IMG/VR virus record: IMGVR_UViG_3300028582_000237
Location: 2,641-66,640 of that record
Origin: a virus
Lineage: Duplodnaviria; Caudoviricetes
DNA: 64,000 nucleotides
Reading direction: 5' to 3' (one strand)
The position numbers and the translations under genes are program-made. The number at the start of each line of letters is the position of its first letter. Positions within the stretch are counted from its first letter, which is position 1. A model generated the notes under the pieces. The model ran no database searches, was not told the DNA's origin, and saw only the letters and a program-made list of their open reading frames with translations. Positions 1-64,000 of this stretch are shown piece after piece.

Positions 1-1
1 A

Positions 2-511
2 ATTTTTTGTGCTATCACCATAAAAAAGTTTAGTGTCGCATTCTCGCATGATAGCAATTACTTTTGCCCTGGTTATTAAAGCTTCATTTGATGTTATAGA
101 CTCAACCATTGTCGCAGGCATTGCTATTCTTCCAACTGCACCTATATATTTCACATATTCAACGCCCCTGCTGATATCTTCATCGTATTCTTCCGGTAAG
201 CTCCCTAATCCATAAAAAGCAGCTGAACCCAAATCATTTAAAGTTACATATTCCTCAACAGTTGATCTAGCTTTCCCTTTTCGAACCGCCCGGTAAAATG
301 CCGGAGATTCTTCCTTCGCAGTAAGGATCCTCACGATGCTATCAAGGCTTTCCATCCTTGTTGCGTCGAAACCAACCTGATCAGTTGAACCGATTGTATT
401 ATCCAGGCTCAAAGCTTTTGCAAGCCCGATAATCTCGCTTTTGGAAGTAGCACCTCCGTATGCAAAACCATTATCACTTGCGGTTTCTGCAAATAATTCA
501 TATTCGTTCAT
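2..511 (-). CDS. Major capsid protein, N-terminal part (runs off the left edge), Twort/SPO1-like
   Basis: Not in the ORF track; manual translation from ATG at 511 (SD GGGAG upstream) gives MNEYELFAETAS...KALSLDNTIGSTDQVGFDATRMESLDSIVRILTAKEESPAFYRAVRKGKARSTVEEY...KYIGAVGRI...TKLFYGD. This is collinear with the Herelleviridae capsid pattern (KSF.TG...DT......LRRE.LD..I..LT.....FYR......A.STV..Y ... FYGD), and the gene lies directly downstream of the prohead protease. Confidence 0.88.
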   Translation of the reverse strand, partial: MNEYELFAETASDNGFAYGGATSKSEIIGLAKALSLDNTIGSTDQVGFDATRMESLDSIVRILTAKEESPAFYRAVRKGKARSTVEEYVTLNDLGSAAFYGLGSLPEEYDEDISRGVEYVKYIGAVGRIAMPATMVESITSNEALITRAKVIAIMRECDTKLFYGDSTKN

Positions 512-578
512 TTAAGTTCTCCCTGTCACGGCAAGGCCGGACGTTAATTTTTATAGTTAAAACCCTATATCTGTTAAT

Positions 579-1991
579 TTATTTAAATAACTTATTTGTC
601 CCAGCCTTAAACAAGTCCATAGCCTTTGATTTGACCAACTCTGTAACTTCTTCCGGAACCTGGGCATGCTGCCCACCGCCCACATAGTTTATCAGAGTAT
701 TTTCGTCAATTTTCTTTTCTTCCAGGAGCTGCTCAAGAATATATGTTACCTGCGATTTATTAAGTGGCTTTTGATCCTGATTTTCAGCGTTATTATCCTG
801 GAATTGAATTTTTGCTGTATCTGTTATTAAACCATTATTAGCAGGTTTACTTCTTAATTTTTCGCCTAGTGTAAATATTCCTACTTTTACGGCCTCAATA
901 TGACTATTAGCAGTATCAACTGACTTTAACAGATGGGACTGAGAATCAACACCGGCAACCTGGGATGACGCCATAATTTCAATTGATTTTGCAAGCATAT
1001 TTATCTTCTTGTTTATTGCGTCCATACCTTCCAGTACCGCCATTAATACTTCTGATTGCTCTGTCAAGTATTCAGTTGCGTCTGCATCTTCTTTGCCGGT
1101 CGGGATTGATTTTGCTAACCCTTTTTTATGGCCCTTAACATCTAAATCAATCTCAACTTCCTGAACCTTCTGAGCTGTTTCGATGCTTTTATTTAAAGCA
1201 TTTTTTGTAGAATCAAGAGATTTTTCTGCAACAGCAGAACTTTTTTCAAGATCTTCTACCCTATCTTCCTCCCATTTATCGGCTTCCTTTTTGGCATCTT
1301 CAGGAGTAGAACCTTTGGATATAGCAGTTCTATAAACATCAAATTTGGTTTTCATTTTTTTACCTTTTTTATTTTTAGTTACTAAATTTTCTTTTCGCGT
1401 TGCATCAAATCCTGTTTGATCTGTTGAACCGATTGTATTATTCAGTTCCAATGCCTTTTTAAACTCTGTTGATTTCTTTAATTCAGCAAAAGTTCTCATA
1501 TTTCGTGGTTTAGTCGTAAAAACGACATTGACTACTCTTGCTGCAACATCTCCATTTTTACTTTTTGAAAGATATTCCCCTTCAATGGACCATCCTGCTT
1601 TCTGTAGTGGTCCATTTGGATGCGTCCGGTTGAATTCTTCCATATGCTGCAGTAATGAAACAGTGCTTTTAGCATTCCTTTGCTGCTGTGATAATTTTTC
1701 ATCAGGGAGATCCGGGTCAAAGCCAACTAATTCCCCTTCAAAAAAAGTCTTATCGCCACTCTTTTTTAGCTGTGTAGGAAATCCAATAAAACAATGCGGT
1801 TCAGGTATATCCTTGTGCTCATATTTAATTTTGCCAAAACCGGAAGTAAAGATACTCCAGTCCAGGCTTTTCATACATTCACCATCTAAATCTTTTTTAT
1901 CATCAGATATCAGGCCGCCTACCACATATGGTTTATTTTTATTACCTGATTTTGCTAAATATGCAGGTGCATAAAATTCAAAGGTGTTCAA
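579..1991 (-). CDS. Prohead protease fused to a scaffold-like coiled-coil region
   Basis: N-terminal ~170 aa has protease-type motifs (GLIS.D.KDLDGE, KIKYEH, FFEGEL, GWSIEG, V.FT.KP.N..T); the C-terminal half is helical and charged; position immediately upstream of the capsid gene. Start codon TTG. Confidence 0.8.
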   Translation of the reverse strand: MNTFEFYAPAYLAKSGNKNKPYVVGGLISDDKKDLDGECMKSLDWSIFTSGFGKIKYEHKDIPEPHCFIGFPTQLKKSGDKTFFEGELVGFDPDLPDEKLSQQQRNAKSTVSLLQHMEEFNRTHPNGPLQKAGWSIEGEYLSKSKNGDVAARVVNVVFTTKPRNMRTFAELKKSTEFKKALELNNTIGSTDQTGFDATRKENLVTKNKKGKKMKTKFDVYRTAISKGSTPEDAKKEADKWEEDRVEDLEKSSAVAEKSLDSTKNALNKSIETAQKVQEVEIDLDVKGHKKGLAKSIPTGKEDADATEYLTEQSEVLMAVLEGMDAINKKINMLAKSIEIMASSQVAGVDSQSHLLKSVDTANSHIEAVKVGIFTLGEKLRSKPANNGLITDTAKIQFQDNNAENQDQKPLNKSQVTYILEQLLEEKKIDENTLINYVGGGQHAQVPEEVTELVKSKAMDLFKAGTNKLFK

Positions 1992-2030
1992 TTATTTATA
2001 CCGCGTAGTTTCTTGTTAATTACTTCGGCA

Positions 2031-2072
2031 TATTTATTAAATTGTTATATATAAAGAGGTGTGAAATTGTGA
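2031..2072 (-). promoter_or_regulatory. Putative late promoter/activator box, copy 1 (TCACwwTTTCACAC-N15-AATTT-NN-TAAATA)
   Basis: The same composite motif, with identical internal spacing and the same 68-nt offset to the start codon, recurs upstream of the portal gene (21980-22021). Confidence 0.65.
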
Positions 2073-2078
2073 AATTCT

Positions 2079-2384
2079 TTAGTGCTTGAAAATTTTCTTT
2101 TTTTTACTGTAGTAGGCTTTTTGGTATCGATATATTGTATATGTGGCAACTCCCTCTTTAGCGGCAATTTCTTTTACAGATAAATTGTTAAATACTCCGG
2201 CTTTCATTTCCCTAAAAAATAATGTACGGAAAATATGCCTGGCCGGAAAATTTTTCATTTGAAGTTGAGTATCCAACTTCCTATGCAGCTTATATATATC
2301 TTTGAGTGCTTCGATTCCATGTTTGTCAATATACTCATCGATTAACACGTCAAAGAGTTGTTGTTCTTCTTTACTTATTTCCAT
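2079..2384 (-). CDS. Small HTH protein, possible Mor/late-activator-like regulator
   Basis: C-terminal HTH LSVKEIAAKEGVATYTIYRY; ends 7 nt before the putative late promoter box. Confidence 0.55.
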   Translation of the reverse strand: MEISKEEQQLFDVLIDEYIDKHGIEALKDIYKLHRKLDTQLQMKNFPARHIFRTLFFREMKAGVFNNLSVKEIAAKEGVATYTIYRYQKAYYSKKKKIFKH

Positions 2385-2479
2385 ATACGAGATTATTTGT
2401 TATGTCTCGTATTGCAAAAGCTCTTTAATTATCAAAAATTTCTATTTTACTAGAACTTATAGAATCTATTTGGATATTA

Positions 2480-2695
2480 TTATTTAACTTCCTTTTTATA
2501 TAGGCTTTCGTTAAATACTTTTTCATAGCATATTTCAAAGTCGTAATGCCAGGATTCAATAATATTACAAACAAGTCTATATATAATGCCCGTCGGAAGA
2601 ACCTGTATTGCAGTAATGAGTCTTGCACATTGCTCAGGGTCAGTTTTTAAATAAACAATATCAGCCAAATTATATTTATTATGTATAATTATCAT
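2480..2695 (-). CDS. Hypothetical phage protein
   Basis: 71-aa ORF overlapping the stop of the upstream gene (ATGA-type coupling); KYNLADIVYLKTDPEQ pattern typical of small phage proteins. Confidence 0.55.
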   Translation of the reverse strand: MIIIHNKYNLADIVYLKTDPEQCARLITAIQVLPTGIIYRLVCNIIESWHYDFEICYEKVFNESLYKKEVK

Positions 2696-5433
2696 TTCTT
2701 TGCCTGTAATTCATTAAACCCAACTTTCTCAATTGCGTTAAATAACTTATCAAAAGCCTGGTTAATCCTGGTTCTTTCAACTCCTTCCGGATATGGAGCT
2801 TTATCGAATCCTTCATAAAATTTATTGTGAGTGCTGTGAACAAGATATTCACTCAAGTTATTTTGTTCATGGATTTTATCTTCAATATATGCTTCAAAAG
2901 CCCTTGCGGCCATTTCATGCTCTGTACTCCAATAATCAGATACTCTCATTTTATCAATATCTTTCGAATCGTAGTAGAATTGGGTAGGAGTAGTCCTTAG
3001 TTCTTTATTATTACTCTGGTATTTCTTTAGTTGCTCAGTAGAATCCTCATATGATTTCACGTAATGATCAATATTTCTAATGATACCATAATCCTTCTTA
3101 TACTGACTTCTGCCGGTAACTTCAATTGCTAAATCATTCATTTCTTTAAATACTTCTCTCGTAGGAATTCTATTCCAATAATGTTCTTTGGTTTCAATGG
3201 TGGCTTCATCACCAAAAAGGTTATTTTTAATTCTTTCAACTAAAGCGTCATACCTTTTTAATTGTTCTGTCGTAGCAGCGTTCTTTCTCCTACCATAGAG
3301 TCTTGGTTCCTCCAGATATTTCCTTAATATTTCTATTTCTTTATCCAACTTATCTTTATAATACTCTACTTGTTCTTCGTATCTTTTTATACTTACTTCT
3401 ATGATTTTAGGTTGTTTAAAAAGGGTTTCTATCATATTTCGAAAGGCGGTTTGAACATCATTATTTAATTTAGAATAGACGCTATAACCATTACTTAAGA
3501 AATCATTTCTATGTTTGGTGTTTTTAGCCGTTTCCCCCTCGCTTATTTCGAGAGTTTTACCTCTGTCAATCATACCCAAATAATGATCAAGAGCATGAAA
3601 CCATTCATGAGCTACACTTCCAGCACCTTTGATTCTTGTTAAATTAAAAACAGCCCTTGTTGGTTCATAATGCGCTGCAGCTTTACTTAACCCTTGTCCT
3701 CTCGACCCAAATGCGATTGATAATTTACCGTCAAGTGATAATGCTTTTGGTTCAAGATTTAAGATTTCGGACATATCCATTAATCCATCATAGGCAAAGT
3801 CAAGTAATCTTTGACGCTCATCCTGTGGAATCCAGTTCCCAAATTCCCCACCTCTGAATCCAAATGTTTCTTTAAATTGTGAAGTTGTTACTTTTCCTTG
3901 CCGGTGTTCTTTACCCTTTCTTTGTAAATCTTCAATATGTGGTCTTATTGGAAATTGTGGTTTATAATTGATAAAATCATCGATGTGTTCTACTAAATAT
4001 TTCAAGCCTTCTTCTTCAGTTTGGAATCCTTTTTTTATTATTTCCCTCTTCCTTATTGATATTCTCCTGTATATCTCATAATCATTTTGGAATTTATCAA
4101 CTCTAAACTTTTGTGCAACATATATAATCTTTATAGCCATTAATGCTTCTTCTTTTGTTTCATATCTATTTCTGTCATGCCAGCCAATACGGCCTTTTTC
4201 ATTTGCATAAAATGGTTGATATTTCCCATCAGAAGTTTTTCCTAACTGGAATCCTTTCATCCATGCTGGTTGTTTTTCTTTTACCGCACCTCTTTTATTT
4301 GAACCTTGCATCAAAGCCAGATCTTTTCTTGCTCCGCCTATTTTCTCCCCGAAATCAGTAATTTTATTTACTTCTGTTAACACTTTTTCAGCATCAGAAA
4401 TATCTTCCTGATTGAGACTAAAAGTCTGCCCTGGTTGATCTTCAACGTCTTCTTCCGTTTCTTTTTCTTTTGATTTTTCCTTTTCATTCTCAGTAGGTTT
4501 TATATCAGTATTTTCTGGAGTGGTTTTGTCTTCAGGTTTTTCTGTTGACACTTCATTCTGCTCGCTTTTCACTTCTTCCCACTGATACTTATAATTTAGT
4601 TTATATTTCTTTCCGTCTTCTTCTAATATCATTCCCGGTTTATATTGCAATTTATTATCAGGATTCATATCCGGATTCGTTTTTGGGGAAACCTCTGGTT
4701 TAGCAGCATTTGCAGATACCTTCTCTGGTTTCATATCCTGTTTTTTTTCCTGCTCTTTGGTTTGCCACCTCCTTACATGAGGGTTCTTATTGGATGGTAA
4801 TAATGTTTTCCCTTCTTTTTCTTCACCAGTAAACAATTCCATCTGTTTGCTTCCAAATAGCTTTAATTGCTTTCCAAAGGCTTTAAACAAAAAGCTTTTT
4901 ATTATGCCGGGCTTTTTAACGGTCGCAAATACTTTTTTCTTAAATTCTTCAAAGTCCATAGTTGTTATATCACCCAGAAACTCCTGAGAATCGTAATGGG
5001 CAAGGTATGCATCCCGGGCAGACTCATAATTTGGGAAGAAAAGCATTACCTTATCTTCATCATATTTACCAGTATCCGGATTATTCTGGTGGATAATAAA
5101 TACCAGGTCACTTTCCTTTTCCGGCCCAACAAAGCAGTCAACTTTATCTCCGTCTACCCCGAGAGTTTTTTGTATATAACCGTATGGGTAAAACATTTTC
5201 ACACGCCATTCCTCTCCATCATCATCAACGCCCTTGCGGAAACTTCCCTTTTTATTCTCAATTGCTATGTCAAGCCCTCGTATCCTCATTCTGTCCTGTA
5301 ACTTAAATGTCTTGTCTTCTTTTATTTTATCATCTAAGTTTTCAACCGGCTTTTCTTTCGCTGCTTCTAATAATTCTTTTTCTGTAAAAAGCCTTCCCGG
5401 ACCTGATTTTTTTGATTTAAATAAAATCTTCAT
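2692..5433 (-). CDS. Large polyvalent protein: inorganic-pyrophosphatase-like domain plus LPD5/LPD1-type zincin metallopeptidase region
   Basis: N-terminal IAIEN.KG..R.G....W...M..PYGYIQKTLGVDGDKVDCFVGP (InPase-like DGDxxD); FGEKIGGARKD; FRGGEFGNW...IAFGSRG...AHYEP...GAGSVAHEWFH (HExxH at 3595-3612); YWS..HEMAARAFEAY. Confidence 0.8.
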   Translation of the reverse strand: MKILFKSKKSGPGRLFTEKELLEAAKEKPVENLDDKIKEDKTFKLQDRMRIRGLDIAIENKKGSFRKGVDDDGEEWRVKMFYPYGYIQKTLGVDGDKVDCFVGPEKESDLVFIIHQNNPDTGKYDEDKVMLFFPNYESARDAYLAHYDSQEFLGDITTMDFEEFKKKVFATVKKPGIIKSFLFKAFGKQLKLFGSKQMELFTGEEKEGKTLLPSNKNPHVRRWQTKEQEKKQDMKPEKVSANAAKPEVSPKTNPDMNPDNKLQYKPGMILEEDGKKYKLNYKYQWEEVKSEQNEVSTEKPEDKTTPENTDIKPTENEKEKSKEKETEEDVEDQPGQTFSLNQEDISDAEKVLTEVNKITDFGEKIGGARKDLALMQGSNKRGAVKEKQPAWMKGFQLGKTSDGKYQPFYANEKGRIGWHDRNRYETKEEALMAIKIIYVAQKFRVDKFQNDYEIYRRISIRKREIIKKGFQTEEEGLKYLVEHIDDFINYKPQFPIRPHIEDLQRKGKEHRQGKVTTSQFKETFGFRGGEFGNWIPQDERQRLLDFAYDGLMDMSEILNLEPKALSLDGKLSIAFGSRGQGLSKAAAHYEPTRAVFNLTRIKGAGSVAHEWFHALDHYLGMIDRGKTLEISEGETAKNTKHRNDFLSNGYSVYSKLNNDVQTAFRNMIETLFKQPKIIEVSIKRYEEQVEYYKDKLDKEIEILRKYLEEPRLYGRRKNAATTEQLKRYDALVERIKNNLFGDEATIETKEHYWNRIPTREVFKEMNDLAIEVTGRSQYKKDYGIIRNIDHYVKSYEDSTEQLKKYQSNNKELRTTPTQFYYDSKDIDKMRVSDYWSTEHEMAARAFEAYIEDKIHEQNNLSEYLVHSTHNKFYEGFDKAPYPEGVERTRINQAFDKLFNAIEKVGFNELQAKK

Positions 5434-5434
5434 C

Positions 5435-5992
5435 TTATTGTTCCATGTTTAAGAATGTAATAATATTTTCGGCTATTTCTTCTGTTAATCCATCTATCCC
5501 ATCTGTCAGGAATAAATGATCTGATAAATGAACCATGTCAGGATCATCATCTATAATCACAAACCTCCCGACTGGCGTAATTAACCAATTCTTAGCATAT
5601 GACTGGCTGGCTGCTTTATTTCTTTTTTGAATCCATTCATCAATTTCAAATCCCCTGGGCCTGCTGTGGTTTTCTGCGTCAACTAATTTGGGTGTAACTC
5701 CTATTACTATTAATTCTGGATATCCCAGGGCTGTAAAAAACATTTCCCATATCATACAGGAAGAGCATCCAATTCTCCATGTTGAAGAGATTACTATTTT
5801 GGCGCCAGTCTTTTTAACAATATTACTCAATGGTTCTAAATGTATTTTATGAGGCATCATCGCGCATAATTCATTATTTTTATGTAACAAAGCACTTTTC
5901 TCTGAGTTTAAAACTCCATCGATGTCTAGGAATATTATTTTATCTGGTTTTAACATTTTTCGTATATAATTATTTCTGTTTCCCAGTGACAT
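5435..5992 (-). CDS. HAD-superfamily phosphatase (Swiss-Army-knife RNA-repair-like HAD)
   Basis: IIFLDIDGVLNS motif I, AKIVISSTWR, RG.EI.EW, FVIIDDD motif IV. Confidence 0.85.
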   Translation of the reverse strand: MSLGNRNNYIRKMLKPDKIIFLDIDGVLNSEKSALLHKNNELCAMMPHKIHLEPLSNIVKKTGAKIVISSTWRIGCSSCMIWEMFFTALGYPELIVIGVTPKLVDAENHSRPRGFEIDEWIQKRNKAASQSYAKNWLITPVGRFVIIDDDPDMVHLSDHLFLTDGIDGLTEEIAENIITFLNMEQ

Positions 5993-6260
5993 ATAATTCA
6001 GCTAATTTCTTGGAATGAAGAAATGCTCTTTCTACCATATTTTCACGAATAGTTTCTTTATAAATGAATACTCCAAAGTGATCCAGTGTCTTATATGACG
6101 AATTCCTGATATCGCCCTGTTTGATCTTTTTCATCATTTCAGTTAATATCCTAGCTGTATTCGAATTATAATCCGAATTGAGATGCAAACATCTTTTTTT
6201 GTTAAGCAGTAATAAATAATACATCTGCCGGCTATTTAATTTTTTGATGTTTCTTCTCAT
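5970..6260 (-). CDS. Hypothetical protein
   Basis: 96-aa ORF overlapping both neighbours, co-oriented in the operon. Confidence 0.5.
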   Translation of the reverse strand: MRRNIKKLNSRQMYYLLLLNKKRCLHLNSDYNSNTARILTEMMKKIKQGDIRNSSYKTLDHFGVFIYKETIRENMVERAFLHSKKLAELYVTGKQK

Positions 6261-7795
6261 ATAAGCCCCCGGCTATTTTTCTTTGTTTCCCACTCTTTTT
6301 TCTCGCTCTCCCGCAGCCAATTTTTGCCACTGCAGGCCCAATAATTAAACTCCTTCCAAAGCCAAGCATCCTTAAATTCCAAATGGAGTGTACCTTTTTT
6401 ATAGCAACGGATATAGAAAAACTCGGTTTCGTTCTTTGAACTGTCACCTACAGGAGTCTGTTGGATGCCCTGCTTTAATGATATTCTTTTATATTTTTTG
6501 TCGCGGTCCCTGGTGTTATAATCACATTGTTCTATAAGTTCATCAAACTCTTCATATTTTATTCCTGATATATAAGCCATTACTTTATCTATATCAGAAT
6601 ATGCATTCCAGTGGTTGCTTTCAGTTGTATAATAATCTCCGTTTCCCCATCCTGTAGAAACAAAGTATGGAAGAATAATCTTTTTATTTACTTTCCATTT
6701 ATCATTTGTTTTCCACCCTTCAACATGACACCGGTTTTCTTTATGGTATTTTGTAAATATGTCAAACACTTCTCCAATGGCCAGTTCCATTATTGATGTT
6801 TTATTTAAAAGAAGTGTGTTTATAAGATTGGCAACATTTTCTTTAGTAAAATCCATTGCCCCCTGCTGCTCAATAAACTTTGAAAAGTTTTTCCTGACAT
6901 TATTTGTCATATACCTTTCCATCCCCATTCTGTTAAGCACCTGTCTCCATATCTCAAGCTTGCTCATGTCGCAAAAGAAATTGTACTTCTGTTTATTGTC
7001 TTTTCCCTCGTTATCCAAAGCTTTTTCAAAATTAAAACTGCTTCCAAATAGCCCATGTTTATAAAAATCCATGCCTTCTTTGATCTTCAGATACTCGATG
7101 TACATTGCCTTTAATTTATCATACTGAACAATCATATTGCCAATAATATCTCTGACTGCTACCGGATTATTTATTGTATTTTCATTAAGTGAGTTTATAT
7201 CATGCTTTTCTGAAGCTACGTTTTGAAAATTGAATTTTAATCTGGAATTTTTATTTTCTTTATGCAGTCTTACAAGAACAACATTTACATCTGTCGGAAC
7301 GTCAGATCCCCTGAAACAATTTCCCAGGTATTCTACAGATCCATGCTGGCCTATTAAATCATTTAACAAGACTCTTTTATTGCTGAATGGGTTTTTAATT
7401 GTTTCCTCATTTAACAGGCATACTATGTCCCCCTCATCTAATATCTCCCAGGCATGAAGCAAATGTTCATCACCATTTGAAAATGGTGGGTTCATTATAA
7501 TAAGATCAAAATAGTAATCCCCGGAATATTTCAGGAAATCTTCTCCTATCAGCTTGTATCCTTTTTCCTGCAGGATAAATTGAAGTTCTTTATCCTTCTC
7601 TACGCAATAGGCACTGAAATGTTCCTGGTACCACCGGCTGTCTTTAACCATATTATTTTTAATATAATCCAAGATATTCCCGTTACCCGCCGATGGTTCT
7701 AAAATTGACAACTTAATAAAATCATGACCCCTGAAAGGCTGCAGCATTTTACGGATTACTTCTTTAGGTGTTGGATAAAATTGGTTTTCAAACAT
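6257..7795 (-). CDS. DNA adenine methyltransferase with DUF4942-type C-terminal domain
   Basis: QFYPTP, SILEPSAGNGNI (motif I), IIMNPPF (motif IV); C-terminal F..FT.YH.EN...EGWKTN..WKVNKK.ILP...K.YKKGTLH..F pattern. Confidence 0.88.
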   Translation of the reverse strand: MFENQFYPTPKEVIRKMLQPFRGHDFIKLSILEPSAGNGNILDYIKNNMVKDSRWYQEHFSAYCVEKDKELQFILQEKGYKLIGEDFLKYSGDYYFDLIIMNPPFSNGDEHLLHAWEILDEGDIVCLLNEETIKNPFSNKRVLLNDLIGQHGSVEYLGNCFRGSDVPTDVNVVLVRLHKENKNSRLKFNFQNVASEKHDINSLNENTINNPVAVRDIIGNMIVQYDKLKAMYIEYLKIKEGMDFYKHGLFGSSFNFEKALDNEGKDNKQKYNFFCDMSKLEIWRQVLNRMGMERYMTNNVRKNFSKFIEQQGAMDFTKENVANLINTLLLNKTSIMELAIGEVFDIFTKYHKENRCHVEGWKTNDKWKVNKKIILPYFVSTGWGNGDYYTTESNHWNAYSDIDKVMAYISGIKYEEFDELIEQCDYNTRDRDKKYKRISLKQGIQQTPVGDSSKNETEFFYIRCYKKGTLHLEFKDAWLWKEFNYWACSGKNWLRESEKKEWETKKNSRGLI

Positions 7796-7807
7796 TTTGT
7801 ATTGCTC

Positions 7808-9400
7808 TTATTGGTTTACTGCTATATCAAACAAACCCAGCTGTGTTTCAGATGGGACTTCTTTCTGAATTGACTTTTTATAATTTGTAAGCTCGTGGCC
7901 CTCCCAGTATTCAATTCTTGCTTTTGCTATTGGAATCCATTGTTCATCAATTTCGCATGCCGTTATATTTTTATATCCTGCCTTCATAAATCCTATTATC
8001 TCACTTCCGGTTCCAGCAAAAGGTATATATACTTTTTGTTTACATTCATCTGGTAGTTTAAATAGCTGGGCAATTCTATAAATGAGTGATATTGGTTTTA
8101 CTGTAGGATGGTTGTTTTCTCTGGATGTGAAACGGTCTTCATCCTCATAAATGAATTTACAGCCGCATGCGTAGAAGTTGTCTCCACTTTTATTTGCTAC
8201 ATTGTGGATAGGACATTTTTTAACCTGGTCATTAAGTCCTTTACTTACTGTAGCGCAAACATTATTTTTTTCAAAGCCTTCTAAGCCTGCATTTCTTTCA
8301 GCATTACTTACCTTGCTGCAATAGTTTATTATATCATATTCTTCACTTTCATAAGCACATACATGAAGTATACGGCTGGCACCCCCTGTATCTCCATAAT
8401 TACTAGGAGCATTCGGTTTACAGTTTCTAATAAATCCTTCTACTTCATATTGACTCTCGTTATAGGTATATCCACCTGGCTTATTTCCAAAAGACACTAT
8501 TCCTGATTGCTGATCGATTACTTCTGCTGCTTCCGGCGATACAAACATCTGAGTAGGAAATCTTCCTGCTTCATTTATTTCCTGCTCCGGGGCATTTTCT
8601 TTATCTAAAGTTTTATAATCAGCATTGCCTTTTGGTGCAAAATTTCCGCCTGAAAAATTAGTATAGCATCCCCATTCGCTTGATTCTTTATCATCATCAT
8701 TGTTAAATGGGATTCTGCTCCCATCAATGTTTAATATACTGGGAGATATTTCATCATCATCCGGCCATTTCACTAAATCATTTAATATATTTTCATTTTT
8801 ACAAGGCTTCCTGAATACCATTATAGTTTCATTCACCTGTTTTAAGCAGGCATTTCCATATTTGTAACCTTCAAACAATTTTGCAAGTGGATTAGTGGGC
8901 CTTCTTATTTCTGTTTCCCTTATTTCTGTTTCCCGGCCATTATGCATATTGCCGCTTTGCATTCCAACATCGATTTTCTTCATCCCTGCATATTCACCTA
9001 AATCCCCGAGCCTTTTCATTAGCAGTTTACTTGCATTGGTTGCCTTTGGAAAATTGGATAAATAATACCAGTATAAACTCTGTCCTATTTCAAATCCATT
9101 TTTAACAGCATAATACTGGTAAGGGAATAATTGGCGGTCCACCCCAAACAACAAAACAAAGCCCCCATATTTTAAAACCCTGTACGATTCCTTAAAAAAC
9201 TGGTCTATCTCTGGCCCGGTAAAGCCTTTCCATTTATTCATAAAATCTTTTGCTTTACCCTTAACATCAGGTAGTCCATCCGGCCTAATTTCCCAAACTG
9301 TCGATAGGTTGTATGTTGCATCTCCGAAAATTGTATGGAAATTGAAATTGGGGTAAGTCTGTAGATCAACTAATACATTATTAAGCTTCATATTAATCAT
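7808..9400 (-). CDS. Beta-class amino-DNA-methyltransferase-like protein with an atypical catalytic motif (DATY)
   Basis: N-terminal TIFGDATYNL in place of DPPY, W.Y...FPK, E.I...RKP, RFP, HPTVKP.SL, C-terminal VYIPFAGTGSE...ACEID. Start moved to ATG 9400, which overlaps the upstream TGA. Confidence 0.8.
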   Translation of the reverse strand: MINMKLNNVLVDLQTYPNFNFHTIFGDATYNLSTVWEIRPDGLPDVKGKAKDFMNKWKGFTGPEIDQFFKESYRVLKYGGFVLLFGVDRQLFPYQYYAVKNGFEIGQSLYWYYLSNFPKATNASKLLMKRLGDLGEYAGMKKIDVGMQSGNMHNGRETEIRETEIRRPTNPLAKLFEGYKYGNACLKQVNETIMVFRKPCKNENILNDLVKWPDDDEISPSILNIDGSRIPFNNDDDKESSEWGCYTNFSGGNFAPKGNADYKTLDKENAPEQEINEAGRFPTQMFVSPEAAEVIDQQSGIVSFGNKPGGYTYNESQYEVEGFIRNCKPNAPSNYGDTGGASRILHVCAYESEEYDIINYCSKVSNAERNAGLEGFEKNNVCATVSKGLNDQVKKCPIHNVANKSGDNFYACGCKFIYEDEDRFTSRENNHPTVKPISLIYRIAQLFKLPDECKQKVYIPFAGTGSEIIGFMKAGYKNITACEIDEQWIPIAKARIEYWEGHELTNYKKSIQKEVPSETQLGLFDIAVNQ

Positions 9401-10224
9401 ATACCACACAATCCTTCGCATTCATTCTCAAAAAAGTCTCCCTGGTTTTCATCAAATATTACCTTATCGATAGGGACGCAACTCCTATGCAGATAAATTG
9501 GCTGGTTTACTCCTCTCTTACTGCTGTTCCTTATCGCATGATCTATATTAACTATTTCCTGCCATTCGTTAGGATTGGTTTTCTTAACATTTAATAAATT
9601 TTTATCACCTTGATATGGACAAAATATACAAGCACTTTTTACTGGTACGGGGAACTTGTTTTTTTCTAACCAGCATCGGCAGTCTCCTCTTGTCAAAGGA
9701 TGGGGGAAATATGAACCCCCGAGATTAAGAAATGGATATATTTTCCTCTTCCATTTTTCTGTAGAGTCTTTTACACGGGTAACTTCATCCATAGTTATCC
9801 CAAACCATATTTCTGTTAAAGGCAATCTTTTGTATTTTGCTAATCCATATAATTCCCTGATTTCTTTATCCACAACAGCAATTTTATACTCATGCGTGCA
9901 TTGTCTCCTGAGCATTCCCGTTTTGCCATCTAAGGATTTAGTATAAGCTGGAATTGAAGCAAAAGTATTACCTGATGTATTCCTCCCATAAAGCAAATCT
10001 TTTTTTATGGATTTCTTAGCTGAGTGAATTATGGGAATGCCGGAATTATTATTTTGCCATTTTTTAAGCCAATTGAGGGACACATGCGTCTTTATCTTTT
10101 CAGCCCCTGTATCTGCAAATATGGCATAATCTGCTCTCGGCAAATAGCCCATAGAGCTCATCAAATACAAGGTTGTACTTTGAACTCCCATTCCGAGTGA
10201 TATTATTTTTAGATTATTTATCAA
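9397..10224 (-). CDS. PAPS-reductase-like (adenine nucleotide alpha-hydrolase fold) phage protein
   Basis: PP-loop-like IISLGMGVQST, AIFADTGAE, RQCT.EYKI, WFGIT.DE..R, YP, KSAC.FCPY, C-terminal CEGLCG. Confidence 0.8.
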   Translation of the reverse strand: MINNLKIISLGMGVQSTTLYLMSSMGYLPRADYAIFADTGAEKIKTHVSLNWLKKWQNNNSGIPIIHSAKKSIKKDLLYGRNTSGNTFASIPAYTKSLDGKTGMLRRQCTHEYKIAVVDKEIRELYGLAKYKRLPLTEIWFGITMDEVTRVKDSTEKWKRKIYPFLNLGGSYFPHPLTRGDCRCWLEKNKFPVPVKSACIFCPYQGDKNLLNVKKTNPNEWQEIVNIDHAIRNSSKRGVNQPIYLHRSCVPIDKVIFDENQGDFFENECEGLCGI

Positions 10225-10254
10225 TTCATAAGCCCTTATGAATAGATTATAAGA

Positions 10255-10277
10255 ACCCCTTCCAGTTTGGAAGGGGT
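10255..10277 (-). terminator. Probable intrinsic terminator after the 155-aa structural gene
   Basis: Perfect 10-bp stem ACCCCTTCCA/TGGAAGGGGT with a 3-nt loop, followed on the minus strand by TCTTAT (weak U-tract). Confidence 0.6.
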
Positions 10278-10295
10278 GAAAGGAAAAATGAAAGA

Positions 10296-10763
10296 TTAAG
10301 CTTTTGGCTTCCAGATAATTTGAAACTTACCTTCAAGCCCAACAGTTATAGTACCGGCCGGGTTAACAATATCAACCGTCATAACTGTTCCTGCTGCTAT
10401 TTCTGCTTTTGTTGAATCCACAACTACATTAGTTACATCTCCAATATTACCGGCCAATCCGATTGCAGCTGATTGTGCTACAACTGTAGGAGTTGCTCCA
10501 TAATTAAGTCTTACCACAGGTGTATTGCCTGTTCCTGTCTGCACCTTTGTTGTAATGAACTTTACATCTACAATGTCCCCTTTGCAAGGCATAACAAATG
10601 CAGGAATACCTGCAGTTGCACCAGATGCACCGGCGACACACACACCTGTTGGAATTATAAATGGGAAATCTTTTAAAATGCCCAGAGCATTTATATTGAG
10701 TTCATTCATAAACCCTTTATTTGTTACATCAGCAGCTGAAAGCTGCGGGAATTTTGCACCCAT
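10296..10763 (-). CDS. Putative capsid decoration/cement-type structural protein
   Basis: 155 aa rich in G/A/T/V with an all-beta pattern, strong SD GGAGG, own terminator, located among head genes. Function is inferred from composition only. Confidence 0.5.
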   Translation of the reverse strand: MGAKFPQLSAADVTNKGFMNELNINALGILKDFPFIIPTGVCVAGASGATAGIPAFVMPCKGDIVDVKFITTKVQTGTGNTPVVRLNYGATPTVVAQSAAIGLAGNIGDVTNVVVDSTKAEIAAGTVMTVDIVNPAGTITVGLEGKFQIIWKPKA

Positions 10764-10851
10764 ATTAACCTCCCGGGATTAAAGTTTACATATAGTTTGA
10801 AGCTTCTATCTATTAATTTATTAAATTTTTAAATTCCGAACAACTACTAAA

Positions 10852-10880
10852 TTGCTAAATTATTGTTAATTGGCTATTAT
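10852..10880 (+). promoter_or_regulatory. Putative sigma70-type promoter for the SRAP gene
   Basis: TTGCTA-N17-TATTAT ending 22 nt upstream of the ATG. Confidence 0.5.
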
Positions 10881-10902
10881 ATTTGTTAAAAATAGGTGAC
10901 TT

Positions 10903-11505
10903 ATGTGCGGACGTTTTGAAAATAAAATGAAATCAAAGGATATAATTGAATATTTGAGAGGTTATCTCGAAATAATAGATGAATGCTCCCAGATTGAATT
11001 TAAAAGAACCAATATAGCCCCTTCTCTTCAAATCCAGACCATTATTAAAGAGAATGACACCTTATATCTGCGGCCAACAACCTGGGGAATTGAGTTTGGA
11101 AAGAAATCTCCTTTTATAATAAATACCAGAGCTGAAACAATTCGATCAAAATCAAATTGGCGAAAAGCAGCAATTCAAAATCGGTCTCTAGTACCAATGA
11201 CTGCTTTTTATGAATGGAAACAAGACGAAAAAGATAAAAAGAAAACTCCCTATAGGATTTCTTTGCCTGGTAATGACTTATTTTTGGTCCCTGCCATTAC
11301 ACTCAAAATAGACAATGAATATTGTACCTCCCTTATTACAACTGAGCCAAATAAATCTATGTCAACTATCCATAATAGAATGCCCGTTATTATGCTTAAG
11401 TATACGATAGGTGGATATTTTAATCTTGATGAAAGTGTTTTACTGGATCAATTGCATCCTCTTAATAATGATGTAGTAATGGATGCGGAAAAAAATAGCA
11501 ATTAA
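10903..11505 (+). CDS. SRAP/HMCES-family (SOS response-associated peptidase, abasic-site crosslinking) protein
   Basis: N-terminal MCGRF, N.APS, WG, INTRAET, FYEW, IHNRMPVI. Confidence 0.95.
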   Translation: MCGRFENKMKSKDIIEYLRGYLEIIDECSQIEFKRTNIAPSLQIQTIIKENDTLYLRPTTWGIEFGKKSPFIINTRAETIRSKSNWRKAAIQNRSLVPMTAFYEWKQDEKDKKKTPYRISLPGNDLFLVPAITLKIDNEYCTSLITTEPNKSMSTIHNRMPVIMLKYTIGGYFNLDESVLLDQLHPLNNDVVMDAEKNSN

Positions 11506-11511
11506 AAGTAA

Positions 11512-11898
11512 TCACATTTTCGATGGGAATTTAAGAATTATTAAATTTTTACTTAAATTTTTGGCTTTGCTATTAGATAAACATATTTTTGATTGAGAAT
11601 CCAGGATCAAGGAATGAAATATATTTGCTTCAATTGGATCAGGCTTTAATAGAGTTCCAATCTCTCTTGTTTGGCCTGCATTTATTTTCCCAGCACCAAA
11701 TCCATCTCTGTTTTCCAACAAACTATTTAAAACAATACAATCATCTCTTTCCCCATCCCTATCGACTGAGACTCCCCCTTCTCTGACCTTAAAAAGAGCT
11801 GATGTAGGTCTATTCTCTTCCTCATTCCAATGTAATGGGTGAATAGCTCTAAATAAAGTTTCTTTGTCCTCTATATTACCTTCTGGAAAAAAACTCAT
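11512..11898 (-). CDS. Small protein with ART/RES-like pattern, candidate toxin
   Basis: ETLFRAI, PTSALF, GVSVDR, DP...N.FHSLI; last gene of an AT-rich three-gene unit. Fold assignment is inference. Confidence 0.55.
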   Translation of the reverse strand: MSFFPEGNIEDKETLFRAIHPLHWNEEENRPTSALFKVREGGVSVDRDGERDDCIVLNSLLENRDGFGAGKINAGQTREIGTLLKPDPIEANIFHSLILDSQSKICLSNSKAKNLSKNLIILKFPSKM

Positions 11899-12484
11899 TA
11901 ATTTTTGTTATTGCTTGAATTGGTGTTATGGATTCTAAATCTTCAGACACTCCACTTAATTCATAGTAAAGAGTCATGAAGTCTTGATAAATTTCAATTT
12001 CCAAATAATCAGAATTAGATTTTTCATACTCTAATTGAATACTATTTCTACCTGTAGGAAAAACATTTGGCTGCCATTTCAAGTCATTAGAATTAATAAA
12101 CGCTAAAGCTTTTTCAATAACTGCCTCAGTAAATTGTCCCGCGTTATTTTTATTCCAATTTGGTTCTAGCTTCCTAAAGGAATTAATTCTGGTTATATTA
12201 TTAATTTTTCGATGTAATTGTCTTATTTCTTCTTTGTTTTTTATAAGCTGAACAAATAAATCTTTATTTTGGATGGAAATATCCGCGTACTCATTCAACA
12301 AAACGTTTTGTGTAACAGTAATTAGTTGTGTCCGTTCGGCAACTTCTTTTTTAACAACTTTATCTATATGTTCATAAATACTGGGAGTAATTGTTGTTGG
12401 AGATGCAGACAAACTATTTATAAAATAATAATTATCTTCTAAAGAATTTAAGATTGAATCTTGATCTTCACATTCAGCTGACAT
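11876..12484 (-). CDS. Conserved hypothetical protein (coiled coil plus NW...A...A....P.VFPT....IQLEY...LEIEI domain), candidate antitoxin
   Basis: The C-terminal pattern matches a widespread uncharacterised domain; overlaps the downstream gene by 23 nt. Confidence 0.6.
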   Translation of the reverse strand: MSAECEDQDSILNSLEDNYYFINSLSASPTTITPSIYEHIDKVVKKEVAERTQLITVTQNVLLNEYADISIQNKDLFVQLIKNKEEIRQLHRKINNITRINSFRKLEPNWNKNNAGQFTEAVIEKALAFINSNDLKWQPNVFPTGRNSIQLEYEKSNSDYLEIEIYQDFMTLYYELSGVSEDLESITPIQAITKINEFFSRR

Positions 12485-12485
12485 A

Positions 12486-13148
12486 TTAACCTTTACAATT
12501 TATTAGATTAGTAATTTCATCATTATAATAATTTCTGGCGGTAACTAAAATTTTCTCTATATTTTCTTTTGGTATACCAGTCATTCTATTATCACTTTTA
12601 GAGTAAAAATCCATTAAACCAGAATATGAATAGCTGGGTTTATGTGTTTCATTAAGTTGAAATACCACATTGTAATCATAATTCATATAATTGACTTCAT
12701 ACTTATAAACAAGATCAATCCCCTGAAGTTTTTTTCCTATTTTACTAACTTTAATCAATGAATTTTGAATATTCATCTCATTATAGTTTCTTGGTTCGTG
12801 TCCTTCAATTATGAAATTCGTTACTAATCCCACTAATGAAAATTTTTGTTTTGGTGAATAAGTAACCCATAATTCTAATAGTTTTTTTGCTATTTCCATT
12901 AGTTCATCAAATGAACAATTATTCTGATATATTAAAGCATTAGGAGCTAACTTTAGTTCTAATTCAGAATTTAAATCACTCTTTAATATTTCAGTTGGAC
13001 CAATTCTTAATGGTTGAAGATCTATATTTAATATATTTTGTATATCATTAATATAGTCCGCCCTGAAGGAACTAAAATTATGATCTTTTAAAAAGGAATG
13101 AATTCCAAACACATAATTGGATATTTCTATATCATCTAAAGATATCAT
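12486..13148 (-). CDS. TIGR04255-like protein, candidate chaperone/partner
   Basis: 220 aa with alternating beta-strand pattern and VGL.TNF motif; first gene of the triad; stop 1 nt from the next start. Confidence 0.5.
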   Translation of the reverse strand: MISLDDIEISNYVFGIHSFLKDHNFSSFRADYINDIQNILNIDLQPLRIGPTEILKSDLNSELELKLAPNALIYQNNCSFDELMEIAKKLLELWVTYSPKQKFSLVGLVTNFIIEGHEPRNYNEMNIQNSLIKVSKIGKKLQGIDLVYKYEVNYMNYDYNVVFQLNETHKPSYSYSGLMDFYSKSDNRMTGIPKENIEKILVTARNYYNDEITNLINCKG

Positions 13149-13278
13149 ATTTGCCTCAAAGGGCTAAAATAAGTTATTGTATGCAGAATTATTTGTGATT
13201 ATTAATAATAATTCCCTGAATCACATTTTATAATAGTAGAAGTATCTTAAATACGAAAATCCGCTTTTATTTTTGTTA

Positions 13279-13306
13279 AAGATACGAAAATTTTGCGATT
13301 TTCCAA
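13279..13306 (-). promoter_or_regulatory. Possible promoter for the three-gene insert
   Basis: TTGGAA-N16-TATCTT on the minus strand in the 217-nt intergenic gap; AT-rich context, so weak support. Confidence 0.35.
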
Positions 13307-13365
13307 GAAAAATCTATCCAATACTTATATTTTCGGATATTTTTTGAAGTTTTTTAACAAATTAT

Positions 13366-16300
13366 TCATTTAGAAGTTTTGGGTATTATCCCCCAAATAT
13401 ATTTCGCCTCTACAGATTCAGTATTAACATCAGCAATGTGCCTGAAATTGGGAGAAATCGTATATTTAGGATAACCATCAGCGTCTGAGGCACCTATAAT
13501 ACTTTCGATATTACTTGCATCTGGATAAAAAGCATACATTTGGTGAGTTACTTTCTCCGCCGCTTTAATAGCAGATTCTTTACTTCCATCATATTTATAT
13601 GCTAGTATATCCAATAACTCACCTTCTGAATCTCTTACTATTCTGAAAACGGTGTTCGGGGGATATTTGCCTTTATTTTTAGAAGTTATCTCCACCGGGG
13701 TTTCTTTTTTCGGTGGCTGAATTACATCCGGGCTATTTTTGTAATCTTTTTGCCATCTTCTTATGTTATTATTCTTTTTACTTGGAAGTAATATTTTATT
13801 ATCTTTTTTCATACCAGTGGGCAATTCAGATTTCGTATTTTGAAATAAACTTAGCTGCCGGCCGAATGCCTTGTAAATAGGTTTGCCAGATTTTTCAATA
13901 TACTTTTTCAGTAATTTATAATAATCTTTTCTTTCTTCGATATGTATTTTAGCTATATACTTAAAAAATTCATCCTCACTCATTGGCATCTTAATACCTT
14001 CCTCTTTTAGTCTTTTCTCCAGATCCTGATATAAATTTTTATGTTCTTTTTCTATCCTGATACCTTCTTTTATACTTTTCAGTAATTTTTTCCCTCTTAA
14101 AGCAATCCTGGTAAAAATGCTTTTATTAACTCCGGTTGGGTATTTAACATCAAAAGCTTTTGGAAAGGCATCATCCGGGCTCATTCCTTCCGAGAACATA
14201 TCTGGTTCCTGAAGACTAATATAATCTTTTATCTTCTTCCTTATTTCATTTGGCTTAGTATTATTAAGCAAATCAAATACTGCCAAATCTTTGTTACTGG
14301 CTTTTAATGGTTCAAAAACATTATTGGCCTCCTGCGCAATAAAATCATCTGGGCCATTAAAATTGACTTTTGACGCATTATATTTTGAAAGTATTTTTAT
14401 GGCGTGCTGTAAATTAGGAATCAGGTCTCCCTTTTTCCCTTTTATTGCAAATAAATCTCCAAGTGATTTGATAATCCCTTCCCTGGCAGAATCTTGGATT
14501 CGTTCAAAATGTTGGCTGCTGCCGCCTAATACGCTCTGCAGCAATAATTCTTTAAGTTTATCCTTATGGTTTCCCTCTAATTTCCCAGTTTTTACATTAT
14601 AATATAAATGTTGTTCGTTTTCTGGAATTATTTTTTTATCAATCAATTCTTTTACTATATCTGGTCCAATTTCGTCAAGATATTCACTTATAGTATTATT
14701 ATCCCCTTTTGCATTCTTAAATAATTCAGAAAGATTATTGAAGGTTCTATCATCAATTCTTGTTGCTTTTCCCTTAGCAGTTTCACGTTCTTCCGGAGCC
14801 AGCATATTTGAAGTATTACTTATAGCACCTAATCTCTGGGCTTCCTTATTATCAATATTTATTCTGCGCACTAAAACAGGCGCCTTCATTTTTTCTATAT
14901 TTTCTGCGTTAAAACCAAATTTCTCAGCATTCTTAATAAGATCTTGTTTGTATTTGGCGCCTTCATTTTGATAATGCAACTGCAGGCCTATTCCTCTGTC
15001 ATTACCAGCTATAATATTATAATCCTCGTTGACTACCGGGGCACCATCCTGGGCTGTTTTTGAATCGCTTACAAAGTCAAAGTTGGGATTAGCAGCTATT
15101 TTATTTATTTGAGCAATGCTTTGACCTGTTGTACGGTCTCTATTCTGGGCATCAGAAATGGTATATCTCTTATTGGCCTCTCCACCTGGTAAATGAGAAG
15201 CTATTAAATCATCAGCTTCAACCACTTCATAAAACCCTAAGGCAGAATCTTTATCATCTGTTCCAAAATAAATCTTCTGTGCCGGTAAATTACTTATTAA
15301 GCCTTTACTTGCTTTTGTGGGTTCAAATAGTGATTTACCATTTATTATTCTCAGGTCCTCAACTTTTATACTTTTTTCTTCATCCCCATCCTGGTAGAAA
15401 ACTTTATCAGGGGATAAGTCTGTTATTGGGTATTCTTTCTCCCCTAATGTAAGTTTTTCAGCTGGTCCATCAACAGTCACCGCCCATGTACCCTCCTTTG
15501 GCTTAAATTCACTTGATAATTCAAACTTTTGACCATCAATTTCGATCTTCTTTTTGGCAGTATATTTATTTTCACCAATATTAAAGCCCCTTTCTTTTTG
15601 CATTTTTACAAAGGCATGGTATTCCGGGCTTGACAATATCTCACGAATATTTGCCTGTTTTTCCTCTCTTTCGCTTATTGCTTTCTGTTTGTCTTCTTCT
15701 GATTGTATTGGGGCATTGTCCAGCCTGTTAAATCTTATTTTTATTCCGCGGCGTTCTTTTTCAGATCTAACTCTCTCCTCAGCTTCAGGCGATAGTTTGC
15801 CGCTAAATTTAAAGGTATTTTTCGGATATGTTACAATCTCATCATCAGTTGGATTCCCAACTTTTATAAAATTCTTCCTTGCTTTTTTTGCTTTCTTATC
15901 TTCAGCGTCTCTGTAACCATTATATTCTTTATGGCTAAGAAATGCTTCTTTCCCGTCATGTGTCTTTACTATGTAGTCATTATTGTTAATATCAATAATA
16001 TCATAATCCTGCCCTTCAAAAGTCAATTTATTGATCTCCTGTCCGTCTATTCTTGTTTTTGTCTTTCGGGTTTGAGGATTATAATATTTATCTACGCTCC
16101 TGATTTCTTTGCCTGTATCTATATTTTTTTTTCGTCTTATTGCACTTACTCTCTCAAAGTCATTAGTATCTTTCAGATATTGCTTATACTCGGGCTGATT
16201 ATCATAATTCAATTCCTGATTATTATTGTCTTCAGTGTTATATCTTTCAATATATTTTTCAAGTAAAATTAACTTTAATCTGGAATCGTTTGTTTTTATT

Positions 16301-17655
16301 AATGCAAGGTTATCAGTTTTCTGTAGTATTTTGGCAGATTTTCCTTCGTATTTAATTTCATCACCAGTTTTATATAATTCGTGTTCTTTTACTTTTTCTA
16401 AATGGCTATTTTTATTTATTGCCTTTGTAACACCCTCAAAATCAACTGCAATATAATTTTCTGATTGCTCCAGGACCTCACCAACTTTATCCCCCTGTTT
16501 AATTAAATCTCCCGGTTTGAAGCTTTCCAAGTTGTATTCTTTTGGTGCATTTTCTGAAGGGAGAGAGCCTTTTACTGATTCACCGTCCTTATTTCTCCAT
16601 TCCGTCTGCCCATTGGGAAGCTTGTATAAATATATATACCCCTCCCCGGAAGGATCAGGCTTTCTCATTATATATTTATGACCAGGCCTCTCATTGCCCC
16701 TTAACAAATTAGCTCCAAAAGGTGATTTTAGGGCAAAAGACATACCGAATGCTTTTAGCATAGGCTTTGGTTTGCTATTGACTTCTATATTTAAATCGGT
16801 TAAGTTTAATTCAGGGTTTGCCTCTTGCCCTGCCAATTGCAAAAGTGGAGGCAACAAAAGGTCTGTTAGTTTTAACAGACCTTTTTTTATATATAGAATT
16901 CCTTTCGAATGATTATCAATGTTTTTCTTACCAAAGATACCTGCAGTAACTATAGAACTATCATTAGTAAAAGAAGCATAATAATTTTTATCGTTTTTAT
17001 TCTTAACAAAGATATACTCTGCTTTTAATAAGGAACCTTTAGTATCTTTATTAGCTATGATTTTATCAGGGTCAACCAATAAATCTTTAATTATACCTAG
17101 TGTTTCAATGCGAGCCTGATTATTTAATGTTAGCTTATCCCATTGGACGCTTTTGTTTTTTGCAGCTTCTTCAAACTTTTCTTTACCAATCCCAACAATT
17201 CCGCATAGTTTTATAAAATCTCTGGGCAGTATTGTGATTTGCTTCTTCTTGCCAGCTATTACTAATGGAGTTTCATAGCTACCAACAACATAATTTTTAA
17301 AATCCTCAAACAACTCTTCCAGGTATTTTTCTTTCTTAAAAATAAATCTTCCGGTAATTGGGCTTCTTGGATGCTTTTCTTCAAACTCACTATCATTTAT
17401 GCTTTTATTTAGTAAGTAGGTATTTAGAACTTCTCGATTTGCTCTCAGATATTTGCCGGATTTTTCTAATATTACTCTGTTATCAGAATAATCAGTAATC
17501 CTTCCATAATCTGTTTTAAGGCCTTTTCTCAGGCAATTAACCGGGTAACTTTCTATTAATTCTCCATCATTACTTATAACAGTAATTTGCCCGGCACTTA
17601 GTGTCTTGGAAATAAAGCCACCATTATAATCAGGTATTTTGCAGGTAAAATTCAT
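13366..17655 (-). CDS. Giant polyvalent head-associated protein with DdrB-like ParB domain and DUF5661-like region
   Basis: EEKHPRS..GRF motif; possible PBECR-like RNase region (~aa 140-270); ERPGHKYI.R.....G..Y.Y motif; KOW/SH3-like repeats; YEVVEADDLIASH...QNRDR...I.KIA.N....DGAP......IAGN.R (ddrB-ParB); EGIRIEKEH...IA..H..E..DYY..L. Likely start ATG 17655 (the track start 17694 overlaps the upstream gene). Confidence 0.8.
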   Translation of the reverse strand: MNFTCKIPDYNGGFISKTLSAGQITVISNDGELIESYPVNCLRKGLKTDYGRITDYSDNRVILEKSGKYLRANREVLNTYLLNKSINDSEFEEKHPRSPITGRFIFKKEKYLEELFEDFKNYVVGSYETPLVIAGKKKQITILPRDFIKLCGIVGIGKEKFEEAAKNKSVQWDKLTLNNQARIETLGIIKDLLVDPDKIIANKDTKGSLLKAEYIFVKNKNDKNYYASFTNDSSIVTAGIFGKKNIDNHSKGILYIKKGLLKLTDLLLPPLLQLAGQEANPELNLTDLNIEVNSKPKPMLKAFGMSFALKSPFGANLLRGNERPGHKYIMRKPDPSGEGYIYLYKLPNGQTEWRNKDGESVKGSLPSENAPKEYNLESFKPGDLIKQGDKVGEVLEQSENYIAVDFEGVTKAINKNSHLEKVKEHELYKTGDEIKYEGKSAKILQKTDNLALIKTNDSRLKLILLEKYIERYNTEDNNNQELNYDNQPEYKQYLKDTNDFERVSAIRRKKNIDTGKEIRSVDKYYNPQTRKTKTRIDGQEINKLTFEGQDYDIIDINNNDYIVKTHDGKEAFLSHKEYNGYRDAEDKKAKKARKNFIKVGNPTDDEIVTYPKNTFKFSGKLSPEAEERVRSEKERRGIKIRFNRLDNAPIQSEEDKQKAISEREEKQANIREILSSPEYHAFVKMQKERGFNIGENKYTAKKKIEIDGQKFELSSEFKPKEGTWAVTVDGPAEKLTLGEKEYPITDLSPDKVFYQDGDEEKSIKVEDLRIINGKSLFEPTKASKGLISNLPAQKIYFGTDDKDSALGFYEVVEADDLIASHLPGGEANKRYTISDAQNRDRTTGQSIAQINKIAANPNFDFVSDSKTAQDGAPVVNEDYNIIAGNDRGIGLQLHYQNEGAKYKQDLIKNAEKFGFNAENIEKMKAPVLVRRINIDNKEAQRLGAISNTSNMLAPEERETAKGKATRIDDRTFNNLSELFKNAKGDNNTISEYLDEIGPDIVKELIDKKIIPENEQHLYYNVKTGKLEGNHKDKLKELLLQSVLGGSSQHFERIQDSAREGIIKSLGDLFAIKGKKGDLIPNLQHAIKILSKYNASKVNFNGPDDFIAQEANNVFEPLKASNKDLAVFDLLNNTKPNEIRKKIKDYISLQEPDMFSEGMSPDDAFPKAFDVKYPTGVNKSIFTRIALRGKKLLKSIKEGIRIEKEHKNLYQDLEKRLKEEGIKMPMSEDEFFKYIAKIHIEERKDYYKLLKKYIEKSGKPIYKAFGRQLSLFQNTKSELPTGMKKDNKILLPSKKNNNIRRWQKDYKNSPDVIQPPKKETPVEITSKNKGKYPPNTVFRIVRDSEGELLDILAYKYDGSKESAIKAAEKVTHQMYAFYPDASNIESIIGASDADGYPKYTISPNFRHIADVNTESVEAKYIWGIIPKTSK

Positions 17656-17659
17656 ATGA

Positions 17660-17977
17660 TTATTCGAAATAAACTTTGTACTTATCAAGATCAATTTCAG
17701 GTAAAGGGATTGTTTGGCCTGCTAAAAAATGAGTGCTGTCCCATAGGAATTCTATTCTGCCATTTGTCACATAACAATGACATACATCTATTACTTTTTC
17801 CTGATCATTATAGCCTTTTGTTAATATGCTGGGAGTAAATGTGGGATTGTCACAATCTCCATTGAACTCCCATTTTATTTTGGCATACTCGTTTATCTCT
17901 GTTGGAAGGTTATGGAAACGCCCGCATCCTGGACAAATAAATCCGTAAAATTTATATTTCGTTTCTTTTACTTTCAT
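17660..17977 (-). CDS. DUF6527-like cysteine/histidine protein
   Basis: FICPGCG..H, W.FNGD...PTF.PSIL, CH.YVT.G.IEFL.DSTH.LAGQT. Confidence 0.75.
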   Translation of the reverse strand: MKVKETKYKFYGFICPGCGRFHNLPTEINEYAKIKWEFNGDCDNPTFTPSILTKGYNDQEKVIDVCHCYVTNGRIEFLWDSTHFLAGQTIPLPEIDLDKYKVYFE

Positions 17978-18430
17978 TTACTTCACTTGGATTTTGTCTT
18001 TTTTCTGATTCATATTATTAATTATGCTCTGAAGTTTTCTTACTTCCTCATCCTTTTTTTTTATATCATCTTCCAGTTGCTTAACACGTCCCTTTAATTG
18101 TTCTCTCTCATCTCTTGTTTCAGAGAGTTCACTTTCCAACTGAATGTATTTTTGAGTAATATCGGCTAATTCTTTTTCTGTTTTTAATAGTGTCTCTTTA
18201 ACGTGATTCAATTCTATCTTTACTTTTTCATTATCATCCATAAGTGACTTGCGGAAAATATTCTGGTCGTGTGTAAAATTGCGCATAGTTTCTTCAAGGA
18301 AACTTGAAATTTCAACTTTTTTCTTTCTTTCTTTCTTTTTATTAAGGAGCAATGTGCCAATTATGCTTAATAACCCTGTAACGACTGCAGATACTACAGC
18401 CACACCGGCATCGCTGTTAAAGAATTCCAT
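17978..18430 (-). CDS. Membrane-anchored coiled-coil protein
   Basis: One N-terminal hydrophobic helix followed by KKKERKKK and a long heptad region. Confidence 0.65.
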   Translation of the reverse strand: MEFFNSDAGVAVVSAVVTGLLSIIGTLLLNKKKERKKKVEISSFLEETMRNFTHDQNIFRKSLMDDNEKVKIELNHVKETLLKTEKELADITQKYIQLESELSETRDEREQLKGRVKQLEDDIKKKDEEVRKLQSIINNMNQKKDKIQVK

Positions 18431-18434
18431 TTTA

Positions 18435-18926
18435 TTATCCTCTACAAATTAGATATATGATTATTGTAATTATTGAAAAGAGTATTATGCTTACTCTTAT
18501 TAAGGTAGGGGACACCCCCTTTGATTTCATTTTTTGCAAGAATATATCCCAGAAGTTTGTATCAGTAACGCCCACGTAATCCCATTTCTGCCCAATATTT
18601 ACACTTATGACAAGATCATGAACTACAATCCGAATTGCTACACTAAGTATCAACATTAATAAACTGAACAAAAATGATTCGCTTATGAAATAGATTAATA
18701 TCGCTACAACTATTTTGGTTATAGCTTTTTCCCAGCTATCATAGTCATGGAATCTATTATTCCATTTGTACAATTGCTCCTCATCAGCTTTTATTCCATT
18801 TCTATTTACAAGGTTAATCAAATAATTCCTCTGGTTTATCACGCACGCATCATGTAGCCCTTCAAATAGGTAATAAACAATCCAGAATACAGTAGTAGCT
18901 ATAATAATAATTATTTCAGGTATCAT
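18435..18926 (-). CDS. Integral membrane protein
   Basis: About four hydrophobic segments; co-oriented, 4 nt from the next gene. Confidence 0.65.
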   Translation of the reverse strand: MIPEIIIIIATTVFWIVYYLFEGLHDACVINQRNYLINLVNRNGIKADEEQLYKWNNRFHDYDSWEKAITKIVVAILIYFISESFLFSLLMLILSVAIRIVVHDLVISVNIGQKWDYVGVTDTNFWDIFLQKMKSKGVSPTLIRVSIILFSIITIIIYLICRG

Positions 18927-18944
18927 TTTATTTCTCCAGTAAAG

Positions 18945-20006
18945 TTATTTTCCGAATCGCTGAATTATTTCATCATCATACCAATTCTGCCATTTATCCT
19001 CGTCTTCAGCTCTTAGTTTAATCTGGTTATCCTTATCCACCCATTGATACTTTGGATTAATTCTTATCCACCTGCAGCGGCATGAGGGATGGTTGGGAAG
19101 AGCTGGCATACTATGCTCATGGTGATGTTTTTCACGTAAATTATTTTTGCTGTTGCCCTTTTTCTTATCTATTCTTGCCCTTTTGCTGGATGAACGGCCG
19201 AAATTGTTTTTGCCTGCCCACACATAATTTTCCCATACATCGGCCCATTTTTCATATTCTAACGGGTTCATATTCGCATAATCGGGAGCCGGTTCACTGC
19301 GAACCTTAAACACTTGTCCTGATATTAACTCCAAACAACTCTCACATGCATCCGGCAGTGAAAATCCCACAACATAATCCCCTTCCCTCATCATACTCAG
19401 GTAGCCATTGTTAAAAGCACTATTAGCCTCCGTAATTGCAACTCTCTGCCAGTCACGATTTAATTCTCCTGTATCATCCTTAATCTTCTCACGGAGGGCC
19501 TTAATTAAATCCTTTGCACTTCCCCCTCTTTTTATATTTTCTGTTAAAGTATCTCGAACTAACTGTATTGTGTCAATACTAGTATTACTTATTAAAGAAG
19601 CACCTTCCTCAATTGCTGCTTTTAAAGCAAGCGTCTCTTCAATTGATAAAGAATACTCTTTAGCTGCTTCTGCTACTGTTTCGGGTAGAGAATGTATTGA
19701 AGGTATTTTGAATGCAGTTCCGGAAAGATCTGTTTTGCTCAATAAGCGTCCAAGTGCATATGCACGAACTAACCAAATCTTTGATTCTGCTATTCGTGTG
19801 ACAAAATAATTCTTAATGAAAGTGTCAACATGTTCCAGTTCTTTTGTTGACAAATATTCTCCAGAACCGATCTTGTTATCATTTAGGTACTTAGTAAGTT
19901 CATCATAAAAAGTAAGAGGTGACAATACTTCGTTTAAGAGAATGTCTTCAATGAAGCCTAATTCTTTTAAGTGTAGTATTTTGTCGTCTATATTAGATTT
20001 TAACAT
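18945..20006 (-). CDS. MuF/SPP1 gp7-like minor head (head morphogenesis) protein
   Basis: RDWQRVAITE...AFN.G, CxxC (ACESC), P.HP.CRCRW; directly downstream of the portal. Confidence 0.85.
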   Translation of the reverse strand: MLKSNIDDKILHLKELGFIEDILLNEVLSPLTFYDELTKYLNDNKIGSGEYLSTKELEHVDTFIKNYFVTRIAESKIWLVRAYALGRLLSKTDLSGTAFKIPSIHSLPETVAEAAKEYSLSIEETLALKAAIEEGASLISNTSIDTIQLVRDTLTENIKRGGSAKDLIKALREKIKDDTGELNRDWQRVAITEANSAFNNGYLSMMREGDYVVGFSLPDACESCLELISGQVFKVRSEPAPDYANMNPLEYEKWADVWENYVWAGKNNFGRSSSKRARIDKKKGNSKNNLREKHHHEHSMPALPNHPSCRCRWIRINPKYQWVDKDNQIKLRAEDEDKWQNWYDDEIIQRFGK

Positions 20007-20025
20007 TTTATTTCTTTCGCATTTA

Positions 20026-20096
20026 ATGGCGGGCGCTTAACTTCACCCGCCTGAAAATAGAGCTGCCATAAATGAGCAGAACCTTTTAAACTGCTC
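20026..20096. other. GC-rich tandem stem-loops in the portal-MuF intergenic gap
   Basis: GGCGGG/CCCGCC (20028-20051) and GAGCAG/CTGCTC (20074-20096) inverted repeats, plus ATGGC/GCCAT; no U-tract. Confidence 0.5.
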
Positions 20097-20122
20097 TAAC
20101 GAGAATTATAGCTATCCCGGAA

Positions 20123-21940
20123 TTATTCTTCATTTAAAACACCCTCATCTATATCCACATTGTCAGAATCTTTGTATTTATCAAGTAATGCCTTATCCTT
20201 CTCTGTTAATTGCTGAGAATTTGTTCCTTCATCATTATTTTGCATCTGTCCTGCCATTGCCTGTTGCATTTCCATTTGCTGCTGCTGAGCCTGTTTTTGA
20301 TTATAGGCGGTCATTTTATTAATAATTACAGATTTAACTACTTCAAGATTTGGAGCCTTTATATCGTACAGGTTTATTTCTTCATCAATCATTAGTACTT
20401 GTTTTTCCTGATCATCTTTGGCCAATATATCATTAAGAGATTTACTTGAGGATAATTCAAGCTTCGTTATCTCCTGCTTTTCTTTTTTGTTTACCAGTTC
20501 GAAGCCTGCAAACTCCATTTTAACTGGCATCCCGGTAATTTGCTTAAACAGATTATCCCCATCCTTATCAGGAGCATTCAGGCTATCTTCCATATGATTA
20601 AGGAATATCTTCTCCCCCAGGTCTCTGTTCTCATTTATTTCACCATCAGAGGATTTATCAGAAATTGACTGTGCTTTTATTGCATCTTTATGAGCACCCA
20701 GGCTTATTTCACGCGGATCAGTGCCAGACAGCTGGCAGAAAATGGAAAAGAGAAGTGTTATCCATAAATGATACTCCATCTCCCTGGATGTTCCTCCAAT
20801 CCCAACCCATTTAGCATCACTCTTTTCACCGTTTAGTCCAAGCATAGGAAACTTGTTAGGATCAATACCGGATGCATAAGCATTCATAATCTTTTTGAAC
20901 TTTTCCAGCTGCATTGGGCCAATGCCGCCCCCGGTAAAGATTAATAAACCTTTTGGCATCCGGTTATTATTAAAATTTGAGGCGTTCATCTTTAGCGAAT
21001 TGATAATATAGGTGAGGATATTGACGGCCTGCTCAACTATGCCGAATCCTCTTTGTGCAAATCGGAAGTCAGAGCGCGTAAAAAAGTGAAACTTACGTGT
21101 CACATAATCTGTAGTAGCTGCAAAAGTATAGTCTTTGTAATTGTAGATATAATCTGGTTCTTCCTCCTCTGTAAATTTTGCTTCCCCGGATAACATGTTA
21201 TTTGAGTTTTCAAGATAAGGGGTAAGGAATGTTTCATCTAATCTTTGGAGATTAGGGTATATTCTTGATTTCTTAATTACCGGTTTAACTATTTGCGGAT
21301 CCTGAATATGTATACCCTGAGGTTCTCCTAATCCATTTCTACGGATTTCAATTGTTATATCGTCAAGGTCAAACCAATCCTCATAGCAATTACCCAGGAA
21401 TTTTGAGAAATTAGGCTTTCTGTCATTTGCAGCATAGAATAAATTATTAAATATTACATTATCCCACTGCCGAATCATTGCTTTTTCATACTTATCGGGG
21501 CTATAATCCGGATCAGCAAAAACTAACCTGCAGCCCCGTTGAATACCATCATTTTTTGGTATTCTTCCGTACTGTGCAAGACCTAACCTTCTTTTATTCT
21601 TAATTAACCTTGCTGGCTCTGTAGAACCTGCTCTCCTTAATACCCTATAAGCAACATCCTGAGTTTCCCAGTTTTTTATTTTGTAATTGCCTTTTCCAGC
21701 ATAATCAAAATTAAAGCCGTCAATATCATTTAAAACGCTCATGAATTCTTCAGCAAGCGGAAGAACTATTCCGGAATTTGTCTGATATTTACCAAGCTTT
21801 TTCTGGAAGTTTTTATCTTCCAAAAGCTCATCAAATATTTCTTCCTCTGTCATTTCCTGATATTGATCTATTTTACCAGGTTTCTTTTCTTTTGAGGGTT
21901 TTCTTTGTGTTTTTGTACTTCTTTCGATTGTTGCAAACAT
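20123..21940 (-). CDS. Portal protein (Twort/SPO1-like)
   Basis: 605 aa; F.KFL....ED....D...IEIRR...G.P......DP; GFG.VE; N..NF.....PKGLL; F.K......SG......P; EY..W...L....C...G.DP.EI; Q-rich C-terminus. Confidence 0.9.
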   Translation of the reverse strand: MFATIERSTKTQRKPSKEKKPGKIDQYQEMTEEEIFDELLEDKNFQKKLGKYQTNSGIVLPLAEEFMSVLNDIDGFNFDYAGKGNYKIKNWETQDVAYRVLRRAGSTEPARLIKNKRRLGLAQYGRIPKNDGIQRGCRLVFADPDYSPDKYEKAMIRQWDNVIFNNLFYAANDRKPNFSKFLGNCYEDWFDLDDITIEIRRNGLGEPQGIHIQDPQIVKPVIKKSRIYPNLQRLDETFLTPYLENSNNMLSGEAKFTEEEEPDYIYNYKDYTFAATTDYVTRKFHFFTRSDFRFAQRGFGIVEQAVNILTYIINSLKMNASNFNNNRMPKGLLIFTGGGIGPMQLEKFKKIMNAYASGIDPNKFPMLGLNGEKSDAKWVGIGGTSREMEYHLWITLLFSIFCQLSGTDPREISLGAHKDAIKAQSISDKSSDGEINENRDLGEKIFLNHMEDSLNAPDKDGDNLFKQITGMPVKMEFAGFELVNKKEKQEITKLELSSSKSLNDILAKDDQEKQVLMIDEEINLYDIKAPNLEVVKSVIINKMTAYNQKQAQQQQMEMQQAMAGQMQNNDEGTNSQQLTEKDKALLDKYKDSDNVDIDEGVLNEE

Positions 21941-21979
21941 ATTGTTATTGCCTTCTAACTATACACATTTCCGGGCATT

Positions 21980-22021
21980 TATTTAGCAAATTCCCGGCAA
22001 TATTAACGTGTGAAAAAGTGA
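21980..22021 (-). promoter_or_regulatory. Putative late promoter/activator box, copy 2
   Basis: TCACTTTTTCACAC-N15-AATTT-GC-TAAATA, 68 nt upstream of the portal ATG, the same geometry as copy 1; partly overlaps an imperfect 10-bp inverted repeat (21971-21997). Confidence 0.65.
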
Positions 22022-22031
22022 TTATTTGTTT

Positions 22032-22430
22032 TCATTGAATATTGTTAAGGTTAATATCTATCATGCCCATTTTACGATCAGAATAAATCAGGTATTTAAT
22101 CCACGTATCATATTCATTTTCAGCAAAATCCCTCAATTCTATCATTTCCTCTGCTGATATCTCGATCTTATATAGGTCGTTAAAAACTTTAGCATAATTA
22201 CTGTCATGTGGGGCTAAAGGTATTTCTTTCTCCCCTTCTTTCCTGGTAAGTTTTTTATCAAGAATCATCTGTTTAACAGCGCGGTATTTTTGTACTAAGC
22301 CATCTAACAAAGCCTCCCTGCCATCCTCAAAAGGATTTATGTCTAGTTCGTTGTTAATTTTCATGATTTTTACTCTTTGATTTATCATAAAGTTCAGATA
22401 CCCATAAGAAATAGCTGATAATTGGTCCAA
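22032..22430 (-). CDS. Hypothetical protein
   Basis: Helical, charged ORF; true start may be the internal MKINNEL. Confidence 0.55.
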   Translation of the reverse strand: MDQLSAISYGYLNFMINQRVKIMKINNELDINPFEDGREALLDGLVQKYRAVKQMILDKKLTRKEGEKEIPLAPHDSNYAKVFNDLYKIEISAEEMIELRDFAENEYDTWIKYLIYSDRKMGMIDINLNNIQ

Positions 22431-22566
22431 GAATTAAACAAGTAATAATTGCTATAGTTTTAGGATATTTATTTTCTAAAGAACATAAAAGCTTATCTGA
22501 AATAAATGCTAATGGGATACCGACCAAGCTCCAGAAAATTGTGATGGAACAAATATTTTCTACCAT
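22354..22566 (-). CDS. Small two-TM membrane protein
   Basis: Two hydrophobic helices, co-oriented in the gene run. Confidence 0.5.
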   Translation of the reverse strand: MVENICSITIFWSLVGIPLAFISDKLLCSLENKYPKTIAIITCLILGPIISYFLWVSELYDKSKSKNHEN

Positions 22567-22573
22567 TATCCTC

Positions 22574-22762
22574 TCACTTTCTTAGGTTTATTTCAGTTAC
22601 CTTGTTAAGCTTATTTTTACCACACTCTTCCAGGTGCTTGTCCAGCATCCCCCTTTTTATCCTTTGCCCACATTCAGGGCAACTTACGCAGCAGGATATA
22701 ACATGTTTAACATTCTGATTATTATGGCATGGACAATCGCATTTATATTTATTTTTAACCAT
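22574..22762 (-). CDS. Small Cys-rich (zinc-binding) protein
   Basis: CDCPCH...CC..CPECG...H...C; SD GGAGG upstream. Confidence 0.6.
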   Translation of the reverse strand: MVKNKYKCDCPCHNNQNVKHVISCCVSCPECGQRIKRGMLDKHLEECGKNKLNKVTEINLRK

Positions 22763-22770
22763 ATTACCTC

Positions 22771-23244
22771 CTATAATGGGCTTGCGGCGGATAAATTCCT
22801 TACTTCATAGGTAAGCGACTTAACCTGCCGGTCCATTTGGTTTATTTTTGATATTAAATCATTTTCTGTTCTGCTGGGTGCCTGGGCTTTCTCATATGAG
22901 AGTTGTGTTATAACTCCTTTATGAATTTCAAGTATATTTTTATTCAGCCTGTAAACAAATTTGAATACTTTATTTTGTAAGGCACACTCACTATCTAGCA
23001 TTTCCCTGAAAAGAGTGACGCTTACTTGACCCTTTTTTGTTTTTGTTGCCTCGGTATGAGAATAATTGCCACGAGCTTTAAGCAACAGGAATTCGGCTTC
23101 GGCTTCAAGAGCGGGCAACCTTGCAATATATGAATTGAGAGTGCTGAGATATTCTTTTAATTCTTCCCCTGAATTATGATTATACCTTTGGGTAAGAAAA
23201 GCTGATATCTCTGTAATTTCGTTTAGAATATCAATAGTTTCCAT
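22771..23244 (-). CDS. Conserved helical phage protein
   Basis: 157 aa, coupled to dnaN (TAATG overlap). Confidence 0.6.
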   Translation of the reverse strand: METIDILNEITEISAFLTQRYNHNSGEELKEYLSTLNSYIARLPALEAEAEFLLLKARGNYSHTEATKTKKGQVSVTLFREMLDSECALQNKVFKFVYRLNKNILEIHKGVITQLSYEKAQAPSRTENDLISKINQMDRQVKSLTYEVRNLSAASPL

Positions 23245-24344
23245 TACATTCTCATCGGCATAAGTAAAGAATATGATCTATCATCATTAGGGTCCGTCAC
23301 CACCATTGCAGAACTGGCATTCTTAAAAGATAACTTTATTTCAGACGAAGGATATTTATCAAGTGTTTTAAATAGTTTGACTCCATCAAAAGCGATTAGT
23401 AATTCATCACTGCTAAACTTACATTCATATTTTTCTTCACCATACCGGCCCTGTTCGGCATTTTCGGTTTTCAGTAGAAGGGAATTTTCTTTGAATAATA
23501 ATTCCGTTTTAATACTGTTTTCGTAGGACAACAAATTCAATCGTTTTATTGAACTAATTATATCCGATTTATTGATATAAGCCTCTATATTATTATTCTC
23601 CGGTATTACCTTTTCATAAGCCGGAAATGCGTCTCCGATCAATCTGGAAACCACAATATCATTATCAATTATGAATTTTACATGTGTTTGATTATAGATT
23701 ATGTCTAAATTGCCGTCCTTCGCGGTATACTTTTTTAATATAGAAATAGCCTCTTTTGGTATTACTATTTTTGCAGGTATTAGATCGTTGGGAGTATTAA
23801 CATCAATTCTAAATATTGATAATTTATGTCCATTTGTCGCAACAATTTTTATACAATCTTTCATTATATCAAATAATACTCCGGCCATTGATGCTCTGAT
23901 ATTATCACTGGCAATACAATCTTCCACGAACTGGATTGCTCTTAATACAACATCTTTAGGAATTAATTCTATCTTTGTCCCGCTCACTTCTGCAGTTTGC
24001 GGGTAATCAGATAAATCAGTCAATATGGGTATATTGAAATTCCCTGTTTTATTTTCCAGAACTAGTTTTTTCTCTTTAATATTAAGAACAATATCCTCAT
24101 TTAAAGTTGCTATAAGATTATAAGCTAGTTTTGCAGGAATTAAAATCTTACAATTACCTTCACTCTTTATCTGCTCTCTGGCTTCTACTACTGACATCAT
24201 ATCGCTGCCAGTAATAATTATTTCATTATCCTTTACCTCCAGCAAGAAATAACCTAATGCAAAGATTACAGGATTTGTTGGTATTGGCATAATTGCCTTT
24301 GCCATCAGTTTTTCTATCAGTTTACTTGTTATTTTTATTTTCAT
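23244..24344 (-). CDS. dnaN: DNA polymerase III beta sliding clamp (phage-encoded)
   Basis: 366 aa; ILIPAK, DYP, ASDNIRASMAGVLF, VATNGHKL, VIPK.A, SRLIG..FP.YE.VIP, I.F....L...L, LLMPMR C-terminus. Confidence 0.95.
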   Translation of the reverse strand: MKIKITSKLIEKLMAKAIMPIPTNPVIFALGYFLLEVKDNEIIITGSDMMSVVEAREQIKSEGNCKILIPAKLAYNLIATLNEDIVLNIKEKKLVLENKTGNFNIPILTDLSDYPQTAEVSGTKIELIPKDVVLRAIQFVEDCIASDNIRASMAGVLFDIMKDCIKIVATNGHKLSIFRIDVNTPNDLIPAKIVIPKEAISILKKYTAKDGNLDIIYNQTHVKFIIDNDIVVSRLIGDAFPAYEKVIPENNNIEAYINKSDIISSIKRLNLLSYENSIKTELLFKENSLLLKTENAEQGRYGEEKYECKFSSDELLIAFDGVKLFKTLDKYPSSEIKLSFKNASSAMVVTDPNDDRSYSLLMPMRM

Positions 24345-24829
24345 TATCTCTCTCCATATGCTATTTTTCTTAATGAGTCAAATGTTAAATGCGGATATAA
24401 TTCCTGAATTGGTTTTAATCTCTCACTTACACTTTTCTTTTTTTCACCTGGTTTGAGAATTGCAGATTCTTTGTACATTTGTCTGATTGCAATATTTCTC
24501 AATGTAATACTATCAAACACTTTTAGTTCATCTAATTTTTGATATTGTTCATCTGTGAGAATGTTTGAGAATGGATTATTGTTAGATACTTCTATTTCAG
24601 CCCCATTCTGAAAAACAATGATATTTCCACGGAATCCACATTTTTCCCTTAGTTCATTTTGTAAATTCTGGAGGTAATTTAATGGGATTTCATCTTTTGA
24701 TTTAATTATCATTATACCATTTTTTGCTATATTCATTTCTCTTATTTCTGTCCCTGAAGCAAAAGTAATTAGGCATTTTTCCATTTTATGCTCCTTCTTT
24801 TTGTTTGTCAATATCAGAAGTAATTTCAC
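24344..24829 (-). CDS. Hypothetical protein with possible C-terminal Mor-like HTH
   Basis: LRNIAIRQMY...SVSERL..I...Y.HLT.DSLRKI pattern. Confidence 0.45.
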   Translation of the reverse strand: MKLLLILTNKKKEHKMEKCLITFASGTEIREMNIAKNGIMIIKSKDEIPLNYLQNLQNELREKCGFRGNIIVFQNGAEIEVSNNNPFSNILTDEQYQKLDELKVFDSITLRNIAIRQMYKESAILKPGEKKKSVSERLKPIQELYPHLTFDSLRKIAYGER

Positions 24830-25238
24830 TATAAAGAGTATTAATCCTCTCTTCCGACTTATTTACAACTTTATATGTACACCCTTTATGTTCACATTTT
24901 CCATCCCGGCAAAATGGATATATCCTGCACATATCAGGCCGGGTATCATAAATTTTACAATCATGAGTAGCTCTATCATAATGTTTGCAGGTAAATATTT
25001 TACCTATCTCATCCACTTTATAACTGTGTTCACCCTGCTTATTTATTTCTTCAATTTGTTCAATTGTTAATGGAATCAGCATATCTCGGATTATTTCAAT
25101 ATCCGCAGTGTGATCACGTCTTGGAGATTTTATTTCTTCTAAAGTAAGTCCCATTATTCCAAAATGTTTGCAACATTCCCCCGAACATCTTCCACTAACC
25201 TCAAATTCCCCGTAATAATTGTTTATTATTTCACTCAT
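24786..25238 (-). CDS. YkgJ-family cysteine-cluster protein
   Basis: C.G.CC; C..Y......C.IY..RP..CR.YP. Confidence 0.85.
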   Translation of the reverse strand: MSEIINNYYGEFEVSGRCSGECCKHFGIMGLTLEEIKSPRRDHTADIEIIRDMLIPLTIEQIEEINKQGEHSYKVDEIGKIFTCKHYDRATHDCKIYDTRPDMCRIYPFCRDGKCEHKGCTYKVVNKSEERINTLYSEITSDIDKQKEGA

Positions 25239-25246
25239 ATATGCTC

Positions 25247-25726
25247 CTATTTATTTATTAGTTTTTGAACTTCGTCTGCTATTTCAAATTCCCAATTAAG
25301 TTTATTTGTTCTATCGGTTGTATATCTCAATAACCTCCAGCCATGCATTGTGGCCAGATTATATTTTTTAGCATCCTTGCTGTATCCTGCTCCCCGGGTA
25401 TGGCGGCCACCTGTAAATGTGCCACCTTCAAACTCAATTGCTATTTTATGAACGGGGATTGCTATATCAAATCTGAATCTTCTGTCATGCAAGAATTTAT
25501 ATTCCCTTTCTGCCTCTACCCCTATCATTTTTAAAGCTGCAACAATAGGAGCGCAATAATCAACTGTTTCTTTTTTTGCTTTTCTCTTTTTTTTCTTGCC
25601 ATTTTCTAAGTTACCTTCAGCATTAACAAACGTGTGACTAATTCCTTTTTCACTTAGTTTCTCAATATCCTTCATCGTCCATCCTGAAAATCTGCTCATA
25701 ACTTTTCTCCTGTACATTCCGGACAC
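25247..25726 (-). CDS. PD-(D/E)XK endonuclease (DUF559/Vsr-like, possible resolvase)
   Basis: EREYKF...RRFRFDIA.P..KIAIEFEGG....GRHTRG.GY..D..KYN.A...GW.LLRYT. Confidence 0.85.
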   Translation of the reverse strand: MSGMYRRKVMSRFSGWTMKDIEKLSEKGISHTFVNAEGNLENGKKKKRKAKKETVDYCAPIVAALKMIGVEAEREYKFLHDRRFRFDIAIPVHKIAIEFEGGTFTGGRHTRGAGYSKDAKKYNLATMHGWRLLRYTTDRTNKLNWEFEIADEVQKLINK

Positions 25727-26277
25727 TTTAACCTTTCAAGATTTTCAGGATACCCATATTTATAAAGTTGTCTAAGTAGCCAATAGCCAATTGCATGTAA
25801 TCTTTCCAAGCTAATTGTTTGATATATTGGCTTCTTTGTTTCAAATACTGACCTTCCCTTTGCTTCCAACAATCCCCAGAAGGTGGGAATTTCTTCTGGA
25901 GACAATAATCCCATTGGTGCTATAATCCAGTGAAAATTTCCTATTGGGGAAAGCCTATTATCATGAGAATTGCCATTTTCTTTAAATGTTTTAAGAAAAT
26001 CTGGCCTACTTACCTTTGCCTCAAAGATAAATACCAGGTCATCCACTCTTTTAATGTTACTTCCATAATATTCATCATATCTTAATTGCCAATCACCTAT
26101 TGCCAGACCATCAACAGTATATTTTTTATCTATCCATATCTCAACACCTGTTCTTAAACCTCTTTGTGTGGCTTTATTATTAATCCATCGTATTGCTCTA
26201 TGTGACAACTCTGCGTGTAAATTACTTTGATTCTTTTTATCATTCATTACCTGAATATCATTTGGTTCTACTATCAA
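25696..26277 (-). CDS. MmcB-like PD-(D/E)XK protein
   Basis: VDGLAI, IFEAKVSR.DF, N.HW..AP.GL....E.P..WGLL. Confidence 0.7.
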   Translation of the reverse strand: MIVEPNDIQVMNDKKNQSNLHAELSHRAIRWINNKATQRGLRTGVEIWIDKKYTVDGLAIGDWQLRYDEYYGSNIKRVDDLVFIFEAKVSRPDFLKTFKENGNSHDNRLSPIGNFHWIIAPMGLLSPEEIPTFWGLLEAKGRSVFETKKPIYQTISLERLHAIGYWLLRQLYKYGYPENLERLKCPECTGEKL

Positions 26278-26675
26278 AATATTACCTCCTGCACATATCT
26301 AAAGCCCTGGAATCCCTGCATTGCTATTGGGTGTATAGCCTTAATTACAGGTGCCGTGACCTCCACCCATATCTTACCGGATTTAATACCTCCTGTATAG
26401 CACTCAATTGAACCTCCTTTTTGGTAGCCTACAATATTGGCCCTATACCTTATGGCATTATCAAAGTTTATGTAGAAGTATAAAACCTTATATTGTGGTT
26501 TTCCGGATAGGTTATAAAGCCATGAATCCTCTTCATTATTATTCAACTTATGCATAAAGTCCTGTTCCCAGCCCTTTACTCCTTTTGGTAAATCTTTTAC
26601 CCATTCAACCGGCATAGTTTTAATTATACCTACAGGAGGTATATCATACTTATTCATGTAACCTTTTTTCGCCAA
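26274..26675 (-). CDS. Hypothetical protein (possibly PUA/ASCH-like)
   Basis: C-terminal MQGFQGFRYV; beta-rich pattern. Confidence 0.55.
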   Translation of the reverse strand: MAKKGYMNKYDIPPVGIIKTMPVEWVKDLPKGVKGWEQDFMHKLNNNEEDSWLYNLSGKPQYKVLYFYINFDNAIRYRANIVGYQKGGSIECYTGGIKSGKIWVEVTAPVIKAIHPIAMQGFQGFRYVQEVIF

Positions 26676-26847
26676 TAATTGTTATAAAAAATAATTCTAA
26701 ATACCATTGGTGCTCTACAAACTCAACAGCAAATAAACTATCACATCTGAAATATCCATTATAGGGATACTCTATCGTGACAATTGAAAAGGAATAATTG
26801 TTGCAGAACCAGTCAAGTAATAATGTGACAAAACAAAAGTTTAACAT
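26650..26847 (-). CDS. Hypothetical small protein
   Basis: SD-like AGGTGAG upstream; fills the gap between two co-oriented genes. Confidence 0.4.
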   Translation of the reverse strand: MLNFCFVTLLLDWFCNNYSFSIVTIEYPYNGYFRCDSLFAVEFVEHQWYLELFFITIIGEKRLHE

Positions 26848-26862
26848 TTGCTCACCTATTGT

Positions 26863-28296
26863 TTATAATTGTATATCCATCTGAGATAATAAATGGCCTA
26901 TCCTTTTATCACTGATTTTGATATAATCCGGATTAAGTTCTATTCCTGTAAATTCCCTGCCTGCTTGCCTTGCTACCTGGCCTGTGGTTCCGGAACCTGC
27001 AAAAGGATCAAGGACCCTGCATGGGACATGTTGTTTAGTATTACACTTACAAGTCTTTTTCCAGCCAATGGTCTTTATTTCTGGCATTGTTTCAATGCCT
27101 TCCGCCCTCATCTCATTTCTATATTTTGCTAATTTGCCTGCAGTTTCTTTAGCCTCATATTTTGTTTTATTAGTTTTATAATTCTCCCAACCAGGCATAT
27201 TACTATAGTCTCCTTCTCTTCTTCTGTATTGTTTCTCTGCTTTCTCTCCCTCGCTTTGTGCCAGTTTAGGTTTTTCGATAATTCTTTCATAAGGTTTCCC
27301 ACATATACTACAACACCCATATTCACTGGTACCTGCTAAAATTGCTGGTTCAACTAAAGCAGGTGGGAATGTTGCGAAATGAGCATCTGGGAAAGGTGTT
27401 GTCGCAATAGTCCAAACACTTCTCTTATTCCTGCCGGTAGGTTCACCCCAAACCCTTCCATTAAACTGCTGCTTATAATGTTCATCAGGTATTGAAACAT
27501 ATTTAGGATTATTTGGGTTATGATAGCTTTGCCCCTTAAACTTTGCTTCCGGTTTTTCCCTGATTGCTACTGCATCATAATAATAGTGAGGTGCTTTAGT
27601 AAGAAGATATATATATTCATGACTTTTCGTTGGTCTGTCTATAACACTTTCTGGCATCGGATTTTGTTTGCTCCATATTATATCGCTCCTTAAGAACCAA
27701 CCATCCTCCTGTAGAGCAATTGCTATTCTGGCCGGAATCATACATAAATCTTTGGCTTTATAAACTGGATGCTTTTTCAATGTCAATGCTAATGAGGATG
27801 TTGCTCCATAGCTATGAGTTTTGCGTCCCATATTAGTTGTATTTTCATTGTGTCCAGATGTTCCGCCTGAACCCCAATAACTATCCCCCAGGTTTAACCA
27901 GAAAGTTCCATCATCTCTCAATACTCTCCATACTTTTCTGAATATCATAACTAAATGTTGTATATAAAGTTCTGGTGTGGGCTCTAATCCAAGTTCCCCT
28001 TTCCATGCCCCACATTTGCTGCAGAAACAAGTATTCACATCAATAACTGCTCTTTGCTTTTTAGTATTTGTCATCTTGCCATTCTCACCCCCCGTTCTCA
28101 ACATCTTCTGGTTTAGTAGAAAGTTATGTTTGCATATTATCTCTTTATCAGGATTTGGCCATATTTGCGGTATAGTTTTGTAATTTCTAAGGCCCCAGTA
28201 GGGAGGACTGGTTACAATTGTGTGAAAATAACCTGCCGGCAGCTGGTCCAGAATTTCATAATTATTACCCTGAAGTATTCTGTTAGTAATATCCAC
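26863..28296 (-). CDS. Beta-class N4-cytosine/N6-adenine DNA methyltransferase
   Basis: TIVTSPPYWGLR, WLNLGDSY, IW.K.NPMPESV.DRPT.SHE, RNKRSVW, HFATFP, VLDPFAGSGTT, GIELNP. Confidence 0.95.
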   Translation of the reverse strand: MDITNRILQGNNYEILDQLPAGYFHTIVTSPPYWGLRNYKTIPQIWPNPDKEIICKHNFLLNQKMLRTGGENGKMTNTKKQRAVIDVNTCFCSKCGAWKGELGLEPTPELYIQHLVMIFRKVWRVLRDDGTFWLNLGDSYWGSGGTSGHNENTTNMGRKTHSYGATSSLALTLKKHPVYKAKDLCMIPARIAIALQEDGWFLRSDIIWSKQNPMPESVIDRPTKSHEYIYLLTKAPHYYYDAVAIREKPEAKFKGQSYHNPNNPKYVSIPDEHYKQQFNGRVWGEPTGRNKRSVWTIATTPFPDAHFATFPPALVEPAILAGTSEYGCCSICGKPYERIIEKPKLAQSEGEKAEKQYRRREGDYSNMPGWENYKTNKTKYEAKETAGKLAKYRNEMRAEGIETMPEIKTIGWKKTCKCNTKQHVPCRVLDPFAGSGTTGQVARQAGREFTGIELNPDYIKISDKRIGHLLSQMDIQL

Positions 28297-30047
28297 TATG
28301 CAGCTTCCATAATCTGTTTAAACTCAATGTTCGCTTTATAGATAGATTCAATCCATCTTTTCACTGCCAATGGGCACACTGCATTACCGATAAACTTTTT
28401 CATATCGCTCTGAGTACCATATAATTTATACTTCTCTCCAAATCCCTGTATTTTTAAGAGCTCCTTCACCTTCAGCATTCTCATTTTTATATCAATAATC
28501 CCATATAGAGCCATAAACTCTTTTATCTTTCTTGTCATCGCAGAATCGGTTTCATTTATCTTAATGGCAACATATCCAGCCTCTGTGGTTATCAAATGCG
28601 GCGGACGTTTATCCATTCTTGCTATGAGAGTAAAGCAGGGGTCATTAACATCTCCACCTTTGTTTTTATACTGCGGATTCATCAGGTAGTGATATTTGCG
28701 ATTTGCTGTTATTACTTGGCCGCTCTCGCCAATGGAACTGCCGGTATTATTGAACGGTGTGTCCATCAGCCACGGTTCTGCAGTAATCAAGTTCTGCTTG
28801 GGATTTGTTGTCATGCTGCCCGCAGGTTTTTCCACAGATGCGCATTTACTCTTGCCATAGGTTTCATCGATAAAGCTTAATTGTTCAACTTTCACTAACC
28901 TTTGCTTGGGATTTGTTAATATACTGCTGCATGGCTTATCTATGGGATGGTTCTTTTGTCCTTTGGAATACTGCAAGTCAATAAAGTATTCTGTTGCTAT
29001 CTTTGCGAATGTGTCCTTAGTTCTTACTGTTCCTGCAGGTTCCTGAATACTCTGTACGTTCTTCCCGGTACCATAGTATTTCATAAGGAAATCAGGTTGC
29101 ACTAACCCAAATCTATTCCTAGTAGGTATTGCATTGCAGGGATTGTTAAGGGAAATTACTCTGTTGGAATCACTTCCGGAGTTATACTGCTGTATAAATG
29201 CGTCCTCACCCCCAGCCACATACTTAATCAACCCCGCATAGATTCTTTTTAATGTATTCTCACATAAACCCTTTGCAAAAATACTTTCACCATGATCTTC
29301 AAAATCAAGACACTCTTTAACTGGTTTCCATTTTTTCAGCTTAAATAATCCACCCCCTTTTTTGCTATGAGTCGGTTCGGGCCAGCATTCTGCAAGCGGA
29401 AATCCATGTTTTGCAAACATTATGAATAGTCTTTTTCTGTGAGTGTGTTCTCCATAGTCGGCTGCATTGAGGATACGATAATCATAGTCATATCCGTAAC
29501 TTTTTATTTTTTGTACCCATTCCTTATAGTATTCACCCTTATGTAATGGATCGGGAGCCATTACTGGTTTAAGCTTCTTTTCTTTTTTATTATAATGAAG
29601 TAAAGAAACCAAATAGCCTTCTTTTGTCTTTTTCTCTTTAACAATAAGCGGTCCCCATTCCAAAAATTCCCGTACATTTTCAATAGGTATATAATCAGGT
29701 TTAAGATATTCTATATACCGGTATAAGTGCACTCCAAGTGTCCTGCTGTCTTCATCCCGGCTTAATCCACCCTTAGCATTAGAATGATTTGTACATTCAA
29801 GACTTGCCCAAAGGAAAGTAATTGCCCCTGGTGTCCATGTAGGGAATCTGGAGACATCAAAATTCCTTATATCTTCAATGAAGTGTTTTGTCTGCCTGTG
29901 GTTAGCTGCGTGACTTTTAATTGCTTTCGGATCATGATTTATACAGGCAATTATCCTTGCAATTCTTTCACCTTTAAATCTTGCCCGATGCACTCCGCTG
30001 GTTGTGCCGCCTGCTCCACAAAATAGGTCTATGCCTTCAATAAACAT
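28296..30047 (-). CDS. C5-cytosine DNA methyltransferase with a repetitive variable region
   Basis: DLFCGAGG (motif I), WASLECTNHS (catalytic Cys), IENV.EF, LNAADYG..T.RKRLF, RML...EL...QGF, IGNAV. Confidence 0.93.
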   Translation of the reverse strand: MFIEGIDLFCGAGGTTSGVHRARFKGERIARIIACINHDPKAIKSHAANHRQTKHFIEDIRNFDVSRFPTWTPGAITFLWASLECTNHSNAKGGLSRDEDSRTLGVHLYRYIEYLKPDYIPIENVREFLEWGPLIVKEKKTKEGYLVSLLHYNKKEKKLKPVMAPDPLHKGEYYKEWVQKIKSYGYDYDYRILNAADYGEHTHRKRLFIMFAKHGFPLAECWPEPTHSKKGGGLFKLKKWKPVKECLDFEDHGESIFAKGLCENTLKRIYAGLIKYVAGGEDAFIQQYNSGSDSNRVISLNNPCNAIPTRNRFGLVQPDFLMKYYGTGKNVQSIQEPAGTVRTKDTFAKIATEYFIDLQYSKGQKNHPIDKPCSSILTNPKQRLVKVEQLSFIDETYGKSKCASVEKPAGSMTTNPKQNLITAEPWLMDTPFNNTGSSIGESGQVITANRKYHYLMNPQYKNKGGDVNDPCFTLIARMDKRPPHLITTEAGYVAIKINETDSAMTRKIKEFMALYGIIDIKMRMLKVKELLKIQGFGEKYKLYGTQSDMKKFIGNAVCPLAVKRWIESIYKANIEFKQIMEAA

Positions 30048-30081
30048 ATAGTTTTTAGCCTTTATCTGTTAATGTTATCAT

Positions 30082-32091
30082 TTAGAAATTATAATTTTCT
30101 TTCACGAACCTCGCTATTCTCTTTACATCATTATCCTTTAAACCTAATCTTTCACTTATTATCTTATTTATATCGTTGCTACCCACATCATCAGCAATAA
30201 GTTCTGATTTAATATCCATGTACTTTTCCACCAGTTCACGGAATTTTTCTTCGGTTAATGCTTCAATCCCATTAGCCATATTAGTGACTCCTTCTACCTC
30301 TAATCTCATAAGGTCATTCACCAGGATAACCACCGCATCCTGAGCGTCCTTACTGAAATCTTTGGGATGATCTATTTTAGGGCCTTGTTTAATTAGTTTC
30401 TGCCCCTCAAGTAACCACAACTCCGATGGGGATATATGTCTGCTACCAATTTTTATCTTATGATGCTCATATTCGTCATTACATATTTCAATATTGTTTG
30501 TCCAAATATCCCATCTTTTAAGAAGGTAGAGTTTGAGCTGCATTGAATTACTAAAGGGGTAGGTCTCAGCGATAACTCCCTTGTTCTCTATCTCTTGCCT
30601 TACTTTTTCATTCTGAAAATGGTCACTGCTTATTTTCTTTGTGTTCGGGAATGCTTTTAGTATGGCGGTAAAAATATTTCCAATACCTGGATAATCTACA
30701 GGGCATTTATCTTTTGGTTCTATTACCATTAAAAAATCAACAATTGGCTTCTTATTCGTTACTACAATCTCTGTCTGGTTATCAATCATCAATTCTATTT
30801 TTAACGGGTCAATTGTCTCCGAATAACCTCCAGCTATAACAAATCTGTCTTTTGTTTTACTGGCATCAAAAGCAAAACATCTATCTTTCTTGTCTCCCCT
30901 TAAGGATAATATTTCAATACCGGTTCTTTTATATTCTCTTCCATCATTGGTGTGTCCAGTTTTAATTATTTGCTTATACTCAACTATATTGGAGAGATTC
31001 TTATTTATTGCCTCCTCAAGCTTATAGGAATGGGGTTGATAAAAATTATCCTTAGAAAGAGGTTTAATACAATCAAATTTCATGGCTGCATCAATGGGAT
31101 CGGCCCTATACTGATCAGCAAAAAATTCTCTTGTCACTGAGGGATTAAATTCATAAGTGGATAGCCGCATGCCAAAAATCGATTCTTCCTTTAAGCTTAA
31201 TTCATACCTTTCATGTGCCAAATCATAATCGGTATCATTTGGATATGCCCAACCCACTGCTTTCCCAACTCTGTTTGGGAAAGATACAGCTGTGTTCATT
31301 AGTCCTAGCTTTAACAATTTATCAGCTTCAATATATTTTGCTTTTGTATTTGCCCTAGAAAGTTCATCTGCGTAAAACTTTAACATATGGAGTCCTTCAG
31401 GGGCAGCAGCTGCACTATTAAAACTCATCACCCGGATTCCACCTGCTCCTCTTTGCCTGGTTGGGAAAACAATTTCTTTTCTTTTCAAATCTCCATATTC
31501 TTCCCTCAAATCCAGATCTGTGTAACGTTCAAACCAGTTATCGCCGGTTTTGGGATCCATAGTAAGCTTAATAGCTTTTTTCACACTGTCAAAAAATGCT
31601 CTCTGTGCTTGTTTTTCATCAACTACGGAAACATTTATAAGATCAAAAGTCTTATCAATTGAGTATGGGATTAGCCTTTTGGTTATATTTGAAAAATATG
31701 CATGAGGATCAATAAGGCATTCGATATAGTACATTGTGAAGGCTGCATCTATTTCAAGAATCCAGTTCTTACCGCCTTTCATTCCGATTTCAAGTGCTAT
31801 TTCATGGTAATCAGTATTCCATTGCCCAGGTTTATCACCGTTTATGGCATACAATACCTGTAGCTGCTTTTCTCCGGGAAATCGCTTCATGAACTCATTT
31901 GCAAACACTTTTATATTAACCAGTTCAACATCTTTTCTGAACGGACTAGTTCTGCTCGTTTGTATATATAACCTGTGCTTCTTCTGGTTCTCCTGATTGC
32001 TCCACTTCCGTTTCGTGGTCAATGAAAAGTCCCCTAACAATGGGATTGAGTTCGATTGCTTTGTCTCTGTATTTAATATAGGATTTATCAT
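30082..32091 (-). CDS. terL: Terminase large subunit
   Basis: Walker A-like GMKGGKN, Walker B FYADELSR, nuclease FAFDASKTKD, D.FQ, K.DHPK..SKD..DA. Start uncertain: TTG at 32022 with AGGGG upstream is an alternative. Confidence 0.88.
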   Translation of the reverse strand: MINPILNTETKQSNSIPLLGDFSLTTKRKWSNQENQKKHRLYIQTSRTSPFRKDVELVNIKVFANEFMKRFPGEKQLQVLYAINGDKPGQWNTDYHEIALEIGMKGGKNWILEIDAAFTMYYIECLIDPHAYFSNITKRLIPYSIDKTFDLINVSVVDEKQAQRAFFDSVKKAIKLTMDPKTGDNWFERYTDLDLREEYGDLKRKEIVFPTRQRGAGGIRVMSFNSAAAAPEGLHMLKFYADELSRANTKAKYIEADKLLKLGLMNTAVSFPNRVGKAVGWAYPNDTDYDLAHERYELSLKEESIFGMRLSTYEFNPSVTREFFADQYRADPIDAAMKFDCIKPLSKDNFYQPHSYKLEEAINKNLSNIVEYKQIIKTGHTNDGREYKRTGIEILSLRGDKKDRCFAFDASKTKDRFVIAGGYSETIDPLKIELMIDNQTEIVVTNKKPIVDFLMVIEPKDKCPVDYPGIGNIFTAILKAFPNTKKISSDHFQNEKVRQEIENKGVIAETYPFSNSMQLKLYLLKRWDIWTNNIEICNDEYEHHKIKIGSRHISPSELWLLEGQKLIKQGPKIDHPKDFSKDAQDAVVILVNDLMRLEVEGVTNMANGIEALTEEKFRELVEKYMDIKSELIADDVGSNDINKIISERLGLKDNDVKRIARFVKENYNF

Positions 32092-32746
32092 CTAATACCG
32101 ATGTTGCTTCAAATAATACAATTATTATTTCTTTTACTTGAGTTATTCCCTTTGCTACTATTTCCATATTAACAAAGGTTTCAAATTGTTTTCTTAATTC
32201 CTGAATAGTTTTAATTCTGAGAGTATCTCTTCTGTAATAATCATTTACCTTATTAATACTGTCCCCTATCCTAACTACCATCTCCATTTTTGCTTTTATT
32301 CTGGCTTCGGCTTCTTCTAATGAATTTGGTTCTTCTACGCATGTTTCAAGAAAGTCTTCTATTTTCTCATTAAGGCCCTTTAATTCGCTAATTATTTCTT
32401 TATCTTCTTTGCTGTATTTGTCCTGCATTTCCTCCAGGTTGCTTACTGAGTATTTCAGGCCTGCCAGCACGTCAATTACATTATTCACTATTATCTGGCT
32501 GCGTTTTATCATTTGATTGCCAACTGCAGCACTTTGAAGTTTTCTTATTGTTTTTTGTGTGGTCTTTTTCTTCCTCTTCTTATGGGTTTTGCCGGCCGCT
32601 CTTGCCTCTACCCGGTCCTTCATTTTACTAACTGTCCCGAGTGATAAGTCAAACTGTTTCGCTATTTCCCTGAGGTGCTTGAAATTATTTTTCTTCAGGG
32701 CTTCGTATACCTTATTTTCAAGTTCTATGTTTGGCTTTCTTGGCAT
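31946..32746 (-). CDS. Putative terminase small subunit
   Basis: N-terminal HTH (LREIAKQFDLSLGTVSKMK) followed by a helical body; directly upstream of and overlapping terL. Confidence 0.7.
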   Translation of the reverse strand: MPRKPNIELENKVYEALKKNNFKHLREIAKQFDLSLGTVSKMKDRVEARAAGKTHKKRKKKTTQKTIRKLQSAAVGNQMIKRSQIIVNNVIDVLAGLKYSVSNLEEMQDKYSKEDKEIISELKGLNEKIEDFLETCVEEPNSLEEAEARIKAKMEMVVRIGDSINKVNDYYRRDTLRIKTIQELRKQFETFVNMEIVAKGITQVKEIIIVLFEATSVLDDKSYIKYRDKAIELNPIVRGLFIDHETEVEQSGEPEEAQVIYTNEQN

Positions 32747-32760
32747 GTTTCTTTTTGAGA

Positions 32761-33543
32761 TTAATAGATTGTTTCTTTATTAGCTGATTTTTCCCATATG
32801 TATTTTCTTATCGCCGTTTCTCTTTCCTCACTATAGAATTTCTGCATTCTGTACCATGTTTCCATATCTTTATTGTTTTTCCGAGAATTACAACTTCCAC
32901 AAGAAGGAACTATATTGTCTGCAGCATAAGGGCCATTTTTCGATATTGAAATAACATGATCTTGTGTTAAACTATCTTTCGATCCGCAATACGCACAAGC
33001 ATGATTAAAAAACTGTTTACACTCTTGCCATTCCTTCCGCGAATAGGAAGAGATTAAACCTTTTTTATTACTTTTTCTTTTTAGCCTATCAACCCTAAAG
33101 ACATCCTTGTTTTTCCTATAATATTCACGACTATATGCTGTCACTTTCTCTTTGTTTTCTCTTCTGAATTCACGCTTATAGGTATTAATTTTTCCCCTAT
33201 TATTCTTTCTATACTCCTTTTTCTTCTCAATAAGTAAAGCCCGGTTTGATTCATAATATTCACGAATATTCTTTTTATTCTCTTTTCTATAGTTTTTCAA
33301 ATATAACTTTGTTTTTCCCTCATTCTTTTTCTGATAATCTTTAGCATATTCTAACTTGCTAACCCGATTCTTATAGTAATATTCCCGGGCTTTTTTCCTT
33401 CTTTCATCACTATTTCTTAAATAAGACTCCTTTTTACACTGTTTGCATATCGCTGCTAACCCATCTTTCCTTTTTTTTGCCTTTGAAAAGAATTCATTGG
33501 TAGCAGGATAATTTGTATTACAGTGAGTACATATCTTATACAT
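32761..33543 (-). CDS. HNH endonuclease
   Basis: N-terminal CxxC...CKxC zinc finger, K/R/E/Y-rich repeats, CAYCG...LT.DHV...NG......N.VP.C..CN..K. Confidence 0.92.
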   Translation of the reverse strand: MYKICTHCNTNYPATNEFFSKAKKRKDGLAAICKQCKKESYLRNSDERRKKAREYYYKNRVSKLEYAKDYQKKNEGKTKLYLKNYRKENKKNIREYYESNRALLIEKKKEYRKNNRGKINTYKREFRRENKEKVTAYSREYYRKNKDVFRVDRLKRKSNKKGLISSYSRKEWQECKQFFNHACAYCGSKDSLTQDHVISISKNGPYAADNIVPSCGSCNSRKNNKDMETWYRMQKFYSEERETAIRKYIWEKSANKETIY

Positions 33544-33558
33544 TTAGTGTTTCAGGCC

Positions 33559-34497
33559 TTATTTACTACTAATATTAAATATTTTGGTCGCTTCATTTTC
33601 ACCTGGTATACCTACAGCATTTGTTTCTTCGCCCGGAATACCTTCAGCAACAATATCACTATCAACTTCTGCTGCCTCTTCTTTAGTTTGGTCCTCCCCT
33701 TTGTTTAAATACCCATCAAAACGATTAACTTCTTCTTGTGGATTTTCAGTGGCTGGATTTATAGAATCAGCCTCGGTATCCTGAACATCAACCCCCTTAG
33801 CTTCCTGCTCATATAAGGGACGGATTGTTTCAATATATGCTGTTGAGCAAATATCATACAATTCCCGTGGTAGGATTTTTTCATTCCGCTGGGCAAAACT
33901 AATAAGAATATGTGCAGCCTTTATACCTATTATTTCACTTAAACTGTGTTTTTTCCCGCCAATTTGATATAATCCAGCTTTTCTAAGCAGAACTCTTCCA
34001 TGATCTATTATAGCACGATTAGGATTATTATCTTCAACTGGAGCAATTAAAGATAATTTTACTGTTTCAACTTTTCTATTCCCAATCAATAGTTTACATT
34101 CTATTACTTCTTCCTCTCTGTTGTATAGAACTTCAAACGCTATTTCTTTTTCATACAAAAGGTTAAAGGTCTTACCAGCTAAGTTAAACAAAACTGGAAA
34201 TGCTGGTTTTTTTGATATATCATTTATAACCTCAACTAAACCAATCTTCTCCTGCGTTCCTGAAATTATTTCCATCATCAGGCCGATCTTTTCATTTATA
34301 TCTCTTATAGCAATACTCATTTTGGATTCATTTATTTCATTAAACAAATCTGTATTAGCTTTGATTATTCGTGCTCCGTTAACCCTGGTTTCCTGCTCCA
34401 AAGATTTTATTGATCTTTCAATTGCTTTTACTGCTTCAATAACCGGGAAGAAAATAAATGTTAATATTGACAATAGAACCCTTTTAATAGCTGACAT
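33559..34497 (-). CDS. Hypothetical protein
   Basis: 312-aa ORF with N-terminal hydrophobic stretch, coiled coil and acidic tail; SD AAGGA. Confidence 0.65.
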   Translation of the reverse strand: MSAIKRVLLSILTFIFFPVIEAVKAIERSIKSLEQETRVNGARIIKANTDLFNEINESKMSIAIRDINEKIGLMMEIISGTQEKIGLVEVINDISKKPAFPVLFNLAGKTFNLLYEKEIAFEVLYNREEEVIECKLLIGNRKVETVKLSLIAPVEDNNPNRAIIDHGRVLLRKAGLYQIGGKKHSLSEIIGIKAAHILISFAQRNEKILPRELYDICSTAYIETIRPLYEQEAKGVDVQDTEADSINPATENPQEEVNRFDGYLNKGEDQTKEEAAEVDSDIVAEGIPGEETNAVGIPGENEATKIFNISSK

Positions 34498-34522
34498 AAT
34501 TTGTTCCTTTTATATTATAGTT

Positions 34523-35353
34523 TTAGAATGGTAAACCGTCATCTTCCGTTTGTGATTGTTCCTGATTATTTTCCTGCGATATTGCCTCTTCTCCTATATT
34601 GTGGCAATATAAACCTGATAAATATTCTCTCAATACCTTCTTAGTGTATCGCGGGAAATCCTTTGATAGCATCCATTCTGCATAATCAGGATAATTACTT
34701 ACCAAATACCCTTTATATTTTCCAAAATTATATATCGGCAGCCCCCGCTCGTTTATTCCTATTTTACCAGCCATATCAAGACATTTCAATTCATAGGATG
34801 AATATTTTGCAATTTCTTCTGGAGTCTTACCCAAATCTGGATATTTTTCTATCTGGGCAAGCAAGACATCATATGTTGCAATTGTATCAGCTTCAGCACC
34901 ATGAGCATTCTCATGTTCTTTATTCAGATAGAAACTAACGGCAGCTGATAAAGTTCTTTGTTCCTTTTTCTTGAAAATTGTTCCTGCATCCAGGATAATG
35001 ATATCATTAACCTCAAAAAATATTTCAGAAACCAAAAAGTGCTCTGCTAACAATGGCAAATCCAAGCCTCTCAGATTAAATCCTGCTATATCGCATTCCT
35101 TTATGAAATCATAGATCTCAGCTGCTTTTTCACCAAATCTTGGGCATTCTTTCAGATCCTCGATACTAATCCCATGAACATCCTGTGCTTCTTTTTTTAT
35201 TTGTGTGAAGGGCAAGAATCGATAATTTTTGATTTCTTTATTGCCATCCGGGTAAATCTTAAGCAACGATAATTCTATTATTTCATCATGGCTTATATCT
35301 AATCCGGTGGTTTCAGTATCAAGAACTATTAAAGGACGTATTAATCTTAGCAT
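34523..35353 (-). CDS. DEDDh 3'-5' exonuclease (DNA polymerase III epsilon-like)
   Basis: VLDTETTGLD, IAGFN...LD..LL, H.A.ADT.AT; C-terminal NFGKYKG. Start set at ATG 35353 (MLRLIRP) to avoid overlap with the upstream ORF. Confidence 0.92.
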   Translation of the reverse strand: MLRLIRPLIVLDTETTGLDISHDEIIELSLLKIYPDGNKEIKNYRFLPFTQIKKEAQDVHGISIEDLKECPRFGEKAAEIYDFIKECDIAGFNLRGLDLPLLAEHFLVSEIFFEVNDIIILDAGTIFKKKEQRTLSAAVSFYLNKEHENAHGAEADTIATYDVLLAQIEKYPDLGKTPEEIAKYSSYELKCLDMAGKIGINERGLPIYNFGKYKGYLVSNYPDYAEWMLSKDFPRYTKKVLREYLSGLYCHNIGEEAISQENNQEQSQTEDDGLPF

Positions 35354-35363
35354 TTTCTTTCCT

Positions 35364-35699
35364 TTATGATTTGTAAATGTAATTGGAAAGGCCAAATTGA
35401 ATTGTTTTTGTTTTGCCTTTAATAATACATTGCTCAATTCTTAAAGAACCTGTATAGTTTTTTCTCAAAAACCGCCTGGTTTCATTTAGCAAGATGGTTA
35501 GAGTTTCTTCAGCTCTGCTTACTTTGTCCAAGCAGTACTTCCCATTGACATATAATGCGGTCAATACCCCTTTTCTATATTTAGCCTCCAGCACATTAGT
35601 TTGAGATTCCAGATGTGCATTTTCTGCTGGTATTAAATCAGCAATTAAGTCTTCAATTCTACTAAGATTAAATTGTGATTTGTATTGTTGGCAGTCCAT
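35364..35699 (-). CDS. Hypothetical protein
   Basis: SD AGGAG; co-oriented. Confidence 0.55.
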   Translation of the reverse strand: MDCQQYKSQFNLSRIEDLIADLIPAENAHLESQTNVLEAKYRKGVLTALYVNGKYCLDKVSRAEETLTILLNETRRFLRKNYTGSLRIEQCIIKGKTKTIQFGLSNYIYKS

Positions 35700-35747
35700 G
35701 TTGCTCCTAAATTAATTTATTGTTAATGACTTTTAACTGTTAATTTA

Positions 35748-36140
35748 TTACAAATTTTCTTTTTTTACAAAGGAATTTTCTTCATTATTTTCAATTATTT
35801 TTTTATATACTGAGACTATTTGCTCCATATTTACAGGATTTTTATTAAGGTGTCTCTGCATACCAGTGATCATTATTCCCGACATATCACTGCTTTCATA
35901 TATACCTAGAGAATTAAATTCTTTTATGATATTATTTTTTTTCTCTTCTTTTTTCTCTTTGAGTTTCCATTTTTTAATAATATCATTACCCAAAACCAAC
36001 TGGCACTGGATAAGGAAGCTTCCCTCTGAATGTTTTAAAATTGGATACACTATTTCTTTTTTTAAATGCGCAAGATATTTTATGGCATTATCAATATTAT
36101 CAGGAATTACATTGCCTAAATTATTTTTAATTTGTTCCAT
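35748..36140 (-). CDS. Hypothetical protein
   Basis: 130-aa co-oriented ORF. Confidence 0.55.
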   Translation of the reverse strand: MEQIKNNLGNVIPDNIDNAIKYLAHLKKEIVYPILKHSEGSFLIQCQLVLGNDIIKKWKLKEKKEEKKNNIIKEFNSLGIYESSDMSGIMITGMQRHLNKNPVNMEQIVSVYKKIIENNEENSFVKKENL

Positions 36141-36149
36141 ATTTTACGA

Positions 36150-36347
36150 TTAATTCCTTTCGGTCAAAGTTTTATTAAGTACCGTTTTTAATACTCTAAT
36201 ATCTTTCCCTTCTTTCAAATTACTCACCCAAAGCGGCTTTTCACCATTTTCATTGGACATTATAATCGTTAGGCCGGGTTTATAGCCCATATCTCCTTTG
36301 CAAATCAATTCTGATAGTTTTAATAATAATACAAGTAATTTAAGCAT
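36150..36347 (-). CDS. Hypothetical small protein
   Basis: Overlaps the stop of the upstream gene. Confidence 0.45.
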   Translation of the reverse strand: MLKLLVLLLKLSELICKGDMGYKPGLTIIMSNENGEKPLWVSNLKEGKDIRVLKTVLNKTLTERN

Positions 36348-36864
36348 TTCCTTCCCACCTCATAAAATTATATTTTTCAATATCTTCTTTTTTTGCGTAC
36401 ATAGCCTTAGTTACTCCCTCAATTTTTACTGTATCATATCGGTTAAAAATATCCTTATCATCAGCCAAACCTTTCATCATATCCCCATATGTTAATAATT
36501 CTGTATACTTGTTAAACCCGATGAAACTAGCCACTGTAGGTGTTGGATAGACACAAGTATCGATTACATGATTTACTGCATCTATCAGCCGTGTGTCCGA
36601 AAAGTTTTTCTCTTTTATCCGTCTGTGTAGAACATCTATGAAATCATTATTTAAAGCCGGGAAAGCTTTTACTATTTCCAAAGTTTGCCTCAGCAATTCC
36701 GGCAAAGTTAATGCTCCCTCATAAATGCTTATGCCTCTATCCGTGGTCTCCCTCGGTACTCGTGAGATTAAAATGCTTGTTGAGCGAGTTAAGGATTCCC
36801 TCAGCTGTTGCTGCAGACTTCCTACCAGTGTTAATTCCGCCTTTGCTGCCATTTTTTCGTTCAT
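36340..36864 (-). CDS. Replication-associated hypothetical protein (possible helicase-loader-inhibitor-like partner)
   Basis: Follows the initiator gene; L..AVNHVIDTC.YP.PT.A.FI pattern; true start probably near 36740. Confidence 0.5.
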   Translation of the reverse strand: MNEKMAAKAELTLVGSLQQQLRESLTRSTSILISRVPRETTDRGISIYEGALTLPELLRQTLEIVKAFPALNNDFIDVLHRRIKEKNFSDTRLIDAVNHVIDTCVYPTPTVASFIGFNKYTELLTYGDMMKGLADDKDIFNRYDTVKIEGVTKAMYAKKEDIEKYNFMRWEGNA

Positions 36865-37756
36865 TTTTTAATATTGTGTTAATTTCTTGAAATTTACTCA
36901 CGATTAAAGCAGGTGTCATATTGTCCCTATACCAGGACTCCTGTATTTGTACGCAAGCTTCAAAATAAATCCTCATGTCATTTTTCGTTTCCTCGGCCGA
37001 TTTAGGAGAAGCTTTGTTTTTTTGTTTATAAAATCCTAAAAGCTTGCCTATAGCCTTCCGCTCCTTCCCTTTGTTCATGATTTCAAAAGGCATTTCCATA
37101 TTTTTTTCATATTCTTCGCAAAACAATGCTAAAATTTCATCGATAAAATCTTGGTGAGGGGATTCCGATTCTTCGGAATCAATTTCTCTTTTACTTCTTT
37201 CTTTTCCTTTACTTTCATTTCTTTTCTTTTGCGGCTCACCGCTATCTAAATCTACTGTTTCCGGTTCTGGAACTACTGTTTCCGATTCTACAACAATGTT
37301 TTTAGAATCTAAATTATTTTCAAATAGATCAGGTTCTTTACTGTTTATATCAATTTTCAATTTTGACCATGCCGGGACATCGGGTTTTATTAATAAATAT
37401 TCTTTTGTGAGACTTATTGAAGTTCTTTTAACAGATGCATCAATGTATCTCTTCTGAATTCCTGATGAAGATAGTATTTTATATTTATCATAGAGTTCCT
37501 TACTGAAAATATCCTTATTAAATGCAAAATTGAGCATATCTATAAACTGACTATCCTCTATTCTGTTTTCAGCACAAAAAAGCAGTTTTTCATCTTCACC
37601 CCATTTACAATAATATCCCTCTTTATAAATTTCCTGATAAAGTGAGACTAAAAATCCTACACCAGTTAATCCATATTTAGCTTTAAATATTATTACCTTC
37701 TTATCCCAGGTAACATCCTGCGAATAATATTCAAGGCCTGTTTTTCTTCTTCCCAT
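36737..37756 (-). CDS. Replication initiator, DUF4373/Lin1244-like
   Basis: GL.YYS.DV..D.K......KYG..G......L..EIY.EGYY, FS..LY.KY.ILSS.GIQKRY, followed by a low-complexity linker. Confidence 0.85.
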   Translation of the reverse strand: MGRRKTGLEYYSQDVTWDKKVIIFKAKYGLTGVGFLVSLYQEIYKEGYYCKWGEDEKLLFCAENRIEDSQFIDMLNFAFNKDIFSKELYDKYKILSSSGIQKRYIDASVKRTSISLTKEYLLIKPDVPAWSKLKIDINSKEPDLFENNLDSKNIVVESETVVPEPETVDLDSGEPQKKRNESKGKERSKREIDSEESESPHQDFIDEILALFCEEYEKNMEMPFEIMNKGKERKAIGKLLGFYKQKNKASPKSAEETKNDMRIYFEACVQIQESWYRDNMTPALIVSKFQEINTILKNERKNGSKGGINTGRKSAATAEGILNSLNKHFNLTSTEGDHG

Positions 37757-37801
37757 AATTCCAGTAGTTAGTTATTTTGTTTTAAAATGTCTTCACCCTT
37801 T

Positions 37802-38013
37802 TTAATTATTTACTGTACTGAGTGTTTTTTCTTTAACCAAATTTGAAATTAATTCTGATTGCTGCTTAACGAGTATTTGTAGATCATGAACAGATTTCTC
37901 AAGATTTGATATTTTCTCTGCAGTAAGATTAAAATAATGCTGAATAAATCCGGGAAGTTAGTTTCTATGATACTTTTTGCTTTATTAAGCTTTTTTTCTA
38001 TTTCCTTACCCAT
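37802..38013 (-). pseudogene. Small coiled-coil gene apparently split by a 1-nt frameshift
   Basis: SD GGAGG plus ATG at 38013 (MGKEIEKKLNKAKSIIETNF); a different frame continues GFIQHYFNLTAEKISNLEKSVHDLQILVKQQSELISNL...*; the span is 212 nt, one base short of 71 codons, with the shift at TTCCCGGA. Confidence 0.5.
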
Positions 38014-38023
38014 TTTTCCCTCC

Positions 38024-38380
38024 CTAAAATAAATTTATTTGGTATGTATCTAATTCTTGTTCAATGTTCTGTTTAATAAATTTCTTTGCCTTTATCCGGT
38101 CATTATCTGTGGCAAAGTTTATTTCCCCAGCGTTAATCTTTTTAGTTGCTTCTTCAATTAATCTAATATTATTTATCTGCTTTCTGTATTTATATATCAG
38201 ATATAATCCATAATCTCTCTGTTTTTGTGAAATTAGAGATTCTTCACTTTCTATAAGGCCATTCATATTTACGATAAAAGATTTTGCTGAGTTTCCCAGT
38301 CCGGTATTAACATTCATTAATACCTTGAATATTTCTTTATCTTTATCATTAAACAAAAATCTTTTAGCCTCTTTATCCAT
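38024..38380 (-). CDS. Hypothetical protein with C-terminal QINLF motif
   Basis: Coupled to the upstream gene (TAATG). Confidence 0.6.
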   Translation of the reverse strand: MDKEAKRFLFNDKDKEIFKVLMNVNTGLGNSAKSFIVNMNGLIESEESLISQKQRDYGLYLIYKYRKQINNIRLIEEATKKINAGEINFATDNDRIKAKKFIKQNIEQELDTYQINLF

Positions 38381-38817
38381 TATAATCTATCTCCAAAACT
38401 TAACTGCTCCTGAAATTGAGATTCTTTTTTTGATTCAAAGTATACCTCATTTATTAACCTCTTCAGCGATTTACCGGAACCGCCTGCCAGTTGTTGTAAG
38501 ATGCTGCCGGCTCTATGGCTTTCCTGGGCAACGAACTTATTCCATTCATCTTCATTAGCTGCCAAATAAATACCCTTCTGGCTGTGTACGATACGTATTC
38601 CATGTACCCTTGCATCTTCAGATAGTTTTCTAACTATTCTCCGGAATGTGTCCTTTGAAATCAAATATTTAGGGTCATTATATTGAATATCATATGCCTG
38701 AAGCGCTTTTACATATCTTTTATACAATTCTTCCTGCAAAAGGGCATTCTTTTCCCCTGTTGGAAGCATTTTTATAAAATGCTTATAATGAGTTAAATAA
38801 GTTTCTATTGTTTCCAT
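38380..38817 (-). CDS. Winged-helix-like protein
   Basis: R..RR.V..L......I.HS.KG.Y.A...DE pattern; C-terminal QLSF. Confidence 0.55.
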   Translation of the reverse strand: METIETYLTHYKHFIKMLPTGEKNALLQEELYKRYVKALQAYDIQYNDPKYLISKDTFRRIVRKLSEDARVHGIRIVHSQKGIYLAANEDEWNKFVAQESHRAGSILQQLAGGSGKSLKRLINEVYFESKKESQFQEQLSFGDRL

Positions 38818-38843
38818 ATATAAGCCCTTATATGTTAACTTAA

Positions 38844-40580
38844 TTAAAAATCTTTTATTTCGGAAGACAATTTTATTTGTCCGGAAAATCTTTCTATTAA
38901 ACCAAGAGTCGATAATTTGGATAAGTATGTATTAAAGCTACCTGATAATTGATATCCTGTTGATTTAGCAAGTTCGGCCGTTGAAAAGCTTCTTTCCGGA
39001 TTATCAAGTAAAACCTGGTATATCAGCTTTGCTCCTTTCCCTAGTTTTTCCAGCCATTTACTTTTATCAAAAAGGCTGGGATCAATCTCATCATTGAGTG
39101 CGTTTTTTATATTTAATAAATAATCTTTATTTAATGAAATCATTCCCTGTTCGCGCATAATTAAACCTGCACTTGATAAACCGCTTAAATGAGTGTTAAA
39201 GCTGCCGCTCCTCGGGGCATAGCCTGTCATTATTCCCACCTGGATTTGTGTAAATTTTCTTAGAGGTTGCAAGGCAAGAAAAGCCAATATTAGTTTTTGA
39301 GCCTTGCCTAATTTCTGTATCTTCTCTATAGGCTCTCCAATAGGTTTAACCAAATTATTGATTCTATTCCCGCCTATTTCTTTATGATGACCTATTAGTT
39401 CATCCAATGGAATATCAGATTTCTGTATTGGCCTGTTTTGTCTAAGATCGGGTGTGACCAAAGGGAGGTCATTCGAACTTATTTCAAGAGCTTTTTTCCT
39501 ATTTTGCAACCTGATCGAGTATTCTTTATACCTGTTAATTCCTGAATTATGAAGTTCATGCATGATTTTTAATAAATCTTCAATTATATCTTCTAAAAGA
39601 ATTGCTTCTTCTTCCATGCTTTTATTTTCAGAAGTTAAGGATTGGATTTCCAATTTAAGCCGTTTTAATTCAGGTTGAAGTGCAGCATTTATTTTTAATT
39701 CCTTTATCTCCTTTTGCAAACTCTCAATAGTTTCTTTTTCCTTCTCAGCTTCCTCCGGGATATCCCTGAAATTTGCCAGTACTGCTTTTATTGATTCCGA
39801 GGGTTCGGAAGGTTTTATGGCCCTCATTCCGGCTTTCGGGTGCATTGTTTTTACAGAATTAACCTTTATTTTCTGAACATCTTTTGATACTGCCGGCCCA
39901 AATACGTAGAATTCACCTGCAGCAAGTTCACGCAACGATAAAACTTCCTGCTTTGTTAACATTCCAAGTTCCTCAGCAGCCCTTTTCCTGTCTATATCAA
40001 GTCCTGCTCTGCCTATAAACTTATTATTACATTCGGCCGCTGCGTCCTTATGAAGCTTTGAGAGTCTCTGCGTTGCTAATATTGTATTATATCCTCGCTT
40101 CCTTCCGCGGGAAAGCAGGTTAATAACTGCATTGCTGCTTTCAGCCTGCCCTTTTTCCGGGCAAAACAGGTGTGCTTCATCAATAATAATCTGTGTAGGT
40201 TTCCATAAATCTTTCGGTAAAGAAATAAGTTCGTCCAAAAATTTCTTTACAAATAGGCGCTTATGTAGAGGATCTAATTCATATAGATCGATTATTGCAG
40301 AGTAATTTGTCTCAAGTAATTTCCTGCAGAGTTTTTCGGCATATTTAAGGTTTATTTTAATATCACCTTCCTGCCCTATCAGGATGAAATTCTTATATTT
40401 CTCTCTGATAGTGCCAAATTCTCCCTCTACATCAAAGATAATTGTTGGTATTAAATCCGCTGTTTCTTCGATAATTCGTCTTAAAAGCCATGATTTCCCT
40501 CCTCCGGAATTAGCCTGAATAAGAGCTTTTGTTTCATTAAGGACTAACAAATCTATTTTCACGCCTATATCAATTTGCAT
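38844..40580 (-). CDS. HerA/FtsK-like (DUF87) P-loop ATPase with two C-terminal winged-helix repeats
   Basis: QANSGGGKSWLLR, FDVEGEF, IIDEAH.FCP, GRKRG...ATQR.SKL; repeated KLGK...LI...L......T......TGY...GSFNT.LS.L...GLI. Confidence 0.85.
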   Translation of the reverse strand: MQIDIGVKIDLLVLNETKALIQANSGGGKSWLLRRIIEETADLIPTIIFDVEGEFGTIREKYKNFILIGQEGDIKINLKYAEKLCRKLLETNYSAIIDLYELDPLHKRLFVKKFLDELISLPKDLWKPTQIIIDEAHLFCPEKGQAESSNAVINLLSRGRKRGYNTILATQRLSKLHKDAAAECNNKFIGRAGLDIDRKRAAEELGMLTKQEVLSLRELAAGEFYVFGPAVSKDVQKIKVNSVKTMHPKAGMRAIKPSEPSESIKAVLANFRDIPEEAEKEKETIESLQKEIKELKINAALQPELKRLKLEIQSLTSENKSMEEEAILLEDIIEDLLKIMHELHNSGINRYKEYSIRLQNRKKALEISSNDLPLVTPDLRQNRPIQKSDIPLDELIGHHKEIGGNRINNLVKPIGEPIEKIQKLGKAQKLILAFLALQPLRKFTQIQVGIMTGYAPRSGSFNTHLSGLSSAGLIMREQGMISLNKDYLLNIKNALNDEIDPSLFDKSKWLEKLGKGAKLIYQVLLDNPERSFSTAELAKSTGYQLSGSFNTYLSKLSTLGLIERFSGQIKLSSEIKDF

Positions 40581-40581
40581 A

Positions 40582-40791
40582 TTATTCCTTTAAGCTTTTC
40601 CAATTATTTAATATAGTTGTTAATGTGCGGCATATCCCCCTGTACCAAAAACTAAAAGGATTACAATCTTTTATGAAATCTTCTTTCCTTTCAAATCCTC
40701 CGGAATGAAGCTTCCCGAATACACATAAATATTGTATTATTAGTAATCCAATGCCCCAAATGATTAAAATAGTTGAAATATCATTGCCCAT
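40582..40791 (-). CDS. Small membrane protein
   Basis: N-terminal hydrophobic helix; SD AGGA. Confidence 0.5.
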   Translation of the reverse strand: MGNDISTILIIWGIGLLIIQYLCVFGKLHSGGFERKEDFIKDCNPFSFWYRGICRTLTTILNNWKSLKE

Positions 40792-40945
40792 TATATATTC
40801 CTGTCCATTTAAGTATTTTAATGATGGTTATCAGGAAGCCAAAAAGCATGGTTAAAATAGCATATATTGCTAATCCACCTGATAATTCTATTTTTATTTC
40901 GCTTATATATTTTAATATTTTATTCAATTGTATCATCCTTCCTTT

Positions 40946-41362
40946 TTAGCAAGATATTTTTCTCCATATGAATGGCAATGGCTTATCCATTATCCATAGA
41001 TGCCTCATGTTTGAAACATTCACCAAATTCTTTTCTGCCGGATAAACTTCTACTGCATCGTAATTGCTAAATCCAACAGAATTCTTTATCATCTGCAGTT
41101 CGTCCCATGTAATACCATCAACCCAGTTACCATTATTATCAATTTCTGTTCTATTTATAGATAACCTGGTATATCCTTCAAAGGTGAATATTTGTACTAA
41201 AAAACTTTTGTTTCTAAAAGCCTTAACCGGCGCGTTAACCATATTTGCTGTATAGTAACTTACTGGGAGTTCCTTAAACTCCGTACTAAATTGCCTGTTT
41301 TGTTCCAAAAGGAATTTCTTTTTGGCCTTTATTTCTTTATTGGTTATTGATAAGGTATTCAA
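40946..41362 (-). CDS. Conserved phage protein
   Basis: RLSI.R......ITWDELQ.IK..VG......VEVYP....VN..NMRHLW motif. Confidence 0.75.
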   Translation of the reverse strand: MNTLSITNKEIKAKKKFLLEQNRQFSTEFKELPVSYYTANMVNAPVKAFRNKSFLVQIFTFEGYTRLSINRTEIDNNGNWVDGITWDELQMIKNSVGFSNYDAVEVYPAEKNLVNVSNMRHLWIMDKPLPFIWRKISC

Positions 41363-41363
41363 T

Positions 41364-42212
41364 TTAGATACCTTTTTTCTTTAATATAAACCGATTTGAA
41401 GATAATCCTTCTTCAGGAGATAATACTTTTTTGCTTCCTTTTAATATCATCTCATATGCATTATATATCCTTAAACAGAAATCAATATAGTTCTCATTAT
41501 CTTCGCTCCTTATTTCTATCTCCCATGATGAATAATAATATTTATGATTTTTCATCTCCTCATAATCATCCTTACAACCATAGGAAATTCTATAAACGAA
41601 ATGTTCCCTATGTATTATCATCTCTTTTGATAATATCCAAATGGCATCCTTGTGATAAGAATTAGCAGAAAAAAATAATTTATTGTTTATCTCTCCATTT
41701 TTCCCCTTTTCAGTAAAGAGTATTTCTTTTATTTCATCGAAAGTTGAAAATGCTAATATTGGAATTGAAGCTCGGTTTCTGTAATAGTTCAATCCTTCAA
41801 TGTAGCTTTCCTCAAATAATTCAAATTGCCTACGCCATTCTTTAAGATTAAAATGATTATGATTCACCCATAAATTTTGTGCATGAAATGGGTCAACTGA
41901 AAATAGTGCTTCCTGGTAATATTTATCTATACGCCATGTGTCATCTGAAAGCGAAAGTTTAATGGGATATCCTTTCTTCATAATCCATTGACATAATGAA
42001 ATAAAATAATCATCATCATATTTACTTATAAACCTAAAATTATCGCGAAATAGGTCTACTAATCTTATTTTTGTATTTCTTCTAAACGGCCTTTTTGTAG
42101 AACCTTGTTTGCAATTAAAATTATTTCTATATGCATAATATGCTGCGCCAATACTCATTCTTGTTTCCTTTTTAATAATTCTTTCTCTTTTCCCTTTATT
42201 ATATTTCTGCAT
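41364..42212 (-). CDS. Hypothetical protein
   Basis: 282-aa ORF, co-oriented; start may be the internal MSIGAA. Confidence 0.6.
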   Translation of the reverse strand: MQKYNKGKRERIIKKETRMSIGAAYYAYRNNFNCKQGSTKRPFRRNTKIRLVDLFRDNFRFISKYDDDYFISLCQWIMKKGYPIKLSLSDDTWRIDKYYQEALFSVDPFHAQNLWVNHNHFNLKEWRRQFELFEESYIEGLNYYRNRASIPILAFSTFDEIKEILFTEKGKNGEINNKLFFSANSYHKDAIWILSKEMIIHREHFVYRISYGCKDDYEEMKNHKYYYSSWEIEIRSEDNENYIDFCLRIYNAYEMILKGSKKVLSPEEGLSSNRFILKKKGI

Positions 42213-42361
42213 CTATCTGAACAAGTAAATAATCTGTCATTATTATATTCCACCTCCAACTTGCCATACCATTGCCAACCTTCCTGCCAGACTGTCGTTT
42301 TTGTTCCGCATATATCACATTCATAATAAGGCTGTAATTCATTTTTATTTAGCAATTTCAT
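42155..42361 (-). CDS. Small zinc-finger protein
   Basis: CDICG...CSDRC. Confidence 0.5.
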   Translation of the reverse strand: MKLLNKNELQPYYECDICGTKTTVWQEGWQWYGKLEVEYNNDRLFTCSDRCRNIIKGKEKELLKRKQE

Positions 42362-42377
42362 ATGTCAGAAATCTTTT

Positions 42378-42665
42378 TCATTGATCGCTTCCCAATCTTA
42401 GCATTTTGACCATTGCATCATATCTCATATTAAACTCTTTTGCAGTGCAAGGTTCTACATAATTCATCCCATAATAATTACTAACAAAGGTTAACCGGCT
42501 GATCAAATAAATCCCGATATTATTGGTTCTGCCTCTGCGCATCTCCATAGAAGGATTTATGCATACCTGCAGCACTGTATCTGAATCAAAAGAAACTTGA
42601 AAATATCTTTCACCCAGATATTCTTTGCGTTCCTTTTTTATTTTATAAAACTGATAATTTCTCAT
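42378..42665 (-). CDS. Hypothetical protein
   Basis: 95-aa co-oriented ORF. Confidence 0.55.
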   Translation of the reverse strand: MRNYQFYKIKKERKEYLGERYFQVSFDSDTVLQVCINPSMEMRRGRTNNIGIYLISRLTFVSNYYGMNYVEPCTAKEFNMRYDAMVKMLRLGSDQ

Positions 42666-42802
42666 TTAGTATCCCTGCTTGTCAATAATTTTATTATTAC
42701 TAGCCCAGCTGATCGGCTTCTTCCTTTGTGTAATAACATCTTACCCAGAACCTGTTATCGCTTCCATTTTTATGGATTATCAACCTTTCAGAGGATATTT
42801 TT

Positions 42803-43315
42803 CTACTTTATCCATTTCATTTCTCCTTCAAATGCTTTTCCATATTGCTTTTTATAAACAGCATTGAAGTCCCACAAAGACAAAGCACCTTTAATCTCAA
42901 TCGGATCAATTAACCTGGTATTATTCTTAAGCAAAATTCCATATCTGCCTGCGGTATAATCTCCAAAACTATACTCTGGCTCCGGCGGTGGTTTTATTAC
43001 TGAATTTTGCTCATATAAGATTTCCTGTAGAGTGTTTTCTGGTATACAAGGAATGATTTCTTTCCAATCTTTTATTTCAGCCTTTCCTATTAAAAAACCC
43101 AGCTTAAAATCTTTATGGCTGCTTATTCCACATTTTTGCAAGGTACTGGAAAAAGGTTCTTTGTTGCATAAATCTTTAGCCCAGTTTGGAAACCCTTTTG
43201 CAGCATGTATACCAACTTCGCCCCTATAATTACTGTACCAGGAGCGCGTTTCAATCATTTTGAATAGCCATATAATTAAAGTGGCAAATGGTTCTGTTAC
43301 TGTTAAAACCTTCAT
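42803..43315 (-). CDS. ASCH-domain protein
   Basis: KVLTV.EPFATLI....K.IETRSW...YRG...IHA.K, G..IG, KGAL.LW. Confidence 0.9.
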   Translation of the reverse strand: MKVLTVTEPFATLIIWLFKMIETRSWYSNYRGEVGIHAAKGFPNWAKDLCNKEPFSSTLQKCGISSHKDFKLGFLIGKAEIKDWKEIIPCIPENTLQEILYEQNSVIKPPPEPEYSFGDYTAGRYGILLKNNTRLIDPIEIKGALSLWDFNAVYKKQYGKAFEGEMKWIK

Positions 43316-44058
43316 TTTATTATTAAATCCTTAAAAGTTTCAAGAAATTTATTTTGAGCTACTTTTGGGGGCCATCCCTCAATTACAATATCAAGAGGTA
43401 AACTATTATTAGTTTCCCATTTTAGTTTATTAGAAAAGAGTTGTTCCTGTTCCGTTACCAGCAGCCTTTTGTCAACAATTTTTACTATTTCAGGCTCTGG
43501 CTCGGTAAGGTTAAATACATTATAAATCATTTTTGAAAGAACGTCTTCGGCATCCCGATAAAACCCCATTTTTTTATTTTTCTTGATAGGGCTGGCAATA
43601 TCACATATATAAGCTTCGCTCGCATCATGCAATAGCCCATATAGTGAATTTATAGATCTGAAATGTTCCTGTATCTCTCTGGCACATAGAACCGAATGCT
43701 CTGCTACAGAATAAAAACTATTACAATGGCCAGTAAATCGGCAGATATTAGATAATGCATGCGCTATATCAATTATTTTAATTTCCTCTGGTCTCGGGTC
43801 CAGGGGGAAGAAACTAATTCCGGTATATGTTTGTATGGAGTTTCCTTTTCTGATAATAAATTCCTTATTATCGTCAGGTGATATTATCATTTCACGGTTA
43901 TTGTCATCTTTAATTACATAATCATTACCGCCAGCCCATGTAAGTTTGTAACAATTGTTTTTTGTGAACTTATAATAATGTCCGTTTATTGTTTCTTTCA
44001 CAACCGCATATAAGTCCCCATTAACTGCTTCAAATATCATATCACATGGATGCATCAT
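43312..44058 (-). CDS. HD-domain 5'-deoxynucleotidase-like (YfbR/YfdR) protein with N-terminal extension
   Basis: IQTYTG..F.P.DP.P..I.I.DIAHALS..CRF.GH....YSVAEHS, LLHDASEAY..DI..P.K. Confidence 0.9.
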   Translation of the reverse strand: MMHPCDMIFEAVNGDLYAVVKETINGHYYKFTKNNCYKLTWAGGNDYVIKDDNNREMIISPDDNKEFIIRKGNSIQTYTGISFFPLDPRPEEIKIIDIAHALSNICRFTGHCNSFYSVAEHSVLCAREIQEHFRSINSLYGLLHDASEAYICDIASPIKKNKKMGFYRDAEDVLSKMIYNVFNLTEPEPEIVKIVDKRLLVTEQEQLFSNKLKWETNNSLPLDIVIEGWPPKVAQNKFLETFKDLIIK

Positions 44059-44061
44059 AGT

Positions 44062-44418
44062 TTATTTTTTCTCCAACTCGTTATTTCCAAGTTCTTTCAA
44101 TATTAGGATTTCTATTCCTATTTGTTTTAGTAATGCTGACATAACGGCTTCTTGCTCGGTGGCTCCTCTGCCCCTCCTAACTAACATTTCGTCTGCGAAA
44201 TATTCAACAAATCCAGACTTAATAACTTTTTTATCAGCCTTTAATTTCTCACACATTTTGTCCTCCAATTCCTTAAGCTGGTTCCAGTCTCCTTCCGGGT
44301 CGAATTCGATAAGAGTCCATGAATCGTTTTTGAATACCTTTATTTGTGTAGAGGAATATTCCTGCCAATTTAGTTCTGCCCATTCAGCTATTCTAACCAA
44401 TTGCTCTTTATTTAACAT
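44062..44418 (-). CDS. Phage ABA-sandwich-like protein, paralog 3
   Basis: IEFDPEGDWNQLKELEDKMC; G.G.TE.EA...A. Confidence 0.55.
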   Translation of the reverse strand: MLNKEQLVRIAEWAELNWQEYSSTQIKVFKNDSWTLIEFDPEGDWNQLKELEDKMCEKLKADKKVIKSGFVEYFADEMLVRRGRGATEQEAVMSALLKQIGIEILILKELGNNELEKK

Positions 44419-44420
44419 TT

Positions 44421-44645
44421 TTAATCCTCCGAATGCGCAATTTTTAATATTTTATCAATAGCCTGATTTGATGCGCCAGCCTCAATAAGATAATCTGCAA
44501 TAATGGCATCTGGTAAAGGCTCACCTGATTCCTGAACAAAAAAGTCCATTTCAAAAAGCCAGTGGTTTAAAGCTTCATTATCACCTATGCATTTCATCAG
44601 GATTTCGGCTTCCTCTGAATAAGTCATTTCCTTTGTTTTACTCAT
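44421..44645 (-). CDS. Hypothetical small protein
   Basis: Acidic helical 74-aa ORF in a tightly packed run. Confidence 0.5.
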   Translation of the reverse strand: MSKTKEMTYSEEAEILMKCIGDNEALNHWLFEMDFFVQESGEPLPDAIIADYLIEAGASNQAIDKILKIAHSED

Positions 44646-44856
44646 CTTTTACCTCCTCATTATCCGAAAGCAAATTCATGGTATCTAAGCAAATAGCATT
44701 AATTTTCTTGCCACAATAAGGACAATAAACAAATTGGCTATCTTCTACATACGAACAATCATCAAAATAAAATGCATGATTGCAATCTGTTATATGATGT
44801 TCACCATCAAATTGCCAATCGCAAGTTTCTTTTTGGTTATTTTTTAGTTCATTCAC
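44638..44856 (-). CDS. Small zinc-ribbon protein
   Basis: C.W......T.C.H.F......F.YCPYCGKKI. Confidence 0.7.
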   Translation of the reverse strand: MNELKNNQKETCDWQFDGEHHITDCNHAFYFDDCSYVEDSQFVYCPYCGKKINAICLDTMNLLSDNEEVKDE

Positions 44857-45130
44857 TTAATATTTCCTTATATTTTTTTAGAAATTCTTCGGCTTTTTTA
44901 AGTTTTTCTTTTACATGATCAAGCTTTGTTTGCGCATCACGAACCTCCTTTTCAAATTCGGAAATAGCCCACATGATTGCTTCGTAAGATGAATCAGTAT
45001 AACGATCATATTTCCCACATTTCCAATGATTCTTTCCGTTAATATTAACCATTGATATTGACGCACTCTGAGCTTCAACCTTCTCAAGTTTAATTTCGCC
45101 TGTAATAATTGAACATTTATAGTATATCAT
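44849..45130 (-). CDS. Hypothetical protein
   Basis: Beta-rich N-terminus plus C-terminal coiled coil; coupled overlaps. Confidence 0.55.
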   Translation of the reverse strand: MIYYKCSIITGEIKLEKVEAQSASISMVNINGKNHWKCGKYDRYTDSSYEAIMWAISEFEKEVRDAQTKLDHVKEKLKKAEEFLKKYKEILSE

Positions 45131-45471
45131 TTTTTATCCTTCACATATTTTAATATTGCCATTATTGTATTCTCACCAGAAGCTTTTACAACACTCTCAG
45201 GTGTCGCATAATTTACCCATTCAATCGTACCATCAGGATTAAACATTGTACTTTTTATTAAAGGCTGGTGTAATTCAATGATAAATTTGTTTTCCAGTAT
45301 CCCTCTCTGAATTAAATCTTCTTCTGGATCAAATTCATCTTTAATATCAAAATCATTCATCCCTATAATACCTTCGTTCACCTGTATGGTATTGTCACTT
45401 GAAATGGAATATTCCATACCGGTGAATTGAACCAGTAAAAGTTTATCTTCAAATGTTAGTTTTGCGTCCAT
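45127..45471 (-). CDS. Phage ABA-sandwich-like protein, divergent paralog 2
   Basis: EFDPEEDL.Q...LE.K; ASGENTIMAILK; start set at MDAKL. Confidence 0.45.
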   Translation of the reverse strand: MDAKLTFEDKLLLVQFTGMEYSISSDNTIQVNEGIIGMNDFDIKDEFDPEEDLIQRGILENKFIIELHQPLIKSTMFNPDGTIEWVNYATPESVVKASGENTIMAILKYVKDKK

Positions 45472-45823
45472 TGTTTTGCCTTTCAATATGTTTAATAACA
45501 GCATCAATTATAGCTTCCTTTTCATTATCTCCTGAACCTCCGGCTTTAGCATCTTTGAATTTTCCGAAATAGTAATCTTTATAAATCCTGCCATATACCC
45601 CTTTTGATATATTTATATTGTCTATTTTTAACTCATTGCACATCTTTTCCTCAAGTGCCTTTGTCTGGTTCCAATCTATTTCGGGTTGGAACTCTATTAA
45701 TTTCATATTATATCCAGGTGACCATTGGATACTTCCATTATCCCATATCTTAGCCCCTATGCCAGTTTCTTCATTTACTGCAGCCCATTTAGCTATCTCA
45801 ATTAACCGTTTATCCATTGTCAT
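45449..45823 (-). CDS. Phage ABA-sandwich-like protein, paralog 1
   Basis: IEFQPEIDWNQTKALEEKMC; GSGDNEKEAI..A. Confidence 0.55.
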   Translation of the reverse strand: MTMDKRLIEIAKWAAVNEETGIGAKIWDNGSIQWSPGYNMKLIEFQPEIDWNQTKALEEKMCNELKIDNINISKGVYGRIYKDYYFGKFKDAKAGGSGDNEKEAIIDAVIKHIERQNNGRKTNI

Positions 45824-46110
45824 AATTCTCCCCGATTATAGATAAGATTGAAAACTTGTTTTGGGCTGCTACGCTTAATTTTTGATATCTTGAATACGTA
45901 TAAGCGGGTTAATCTTATATACCTGGTAATAGGGAAAGATTTAACTTTTTTTATAGAACTGCTTTTTGTTAACTGTCCGTAAGCTGCGGCACCCAATTGC
46001 TTTCTTAAAAGTATATTATGACGATGTATCATAAAAGTATAAAGTATGAATTTAGTTACCAGCCATATGACTAGGATAAAAACCAACAATGCACGTGCAT
46101 CAAGTATCAT
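45820..46110 (-). CDS. Small membrane-anchored protein
   Basis: N-terminal hydrophobic helix, basic C-terminus; coupled overlaps. Confidence 0.45.
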   Translation of the reverse strand: MILDARALLVFILVIWLVTKFILYTFMIHRHNILLRKQLGAAAYGQLTKSSSIKKVKSFPITRYIRLTRLYVFKISKIKRSSPKQVFNLIYNRGEL

Positions 46111-47105
46111 TTCATCTCCGGGTTTTCATTGTGCAATACTCCGTCCAACAGGCGCCCTGCATTTTTCTTTCCTATCTTTAAATAGCTTTGATTTTCAGTT
46201 TGACGAATATTTTTGGGCACGCCATATCTTGTCATTTTTGATTTTACAAAATCTTCGTCCACTGGTAGCCACGCACCCCACTGTTTAAATAAAAAGGGTA
46301 CATTGGCTTCTATACATTGTTCTTTTATTTTGCGCACCCATTCCGGGTGCATTGGCCTTGCTCCCGGGCCGCTTTCACCTCCAACTACTACCCAGTCAAG
46401 ACCTGGCCTGCACCTTTCGTCATGGTGATGGTGTAATTCTCTTGGACATTCTGTAGTTCCGATACCATAATGCTTACCAGTACATCCTCTTTGGCCGCCA
46501 ATCCATATGGTGCCCCCTAAACTGCTTTTGAGATTAATCTCTTCTAACATAGGTTCTATACTAATCCATGCCTTTATTCTACCAAATAGAGCTTTTATTT
46601 TTAACAATTCTGGAATTCTTGAATCTGCCATGTTTTGATTTTCAGTTGTTGTTCCTATCCAGATATTATTCTTTAAATCACTCCTTTCATAAGTCCCAGA
46701 ATCAAGAATCCATTCGTGAAACTCTACTGCTCTAACTATTCTTTTTGTTAGAATTTGATAAATATGTTGGGGGTTAAGCAGCATCTGGTTATATACTTTA
46801 AGTATAAATTCAAATGGTATCTGTGGATGGAAAAGATCACTCATTGAATCAATGAAAAACTTTGTAGGCGTTTTACGCTCCACATCTTTTTCCATTGCCT
46901 CAATATCAAGTACAATTTTCCCGGTCCAATTAATAGTCCCATTATTATCTTTGTAACTCAGACCTGTATATTTCTTTTGCCCCATTTTTTCTAATCTATA
47001 TGCCATGCGTGCTGCATAACAGTTTTCGCATCCTGGTGACTTTCTGGAACATCCTTTTGTCGGATTAGTTGAACGGTCTGTCCATATAATGTTTGATTTT
47101 GCCAT
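46107..47105 (-). CDS. Phage Gp37/Gp68 (DUF5131) radical-SAM-like protein
   Basis: I.WTD...NP..GC...SPGC.NCYA, F..SMSDLFH, QILTKR, S.EPML, WV.VGGESGPGARPMHP.W, PF.FKQWG. Start at MAKSNI (47105). Confidence 0.93.
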   Translation of the reverse strand: MAKSNIIWTDRSTNPTKGCSRKSPGCENCYAARMAYRLEKMGQKKYTGLSYKDNNGTINWTGKIVLDIEAMEKDVERKTPTKFFIDSMSDLFHPQIPFEFILKVYNQMLLNPQHIYQILTKRIVRAVEFHEWILDSGTYERSDLKNNIWIGTTTENQNMADSRIPELLKIKALFGRIKAWISIEPMLEEINLKSSLGGTIWIGGQRGCTGKHYGIGTTECPRELHHHHDERCRPGLDWVVVGGESGPGARPMHPEWVRKIKEQCIEANVPFLFKQWGAWLPVDEDFVKSKMTRYGVPKNIRQTENQSYLKIGKKNAGRLLDGVLHNENPEMK

Positions 47106-47121
47106 ATTTGATTCCTGATAA

Positions 47122-47151
47122 TTTGCAGGGAGCGCCTTTGCTCCCTGCAAA
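47122..47151. other. Perfect 12-bp hairpin upstream of the DUF5131 gene
   Basis: TTTGCAGGGAGC-N6-GCTCCCTGCAAA; no clear U-tract on the minus strand. Confidence 0.6.
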
Positions 47152-47731
47152 GAGGCTAACAATATTGTTATTTTCTTATTTTCTTTTAGTTAATTACTGC
47201 GAGCTCCGCAGCTGGAGTCCTGTGGTAAGGGGTTATCAGGCTCCCCAATGCTTGAGCCGCGGCTTATGGCAATTTAGGCCATACCTTATTTTAGTTAGCC
47301 TCACCTGATTAAGTTTTTCTTTACCGGCAGCTTTATTCAGTCTGGGCATCACCTCTGTTATATTTTCATAGTATTCCCCATAATTACCATTGTAGAATAT
47401 TGGAAATACGTTGCTGCCTATTGAATATGAGTTCATTTTAATATTTTACTTTTTCTTATATCTGTTTCTGATACTTTAATAGTAAATTTTTTGCCACACT
47501 TACATTTAAGCGTATCCTGACGATTAAAAAGAAACACTAATGAATAGTGACAATATGGACAATGAATCCATGCCTCAAATTTTTTCTTTCTTTTCATAAT
47601 TTTCCCATTCGTCATAATAAGTTTCCTTGTTTATACCCCGAAACGATTGATATATAATGAACGCTATTACTAATGGGACTCCTATTAACACTAAACCAAT
47701 TATTTCAAGGTAGTTCATAATCCTAACCTTA

Positions 47732-48361
47732 TTAGTTATTAGCTCTGGCCATTATTTGTTTATAATATTTCAATGCAACTGATTTGGAATAAAACCCGAG
47801 TATGTTGTATACCAGGTAAAAATCCAGGTTCCACTTATATTCTTCCTGTAGATTAAATATTGCTTGCTTATATAATTCATAGAATGAAAGTCTTTTACAA
47901 TTTGCATAACCTCCTTCGAAGGATGAGTCTGAATTTCTGTAACCCCACCAGTAAACAGATAATGTATTATTATAGAACATATCACGCCCAAAATTCCTAT
48001 GGTCTATTACATAAGCAAGTCTTTCAATTTCGGAATCTTCCCCGGTGAAAGAAAATATTCTATACATATTTTCATTATTTTTAATCTTCCTGTTTAGTAT
48101 TCCTATGCAGTAAGGATTCTGGCGGTCAACCTGCTTGACTAAACCTTTTAGATCCTTCAACTTATATTCTACTATAAACATATTCCCGTTATTACAAATA
48201 AATAGCATATCCGAATGATCATTGCCATAATTCCGCGGTACTTCCGGAATAAATCTGTGTTTAGTGGGAATTAATATGCCTGATATAATTTTTGTTACAT
48301 CTTTACACATTTCAACTTCACTTTTATATTTAATATGAAACTCTATTTGCTGCTGTTCCAT
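47732..48361 (-). CDS. PD-(D/E)XK-like hypothetical protein
   Basis: FIPEV......SDML......FIVEYKL pattern. Confidence 0.55.
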   Translation of the reverse strand: MEQQQIEFHIKYKSEVEMCKDVTKIISGILIPTKHRFIPEVPRNYGNDHSDMLFICNNGNMFIVEYKLKDLKGLVKQVDRQNPYCIGILNRKIKNNENMYRIFSFTGEDSEIERLAYVIDHRNFGRDMFYNNTLSVYWWGYRNSDSSFEGGYANCKRLSFYELYKQAIFNLQEEYKWNLDFYLVYNILGFYSKSVALKYYKQIMARANN

Positions 48362-48387
48362 TCACGTCTGTTACTCTGTATACTCAT

Positions 48388-48654
48388 TTATTGTACTCCC
48401 ATTGCTTCGTACAACCTCTTCCTGGCATCCGGATATAGGGCCTCATAATCAGGATCTGATTCACCTAAAACGTATCTGCTGCCGCTTTTTGTGGTTATTG
48501 TATCCTTATCTATTCGGATAACCGGGGACGTTTGTATAAATTCACCATCTTTGAAAACCGGATGCCCATAAACCACGCCCATTAAATGAGTAGATTTGGG
48601 TTTTGATAGGTCAAATTTTGTATCAATGATAAACCATTTTTCAAGTTTTGGCAT
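48388..48654 (-). CDS. Conserved small phage protein
   Basis: L.G.VYGHP.F.DG..I.TS........T.SG..Y.LG. Confidence 0.7.
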   Translation of the reverse strand: MPKLEKWFIIDTKFDLSKPKSTHLMGVVYGHPVFKDGEFIQTSPVIRIDKDTITTKSGSRYVLGESDPDYEALYPDARKRLYEAMGVQ

Positions 48655-48656
48655 TT

Positions 48657-49073
48657 TTACTCCTTAGTTATTATTTCCCAGCGAATAGGATCCAGATCAA
48701 AAGGATTACAATTGTGTGTATCACCTAATAAAGCTAACTGCTTATTATGTTGATGCCACTTAGCAGCATCAGGCCCTTCAATTGATATTATCTTATCTGT
48801 AAACTCAATTGTAACTTTAATAGGAATATTTGGACTTGGCATCAACTGGTCTTTAATGCTACATCGCAATTTATGCGGTGATCCAAAATTTTCTTTCTCG
48901 CTTGTGGATAATTCATCAAGGGATATTCTAAGCTTAAGACAACTTTCTTCTGGATCATAAATAATATTGGGATTTTCTTTAACCAGTTTATTTATGATTT
49001 TAGCTAAGATTTTATCCGCGGAATAATTCACCGCTAATATTTGCAGGGGTTCTATTGAATTCTTGTTTGCCAT
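48657..49073 (-). CDS. Hypothetical protein
   Basis: 138-aa co-oriented ORF, SD GGAG. Confidence 0.55.
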   Translation of the reverse strand: MANKNSIEPLQILAVNYSADKILAKIINKLVKENPNIIYDPEESCLKLRISLDELSTSEKENFGSPHKLRCSIKDQLMPSPNIPIKVTIEFTDKIISIEGPDAAKWHQHNKQLALLGDTHNCNPFDLDPIRWEIITKE

Positions 49074-49143
49074 AAAATCTCCAACTTTTTATATTAGCCG
49101 GTTTTACATTGTTGAGGAATTGCAATGTACTCCGGCTGTTTAT

Positions 49144-51891
49144 CTAATTATACTGATTAACACATTTAATCTGGTCTTCACCGAAAACTATCTTCTGGGG
49201 TATAATTTCCAATATTTCGGATCTATGTGTAATGACAAGAGTATTATATACATGACTTCTTTCATGGGCCTGCCTAATCATTTCCACATAATGATTAGCA
49301 TTATCTATATCAAGCGCACCATCTTTCTCATCAAAGAATGCAGTCTGAATGTTCTTGCCCTGGTCTCTCGTGATTTGTGCTATTGCCAGTTGAATTGCTG
49401 TCTCAATCCATACTTGCTGCCCACCCGATTTATTTGCCAGCTCACAAACCCCGTCCTCATCGATAACGTTTATTTCAAATACCTCTTTAATTTTTTTATC
49501 TTTTTTAGTTAAAGAAGTTGTTTCAAATACTATCCGGAATTGGTTATCAAATAGCCCTAATAATTCATTAACAATTGAAGTTATTAGCGTAGCTGTGTTT
49601 TCTAGCTTCAGTACTGGGATACCCGTTTTATCATATGCTTTTACCAGAAAACCATATTCTTTTATTTCTTTATTTATAAAGCTGATTTCTGCTTCTTTAG
49701 CATTTATATCATCCTGTTTTCTGACTTTTTCAACAAGTTGATTCTCCATTTCAGTTATTTTAATAATTTGCTGCTGCTGTAAGGATATACTTTCCTCTAT
49801 ATCCTTTTTAAGACTCTCAAGTGCTATCATATTTTTTTCAAGTGCATCTTCCACTTTAATAAGAATTAAATCTAAAGCAGGAAAAAGTTTTGCCTTTAAT
49901 GCTTTAATTTCTTTTTCGAGTCTGATAATATTTGCATCAAAATTATTATGCAGATTACCCTTTTTGTTTGAATACTCTTTAACAATTGCGGCCCTTTCAT
50001 TATTAGCTGCCAGGGTTAAGGCTGTAATCTTTTCTTTGCTGTTTCTTTTTGCACCTTCAATCTGATGCTGAATGGATATCTTCTGCTGGGATAAAGCTAT
50101 TTTACTTTTCCTCTTTTCTTCTGCAAGGTCTTTTAGCCCGGATATCTCAATTTCCATTTTTGAGATTTCTTTTTCTGCTGACTGCAGTTCTTCATTAAGG
50201 TTTTCCCAGTTACTTTTATTTATTTCAACTAACCTGGATGCTATTTCCTTGAGTTCTTTGTCAATGATGTTAATCTTTGCTGTGAATTCAGTTATTGGAT
50301 TAATGTATTTAACTTCAATTTCAGAAATCAATTGGGCCAAATCTGAATTTACGTGGATTTGTTCCCTTTCCTTTTCGCCAATTTCATATTTTGTATGTTC
50401 TTTTTTGTTTAAGATTTGGGATATTTTATCATTGTATTCTGCCAGAAGTACCGGCAATGACTTCTTATTGTCATGAGCTTTATTCAAATAAAAGCACACT
50501 TTGCAATTATCAGAATATTGAACCTTTGATATATTTTCTATTTCTATATTTAATTCGGCGACCTTATTATCCCGTTCTGTAGTTAATCTTGTTACTTCTT
50601 CCTCAAAGGTGTATAATTCATTTTCAGCTATACTTAGTTCAGTGTAAAGTGCCTGCTGCTTATTCTTTAACTTATTCTTTTCTTCCACCGCAGCTTTTTC
50701 TTCAACCTGCAGAACATTAATTTTTAATAACAGATCATTCTTTGATGTGGTTAGATTAGCTGCCTTAACTGATAATCCCTGTTTTTCCTTTATAGTATTT
50801 TCAATAATCTCTTTGTTTTGCAGTATTTTCTTTGCGCGGGAAATATTGGAGTTCTTTTTGTTAATATGCTCATTTAGGCAAGATATTTCATTATCTATAT
50901 CAGTCTGCTGATCATAAATAATATTTTCTTCTTTTTTAAATTTCTCCTCTGTCTCTTCCTGTTCTTTTTTAATTAATTCAATCTTTTTACTGCTTTCGTT
51001 ACTTAAATCAAATGATAAAAGTGTATTTTCTTCCTCACCGTTTATCTTTGATAAATCAATATTGTAATTTTCTGTATATGTGTTTTTTTCTTTTTCCTTA
51101 CCAGCAATATCAGTTTTAACAGATTCTTCAGCCTGAATCTTTATCTTCATATTTGCAATATTTGTTCTGAGAATTTCTATGCTTGATTCAAGTTCTTTTT
51201 CTTCCAGCTGCTTCTGCTTTATTTTTTCTTTTAGTCCCAAACCCAGGTATCTTAACTCCTTAATATCCAGTTCTGAGACCTCCATTCTTTCTACATCTTC
51301 CCTCAATACTTTAATCTCGCCTTCAACTGTTGCCAGCTTTAATTCTTCCGTCTGGAGGGCTTTCTTTGCTCTTTGGCAGTATAATTCGTAGTTATCCAGG
51401 CTTAATAGTTCATAAAACAATTCTCTGCGCTCTGCTGGCTTTAATGCTGCAATACCGCGGCTTTTCTGGCCTGAGAATACTGAGTTAAAAAAGAGTTTTT
51501 CACTCCCCAGCAACTTTTCAACCTCTGTATCATAAGAGGTGACTTTACCATCAGCATTAACCGGGACATTGTTTTTAAATAAATAAGCTTCGCTGCTGTC
51601 TGTTAAGGCATCAATAAAGATTTTCGATTCGTATGTATTCCCTTTATATTCAAATTTTAATATTCTGTAGGAGTCTTTAAGTTCAAAATGATCTGATAAC
51701 TTCCCTATTCTGCTAACTAATCTCCTGTAAGGGTGCAGATTTTCCATAACTGTCGTTTTCCCCGAACCATTTTTCCCTGTAAGTGTTACCAACCCTGAGC
51801 TGAATTGATCAAAATTTATTTCTATTTCCTCAAGGCCCATGCCTTTCCTGATTCCGATTGCACCTTTTAATTTTAAGCTTATTAGCCTCAT
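49144..51891 (-). CDS. sbcC: SbcC/Rad50-like SMC ATPase
   Basis: Walker A TGKNGSGKTT, FFNSVFSGQ, long coiled coil with central CKVC zinc hook, signature KSGGQ, Walker B FFDE.DGALD, VITH. Confidence 0.93.
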   Translation of the reverse strand: MRLISLKLKGAIGIRKGMGLEEIEINFDQFSSGLVTLTGKNGSGKTTVMENLHPYRRLVSRIGKLSDHFELKDSYRILKFEYKGNTYESKIFIDALTDSSEAYLFKNNVPVNADGKVTSYDTEVEKLLGSEKLFFNSVFSGQKSRGIAALKPAERRELFYELLSLDNYELYCQRAKKALQTEELKLATVEGEIKVLREDVERMEVSELDIKELRYLGLGLKEKIKQKQLEEKELESSIEILRTNIANMKIKIQAEESVKTDIAGKEKEKNTYTENYNIDLSKINGEEENTLLSFDLSNESSKKIELIKKEQEETEEKFKKEENIIYDQQTDIDNEISCLNEHINKKNSNISRAKKILQNKEIIENTIKEKQGLSVKAANLTTSKNDLLLKINVLQVEEKAAVEEKNKLKNKQQALYTELSIAENELYTFEEEVTRLTTERDNKVAELNIEIENISKVQYSDNCKVCFYLNKAHDNKKSLPVLLAEYNDKISQILNKKEHTKYEIGEKEREQIHVNSDLAQLISEIEVKYINPITEFTAKINIIDKELKEIASRLVEINKSNWENLNEELQSAEKEISKMEIEISGLKDLAEEKRKSKIALSQQKISIQHQIEGAKRNSKEKITALTLAANNERAAIVKEYSNKKGNLHNNFDANIIRLEKEIKALKAKLFPALDLILIKVEDALEKNMIALESLKKDIEESISLQQQQIIKITEMENQLVEKVRKQDDINAKEAEISFINKEIKEYGFLVKAYDKTGIPVLKLENTATLITSIVNELLGLFDNQFRIVFETTSLTKKDKKIKEVFEINVIDEDGVCELANKSGGQQVWIETAIQLAIAQITRDQGKNIQTAFFDEKDGALDIDNANHYVEMIRQAHERSHVYNTLVITHRSEILEIIPQKIVFGEDQIKCVNQYN

Positions 51892-51920
51892 TTTTTTGCT
51901 CCGTAAAATTTTATAGACTT

Positions 51921-53561
51921 TTAATTGATCTGGCTTTGTAACCAGTTTTTTCTTTTCTTTAATTCGGGTAATGTTTCATCATCAATTCGTTTGCCTCCCT
52001 GCCTGATCCAATCTTTGTGGGCAACATCCCAATCAATAGAACCATTGCCTTTTTGTTTTGCATATGTTTTTGCAAGGGTATTTATTTCTTCTCTTATAAT
52101 TTTTTTCTGTTCAAACAATGGTGGCGGTGCTGTATTAGTTATTATTTTAGCCCCGCTTGTTACTTTTGTTGCCACTGCTACGGGCAGGTTAAACATGCTT
52201 GCTACTTTATCATCAAAGGATATTTCAAACTGGTGGCTGCCCGTCACTTCACTTGCTACAGCTTCGAATACTTTTTTATTCCTGTCACCTTTTGGTGTTG
52301 GATCCTCACCCTCATAATCACTTTCTTTTTTCTCTTTTGTCCCTTTTTCTTTTACTTTATCCAGGGCATGTTCCCGCTCTGTCTCTATTTGGGTAGCAAA
52401 GCTTAATAATACCGGGTCCATTGGCATGAAAAGAAAAGCATCCTGAGCATCTAAATGGGCCAGAACTCTTACAAAGCGTCCAACAAATTGCCTGAAATAA
52501 AGTTCACTGCGAATGTTTGTTGCATAAACACCAACCCGTAACCGCGGTATATCAACTCCTTCAGAGATCATTTTGCAGGATACTATCCACTTACGAGCAT
52601 TATCCCTGAATTCCTTAATCTTTCTGGAGGATTGCTTATCATCAGATATAACTATCTCAGGATATTCACCGGTTATGTCTTCAACAAGATCCTGAATTCT
52701 TCTTGCGTGTTCCTGATCGATAGCAGTAATCAATCCCCCTGCATCTGAATGGAATTCTTCTGTTCTTATTTGGCTTAATTTTTTATCAGCAGCTGTAATA
52801 AGTTCTCGCATAAAATCTCCGTCCGTATCAAGAGCGGTTCTTAATCTTTCGCTGCTTTGAGTATCGTCAAGAGCATCATCAAAAGTGTGAATATGAGTTT
52901 CTCCGTCTACTCTCCACTCCATTTTGCCATTGTATGCTGGGAAATAGACCATACGGCAAACACCGTCAATTATAGCTTGTGTATAGGTGTAAGTGTAATC
53001 TGCCTGAGAAACTCCATTTACATATTTGATAAAAGGAATCATATTCTTATCACTGCGGAAGGCTGTCCCAGATAAACATAATTTAAATATGGCTTCTTCA
53101 AATGCATATAATACAGCATCACCCCAAACTTTGTTTTCTCCGAGGTGGTGTATCTCGTCAATAATTACCAGAGTTTTTGAACTCTTTGTTAAATTTGCAT
53201 GAACTGAAGGGTTCGCTCCAATTGCAGCATAAGTAGTCACAATTCCATGATATTCACTGCTTTCCCTTCCCATATTGTTTTCAAAATAAGGATCAAGATT
53301 GATTCCATAATAAGCTGCATCAATGGCCCATTGTTTACAAAGATGATCTGTTGGAACTAAGATGGCCAATCTTTTTGCGAAACCAGTAAATAATGCATTA
53401 TGCGCGACCCGCATTCCAAAACGTGTTTTTCCGGATCCTGGAACCCCTTCACACATGAATCTATCAAAATCGACTGCTTGCCTCTGTTTTGCTTTTGTCG
53501 CTTCAAATGCTTCACCCTGCCAGTTTCTAAGTGGGTGATTCCAAAATCCTAAATTTTTCAT
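51921..53561 (-). CDS. SF2 DEAD/DEAH-like helicase
   Basis: LR.WQ, GVPGSGKT, IIDEIHH, LSGTAFRSD, M.SEGVDIP.L, RQFVGR.VR. Confidence 0.93.
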   Translation of the reverse strand: MKNLGFWNHPLRNWQGEAFEATKAKQRQAVDFDRFMCEGVPGSGKTRFGMRVAHNALFTGFAKRLAILVPTDHLCKQWAIDAAYYGINLDPYFENNMGRESSEYHGIVTTYAAIGANPSVHANLTKSSKTLVIIDEIHHLGENKVWGDAVLYAFEEAIFKLCLSGTAFRSDKNMIPFIKYVNGVSQADYTYTYTQAIIDGVCRMVYFPAYNGKMEWRVDGETHIHTFDDALDDTQSSERLRTALDTDGDFMRELITAADKKLSQIRTEEFHSDAGGLITAIDQEHARRIQDLVEDITGEYPEIVISDDKQSSRKIKEFRDNARKWIVSCKMISEGVDIPRLRVGVYATNIRSELYFRQFVGRFVRVLAHLDAQDAFLFMPMDPVLLSFATQIETEREHALDKVKEKGTKEKKESDYEGEDPTPKGDRNKKVFEAVASEVTGSHQFEISFDDKVASMFNLPVAVATKVTSGAKIITNTAPPPLFEQKKIIREEINTLAKTYAKQKGNGSIDWDVAHKDWIRQGGKRIDDETLPELKKRKNWLQSQIN

Positions 53562-53577
53562 GTATAGTGTTCAGCCT

Positions 53578-53922
53578 TTATATGTTAACTTTATTAAAAT
53601 CAAATACTTCTATCAATATGTCCCCATCTTTTACAATCACCGGTGCAATATTAAAAAGTCCATATGCAGCATAATTACACGGCTTTGTTCCTTTATACCA
53701 ATCCCCTCCAGAATATCTGCCTATACATTCTGTATAGGCAGAATTAGGTGTTGCCCCCTTATCTTTATAAGGCTTAAAATCTGATACTTTTTGAATGTTT
53801 CCGCATCCTGGACATACAAATTCCCATCCCATAACATCTTCTCCAAACAAATCCTTTCCTTTCTGTAACCACTCTTCTTTACTAATTTTTCTTTTTTCGA
53901 TTGTTTCTTTAGTCTTGTTCAT
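53578..53922 (-). CDS. VVA0879-like protein
   Basis: W.FVCP.CG..Q...DF......AY.ECIGR.......CN.AAYGL. Confidence 0.75.
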   Translation of the reverse strand: MNKTKETIEKRKISKEEWLQKGKDLFGEDVMGWEFVCPGCGNIQKVSDFKPYKDKGATPNSAYTECIGRYSGGDWYKGTKPCNYAAYGLFNIAPVIVKDGDILIEVFDFNKVNI

Positions 53923-54161
53923 ACAACTTCCTGTTTAAATTCTTCTCTTAATCTGGCAGATAATGAATCCCACGTTTCTGACTTCATTTGAATTCCATTA
54001 ATATCAGGCATTATTTCTAAGTGAAGAAAAGTATTGCAATTAGGGCAGCTGGTATGTCCAACATTAAAACCCATCTCCATCAATATGGATGGTTCTATAG
54101 TAAAATCGGAATTACATACTGCGCATCTGCAGTTATATGAAGTTAGTAAGTTGGTTTTCAT
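53919..54161 (-). CDS. Small zinc-ribbon protein
   Basis: C.C..C...CP.C. Confidence 0.55.
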   Translation of the reverse strand: MKTNLLTSYNCRCAVCNSDFTIEPSILMEMGFNVGHTSCPNCNTFLHLEIMPDINGIQMKSETWDSLSARLREEFKQEVV

Positions 54162-55414
54162 AAACTTACTCCTTCTTCTTCTATTGCAATTCTGTCTTTC
54201 ATACGTCCCTCATGTTGAAAAGGCAATTCTGAAAATTCAATTTCCCCAGACTCTATTACAGAAATTTTCTTTTTAATTGAATTGGTAATTTCAATATTAA
54301 CTACCTTACCATATTCAACTGTTTCTTCAGTGAGGTTATTTGCCTTCATGATGTCCTCAGACCTGCTTTCTCTCTGTACTGGTACCACAATTGGAACTAT
54401 TTTAGCATCCATGCCGATAAGGTTTTTAAGTTCATCTATTTTATCTTCAGTAACCAATGCTCTGTCTGTTTCCGAAACAGTATAATCAAATTTAACTTCA
54501 GCGTTGGCTGGGATACCTGCTGTATCAAGAACAAATCTTCCATCCTTAAACTCGGTTTTAATATTTACCATCGGTCTGGCTGCTTTTAATGGCACTTTCT
54601 TAACATCTATCCCGGTTCCGGTAAATTGAACAACATTAAAATATTTCTGTTCTATTTCGCCAAAATTCTTATTATAGAAACTTCCGGAATACATCATATT
54701 AGCAGTAATTTCCTGCGGAAGATGTATATGCCCAAGTGCGTAATAATCGCAGTTTGCGCGCATGAGGCTATGTGGGGATATAATAATATCCTGTCCTAAA
54801 ACCGGCTGTCCGTTCTGCATTCTTGCGCCCTGGACATTTCCGTGGAAGCCAAGAACTTTAGGACAATTAAAATGATTGTTCGTCATGCCAAAAAGGTCCA
54901 TCATTTTATCAAATAATGAACAAAAATTATTGTTATTTGTGTCGATGTTCGTATCGGTTATAATGTTTGATTTTGTAGGATATGGCATCATGTTAATCAG
55001 TATTTCAAAATCATTTGAAGTAAATTCTGATAAGTTTGGCTTTCTTAGTAGATCTTCCGGGCCTTTACCATCCCCCGGGAAAGCAAGTATTACAGGGTAT
55101 TCATAACTATAAATATTGGGAGATATCTGGTGCAGCATTGATATTGAACCTGTCCTGTCATGCGACTCATTTCCTTTTACAATAACAATCGCTTTTACAT
55201 GCAGGGCTAATTTTTTGAAATATTCATACGCTAAGTCTGCACCGCTTCCTTTCTCGTATGCCTGTTTTTCTTCAAAAACATCCCCCGGCACTACTATATA
55301 ATCAATATTGTTTTCTTGAACATGCTCTACTAACTGATCAAGGCTTTTTCTTGCCTTTTCCTTTTTGTCTGGCCTGGAATCTAAATGTAGATCGGCTGCA
55401 TGTAATATTTGCAC
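54158..55414 (-). CDS. sbcD: SbcD/Mre11-like metallophosphoesterase nuclease
   Basis: LHAADLHL, GDVF, GNESHD, GFHG, YYALGHIH..Q, YSGS.....FGE...K. Confidence 0.92.
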   Translation of the reverse strand: MQILHAADLHLDSRPDKKEKARKSLDQLVEHVQENNIDYIVVPGDVFEEKQAYEKGSGADLAYEYFKKLALHVKAIVIVKGNESHDRTGSISMLHQISPNIYSYEYPVILAFPGDGKGPEDLLRKPNLSEFTSNDFEILINMMPYPTKSNIITDTNIDTNNNNFCSLFDKMMDLFGMTNNHFNCPKVLGFHGNVQGARMQNGQPVLGQDIIISPHSLMRANCDYYALGHIHLPQEITANMMYSGSFYNKNFGEIEQKYFNVVQFTGTGIDVKKVPLKAARPMVNIKTEFKDGRFVLDTAGIPANAEVKFDYTVSETDRALVTEDKIDELKNLIGMDAKIVPIVVPVQRESRSEDIMKANNLTEETVEYGKVVNIEITNSIKKKISVIESGEIEFSELPFQHEGRMKDRIAIEEEGVSL

Positions 55415-55445
55415 AATATGCTCCTATAAAATAATATGACTTTAA

Positions 55446-56564
55446 TTAGAGACCTATTTCTTCTGGTTTATAATCTGCTGAATCTGGCAAGTCTAACAAT
55501 TCCCGGATAAATTGAATCTGCCTTTCAAGATTTGTAAGCTTAACATCAGCTGCTCCAATGGGATTTCCCTTCCTGTTTAGTTTTCCTTTCCGTTTTGCCA
55601 GGCTGACTAAATAGCTAGTTCTCTCCTCTGCAGAAGCATCTTTCCAATCTGCTGCTAACTGGTCCCGGTGATCTTTAATGGATATATCAGCGGGTCTGTG
55701 TTCATCGTAGTCATAACCCTCTTCTTTAATAATACTGGCAGGAATAGTATTCTGTTTTTCCTGAGAATGTTTTTCATTTTCAATATATTTTATTTCTGCT
55801 GCTTCAATCTGTCTTGGAGATTCATAAAGTTCATCCGTAATTCCTAATAATTGCATCGCGTATTTCTCCTGAACTCTCCCCCTGATATCCGGTGGTAATC
55901 TATTAATTACTTCATTTCTATCTTCAATAACACATGGGACTAAAAAGGGTTTGGTGGATAATTCTTCTTTTGAGTATGTGCCTTTGAGTTTTGATAAAGC
56001 TTTATTTATTGCGCGACTGATTGCATTGCTTTCTGCAAGTTGGCCAGCTTTTCCTCGGCGTTGGTTTACTGCTGTCCAGTTTACTTCTCCTTTTTTCAAT
56101 ACAACTTTGTCATATTTCTTTTTATCCTCTTTCGCTGTAAATTTTTCCACATCCTCTAAGTAACTATACTCGCCAGTGATATCACCGGTTTTTGTTGATC
56201 CGTCTATGCTTTTATATGTCCAGGTTACCTGGTGCTTAATAAATAGGACTCTGCCATTGGTTTCATCATACTTTTTCTCGATAACTCTGGGATTAGTAAT
56301 CATTACACCTGCTGCCTGAGCAATTTCATTCAGCTTCTGTAATTTCAGCGCATAGCCTCCATCTACATAATATGCATCTTGGTCTACATTTACCGGCACC
56401 TTCTGAAAACCTAATTTTAATTCCGGTCTTACGAAATTATACATCTCAGGAACCAGCGGAATCATTGTGCTGCTGACATTTGCTAAGAATATACTAAGAT
56501 CATTATTTTTGTTTATAACCGGTAATGTTGATGATTGTTTATTTGTGTTTGTTAGTTCGTTCAT
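55446..56564 (-). CDS. Putative single-strand annealing/recombination protein
   Basis: Directly upstream of sbcD; YAL...KL.EIA.AAG, AES.A..RAI..AL....TY..EEL.KPF pattern reminiscent of Rad52-fold phage annealases (inference). Confidence 0.55.
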   Translation of the reverse strand: MNELTNTNKQSSTLPVINKNNDLSIFLANVSSTMIPLVPEMYNFVRPELKLGFQKVPVNVDQDAYYVDGGYALKLQKLNEIAQAAGVMITNPRVIEKKYDETNGRVLFIKHQVTWTYKSIDGSTKTGDITGEYSYLEDVEKFTAKEDKKKYDKVVLKKGEVNWTAVNQRRGKAGQLAESNAISRAINKALSKLKGTYSKEELSTKPFLVPCVIEDRNEVINRLPPDIRGRVQEKYAMQLLGITDELYESPRQIEAAEIKYIENEKHSQEKQNTIPASIIKEEGYDYDEHRPADISIKDHRDQLAADWKDASAEERTSYLVSLAKRKGKLNRKGNPIGAADVKLTNLERQIQFIRELLDLPDSADYKPEEIGL

Positions 56565-56583
56565 TTCTATTCCTTTTGCTTAT

Positions 56584-56919
56584 TTAAGCGTATTGAACAT
56601 TTAATAAGCTTATCTCTGACATAATAGCTGCTTCAAAAGCGCTTTTGGGGTAATTGTCTTCAAATTCAGATTCAAGTATCCTGTTCCTTCTTTTTAAAAA
56701 GTCTACTTCTTTTTCTGATACCAAAGGATCACCAAGTAATTTATTTATCTTTTGACGCTCATTATCAAGCGCGCGCAATTTTTTAAGTTTGTTTTCTGCA
56801 TTCTCTCTTATCCTGCAGCATTCATGGCATTCAGGTTCTGAATCAGCTTTTACTACCTGATATTCCGATTCATCACTGCTACAAAGTGGTTTGTTATTAC
56901 CGTTATTTAAGTGTGTCAT
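56584..56919 (-). CDS. Hypothetical protein with Cys cluster and coiled coil
   Basis: PLC...ECHECC; SD AGGAG. Confidence 0.55.
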   Translation of the reverse strand: MTHLNNGNNKPLCSSDESEYQVVKADSEPECHECCRIRENAENKLKKLRALDNERQKINKLLGDPLVSEKEVDFLKRRNRILESEFEDNYPKSAFEAAIMSEISLLNVQYA

Positions 56920-56923
56920 TGAT

Positions 56924-57280
56924 CTATGCTCCTATTTTTGACGATATTGTTTTTAACCTGCGAACATTAGACGCTTTATTAAGTATTTTAAGTGCATACT
57001 GTTGCATATCTGAAATGGGTTCATTATGTTCTGCTTTTTTCATTTTTGTTTTATCAAAAATTGCCATTACTTCCAGTTCGTTATAAATGCGCGTATCTGA
57101 ACCCGGCCTTATACTCGGAATTATGAAACCTCCTTCAACATATTTTTTATAAAATGTACTTGCATCCTTCAAACCCATTATATCAGCTGCTTCTGATTCC
57201 GAAACTGCAAGCCTTTTCCCTCCCTGCAGTAATGTGAGCTTTTTCTTTCTTTTATCTTCTTTCTCAGGCATAACTCTCAC
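56924..57280 (-). CDS. Excisionase/AlpA-like winged-HTH protein
   Basis: LAVSESEAADIMGL..STFYK......I.P......RIY...EV. Confidence 0.65.
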   Translation of the reverse strand: MRVMPEKEDKRKKKLTLLQGGKRLAVSESEAADIMGLKDASTFYKKYVEGGFIIPSIRPGSDTRIYNELEVMAIFDKTKMKKAEHNEPISDMQQYALKILNKASNVRRLKTISSKIGA

Positions 57281-57863
57281 TCATTTTATTAATCATTTCA
57301 ATGGTATTTCTACAACCAGTTTTGTTTAGTATATTTTTCCTATGATTTTCTACAGTGAAAGGACTTATATATAGCTTCTTAGCTATTTCTGTAGAACTAT
57401 AACCTGATTTTACCAAATTCATTACCTGCTTTTCTCTGGTAGTTAAATCATTTTTGCTTGCTGCTCTTAAAGACTTAACTACATACGCACGCGTATCAAC
57501 TTCTTTATCCTCTGCAAGGCTATCTATTATGTCAATCAGACTATCAATATTTTCTTTACTTTTCCATAGGTATGAGTCTACCCCGTCTATTAACATATCT
57601 ACCAGGTATTTTTCTTCATGGTTAGTCATGGCAACAATTGGTATTTCATTATTAGTTCTGCGTATATCCCAGATTATCTCTGACCCATCTGTTCCTGGCA
57701 TCCTTATATCGGTTAATATTAAGTCTGGATTATTATTAACATACTGCTCATATAGTTCATCCCCAGTGGCTGCTTCAGATACCTGATAGCCATGCTTCTG
57801 TAGTAATACCTTTATTCCCTGACGGAGTAAAGTTTCATCATCTGCTATTAGTATTTTTTTCAT
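57264..57863 (-). CDS. NarL/LuxR-family response regulator (REC plus LuxR HTH)
   Basis: ILIADD...RQG, DLILTDIRMPG.DG (phospho-acceptor Asp), AMT, YL.K; LT.RE..V..L...GYS..EIA.KL.IS..TV..HRKNI..K. Confidence 0.95.
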   Translation of the reverse strand: MKKILIADDETLLRQGIKVLLQKHGYQVSEAATGDELYEQYVNNNPDLILTDIRMPGTDGSEIIWDIRRTNNEIPIVAMTNHEEKYLVDMLIDGVDSYLWKSKENIDSLIDIIDSLAEDKEVDTRAYVVKSLRAASKNDLTTREKQVMNLVKSGYSSTEIAKKLYISPFTVENHRKNILNKTGCRNTIEMINKMSESYA

Positions 57864-58101
57864 TTAATAATTTCTTGATTTCTTGAATTTCGGTTTTAAG
57901 TGCTTCTACTTCTTTTTCTTTGTGCATCTCCAACATCATCTTAGAATCTCTCAACTCATTCCTAACATCATGCAGTGTATCAATTACATCTTTTTTTCTT
58001 TCACGTTCTTTATAGAAAAGAATAAGGGCTGCTATAAAAAGTAAAGTTAAAACTAATACTATCCCGCTTGCGCATATGTAAAACGCGTTATCATGCTCCA
58101 T
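57838..58101 (-). CDS. Single-TM coiled-coil protein (resembles the N-terminus of a histidine kinase without kinase domains)
   Basis: One 22-residue hydrophobic helix, then YKERERKK and heptads; overlaps both neighbours. Confidence 0.6.
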   Translation of the reverse strand: MEHDNAFYICASGIVLVLTLLFIAALILFYKERERKKDVIDTLHDVRNELRDSKMMLEMHKEKEVEALKTEIQEIKKLLNEKNTNSR

Positions 58102-58676
58102 GCTGTTACTCCCAGCAGTATATTGTTTGTTATATTACCTGCACTGAATATGATCATTGCTGCCCCAGCATGTTCTCTTATTATCAGGAATGATAATAAG
58201 GCAAGTATTGAATATTCCATTATTGCTGATACGAATGCTATTTTATAGAACCTGCAGTTCTTTTTAAAAACTGTCTTAAATAGAACTGCTATACATACAA
58301 TCAGAAGAACACTGGCCTCGCAAATAGTCAAAGCATCATCAAAAGTGTTAATATTCCCATAAATGAATTCAGCACTTATTACAGGGATAATAAACAGATA
58401 AACAATCTTTGACCTTTTGGGTAGCCAGTTATTCAGTATCATTAAAATCAGTCCAAGTTCAACTATTGTATAAATATGGTTTAACAAATAATTATCTACT
58501 AAATTCAGAGCCATTACCAATCCTGCTGCTTGTACTATACTACTTGTTATAATGAGTGTGGCAAATATTCGTTGATCATAACCTGTCCTTTGCCGCTGAG
58601 TCAAATATATTACCACACCCACCAGAGGTAAAACAATCGAAAAAACACTAATCCATATGTACCACGGTATATTCAC
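58059..58676 (-). CDS. Seven-TM integral membrane protein
   Basis: About seven hydrophobic segments; DNYLLNHIYTIVE motif; GTG start directly after the upstream stop. Confidence 0.75.
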   Translation of the reverse strand: MNIPWYIWISVFSIVLPLVGVVIYLTQRQRTGYDQRIFATLIITSSIVQAAGLVMALNLVDNYLLNHIYTIVELGLILMILNNWLPKRSKIVYLFIIPVISAEFIYGNINTFDDALTICEASVLLIVCIAVLFKTVFKKNCRFYKIAFVSAIMEYSILALLSFLIIREHAGAAMIIFSAGNITNNILLGVTAWSMITRFTYAQAG

Positions 58677-59087
58677 TTACTTGCCTGATACCTGGTAGCA
58701 ACAATAAATGCCTTTTTCCAGATATATTACCGGATGTAGATTTTCGTCATAAATAGTGATAACAACACATTCTTTTTTATCAAGATTGGCCCCCATTTCA
58801 AAGAGAACAAATCCTGCCCCGGCTGTTTTGGCCGCTGCTTCCACCTGATCCGCAGAAAATGCTTCCCCGCTTTCAAGGGGAATTAATGTATTTTCTTTTT
58901 TGTACATTTCCCTGTTTTTCAGAAGCTGCTCTTTCATCTCATAAGTTATTTCATGATTGACTGATTTCAGCTTTTCAATAATAACTTTGTCATATGTTTT
59001 TTCTGCCTTTGCCTTATCTGCTGCAGATGACGGCGGAATAAATAGGGACACGATAATTACTATCAGAAAATACCTTAGTAGTTTCAT
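58677..59087 (-). CDS. Secreted small protein (Sec signal peptide), candidate ligand/sensor
   Basis: MKLLRYFLIVIIVSLFIPPSSA-A signal peptide; C-terminal YCCY; SD GGA upstream. Confidence 0.7.
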   Translation of the reverse strand: MKLLRYFLIVIIVSLFIPPSSAADKAKAEKTYDKVIIEKLKSVNHEITYEMKEQLLKNREMYKKENTLIPLESGEAFSADQVEAAAKTAGAGFVLFEMGANLDKKECVVITIYDENLHPVIYLEKGIYCCYQVSGK

Positions 59088-59249
59088 AACTTTTCCTTTT
59101 TTTAATAGTGTTCGGCTTTTAACTGTTAATTATAAAAACCGGCAGCCTTTAACCGGCTTCTAAAACCCTGTATTATTTGCAATAAAAGATAAGCTGCTTT
59201 GATAAGATCACTGTATTGCTTTTTCATGTGCCCTTCACTTTTAAGAACT

Positions 59250-59471
59250 TTATTTATGACTTGGTTTTTCTTTACTCTTAGCTGCCAGACAGTGCCCTAT
59301 TATTTTCATGTATATTTCTTTCTCCTTCTCATCCTCAGCACACTCCAAACAAACATCCATAATCTCTTTCAAGGTCCCCCCGCAATTTTCATATGTTTCA
59401 ACAATATTTCTAAAAGCATTGATAATTGGCTCTTCAGTTTCTATTTGCTGCAATAATAAAGCTTCAGTCAT
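59250..59471 (-). CDS. Hypothetical small protein
   Basis: 73-aa ORF downstream of the cro-like gene, SD GGGGA. Confidence 0.5.
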   Translation of the reverse strand: MTEALLLQQIETEEPIINAFRNIVETYENCGGTLKEIMDVCLECAEDEKEKEIYMKIIGHCLAAKSKEKPSHK

Positions 59472-59574
59472 TTGGCGATCCCCGAATAGCTATAATCAGC
59501 TATATATTTTTATTAAAAGTAGTTATTTACCTGCACCTGAATTGATACTATTTTTGAAGTAGTTCTTAAACATT

Positions 59575-59745
59575 TTACTTGATTCTATTTTTGAAAGCTT
59601 CAATACCTAAAGGAATTATTTGAACCAACAAATCTTTAATTGAGGTATCAAGGTCAATAGCAAGTTTAGCAATTTCATTGTGATGGTCTTTACGGACCTC
59701 GGCTTTTTTGAATTCCTGTTCCTGGGGGTTTTCTTTTGTTTTCAT
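59575..59745 (-). CDS. Cro-position small regulator, ribbon-helix-helix-like
   Basis: From ATG 59745: MKTKENPQEQEFKKAEVRKDHHNEIAKLAIDLDTSIKDLLVQIIPLGIEAFK; divergent from the XRE repressor and downstream of a consensus promoter. Confidence 0.6.
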   Translation of the reverse strand: MKTKENPQEQEFKKAEVRKDHHNEIAKLAIDLDTSIKDLLVQIIPLGIEAFKNRIK

Positions 59746-59790
59746 TTTTGCTTTTTTTAATTTGTAACTAAGTAAAAAAGTAACATGGGA

Positions 59791-59819
59791 AATATACGCA
59801 ATCTGCGTATTCATGTCAA
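59791..59819 (-). promoter_or_regulatory. Early lytic promoter (PR-like) with embedded operator
   Basis: TTGACA-N17-TATATT on the minus strand; perfect inverted repeat ATACGCA-atc-TGCGTAT (59794-59810) overlapping the spacer and -10. Confidence 0.8.
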
Positions 59820-59832
59820 GCAAAATATTCAC

Positions 59833-59844
59833 ATTATGCGTAAT
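59833..59844. promoter_or_regulatory. Second operator-like site
   Basis: Near-palindrome ATTATGCGTAAT containing the TGCGTA half-site, 11 nt before the repressor ATG. Confidence 0.45.
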
Positions 59845-59855
59845 TTGTTTTATAT

Positions 59856-60227
59856 ATGTCATTAGGCAATAGAATTCAGTTTGTAAGAGAGAATATTCTC
59901 AAAATTTCCAGTCAAATAGAATTTGCTAAATTATTGAATGTTGCTGGTGCTTCTACTGTTAGTGGATGGGAGAACGATGAAAGAAGGCCTAGCTATGAGA
60001 TTTTAATTAGAATTTCTGTCCTGGGTAAGGTTACTATTGATTGGTTATTAAAGGGAGATCCAGAGCCGGCTATGGTCGGAGAACCGGCACCAGAATATAA
60101 GGTGAGAGAACTTGAAGAAAAAGTCAACAAACTAACTGAGGAGAATGATAAGCTCCGGTCTCAGCTTGGGGATATTGACATTTTACTGCAGGTTACTGAC
60201 CAAATAAAGAAAAAACTTAAAAGATAA
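59856..60227 (+). CDS. XRE-family (CI-like) repressor without a peptidase domain
   Basis: LGNRI...R......SQ.EFA..L.......VS.WE...R.P....L..I......DWLL.G; C-terminal V.EP..EY plus coiled coil; no SD visible (possibly leaderless). Confidence 0.9.
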   Translation: MSLGNRIQFVRENILKISSQIEFAKLLNVAGASTVSGWENDERRPSYEILIRISVLGKVTIDWLLKGDPEPAMVGEPAPEYKVRELEEKVNKLTEENDKLRSQLGDIDILLQVTDQIKKKLKR

Positions 60228-60305
60228 AACTCGGTATAATTACGGTTTTTCGTTTGAGTACTATTAAATATTCTTATTCCACAATGGATGACATTTGGGG
60301 GTTTT

Positions 60306-60713
60306 ATGAAATATATTATTTTAGCATTCCTTTCGTTGGTTATTTATGGATGCTCCACTACTCCGGATGAAAAAGATATTATAAAAGTTGCGCAGAATAT
60401 TATGGAAAAAGATGGATCTGATAATTATCTACGGATAGAATATATAAAAAAGACAAATGGGATTATGAAGGAATTATCCGGGCAACAGGTTTATAATCTT
60501 GAATTTGAAGCAAAGATTACAATCATTAAAAAATGCTATTATGGAATTTCCAATGATGAGTTTGAAGCTTATGCCCCCTCTTATCGACTTTTCAATGATA
60601 CCAAGCCAAAGAGCCCATTAACCGATAGTGGATATGTTAATTATTTCACATCATATTTCCAATTTACTAGAACAGATAATGGCTGGTTAGGCCCAGACGG
60701 GGAATGCTATTAA
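60306..60713 (+). CDS. Lipoprotein
   Basis: MKYIILAFLSLVIYG-C lipobox; start at ATG 60306. Confidence 0.8.
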   Translation: MKYIILAFLSLVIYGCSTTPDEKDIIKVAQNIMEKDGSDNYLRIEYIKKTNGIMKELSGQQVYNLEFEAKITIIKKCYYGISNDEFEAYAPSYRLFNDTKPKSPLTDSGYVNYFTSYFQFTRTDNGWLGPDGECY

Positions 60714-60721
60714 ATTAGTTT

Positions 60722-61777
60722 ATGGATAAAGAAAAGACATACGCAATTTCAATTCCATTTACAAAAGCTGGTTATGAATTTGTAAAAAAACATATTTGCG
60801 ATTCTCATGCGGATATTGATGACGAAATAAAACAAGAATTTATTAGATATGAAATGATTAGAGATTGTAAGCGGAAGAAACTTCAGGAGGAACTGATTTC
60901 TTTTGAAGCAACACAAATATTCTGTAGACCTGATTATATTGGATGCCTGGAAAAGTTAAAAGAACTAGGTTTTATTGAACCTATTTTTGAAAGAAATACA
61001 ACTTTATCTTCAAAAGAATTCTATAAAAGACTTAAAAAGTTTATGAAAAAAGAGTCTATTGTGTTCACTGATAAGTATGAAACAACAATATCCGGACTCA
61101 AAAAAATCGATTATTTTTTAAATATCAACAAAAACATTTTTTTAGATGAATCATTCTTTTGGCTTATTAAGGGTTATATAATTGGCAGGTTTATATTGAA
61201 ACCTCCGATTAAAAGTAATGAGACGTTTGTAAAGTCACAAATACAGAAAAAAAATACACTTAATTTAGATGAATTGATGATTAGTCTTGCGAAAGACTAT
61301 ACAGAAACAACGATGAAGTTTCTAGATGAAGAAGAATTACGTTTTATAAGAGAAGTTATCATATCCGAGTTGATAGTAAATAAATCAGCAGTATATAAAT
61401 TAAGGGATATTATTTTATTGAAGTTTCCGGATGATCAATATCTATTAAATATTGATTGGGATTCTGTAATTCGTAATGAATTATCATTTATTAGCAATAA
61501 GGCTTTTTTAGCGCAAAAACAATCTGGCGATTTTATTCACATATATAGTTTACCTGGGAGTTGTGATAATTGCAAATCATACTCCAATGAAATATTTAAC
61601 AAATCAAATGTTCCGACTCTACCGCATAAGGATTGCACTAATGAAATTTGTAGATGCCTATATTTGGATTTTAATCCGAACTATAACTTTTTGGAAAATG
61701 GCACCCAACATTTGAAATATGAGAATGAAAAAGAGTGGCAAAGATGGTATGAAGATAACCTGGAATATTTTTTGTGA
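60722..61777 (+). CDS. Paralog of the phage's MuF-like head protein, encoded in the lysogeny cassette
   Basis: Collinear shared blocks with 18945-20006: LKELGFIE, ES..WL...Y..GR, LN.DW..V...E, GD.....SLP..C..C, P.LP, CRC, NP.Y, WQ.WY.D. Confidence 0.85.
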   Translation: MDKEKTYAISIPFTKAGYEFVKKHICDSHADIDDEIKQEFIRYEMIRDCKRKKLQEELISFEATQIFCRPDYIGCLEKLKELGFIEPIFERNTTLSSKEFYKRLKKFMKKESIVFTDKYETTISGLKKIDYFLNINKNIFLDESFFWLIKGYIIGRFILKPPIKSNETFVKSQIQKKNTLNLDELMISLAKDYTETTMKFLDEEELRFIREVIISELIVNKSAVYKLRDIILLKFPDDQYLLNIDWDSVIRNELSFISNKAFLAQKQSGDFIHIYSLPGSCDNCKSYSNEIFNKSNVPTLPHKDCTNEICRCLYLDFNPNYNFLENGTQHLKYENEKEWQRWYEDNLEYFL

Positions 61778-61841
61778 TATTTCACTAAATAATTAACATA
61801 TATAAGGTTCATTCAATAATTATATACATACAGGAGCAAAA

Positions 61842-62819
61842 ATGAAAGCAAAGTGGTCGGGGGGCATACCATATGGCCTCAAGTTCGATCGTTCAATCAA
61901 CGGTCTTGTTATCAACAAATCTGAAGAAAAAACTTTAAAAATAATATTAAAGTTGGCAGAAACTCATACCATTATTGAAATTGTAGATAAATTAAGGAAT
62001 ATGAATATTCTAACAAGACGCGGAGGCATGTGGGCAGTTCGTAGTGTATCCTACATATTAAATCCAGAAAGAATCAAATTTTACCAGGGTATTGATAGTG
62101 AAGGTCATCCCGGGAACTGGCCGGTCCTGATAGAATCGAACACCGCTAATAAAATATTGGAGAAATTTGGCAAATTGGGAACTGGGAAAGGCAGAAGCAC
62201 TAAACCAAAATCTCTTCTTACAGGTTTAGATATTGCAAAATGTGCATATTGTAAAGGTGGGCTAAAAGTATCTTACTCGAAAGCTAAAGATCATATTAAT
62301 CTTTACTATAAGTGTGTTAAGAAGGAAATGTATGGGATAGGATACTGCCCGGATTCTAAATTATTCCGCATGGAAAAAGTAAATCAAGCTATTATTACTG
62401 ACCTTCTTGATCAATACCTAAATAAGAAAAACATTATAAAATATACTGAAGATTATGTGAAAAGGAATAGAGCATTATTAAAAGAGAAATTAAATCTTAT
62501 TAATGATAAAATTACCCAATCACTAACAAAGCAACTTTCAGCAAGTTTTAAAGATTTTCAAATTCTGGAAGAAAAAATTCTATCTCTTTTGGAGGAAAGG
62601 AAAGGTATTGCCGCAAACATTTATTTTGAATTTGATTTCACCAATCTTAAAAATATATCAAGAATGGAAATTGAAAAGCAGCGTGAAATACTTCCCCTCT
62701 TGATTAAAGAAATAATCATCCATAATGATTATTTAGATATTACATACAATTTTAGTATTGATAATGAAGGAAATAATACTGTACGTAAAAACTATATACT
62801 TGAGGAGATTGAAAGATAA
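61842..62819 (+). CDS. Large-serine-recombinase derivative lacking the catalytic resolvase domain (recombinase domain, zinc ribbon, coiled coil)
   Basis: Begins at W.GG.PYG; L...NI.TRRGG.W....V..IL; P.LI; LL.GL..C..C.G......YY.C......C; SD AGGAG; stop overlaps the integrase ATG. Confidence 0.85.
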   Translation: MKAKWSGGIPYGLKFDRSINGLVINKSEEKTLKIILKLAETHTIIEIVDKLRNMNILTRRGGMWAVRSVSYILNPERIKFYQGIDSEGHPGNWPVLIESNTANKILEKFGKLGTGKGRSTKPKSLLTGLDIAKCAYCKGGLKVSYSKAKDHINLYYKCVKKEMYGIGYCPDSKLFRMEKVNQAIITDLLDQYLNKKNIIKYTEDYVKRNRALLKEKLNLINDKITQSLTKQLSASFKDFQILEEKILSLLEERKGIAANIYFEFDFTNLKNISRMEIEKQREILPLLIKEIIIHNDYLDITYNFSIDNEGNNTVRKNYILEEIER

Positions 62820-64000
62820 TGTCCGAATTAAGATTCAATAAAAAGGGTACTCCTTTTGTATATATCCGCTACTATGATGAATTCGGCAAACGCCGGGAAG
62901 AACCTCTTGAAATTATGAAAGAAAATCGTAAAGCTGCTGAGGAATTTAAAATTATTTTTGATGCGGAACTCTTAAAGAAAAAAAAGAGTATGTCCAAAAG
63001 CCCCTTTACTACAAAAACATTAGCGGATGCTTTCGCTCATTACTTGAGAAATAATTCCAAGAAAGATAAATCAACTATAAATGAGTATAATAATTTTTTC
63101 AATTTGTTTAAGAAAACTTTTCCGGCAGATAGCGCTTGTACAACACTAAATAAATTAAATGTTGAGGCATGGTTAACATCCCTTCATGATCTGACATACA
63201 TAAAGAAAGTCCGGGATAAGAGTATTAAGAATAGGAAAAGTAGAGTATATATTGAAACAAAGGTGCCCTATTCACAGAATACTTTATTTAATTTTAATAA
63301 AAATCTTAAAAAATTCCTGGGATTCCTCTTTGAATACAACTATATCCCCTATTCATTTAAGATTAATAGGGACGTAACTACAAAAATGCAGGAACCTAAT
63401 ATTATAATTTTTGAAGATAAGGATATCCCTGAACTATTTAAAAACCTTAGCAATAAATCATCTTGTTTTAAGCTAATGTTTTATATGCTCTCATATTCAG
63501 GGTTGCGGCCAACTGATATAAAAGATATAAAAGCAGAGGATATCTTTCTAGACCGCGAAGTATTTAGATACTGGAGCGCAAAAGCAAATGAATTCAGATT
63601 CAGGCCCTTTCATCCTGTTATTATTCCAATTATTAAAGAACGATTGCAGGAAATCCAAACTGGGCCTATCCTTGAATATTCAAGCCTTGATGCAATGGGG
63701 CGTGCTTTCCGACGTTATCTCGAACAATTGGAGCTTGATAAAAAAGGCTATGACTTACGTACATTCAGGAAAACTTTTGAAACTCATGCTTATGATAATG
63801 ATATTCCAGAAGCTTCTGCAGCTGAGCTTATGGGCCATAGCATTGAAACAGCTGCCCGGCATTATAGGAAAATATCTACTACCAAATTAAAAGAACATAT
63901 AAATAAGTTCTCTTTACCAGGAATGTCTATAATTGAAAACAATGTGATAAAAAATAATAAAAAAGAAGAAGACGGGGGCAATTCGGGAGCAACCAAATGA
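62819..64000 (+). CDS. int: Tyrosine integrase
   Basis: N-terminal arm-binding-like region; SAM-like core; catalytic R (YSGLR), K, variant H-x-x-R box (RTFRKT), MGH...A.RHY. Confidence 0.92.
   Translation: MSELRFNKKGTPFVYIRYYDEFGKRREEPLEIMKENRKAAEEFKIIFDAELLKKKKSMSKSPFTTKTLADAFAHYLRNNSKKDKSTINEYNNFFNLFKKTFPADSACTTLNKLNVEAWLTSLHDLTYIKKVRDKSIKNRKSRVYIETKVPYSQNTLFNFNKNLKKFLGFLFEYNYIPYSFKINRDVTTKMQEPNIIIFEDKDIPELFKNLSNKSSCFKLMFYMLSYSGLRPTDIKDIKAEDIFLDREVFRYWSAKANEFRFRPFHPVIIPIIKERLQEIQTGPILEYSSLDAMGRAFRRYLEQLELDKKGYDLRTFRKTFETHAYDNDIPEASAAELMGHSIETAARHYRKISTTKLKEHINKFSLPGMSIIENNVIKNNKKEEDGGNSGATK

Follow-up and report, generated by a model that had tools for sequence, protein, structure and literature searches.

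The early region of this temperate phage of Ignavibacteria-type bacteria holds a four-gene cassette which, in origin and by homology, is very probably a phage-borne, kinase-less derivative of a Bacteroidota signalling module that is commonest in Ignavibacteria. Of the parts that define the module, the window (the whole 64,000-nucleotide stretch of DNA that was analysed) has the seven-helix membrane protein (7TM) gene, the CPPxC-family protein and the regulator grouping, and it does not have the single-pass kinase; since a short membrane "stub" stands in the place of the kinase, we treat the window as a kinase-less variant rather than a full module member. Taken as a whole, a kinase-less module derivative whose regulator is controlled by the stub is the best explanation of the cassette, and we lean modestly toward it.

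The four genes lie just past the cro-position gene, all on the minus strand (ORF list), and encode proteins of 136, 205, 87 and 199 aa. The 136-aa Sec-signal protein (58677–59087) is a divergent CPPxC-family member by ORF, family HMM, alignment and AF2 model, and its TAA stop is followed immediately by the GTG start of the 205-aa gene (58059–58676), which encodes a seven-helix membrane protein and presumed sensor subunit (ORF, profile and AF2). The 87-aa ORF (57838–58101), identified as an ORF with positional counterparts elsewhere, encodes a single-pass membrane protein in the kinase's position; it overlaps the 205-aa gene by 43 nt and the regulator gene by 26 nt. The latter (57264–57863) encodes a 199-aa NarL/LuxR-type response regulator with a receiver and a GerE HTH domain (Pfam, NCBIfam, alignment and tree), and its stop codon overlaps the ATG of the next early gene (ATGCCTGA), a minus-strand ORF listed as 118 aa (56924–57271) whose likely ATG is at 57271. 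Both the run of four abutting or overlapping genes and the stop overlap are as the first-pass annotation had described them. That annotation also took the 118-aa gene to be excisionase-like, a label for which profile support is absent: it has no Pfam, PHROG or NCBIfam match at E ≤ 0.1, excisionase and HTH_17-type families included, and only a positional homolog, which follows the regulator gene in L001, the syntenic phage discussed below (E = 1e-9).

On the other side of the cassette lie a 73-aa ORF (59250–59471, minus strand; ORF list) and then the cro-position gene (59575–59748, minus strand; ORF list, with a promoter-like site upstream of its ATG), with which the leftward early operon begins. 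This gene probably starts at an internal ATG at 59748, because a promoter-like TTGACA-17-TATATT on the minus strand (59791–59819, facing away from CI; a consensus match only, 11/12) falls inside the longer ORF. The same site, read from 59819 to 59791, is a candidate early promoter of the operon that holds the cassette. One could also imagine that the cassette is lysogenic-conversion cargo, expressed from the prophage and rewiring host transcription for the benefit of the lysogen rather than serving phage decisions; the kinase-less form occurs in a bacterial chromosome as well (locus L102, below), and a weak hairpin 5' of the cassette makes separate expression conceivable. Nonetheless, in this phage and in L001 the cassette occupies the lytic-side strand, flanked by the cro-position gene on one side and the early recombination/replication genes on the other, it overlaps the next early gene, and a promoter scan immediately upstream of it found none that stood out, so that we consider a conversion role distinctly unlikely. 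The CI-type repressor (59856–60227, plus strand) matches Pfam HTH_3 and Phage_CI_repr only, and thus consists of an HTH and a coiled coil without a self-cleaving peptidase domain, as had been noted at first pass. The conclusion drawn there, that induction must need some other input, fails when the sister phage is considered: L001 pairs an S24-peptidase CI with the same cassette, and the cassette is therefore not simply a replacement for an SOS input. A blastn search with the cassette region gave no match among GenBank phages, and a scan for kin phages using the 372-aa early protein found none; host contigs that carry this prophage are up to 1.25 Mb long. A motif present at 2031–2072 and 21980–22021 was considered as a target of the regulator, but no palindrome was seen in it and a link to the regulator cannot be claimed.

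The regulator itself appears fully equipped to be phosphorylated. It matches PF00072 Response_reg with 87.8 bits (cut-off 30.2) and PF00196 GerE with 56.2 bits (cut-off 23.5), its best NCBIfam rows are FixJ, NarL and similar families (all under their equivalog cut-offs), and alignment to canonical module regulators confirmed the earlier description of an intact receiver, with D8/D9, the phospho-acceptor D52, T80 and K101 all in place. The corresponding residues are also intact in the regulators of all three kinase-less loci described below. The reported absence of a histidine kinase domain extends to the whole 66.6-kb provirus record, in which we found no HATPase_c, HisKA or HisKA_3 domain; a six-frame search of the record with HisKA and HisKA_3 gave no match at E ≤ 10, a six-frame search of the window turned up no kinase remnant, HATPase_c or frameshift, and the 24.5-kb L001 contig likewise has no HATPase_c. 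With the kinase cut to an 87-residue membrane stub, a membrane signal probably reaches the phage regulator without a phage-encoded kinase.

The gene order given in the first-pass annotation for FCB-group genomes (small protein, 7TM protein, membrane-anchored kinase, regulator) proved to be real and common. At about 85 chromosomal loci in Bacteroidota, mostly of class Ignavibacteria, the 7TM-family gene is usually preceded by a gene for a small protein ending in C-P-P-x-C and usually followed by one for a single-pass histidine kinase, with a NarL-type regulator next in many of them. The kinases are of HisKA_3 + HATPase_c or PAS + HisKA + HATPase_c (+ REC) architecture and have one TM helix, almost no extracytoplasmic part and no sensor domain of their own; the best NCBIfam match of the short ones is to the C-terminal halves of UhpB and MctS. 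This module is so far undescribed, and two of its protein families have no Pfam, NCBIfam or PDB match. It looks like a sensor kinase whose receptor part has become a separate subunit, leaving the kinase bare. UhpABC, and also LiaFSR and BceRS-AB, resemble it in that a separate multi-pass membrane protein feeds a sensor kinase, and UhpABC does so further in pairing a HisKA_3 kinase with a NarL-family regulator. UhpC, a transporter homolog, has 12 TM helices, and UhpB contains a multi-TM domain of its own, whereas the module has an unrelated, compact 7TM bundle as its sensor, a one-helix kinase and an additional CPPxC protein; in the phage cassette the kinase core is gone as well.

The 205-aa protein is modelled by AF2 as seven membrane helices (pLDDT 92, pTM 0.88), with nearly invariant N62 and E73 in helix 3 and a K+R bias of 8 versus 1 that predicts an N-out/C-in orientation. 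Its family has no Pfam, NCBIfam or PDB sequence match, and comparison of the model with the PDB returned only generic GPCR/rhodopsin-like bundles (TM 0.5–0.6). A phmmer search of 1.8 billion representatives with this protein gave only two relatives, and word-indexed searches and pattern scans for close relatives in genome, viral and metagenome contigs gave the window's own sequences or nothing; a 7TM profile placed the family in 31/401 and 66/401 sampled genomes (8% and 16%). The idea that the 7TM protein and the stub are the two parts of a split 8-TM protein was ruled out, since both are predicted to be N-out/C-in and so cannot form one continuous chain. The possibility that the 7TM topology inverts according to where the small protein is located was ruled out too, the K+R bias being equal with or without a hydrophobic N-terminus in the partner.

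The 136-aa protein has a classical Sec signal, as read from its sequence (K2, R5, a 12-residue hydrophobic core and SSA|AD), and ends in YCCYQVSGK. It has no Pfam or NCBIfam match, and a word-indexed search for close relatives gave only the window's own sequences or nothing, but a local HMM of the CPPxC family that was built without it scores it at E = 7e-6 and the L001 signal protein at E = 1e-11. In the alignment C-P-P-x-C is replaced by YCCY in the 136-aa protein and kept in its L001 counterpart. The AF2 model (pLDDT 84) has an alpha+beta core for which comparison with PDB folds found nothing specific (Foldseek best E 0.2, VIA best Z 3.9). Judged by their N-termini, the members of the small-protein family are a mix of exported and apparently cytoplasmic proteins, since 62 of 100 have no N-terminal hydrophobic segment, a mix for which none of the models considered here accounts.

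These properties bear on the proposal, made at first pass, of an arbitrium-like or host-density sensing circuit. In a quorum-sensing reading of this kind, the cell would release the 136-aa protein, whole or as a C-terminal fragment, and the 7TM protein would serve to receive or process it. The order small protein, polytopic membrane protein, kinase, regulator does parallel AgrBDCA or ComQXPA, and ComP and ComA belong to the HisKA_3 kinase and NarL regulator families; moreover, the phage small proteins carry Sec signals, and the family's conserved Cys motif lies close to the C-terminus, often with an acidic tail after it. We nevertheless find the case weak and such a circuit very improbable. 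The small protein has a core that is modelled with confidence as a folded domain; C-P-P-[FYW]-C is near-universal (88/100), with no pherotype diversification, and the window's copy has lost it; and most of the family, as just noted, would not appear to be exported. In a presumably diderm host, a periplasmic protein of 110 residues would not pass from cell to cell by diffusion. With no sensing part in the module kinases, the 7TM protein is the likelier sensor. No AgrB, AimR or ComQ family match was found. Compared with arbitrium (AimP/AimR/AimX), the secreted protein is a folded domain of ~110 residues and the cassette has no TPR or AimR-like match; compared with Agr-type systems, none of 36 7TM-family members matches AgrB, the kinase is absent and the output domain is GerE, not LytTR.

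The kinase-less form is found at three loci: this phage; L001, a syntenic phage in another MAG; and L102, in an Ignavibacteriales chromosome. The L001 cassette consists of a 133-aa signal protein, a 206-aa 7TM protein, a 64-aa stub and a 197-aa regulator, followed by the homologous next gene, and the two phages also share flanking integrase, nuclease and helicase genes. Their regulators are nonetheless only about 37–39% identical, and identity across the three kinase-less lineages is about 30–39%. The three regulators form one clade (support 99/98) nested among those of the module in an unrooted tree with long branches, and scans of DNA for the clade's motif, T-x-H-E-E-x-[YH]-L-[VI]-[DE], returned only L001 (also as L157 and L170) and L102 (as L168). 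A second, diverged phage has kept the cassette as a unit, which rules out decay or a recent frameshift. Homologs that do not co-occur as a unit, and a decaying cassette with a frameshifted kinase, were among the outcomes that the first-pass annotation had named as counting against it; instead the unit is kept gene for gene in L001 and no frameshift is present. The kinase-less form is rare but shows no sign of decay. The L102 chromosome has the same form and its regulator is the sister of the two phage regulators, which points to one kinase loss for all three loci. The earlier suggestion that the phage captured the module and lost the kinase core therefore stands as regards a kinase-less derivative; whether the loss preceded or followed the capture is not given by the unrooted tree.

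The genomes that hold L001 or L102 contain 5–6 other HisKA_3 kinases each, and this gives some room to the suggestion that the cassette borrows or jams a host kinase. The stub helix would pair with the DHp domain or TM helix of a host sensor kinase, and the phage 7TM protein would drive or block that kinase, which in turn would phosphorylate the phage regulator; the stub occupies the kinase's place and has an H-box-like helix, and small single-pass controllers of kinases such as MgrB and SafA are known (PMC8404706). However, each of these genomes has a single 7TM-family match, the kinase-less locus itself; with no second 7TM copy, neither showed a version of the module that includes a kinase, with the caveat that both MAGs are possibly incomplete. 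The chromosomal occurrence at L102 further argues against jamming, since jamming its own host makes little sense for a chromosomal locus. These genomes weaken the host-kinase account, which we regard as unlikely.

The 87-aa stub, whose ORF is called as a gene on 8 contigs, has a TM helix at about residues 8–30 followed by a cytoplasmic helix with H44-D45-x-x-N48. Its positional counterparts are 64 aa long in L001 and 70 aa in L102, and in all three H-D-x-x-N lies just inside the membrane; the only invariant residues of the cytoplasmic tails are R33, H44, D45 and N48, and these tails are otherwise unalike, so that this conservation rests on three sequences from the only three independent loci. 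All three fit the H-box pattern of a conserved His, an adjacent acid and an amide/hydroxyl at +4, and the stub His is 7–14 residues from the membrane, versus about 45–50 in real kinases. Residues 31–81 of the 87-aa protein (51 residues) weakly match a local HisKA_3 DHp HMM derived from kinases of the module itself (5.7 bits; single-sequence E about 9e-4); on the two shorter stubs this HMM finds nothing past the 5-residue motif. The 57-residue tail of the 87-aa protein is long enough for a DHp hairpin, and the weak alignment covers both helices, whereas the 30–36-residue tails of the L102 and L001 stubs are too short for a two-helix hairpin. The 87-aa protein gave no match to Pfam HisKA (PF00512) or HisKA_3 (PF07730) at E ≤ 0.1, a profile search for further stubs gave only the three already known, and a search of the ESM Atlas gave at best 0.81, to holin-like small membrane proteins, which is noise level.

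With profile support this weak, the stub might be an inert leftover or chance ORF beside a regulator that acts alone as an orphan. We think this highly improbable, given that three lineages with regulators as diverged as stated above have all kept the ORF, that it retains a TM helix and the invariant H-D-x-x-N and overlaps both neighbours, and that the small protein and the 7TM protein are intact and no kinase remnant or frameshift is present. We put the chance that the stub is a functional remnant of the kinase at about even. The kinase/phosphatase motif of HisKA is H-E/D-x-x-T/N, and ExxN is used by CheX and DxxxQ by CheZ, both dedicated phosphatases (PMC3510030). The stub is like these motifs, and like the DxxxQ of NarX, in having an acid and an amide one helical turn apart beside the His (PMC3510030); however, the known motifs reside in a two-helix DHp dimer or a dedicated soluble phosphatase, and that of the stub is in a membrane-near helix without a recognisable domain. 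MgrB and SafA are, like the stub, membrane proteins of ~50–90 residues in a two-component pathway (PMC8404706, PMC12648545), but they modulate an intact kinase and have no H-box, while the stub replaces the kinase and keeps H-D-x-x-N.

The explanation that we favour, control of the regulator by the stub, could operate as follows. The four genes lie in the early operon headed by the cro-position gene, and the last of them overlaps the next early gene. After infection or induction, the 7TM protein and the periplasmic 136-aa protein would sense a membrane or envelope cue, and the 7TM protein would hand the signal to the stub within the membrane, as to the kinase in the bacterial module. Having no ATP-binding domain, the stub would not autophosphorylate; it may instead tether the phage regulator, dephosphorylate it, or both, under 7TM control. 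Acetyl phosphate might be the phosphate source, or else a host kinase that is not the cognate partner, for which the 5–6 other HisKA_3 kinases in each genome with L001 or L102 are candidates; free phosphorylated regulator would then bind DNA and adjust phage (or host) transcription. The tether/phosphatase role of the stub is the tentative part of this scheme, and we judge it to fall short of an even chance.

Other phages provide partial parallels. The temperate Clostridioides difficile phage phiCDHM1 carries agrD-agrB-agrC; as in the present phage, only part of a bacterial signalling operon is represented (PMC6127314). The two cassettes mirror each other: that of phiCDHM1 has the kinase but not the regulator, this one the regulator but not the kinase, and the protein families are unrelated (the present cassette has no AgrB, and its regulator no LytTR). 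For VqmA of phage VP882 and other phage receptors of host signals, too, a phage-encoded sensor and transcription factor is proposed to make the phage programme depend on an external cue (PMC7790227, PMC10426928); VqmA, however, is a cytoplasmic one-component receptor with a known autoinducer, whereas the cassette encodes a putative membrane complex that would feed a phosphorylatable receiver.

Temperate phages thus keep a rare, kinase-less version of the module at a fixed place in the early operon. It is conceivable, although we consider it rather doubtful, that the 64–87-aa proteins represent a minimal two-component part, in which a membrane-anchored single H-box helix and a 7TM receptor control a regulator without any ATP-binding domain, coupling an envelope or extracellular cue to the early programme or the lysis-lysogeny choice in phages of Ignavibacteria/Bacteroidota. 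If the stub works as proposed, it would be a case of receiver control without a cognate kinase, and would supply phage development, in a host group that has been little studied, with an input that comes from the membrane and not from the SOS response.

All four genes of the minus-strand cassette were found where the first-pass annotation had placed them. The 136-aa protein begins with a textbook Sec signal, and its last residues are YCCYQVSGK; its AF2 model (pLDDT 84) has a core of two helices and three strands, for which fold searches gave no convincing structural neighbours. A high-confidence model of the 205-aa protein (pLDDT 92, pTM 0.88) shows seven membrane helices with very short loops on both faces and polar residues N62, H67 and E73 inside helix 3, and the K+R distribution of the protein (8 vs 1) predicts an N-out/C-in topology. 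Across the alignment of this 7TM family, helix 3 (window positions 62–73) carries a conserved polar motif, N-L-W-L-x-H-I-Y-T-x-x-E, in which conservation of N62 and E73 reaches at least 90%; the motif may form a ligand, ion or catalytic site. The 87-aa protein (p87, here called a stub) combines a single hydrophobic helix with a helical, charged tail, and the 199-aa regulator is a receiver plus a GerE HTH in which D8/D9, D52, T80 and K101 are all present. The earlier statement that no histidine kinase domain is encoded holds for the whole record (HATPase_c, HisKA and HisKA_3 are absent), and a search of every frame for a kinase remnant found none.

The window belongs to a 66,640-bp IMG/VR provirus record in which the integrase, recombinase-like, MuF-like, lipoprotein and CI genes lie on the plus strand at the window's right end, and the minus strand carries nearly all remaining genes. 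The CI gene (59856–60227, plus) encodes an HTH and a leucine-zipper-like coiled coil and no peptidase domain. A strong promoter-like site, TTGACA-17-TATATT (59819–59791, minus), points away from CI and lies inside the 95-aa cro-position ORF (59575–59862), whose true start is probably the ATG at 59748; no family match was found for the resulting 57-aa product. Past this site the order is the cro-position gene, a 73-aa ORF, the four cassette genes, a 118-aa gene with its ATG overlapping the stop codon of the regulator gene (ATGCCTGA), and further early genes, whose products are a 372-aa protein, an SbcD-like metallophosphoesterase (PF00149) and a helicase. Because it lies downstream of the promoter-like site, amid the cro-position and early genes, the cassette is part of the early, lytic-side operon and stands outside the repressor-integrase block. 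The label "excisionase-like" previously given to the 118-aa gene has no profile support in Pfam, PHROG or NCBIfam. A weak hairpin between the 73-aa ORF and the cassette (~59125–59155, minus; AAGCCGG, 10-nt loop, CCGGTTT, then TTATAA) was not called by the terminator scan.

In direct searches the 7TM and 136-aa proteins were both near-orphans, and a second, syntenic phage locus (L001) was reached through the regulator; it lies in a Bacteroidetes MAG, on a contig of 24.5 kb. The two phages have in common an integrase, a recombinase-like gene, a nuclease, a helicase and smaller early genes. By far the best conserved between them are the metallophosphoesterase/nuclease (E=3e-121) and the helicase (ResIII/DEAD, E=2e-178; the pair spans 51921–55414 in the window and 11675–15478 in L001), and they would serve well as markers in a search for further phages of this group. 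In the equivalent position L001 has genes for a signal protein of 133 aa, a 7TM protein of 206 aa, a single-pass protein of 64 aa and a regulator of 197 aa (37–39% identical to that of the window), followed by the same next gene, and no kinase was found on its contig. Since L001 holds counterparts of all four genes in the same place, they have stayed one unit over deep divergence; cassette homologs do co-occur, as had been asked, and p87 is not the recently frameshifted kinase that had been considered. The repressors of these syntenic phages are unlike: the CI of L001 (5494–6120, minus) is an HTH plus Peptidase_S24 (E=2e-17). The first-pass annotation was right that the window CI has no peptidase domain, but because an S24-type CI stands next to the same cassette in L001, the cassette is not simply a stand-in for SOS-driven induction.

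The underlying gene set is a bacterial module. In two samples of 401 genomes each, the 7TM profile matched 31 from the phylum to which the genome with L001 belongs and 66 from the class of an "uncultured Ignavibacteriales" MAG. About 85 chromosomal neighbourhoods were fetched and mapped for module gene order, and the recurrent order of a small protein, one to three 7TM genes, a single-pass kinase and, in many loci, a NarL-type regulator verifies the one given earlier for the FCB group (small protein, 7TM, kinase, regulator). The small protein is ~100–250 aa long with C-P-x(1-2)-C near its C-terminus in 88 of 100 members, mostly as C-P-P-[FYW]-C; a family HMM built without the 136-aa protein matched it at E=7e-6 and its L001 counterpart at 1e-11. 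Neither this family nor the 7TM family matched anything in Pfam, NCBIfam or PDB sequences. Of 100 CPPxC members, 38 have a hydrophobic N-terminus in the form of a signal peptide, lipobox or anchor and 62 have none (loci L101–L145 and L183–L222), and the predicted topology of the partner 7TM protein is alike in either case. The arbitrium-like circuit suggested earlier finds little support: the core of the small protein is folded, the motif near the C-terminus is shared almost throughout the family and has not diversified, and those 62 members have no N-terminal hydrophobic segment at all.

The module kinases have one membrane pass and almost no extracytoplasmic part, and such a bare kinase presumably gets its input from the 7TM subunit. 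They are either 260–290-aa HisKA_3+HATPase_c proteins, whose best NCBIfam matches are to MctS and UhpB over the C-terminal half of each, or longer, mostly PAS-containing forms (among those scanned with Pfam, two short kinases were HisKA_3+HATPase_c and two long ones PAS+HisKA+HATPase_c with or without REC). In some chromosomal loci two or three 7TM paralogs stand in tandem, or the CPPxC gene is present as a tandem pair (L110 6286–7633, L117 5884–8358, L111 2217–4727, L190 4894–5777). Others (L137, L133, L107, L105, L221) have the small protein and 7TM protein with a truncated kinase (164 aa, L137 4495–4989) or none, and may be further degenerate or two-gene forms.

A mini-ORF stands where the kinase would be in only three of all loci examined: it is 87 aa long in the window, 64 aa in L001 and 70 aa in L102. 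The last of these is a chromosomal locus of the Ignavibacteriales MAG; its neighbours are ordinary metabolic genes, and it has nothing in common with the phages beyond the module. Targeted scans for the regulator clade motif and for more stubs recovered these three only. In an unrooted maximum-likelihood tree of 45 module regulators, those of the window and L001 are sisters (97/84); the two join that of L102 in a clade (99/98) that falls among regulators from kinase-bearing loci, on long branches for which attraction is possible. On the simplest history the kinase core was lost once; the tree is compatible with loss in a bacterial chromosome before phage capture and with the reverse order.

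The three stubs have a common transmembrane helix and dissimilar cytoplasmic tails that share only R33, H44, D45 and N48 (window numbering), in LHDVRNE, IHDLKNE and AHDLKNK. In sequence this motif follows the HisKA H-box pattern H-E/D-x-x-T/N, whose acid is needed for kinase activity and whose T/N is needed for phosphatase activity, a role played by ExxN and DxxxQ in CheX, CheZ and NarX (PMC3510030). The module's long kinases have AHDLKNLL or AHDLNNIL as their H-box and the short ones (E/D)LHD(E/D). A DHp model made from HisKA_3 kinases of the module itself aligns over both of its helices with residues 31–81 of p87, though the score is only 5.7 bits; with the two shorter stubs it aligns at the motif only, and Pfam models detected none of the three. 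The stub histidine lies 7–14 residues from the membrane, that of the kinases ~45–50. We give about even odds to the stub being a kinase remnant that has kept a functional H-box helix.

The cassette thus has sensor-side proteins, a phosphorylatable regulator, early-operon placement and overlap with downstream early genes, and lacks an ATP-binding domain. One tentative model is that the 7TM protein senses a cue from the membrane or envelope and passes the signal within the membrane to the stub, which would bind the receiver as a DHp helix does and hold or dephosphorylate the regulator. Phosphate might come from other host HisKA_3 kinases (5–6 in each of two related host genomes) or from acetyl phosphate, and the freed, phosphorylated regulator would act on DNA. 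The main alternative, raised in the first-pass annotation, is that the phage borrows or jams a host kinase; we think this unlikely. Searches of the genomes with L001 and L102 detected no second 7TM copy and hence no kinase-bearing form of the module, which weakens the idea, although these MAGs may be incomplete.

Among known systems the closest in design are sensor kinases that rely on a polytopic protein as a separate partner (UhpC-UhpB-UhpA, LiaF-LiaS and BceAB-BceS), small membrane regulators of kinases (MgrB and SafA), a phage with a partial signalling operon (phiCDHM1 agrDBC, PMC6127314) and a phage with a receptor (VP882 VqmA, PMC7790227). The architecture of the cassette is found in none of these; what is new is a sensor side retained with a stub replacing the kinase, together with the undescribed bacterial module that underlies it.

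What the first reader, a model, noticed from the sequence alone, without database searches (positions are those of the whole stretch)
60722..61777. Lysogeny-cassette paralog of the phage's own MuF head protein: candidate decoy/superinfection-blocking system
Seen: this 351-aa protein aligns end to end with the MuF-like protein at 18945-20006. Matched blocks (MuF/paralog) are LKELGFIE (identical), LSPLTFYDELTKYL/LSSKEFYKRLKKFM, ESKIWLVRAYALGR/ESFFWLIKGYIIGR, LNRDWQRVAITE/LNIDWDSVIRNE, GDYVVGFSLPDACESC/GDFIHIYSLPGSCDNC, PALP..CRCRW..INPKY/PTLP..CRCLY..FNPNY and WQNWYDD/WQRWYED. It gains a ~75-aa N-terminal extension and lacks a ~60-aa basic insertion. It sits on the opposite strand from all structural genes, 8 nt after a lipoprotein gene and between the repressor and the integrase. 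Established: genes in that position are typically expressed by the lysogen; MuF/gp7 proteins bind portal and DNA in the head and aid genome ejection. Inference: the lysogen makes an altered copy of a virion protein that could poison head assembly or DNA delivery of related superinfecting phages, or tune its own induction.
Basis: partly seen in the sequence, partly recalled or inferred. Interest (0 to 1): 0.9.

Follow-up and report, generated by a model that had tools for sequence, protein, structure and literature searches.

The report
MuF head-protein homolog in prophage lysogeny operon
A temperate phage of Ignavibacteria carries, in the same-strand gene block as its repressor and integrase, a full-length but very diverged relative of its own MuF head protein; this relative belongs to a rare, mobile, undescribed group of "stand-alone" MuF genes that may interfere with related phages, though no function was tested here.

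Summary
ORF 60722-61777 (351 aa) is homologous to the provirus's head MuF gene at 18945-20006. BLASTP gives E 6e-19 and clade profiles give hhalign 99.9%, E 5e-35. An AlphaFold model (pLDDT 87) matches only MuF or minor-capsid models.

It is not a recent copy of the phage's own gene. It groups at 35-40% identity (moderate tree support) with a small AT-rich "stand-alone" MuF clade on Ignavibacteriales MAG contigs that hold no other gene of this phage. Some of those copies sit beside defence genes or transposases. Members share a conserved ~70-aa N-terminal extension, lack the basic loop of the virion clade, and keep all shared invariant residues. Intact copies show dN/dS 0.17-0.27, but three of six other loci are broken.

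None of 19 related viral records has a second MuF. Three relatives keep the repressor ... headless serine recombinase + tyrosine integrase frame, with different exported proteins in the slot. So this is cargo in a variable slot of the lysogeny operon.

Earlier unchecked notes of this scan report MuF-derived genes in the same slot of other phages on other DNA. Four literature searches found no description of such genes.

The parts
60722..61777 (+). Stand-alone-type MuF-like protein, 351 aa. Cytoplasmic by sequence inspection (no signal peptide or TM segment seen). GC 28.6% against a window mean of 34.3%.
60722..60940 (+). N-terminal extension (aa 1-73) with no counterpart in virion MuFs. Conserved within the stand-alone clade (K-T-Y-E-I-S-L-P-L-S..KDY..L type block) and modelled as helices with pLDDT 85-95 up to aa ~50.
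60941..61768 (+). MuF-homologous body (aa 74-349): N-terminal helical domain, core helices carrying W246 and E253, a Cys-rich hairpin region, and the C-terminal NP.Y...W..WY block.
61562..61573 (+). C281-x2-C284, invariant in all 30 aligned MuF-like sequences.
61634..61657 (+). C305-x4-C310-x-C312. C310 and C312 are invariant in all 30 sequences. C305 is invariant in the stand-alone clade and takes the place of the His of the virion motif H-P-x-C-R-C.
60288..60713 (+). Putative lipoprotein, 141 aa (signal peptide ending ..V-I-Y-G-C), 8 nt upstream of the MuF-like gene. It has no homolog next to the other stand-alone copies.
59856..60227 (+). cI-like HTH repressor, 123 aa (HTH_3, Phage_CI_repr). 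First gene of the + strand block, divergent from a cro-like ORF at 59575-59862.
61842..62819 (+). Serine-recombinase homolog without the catalytic resolvase domain, 325 aa. Its stop overlaps the start of the integrase gene. The pair is conserved in three related phages.
62819..64000 (+). Tyrosine integrase. It runs to the end of the window, which is also the end of the record.
18945..20006 (-). Virion-type MuF head gene, 353 aa, just downstream of the portal gene. Weak, sub-threshold hits to PF04233 (E 4.6e-5) and TIGR01641 (E 2e-7).
19110..19289 (-). Basic, highly conserved ~58-aa stretch of the virion clade (aa ~240-299; W..GK.N.GRS...KR...HHE type). Absent from the stand-alone, 'short' and SAP-linked clades.
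20123..21940 (-). Portal protein, 605 aa. It is the presumed partner of the virion MuF.

Best explanation
The gene encodes a complete, folded member of the MuF (SPP1 gp7 / Mu gpF) superfamily that is not used as a head protein. It belongs to a rare, AT-rich, horizontally moving 'stand-alone' clade of Ignavibacteriales. That clade split from the head-MuF lineage of this phage group before that lineage gained its basic loop. Here it is cargo in the variable slot between the repressor and the recombinase pair. It is probably co-transcribed with the repressor and a lipoprotein in the lysogen (inferred from strand, 8-nt spacing and absence of a terminator). Most likely mechanism (inferred, not shown): the resident protein mimics the injected or portal-bound MuF of related phages and competes for MuF's partners, either the ends of the incoming linear genome or the portal in the procapsid. 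That would make superinfection by relatives unproductive. The lipoprotein beside it would be an independent envelope-level exclusion factor.
For: Homology and fold. All residues shared by both clades are kept (L79, E86, D130, R150, G155, W246, E253, C281, C284, C310, C312, W342), so it is not a degenerate copy. Purifying selection: dN/dS 0.17-0.27 between intact copies. Position: it lies inside a conserved lysogeny frame whose slot carries different cargo in relatives, namely a signal-peptide 187-aa protein plus a zinc-ribbon TM 82-aa protein, or signal-peptide/TM proteins of 451 and 460 aa. All ~90 other phage genes lie on the opposite strand. No terminator-like site lies between cI and the gene. 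The candidate late-promoter motif occurs only before the two head operons. Mobility: GC is 24.5-28.6% against 29-37% in the flanks in every locus. Other copies lie in chromosomes with no other gene of this phage nearby and no second MuF in three whole MAGs. Two lie next to defence genes: AbiLi at 2.8e-88 and PDC-S13 at 4e-118. The clade lives in the host group of the phages whose MuF it resembles: the loci are Ignavibacteriales, and a portal relative comes from an Ignavibacteriales MAG. Literature: SPP1 gp7 binds the portal strongly (PMC6316719). 80alpha gp44 binds and protects DNA ends, and gp44 made in the recipient cell partly complements a gp44-less phage, so a cell-resident MuF can reach incoming DNA (PMC7290940). 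Lipoproteins in lysogeny modules act in superinfection exclusion (Ltp, PMC3952083).
Against: There is no expression data and no binding test. None of 19 related viral records has such a gene. The clade is rare: 1 of 401 sampled genomes of the class, and 3 loci in a pattern scan of 185,579 species genomes. Three of six other loci are damaged: a stop codon in L004, an IS insertion in L010 and an ~85-aa deletion in L011. No neighbour is conserved, no PADLOC model hits the protein, and nothing found in four searches of the held paper library describes a MuF-like gene acting in exclusion or defence. SPP1 gp7 is dispensable, with ~25% of gp7-less virions still infectious (PMC6316719), so simple displacement of MuF might give only weak protection. 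A portal-binding decoy would also threaten the prophage's own particles after induction.
Confidence: 0.38

Rival explanations
1. It is a lysogen-expressed cargo gene whose role does not work by mimicry of the virion MuF. For example, it may be a DNA- or DNA-end-binding protein that tunes the prophage's own induction or circularisation, or one that serves host physiology.
For: The slot holds unrelated cargo in relatives. MuF-core domains occur in other architectures, such as SAP-domain fusions. gp44-type proteins bind DNA ends non-specifically (PMC7290940). Intact copies are under purifying selection.
Against: The N- and C-terminal blocks shared specifically with the head MuF of this phage group (LKELGFIE, NP.YQ...W..WY) suggest a retained common partner. 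Stand-alone copies occur in genomes without the phage.
Confidence: 0.25
2. It is a relic: a MuF gene captured by illegitimate recombination, now without function and on its way to decay.
For: It is absent from all related viral records, it is rare, half of the chromosomal copies are broken, and no partner gene is conserved.
Against: The 351-codon frame is intact. All invariant residues are kept. dN/dS is 0.17-0.27 across copies with saturated dS. The clade-specific N-terminal extension is conserved. The AlphaFold model is confident. The gene is tightly spaced in the operon.
Confidence: 0.17
3. It is a second structural MuF that this phage itself packages, as an alternative or accessory head or ejection protein.
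For: It has the full-length MuF architecture with all conserved residues.
Against: It lies on the opposite strand from all head genes, in the repressor-integrase block. The late-promoter-like motif is absent there. Complete relatives have a single MuF. Homologs sit in chromosomes without portal, terminase or capsid genes. It lacks the basic loop that is invariant in the virion clade.
Confidence: 0.08
4. It is an accessory factor of integration or excision that works with the headless serine recombinase and tyrosine integrase pair immediately downstream.
For: It lies 64 nt upstream of the recombinase pair, and MuF relatives bind DNA (PMC7290940).
Against: Three relatives have the same recombinase pair without any MuF-like gene. 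None of the other stand-alone loci has a homolog of these recombinases.
Confidence: 0.05

Closest known systems
MuF / SPP1 gp7 / 80alpha gp44 / Mu gpF minor head (ejection) proteins (Pfam PF04233, TIGR01641; MuF superfamily of Jamet et al. 2017, PMC5576092)
   Same: The fold is the same: the top 50 BFVD matches that carry a name (about two thirds) are all MuF, head-morphogenesis or minor-capsid proteins. The gene is homologous to a head MuF that lies next to a portal gene. It has the CxxC ... C-x-C motif and a conserved Glu after a Trp. It is a 'short MuF' with no toxin extension.
   Different: It matches no family HMM. It is not next to portal or terminase genes, whereas 96% of muf genes in bacterial genomes are (PMC5576092). 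It sits in the repressor-integrase block or alone in chromosomes. It has a clade-specific N-terminal extension, a Cys in place of the motif's His, and no basic loop.
Ltp-type superinfection-exclusion lipoproteins of temperate Streptococcus phages (PMC3952083)
   Same: Both are prophage genes in the lysogeny module, and here a lipoprotein gene lies directly upstream in the same presumed transcript.
   Different: The comparison applies to the neighbouring lipoprotein only, and no sequence similarity was tested or found. The MuF-like protein itself shows no signal peptide and looks cytoplasmic by inspection.
Structural-protein homologs used for interference by satellites and prophages (capsid-assembly redirection, review PMC6893505; prophage defence that targets the terminase, bioRxiv 10.1101/2025.02.27.640495)
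   Same: The proposed logic is the same: a resident element makes a protein that engages the packaging or head machinery of an invading phage.
   Different: None of these uses a MuF homolog, and the logic is inferred here, not shown.
Earlier notes of this scan on other genomes: MuF-derived genes in the repressor-integrase slot (e1-3488763, e1-2798187, e1-1996764, e1-5874174, e1-3777954, e1-3998518)
   Same: The theme is the same: a MuF-related gene in the lysogeny module of a phage that also has a head MuF.
   Different: Those notes describe truncated, core-only, membrane-anchored or C-terminal-tail versions in unrelated phages. This one is full length. The notes are unchecked AI notes and were not verified here.

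Membership tests
MuF superfamily (PF04233 Phage_Mu_F / TIGR01641 SPP1 gp7) | Significant match to the family HMM | tested here: not met
   The paralog has no hit at E <= 0.1 in Pfam, PHROGs or NCBIfam. The phage's head copy reaches only 24.6 bits against a cut-off of 29.6, and 31.2 bits against 39.65. Only 4 of 30 aligned relatives touch PF04233.
MuF superfamily (PF04233 Phage_Mu_F / TIGR01641 SPP1 gp7) | Homology to bona fide head MuF proteins by profile and by fold | tested here: met
   hhalign gives 99.9%, E 4.9e-35 against the virion clade. The AlphaFold model (pLDDT 87) matches MuF, head-morphogenesis and minor-capsid models in BFVD, 8 of them at E <= 1e-3. The Atlas structure neighbours carry PF04233.
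MuF superfamily (PF04233 Phage_Mu_F / TIGR01641 SPP1 gp7) | Conserved Cys/His motif (CxxC ... H-P-x-C-R-C) and the conserved acidic residue of the core helix | tested here: met
   C281, C284, C310 and C312 are invariant in all 30 sequences. E253 and W246 are shared by both clades. The His is replaced by C305-x4 in the stand-alone clade.
MuF superfamily (PF04233 Phage_Mu_F / TIGR01641 SPP1 gp7) | Gene lies in the head module next to portal or terminase genes | tested here: not met
   The paralog lies in the cI-integrase block on the other strand. The other clade members have no homolog of any other gene of this phage (portal, terminase and capsid genes included) in the flanks held, up to 10 kb. 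The head copy at 18945-20006 does meet this feature.
MuF superfamily (PF04233 Phage_Mu_F / TIGR01641 SPP1 gp7) | Binds the portal, is packaged in the head and is ejected with the DNA | not testable with these tools
Known anti-phage defence systems (PADLOC-DB 2.0) | Match to a defence-protein model | tested here: not met
   There is no hit for the paralog or the lipoprotein. Only neighbours in two other loci match: AbiLi and PDC-S13.
Prophage superinfection-exclusion genes (functional class) | Expressed from the prophage in the lysogen | not testable with these tools
   Expression is inferred from strand, spacing and the lack of a terminator.
Prophage superinfection-exclusion genes (functional class) | Located in the variable cargo slot of the lysogeny module | tested here: met
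   Three relatives share the frame with different cargo in the slot.

The most novel reading that the evidence does not exclude
Stand-alone MuF-like proteins are a new class of mimicry-based anti-phage factors. A resident copy of the injected or portal-bound head protein, stripped of its basic loop, would cap incoming genome ends or occupy the portal of related phages. If the unchecked earlier notes of this scan hold, the same solution has arisen repeatedly in the repressor-integrase slot of unrelated temperate phages.
Probability: 0.3. Interest if true: 0.8.

Novelty: new variant of a known kind. Interest (0 to 1): 0.55.

Why it matters
MuF proteins are among the most common minor head proteins, yet what they do remains poorly understood. 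A clade that has left the head module shows that the fold has a second life outside the virion. That clade is kept under selection, moves between genomes and sits in a prophage's lysogeny operon. If it acts by mimicry, it would add a protein-decoy principle to prophage-encoded exclusion. It would also give a handle on what MuF does at the start of infection (end protection, circularisation, portal binding). If it is only a decaying capture, it is an ordinary moron.

Tried and rejected
A single-sequence AlphaFold run failed (pLDDT 40). A 30-row alignment was needed.

Foldseek against the PDB gave nothing at E <= 1e-3. The VIA-align wide search gave at most Z 6.4 on generic helical segments. phmmer against PDB sequences gave nothing. 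So no solved structure informs the function.

The word-indexed protein search found only the protein itself. tblastn against 50,697 deposited phage genomes found no match. The scan of IMG/VR with the clade alignment found no further viral copy.

The sigma-70 and terminator scans were uninformative, with counts no higher than in shuffles.

So the contexts of P0003 and P0006, expression, and portal binding could not be examined.

I considered a recent in-phage duplication and rejected it. The nearest relative of the paralog is L005 at 40%, while the head copy is nearest to P0007 at 52%, and the virion clade is monophyletic at 95.

I considered remnants of window-type prophages in the other loci and rejected that. 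No other protein of this phage has a homolog there.

I considered a conserved two-gene lipoprotein + MuF cassette and rejected it. No lipoprotein homolog lies near the other copies.

The N-terminal extension shows no similarity to any other protein of the phage.

Full report
**1. What is there**

The window is bases 2641-66640 of a 66.6-kb IMG/VR provirus record, estimated 76% complete. Nearly all long ORFs lie on the minus strand. The exception is a plus-strand block at the right end. Its genes are:

- a cI-like HTH repressor (59856-60227; HTH_3 8.5e-8, Phage_CI_repr 4.8e-6);
- a 141-aa protein with a lipoprotein-type signal peptide (60288-60713);
- the 351-aa ORF in question (60722-61777);
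- a 325-aa serine-recombinase homolog that lacks the resolvase domain (61842-62819; PHROG 95, profile positions 236-562 of 651);
- an overlapping tyrosine integrase (62819 to the record end).

The gaps between these genes are 60, 8 and 64 nt, then an overlap. No terminator-like hairpin lies between cI and the 351-aa ORF.

The head module holds a 605-aa portal gene (20123-21940). Just downstream is a 353-aa protein with weak, sub-threshold matches to Phage_Mu_F (E 4.6e-5) and TIGR01641 (E 2.2e-7) and to 'head morphogenesis' PHROGs.

**2. The observation**

The two proteins align at 28% identity over 236 residues (E 6e-19), with a separate C-terminal block (E 4e-9). The paralog itself hits no model in Pfam, PHROGs, NCBIfam or PADLOC.

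An exhaustive HMMER search of 1.84 billion representatives gave 33 hits. They fall into four groups:

- four close relatives without the basic stretch (P0003-P0006, 36-40% identity);
- head-type proteins that all carry the basic stretch (P0007 and others);
- two short forms;
- a group that joins a SAP domain to the same Cys motif.

Profile-profile comparison of the first group with the head-type group gives 99.9% probability, E 4.9e-35, over 280 columns, covering paralog residues 74-349.

With a 30-row alignment, AlphaFold gives a confident model (mean pLDDT 87). In the BFVD library of viral models the top 50 matches include no other named family. About two thirds are named MuF, head-morphogenesis or minor-capsid proteins, and the rest are unnamed. 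Eight reach E <= 1e-3. The ESM Atlas structure neighbours likewise carry PF04233. No solved structure matches.

**3. It is not a copy of the phage's own gene**

In a maximum-likelihood tree rooted on the SAP group, the head-type proteins form a clade (SH-aLRT 95) that contains the phage's own MuF; its nearest relative is P0007 at 52%. The 351-aa protein falls with the 'stand-alone' group (support 75); its nearest relative is L005 at 40%.

The basic stretch is absent from the SAP, stand-alone and short groups and present only in the head clade. So it is more simply read as a gain of the head clade.

The stand-alone group has its own conserved N-terminal extension of about 70 residues. It also has a Cys five residues before the C-x-C where head proteins have His-Pro.

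Residues conserved in both clades are all present: L79, E86, L104, D130, R150, G155, W246, E253, C281, C284, P298, P301, C310, C312, Q322, G327 and W342. Two head-type relatives carry an intein inside the H-P-x-C|R-C motif. As a general pattern, inteins favour functionally critical sites; that is my own knowledge, not tested here.

**4. Where the relatives live**

Scans of GTDB species genomes and JGI metagenomes found six distinct other loci, all Ignavibacteriales where named.

| Locus | State of the copy | Surroundings |
|---|---|---|
| L005 (= L007) | intact, 356 aa | malic enzyme; a Bro-N protein matching defence candidate PDC-S13 (4e-118); two small ORFs; the gene; a T9SS-sorted protein; a PIN protein |
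| L006 | 305 aa, lacks the extension | an HNH_5 protein; the gene; DDE_3 and IS21 transposases |
| L011 | ~85-aa internal deletion | an AbiLi ATPase (2.8e-88) and a GHKL-type ATPase upstream; a macro-domain gene downstream |
| L010 | split by an IS4-type transposase; its C-terminal part resumes 1.2 kb downstream | transposase inside the gene |
| L004 | one in-frame TAA stop | – |
| L008 (= L009) | intact | ordinary chromosomal genes |

No neighbour is shared between loci. No other protein of this phage has a homolog in any of them. In the three MAGs that could be searched whole, the stand-alone gene is the only MuF-like sequence.

The genes are AT-rich islands: 24.5-27.2% GC against 29-37% for their loci. 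In the window the gene has 28.6% against a mean of 34.3% (sd 2.7).

Nei-Gojobori dN/dS between copies is 0.17-0.27, with dS saturated for the deeper pairs.

The clade is rare. It was found in 1 of 401 sampled genomes of the class. It was not found in the IMG/VR scan, which may leave out the window's own record, nor in 50,697 deposited phage genomes.

**5. Related phages**

The portal has many relatives. Twenty-seven IMG/VR loci encode one. In 19 of those records, three of them complete at 92-94 kb, a profile of all MuF-like sequences finds one gene per record in 18, always the head type. One incomplete record has none, and no record has a second copy.

Three relatives (G005, which is complete, plus G002 and G007) have the same overlapping pair of headless serine recombinase and tyrosine integrase, at 31-32% and 41-44% identity. 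The pair is preceded on the same strand by a repressor-like protein and by different cargo:

- a 187-aa signal-peptide protein plus an 82-aa zinc-ribbon membrane protein;
- or a 451- or 460-aa protein with a signal peptide and C-terminal membrane segments.

So the frame is conserved and the slot is variable, mostly filled by envelope proteins. This window alone has a lipoprotein plus the MuF-like gene.

**6. Reading**

Shown:
- the gene is a full-length, diverged MuF-fold protein;
- it is a member of a mobile stand-alone clade under purifying selection;
- it is placed as cargo in the lysogeny block.

Inferred:
- it is expressed in the lysogen;
- it acts against related phages by mimicry.

The literature makes the mimicry idea workable. 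SPP1 gp7 binds the portal strongly and is carried into the procapsid (PMC6316719). [quoted passage not shown] So a resident MuF can meet an incoming genome (PMC7290940). Lipoproteins in lysogeny modules are established exclusion factors (PMC3952083). Almost all known muf genes sit beside portal or terminase genes (PMC5576092), so this context is unusual.

Against the idea:
- the gene is not conserved among relatives;
- the clade is rare and half of its chromosomal copies are broken;
- gp7 is dispensable in SPP1;
- a portal-binding decoy could harm the prophage's own assembly.

I rate mimicry-type interference at about 0.35-0.4. The rivals are another lysogen-expressed role (0.25), a relic (0.17), a second structural MuF (0.08) and a recombination accessory (0.05).

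**7. Earlier notes of this scan**

A word search of the scan's notes returned six findings on other genomes. They describe MuF-derived genes (truncated, core-only, membrane-anchored or tail-only) in the repressor-integrase slot of unrelated phages. These are unchecked and I did not verify them. They are the reason to propose a systematic survey.

In passing I saw one locus that fits the theme. L050 has a 235-aa protein with the same Cys motif, next to a lipobox protein and a repressor-like gene. I also saw one that does not fit: in L049 a SAP + MuF-core protein sits between an HTH gene and a terminase-like gene.

**8. Verdict**

This is a new variant of a known family in an unusual context. 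It is of moderate interest until expression and binding are tested.

Noticed in passing
window 61842-64000; L044:7328-9347, L046:416-2429, L045:7038-9123: The serine-recombinase homolog without a resolvase domain, overlapping the start of a tyrosine integrase gene, is conserved as a pair in three related phages (31-32% and 41-44% identity). One of these is a complete 92-kb genome. So it is a maintained module, not a local truncation.
   Followed up: partly
P0008 (693 aa) and P0010 (517 aa), head-type MuF relatives: Both carry an intein-like insertion exactly inside the H-P-x-C|R-C motif of MuF. This points to that motif as functionally critical.
   Followed up: no
P0025, P0027, P0032, P0034; L049:5986-6954: This protein family joins a SAP DNA-binding domain and a helical region to the MuF Cys motif (CxxC ... 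C-T-H-x-x-G-C-R-C). In one viral contig it lies after a small HTH gene and directly before a terminase-like and a portal-like gene, both judged by eye only.
   Followed up: partly
L050:5734-7551: A 235-aa protein with the MuF Cys motif lies beside a lipobox protein (..L-T-A-C) and a 243-aa repressor-like HTH protein in an unrelated high-GC viral contig. The trio resembles the one in this window.
   Followed up: no
L010:1468-2685: An IS4-type transposase (DUF4372 + DDE_Tnp_1) is inserted in a stand-alone MuF-like gene. The two gene halves lie at 603-1370 and 2572-2988.
   Followed up: yes
L011:3471-4808, 5629-7050 and 10812-11747: An AbiLi-type ATPase (2.8e-88), a GHKL-type ATPase and a macro-domain protein surround a deleted copy of the stand-alone gene. 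The context looks like a defence island.
   Followed up: partly
window 2031-2066 and 21980-22015 (- strand): A 36-nt composite motif (TTTCACAC-N6-AT-N7-AATTT-N2-TAAATA) occurs only upstream of the capsid and portal operons: 2 matches against 0.02 expected.
   Followed up: partly
window 57264-59087: A LuxR-type response regulator, a multi-pass membrane protein, a small TM coiled-coil protein and a secreted protein lie just beside the switch region on the minus strand.
   Followed up: no
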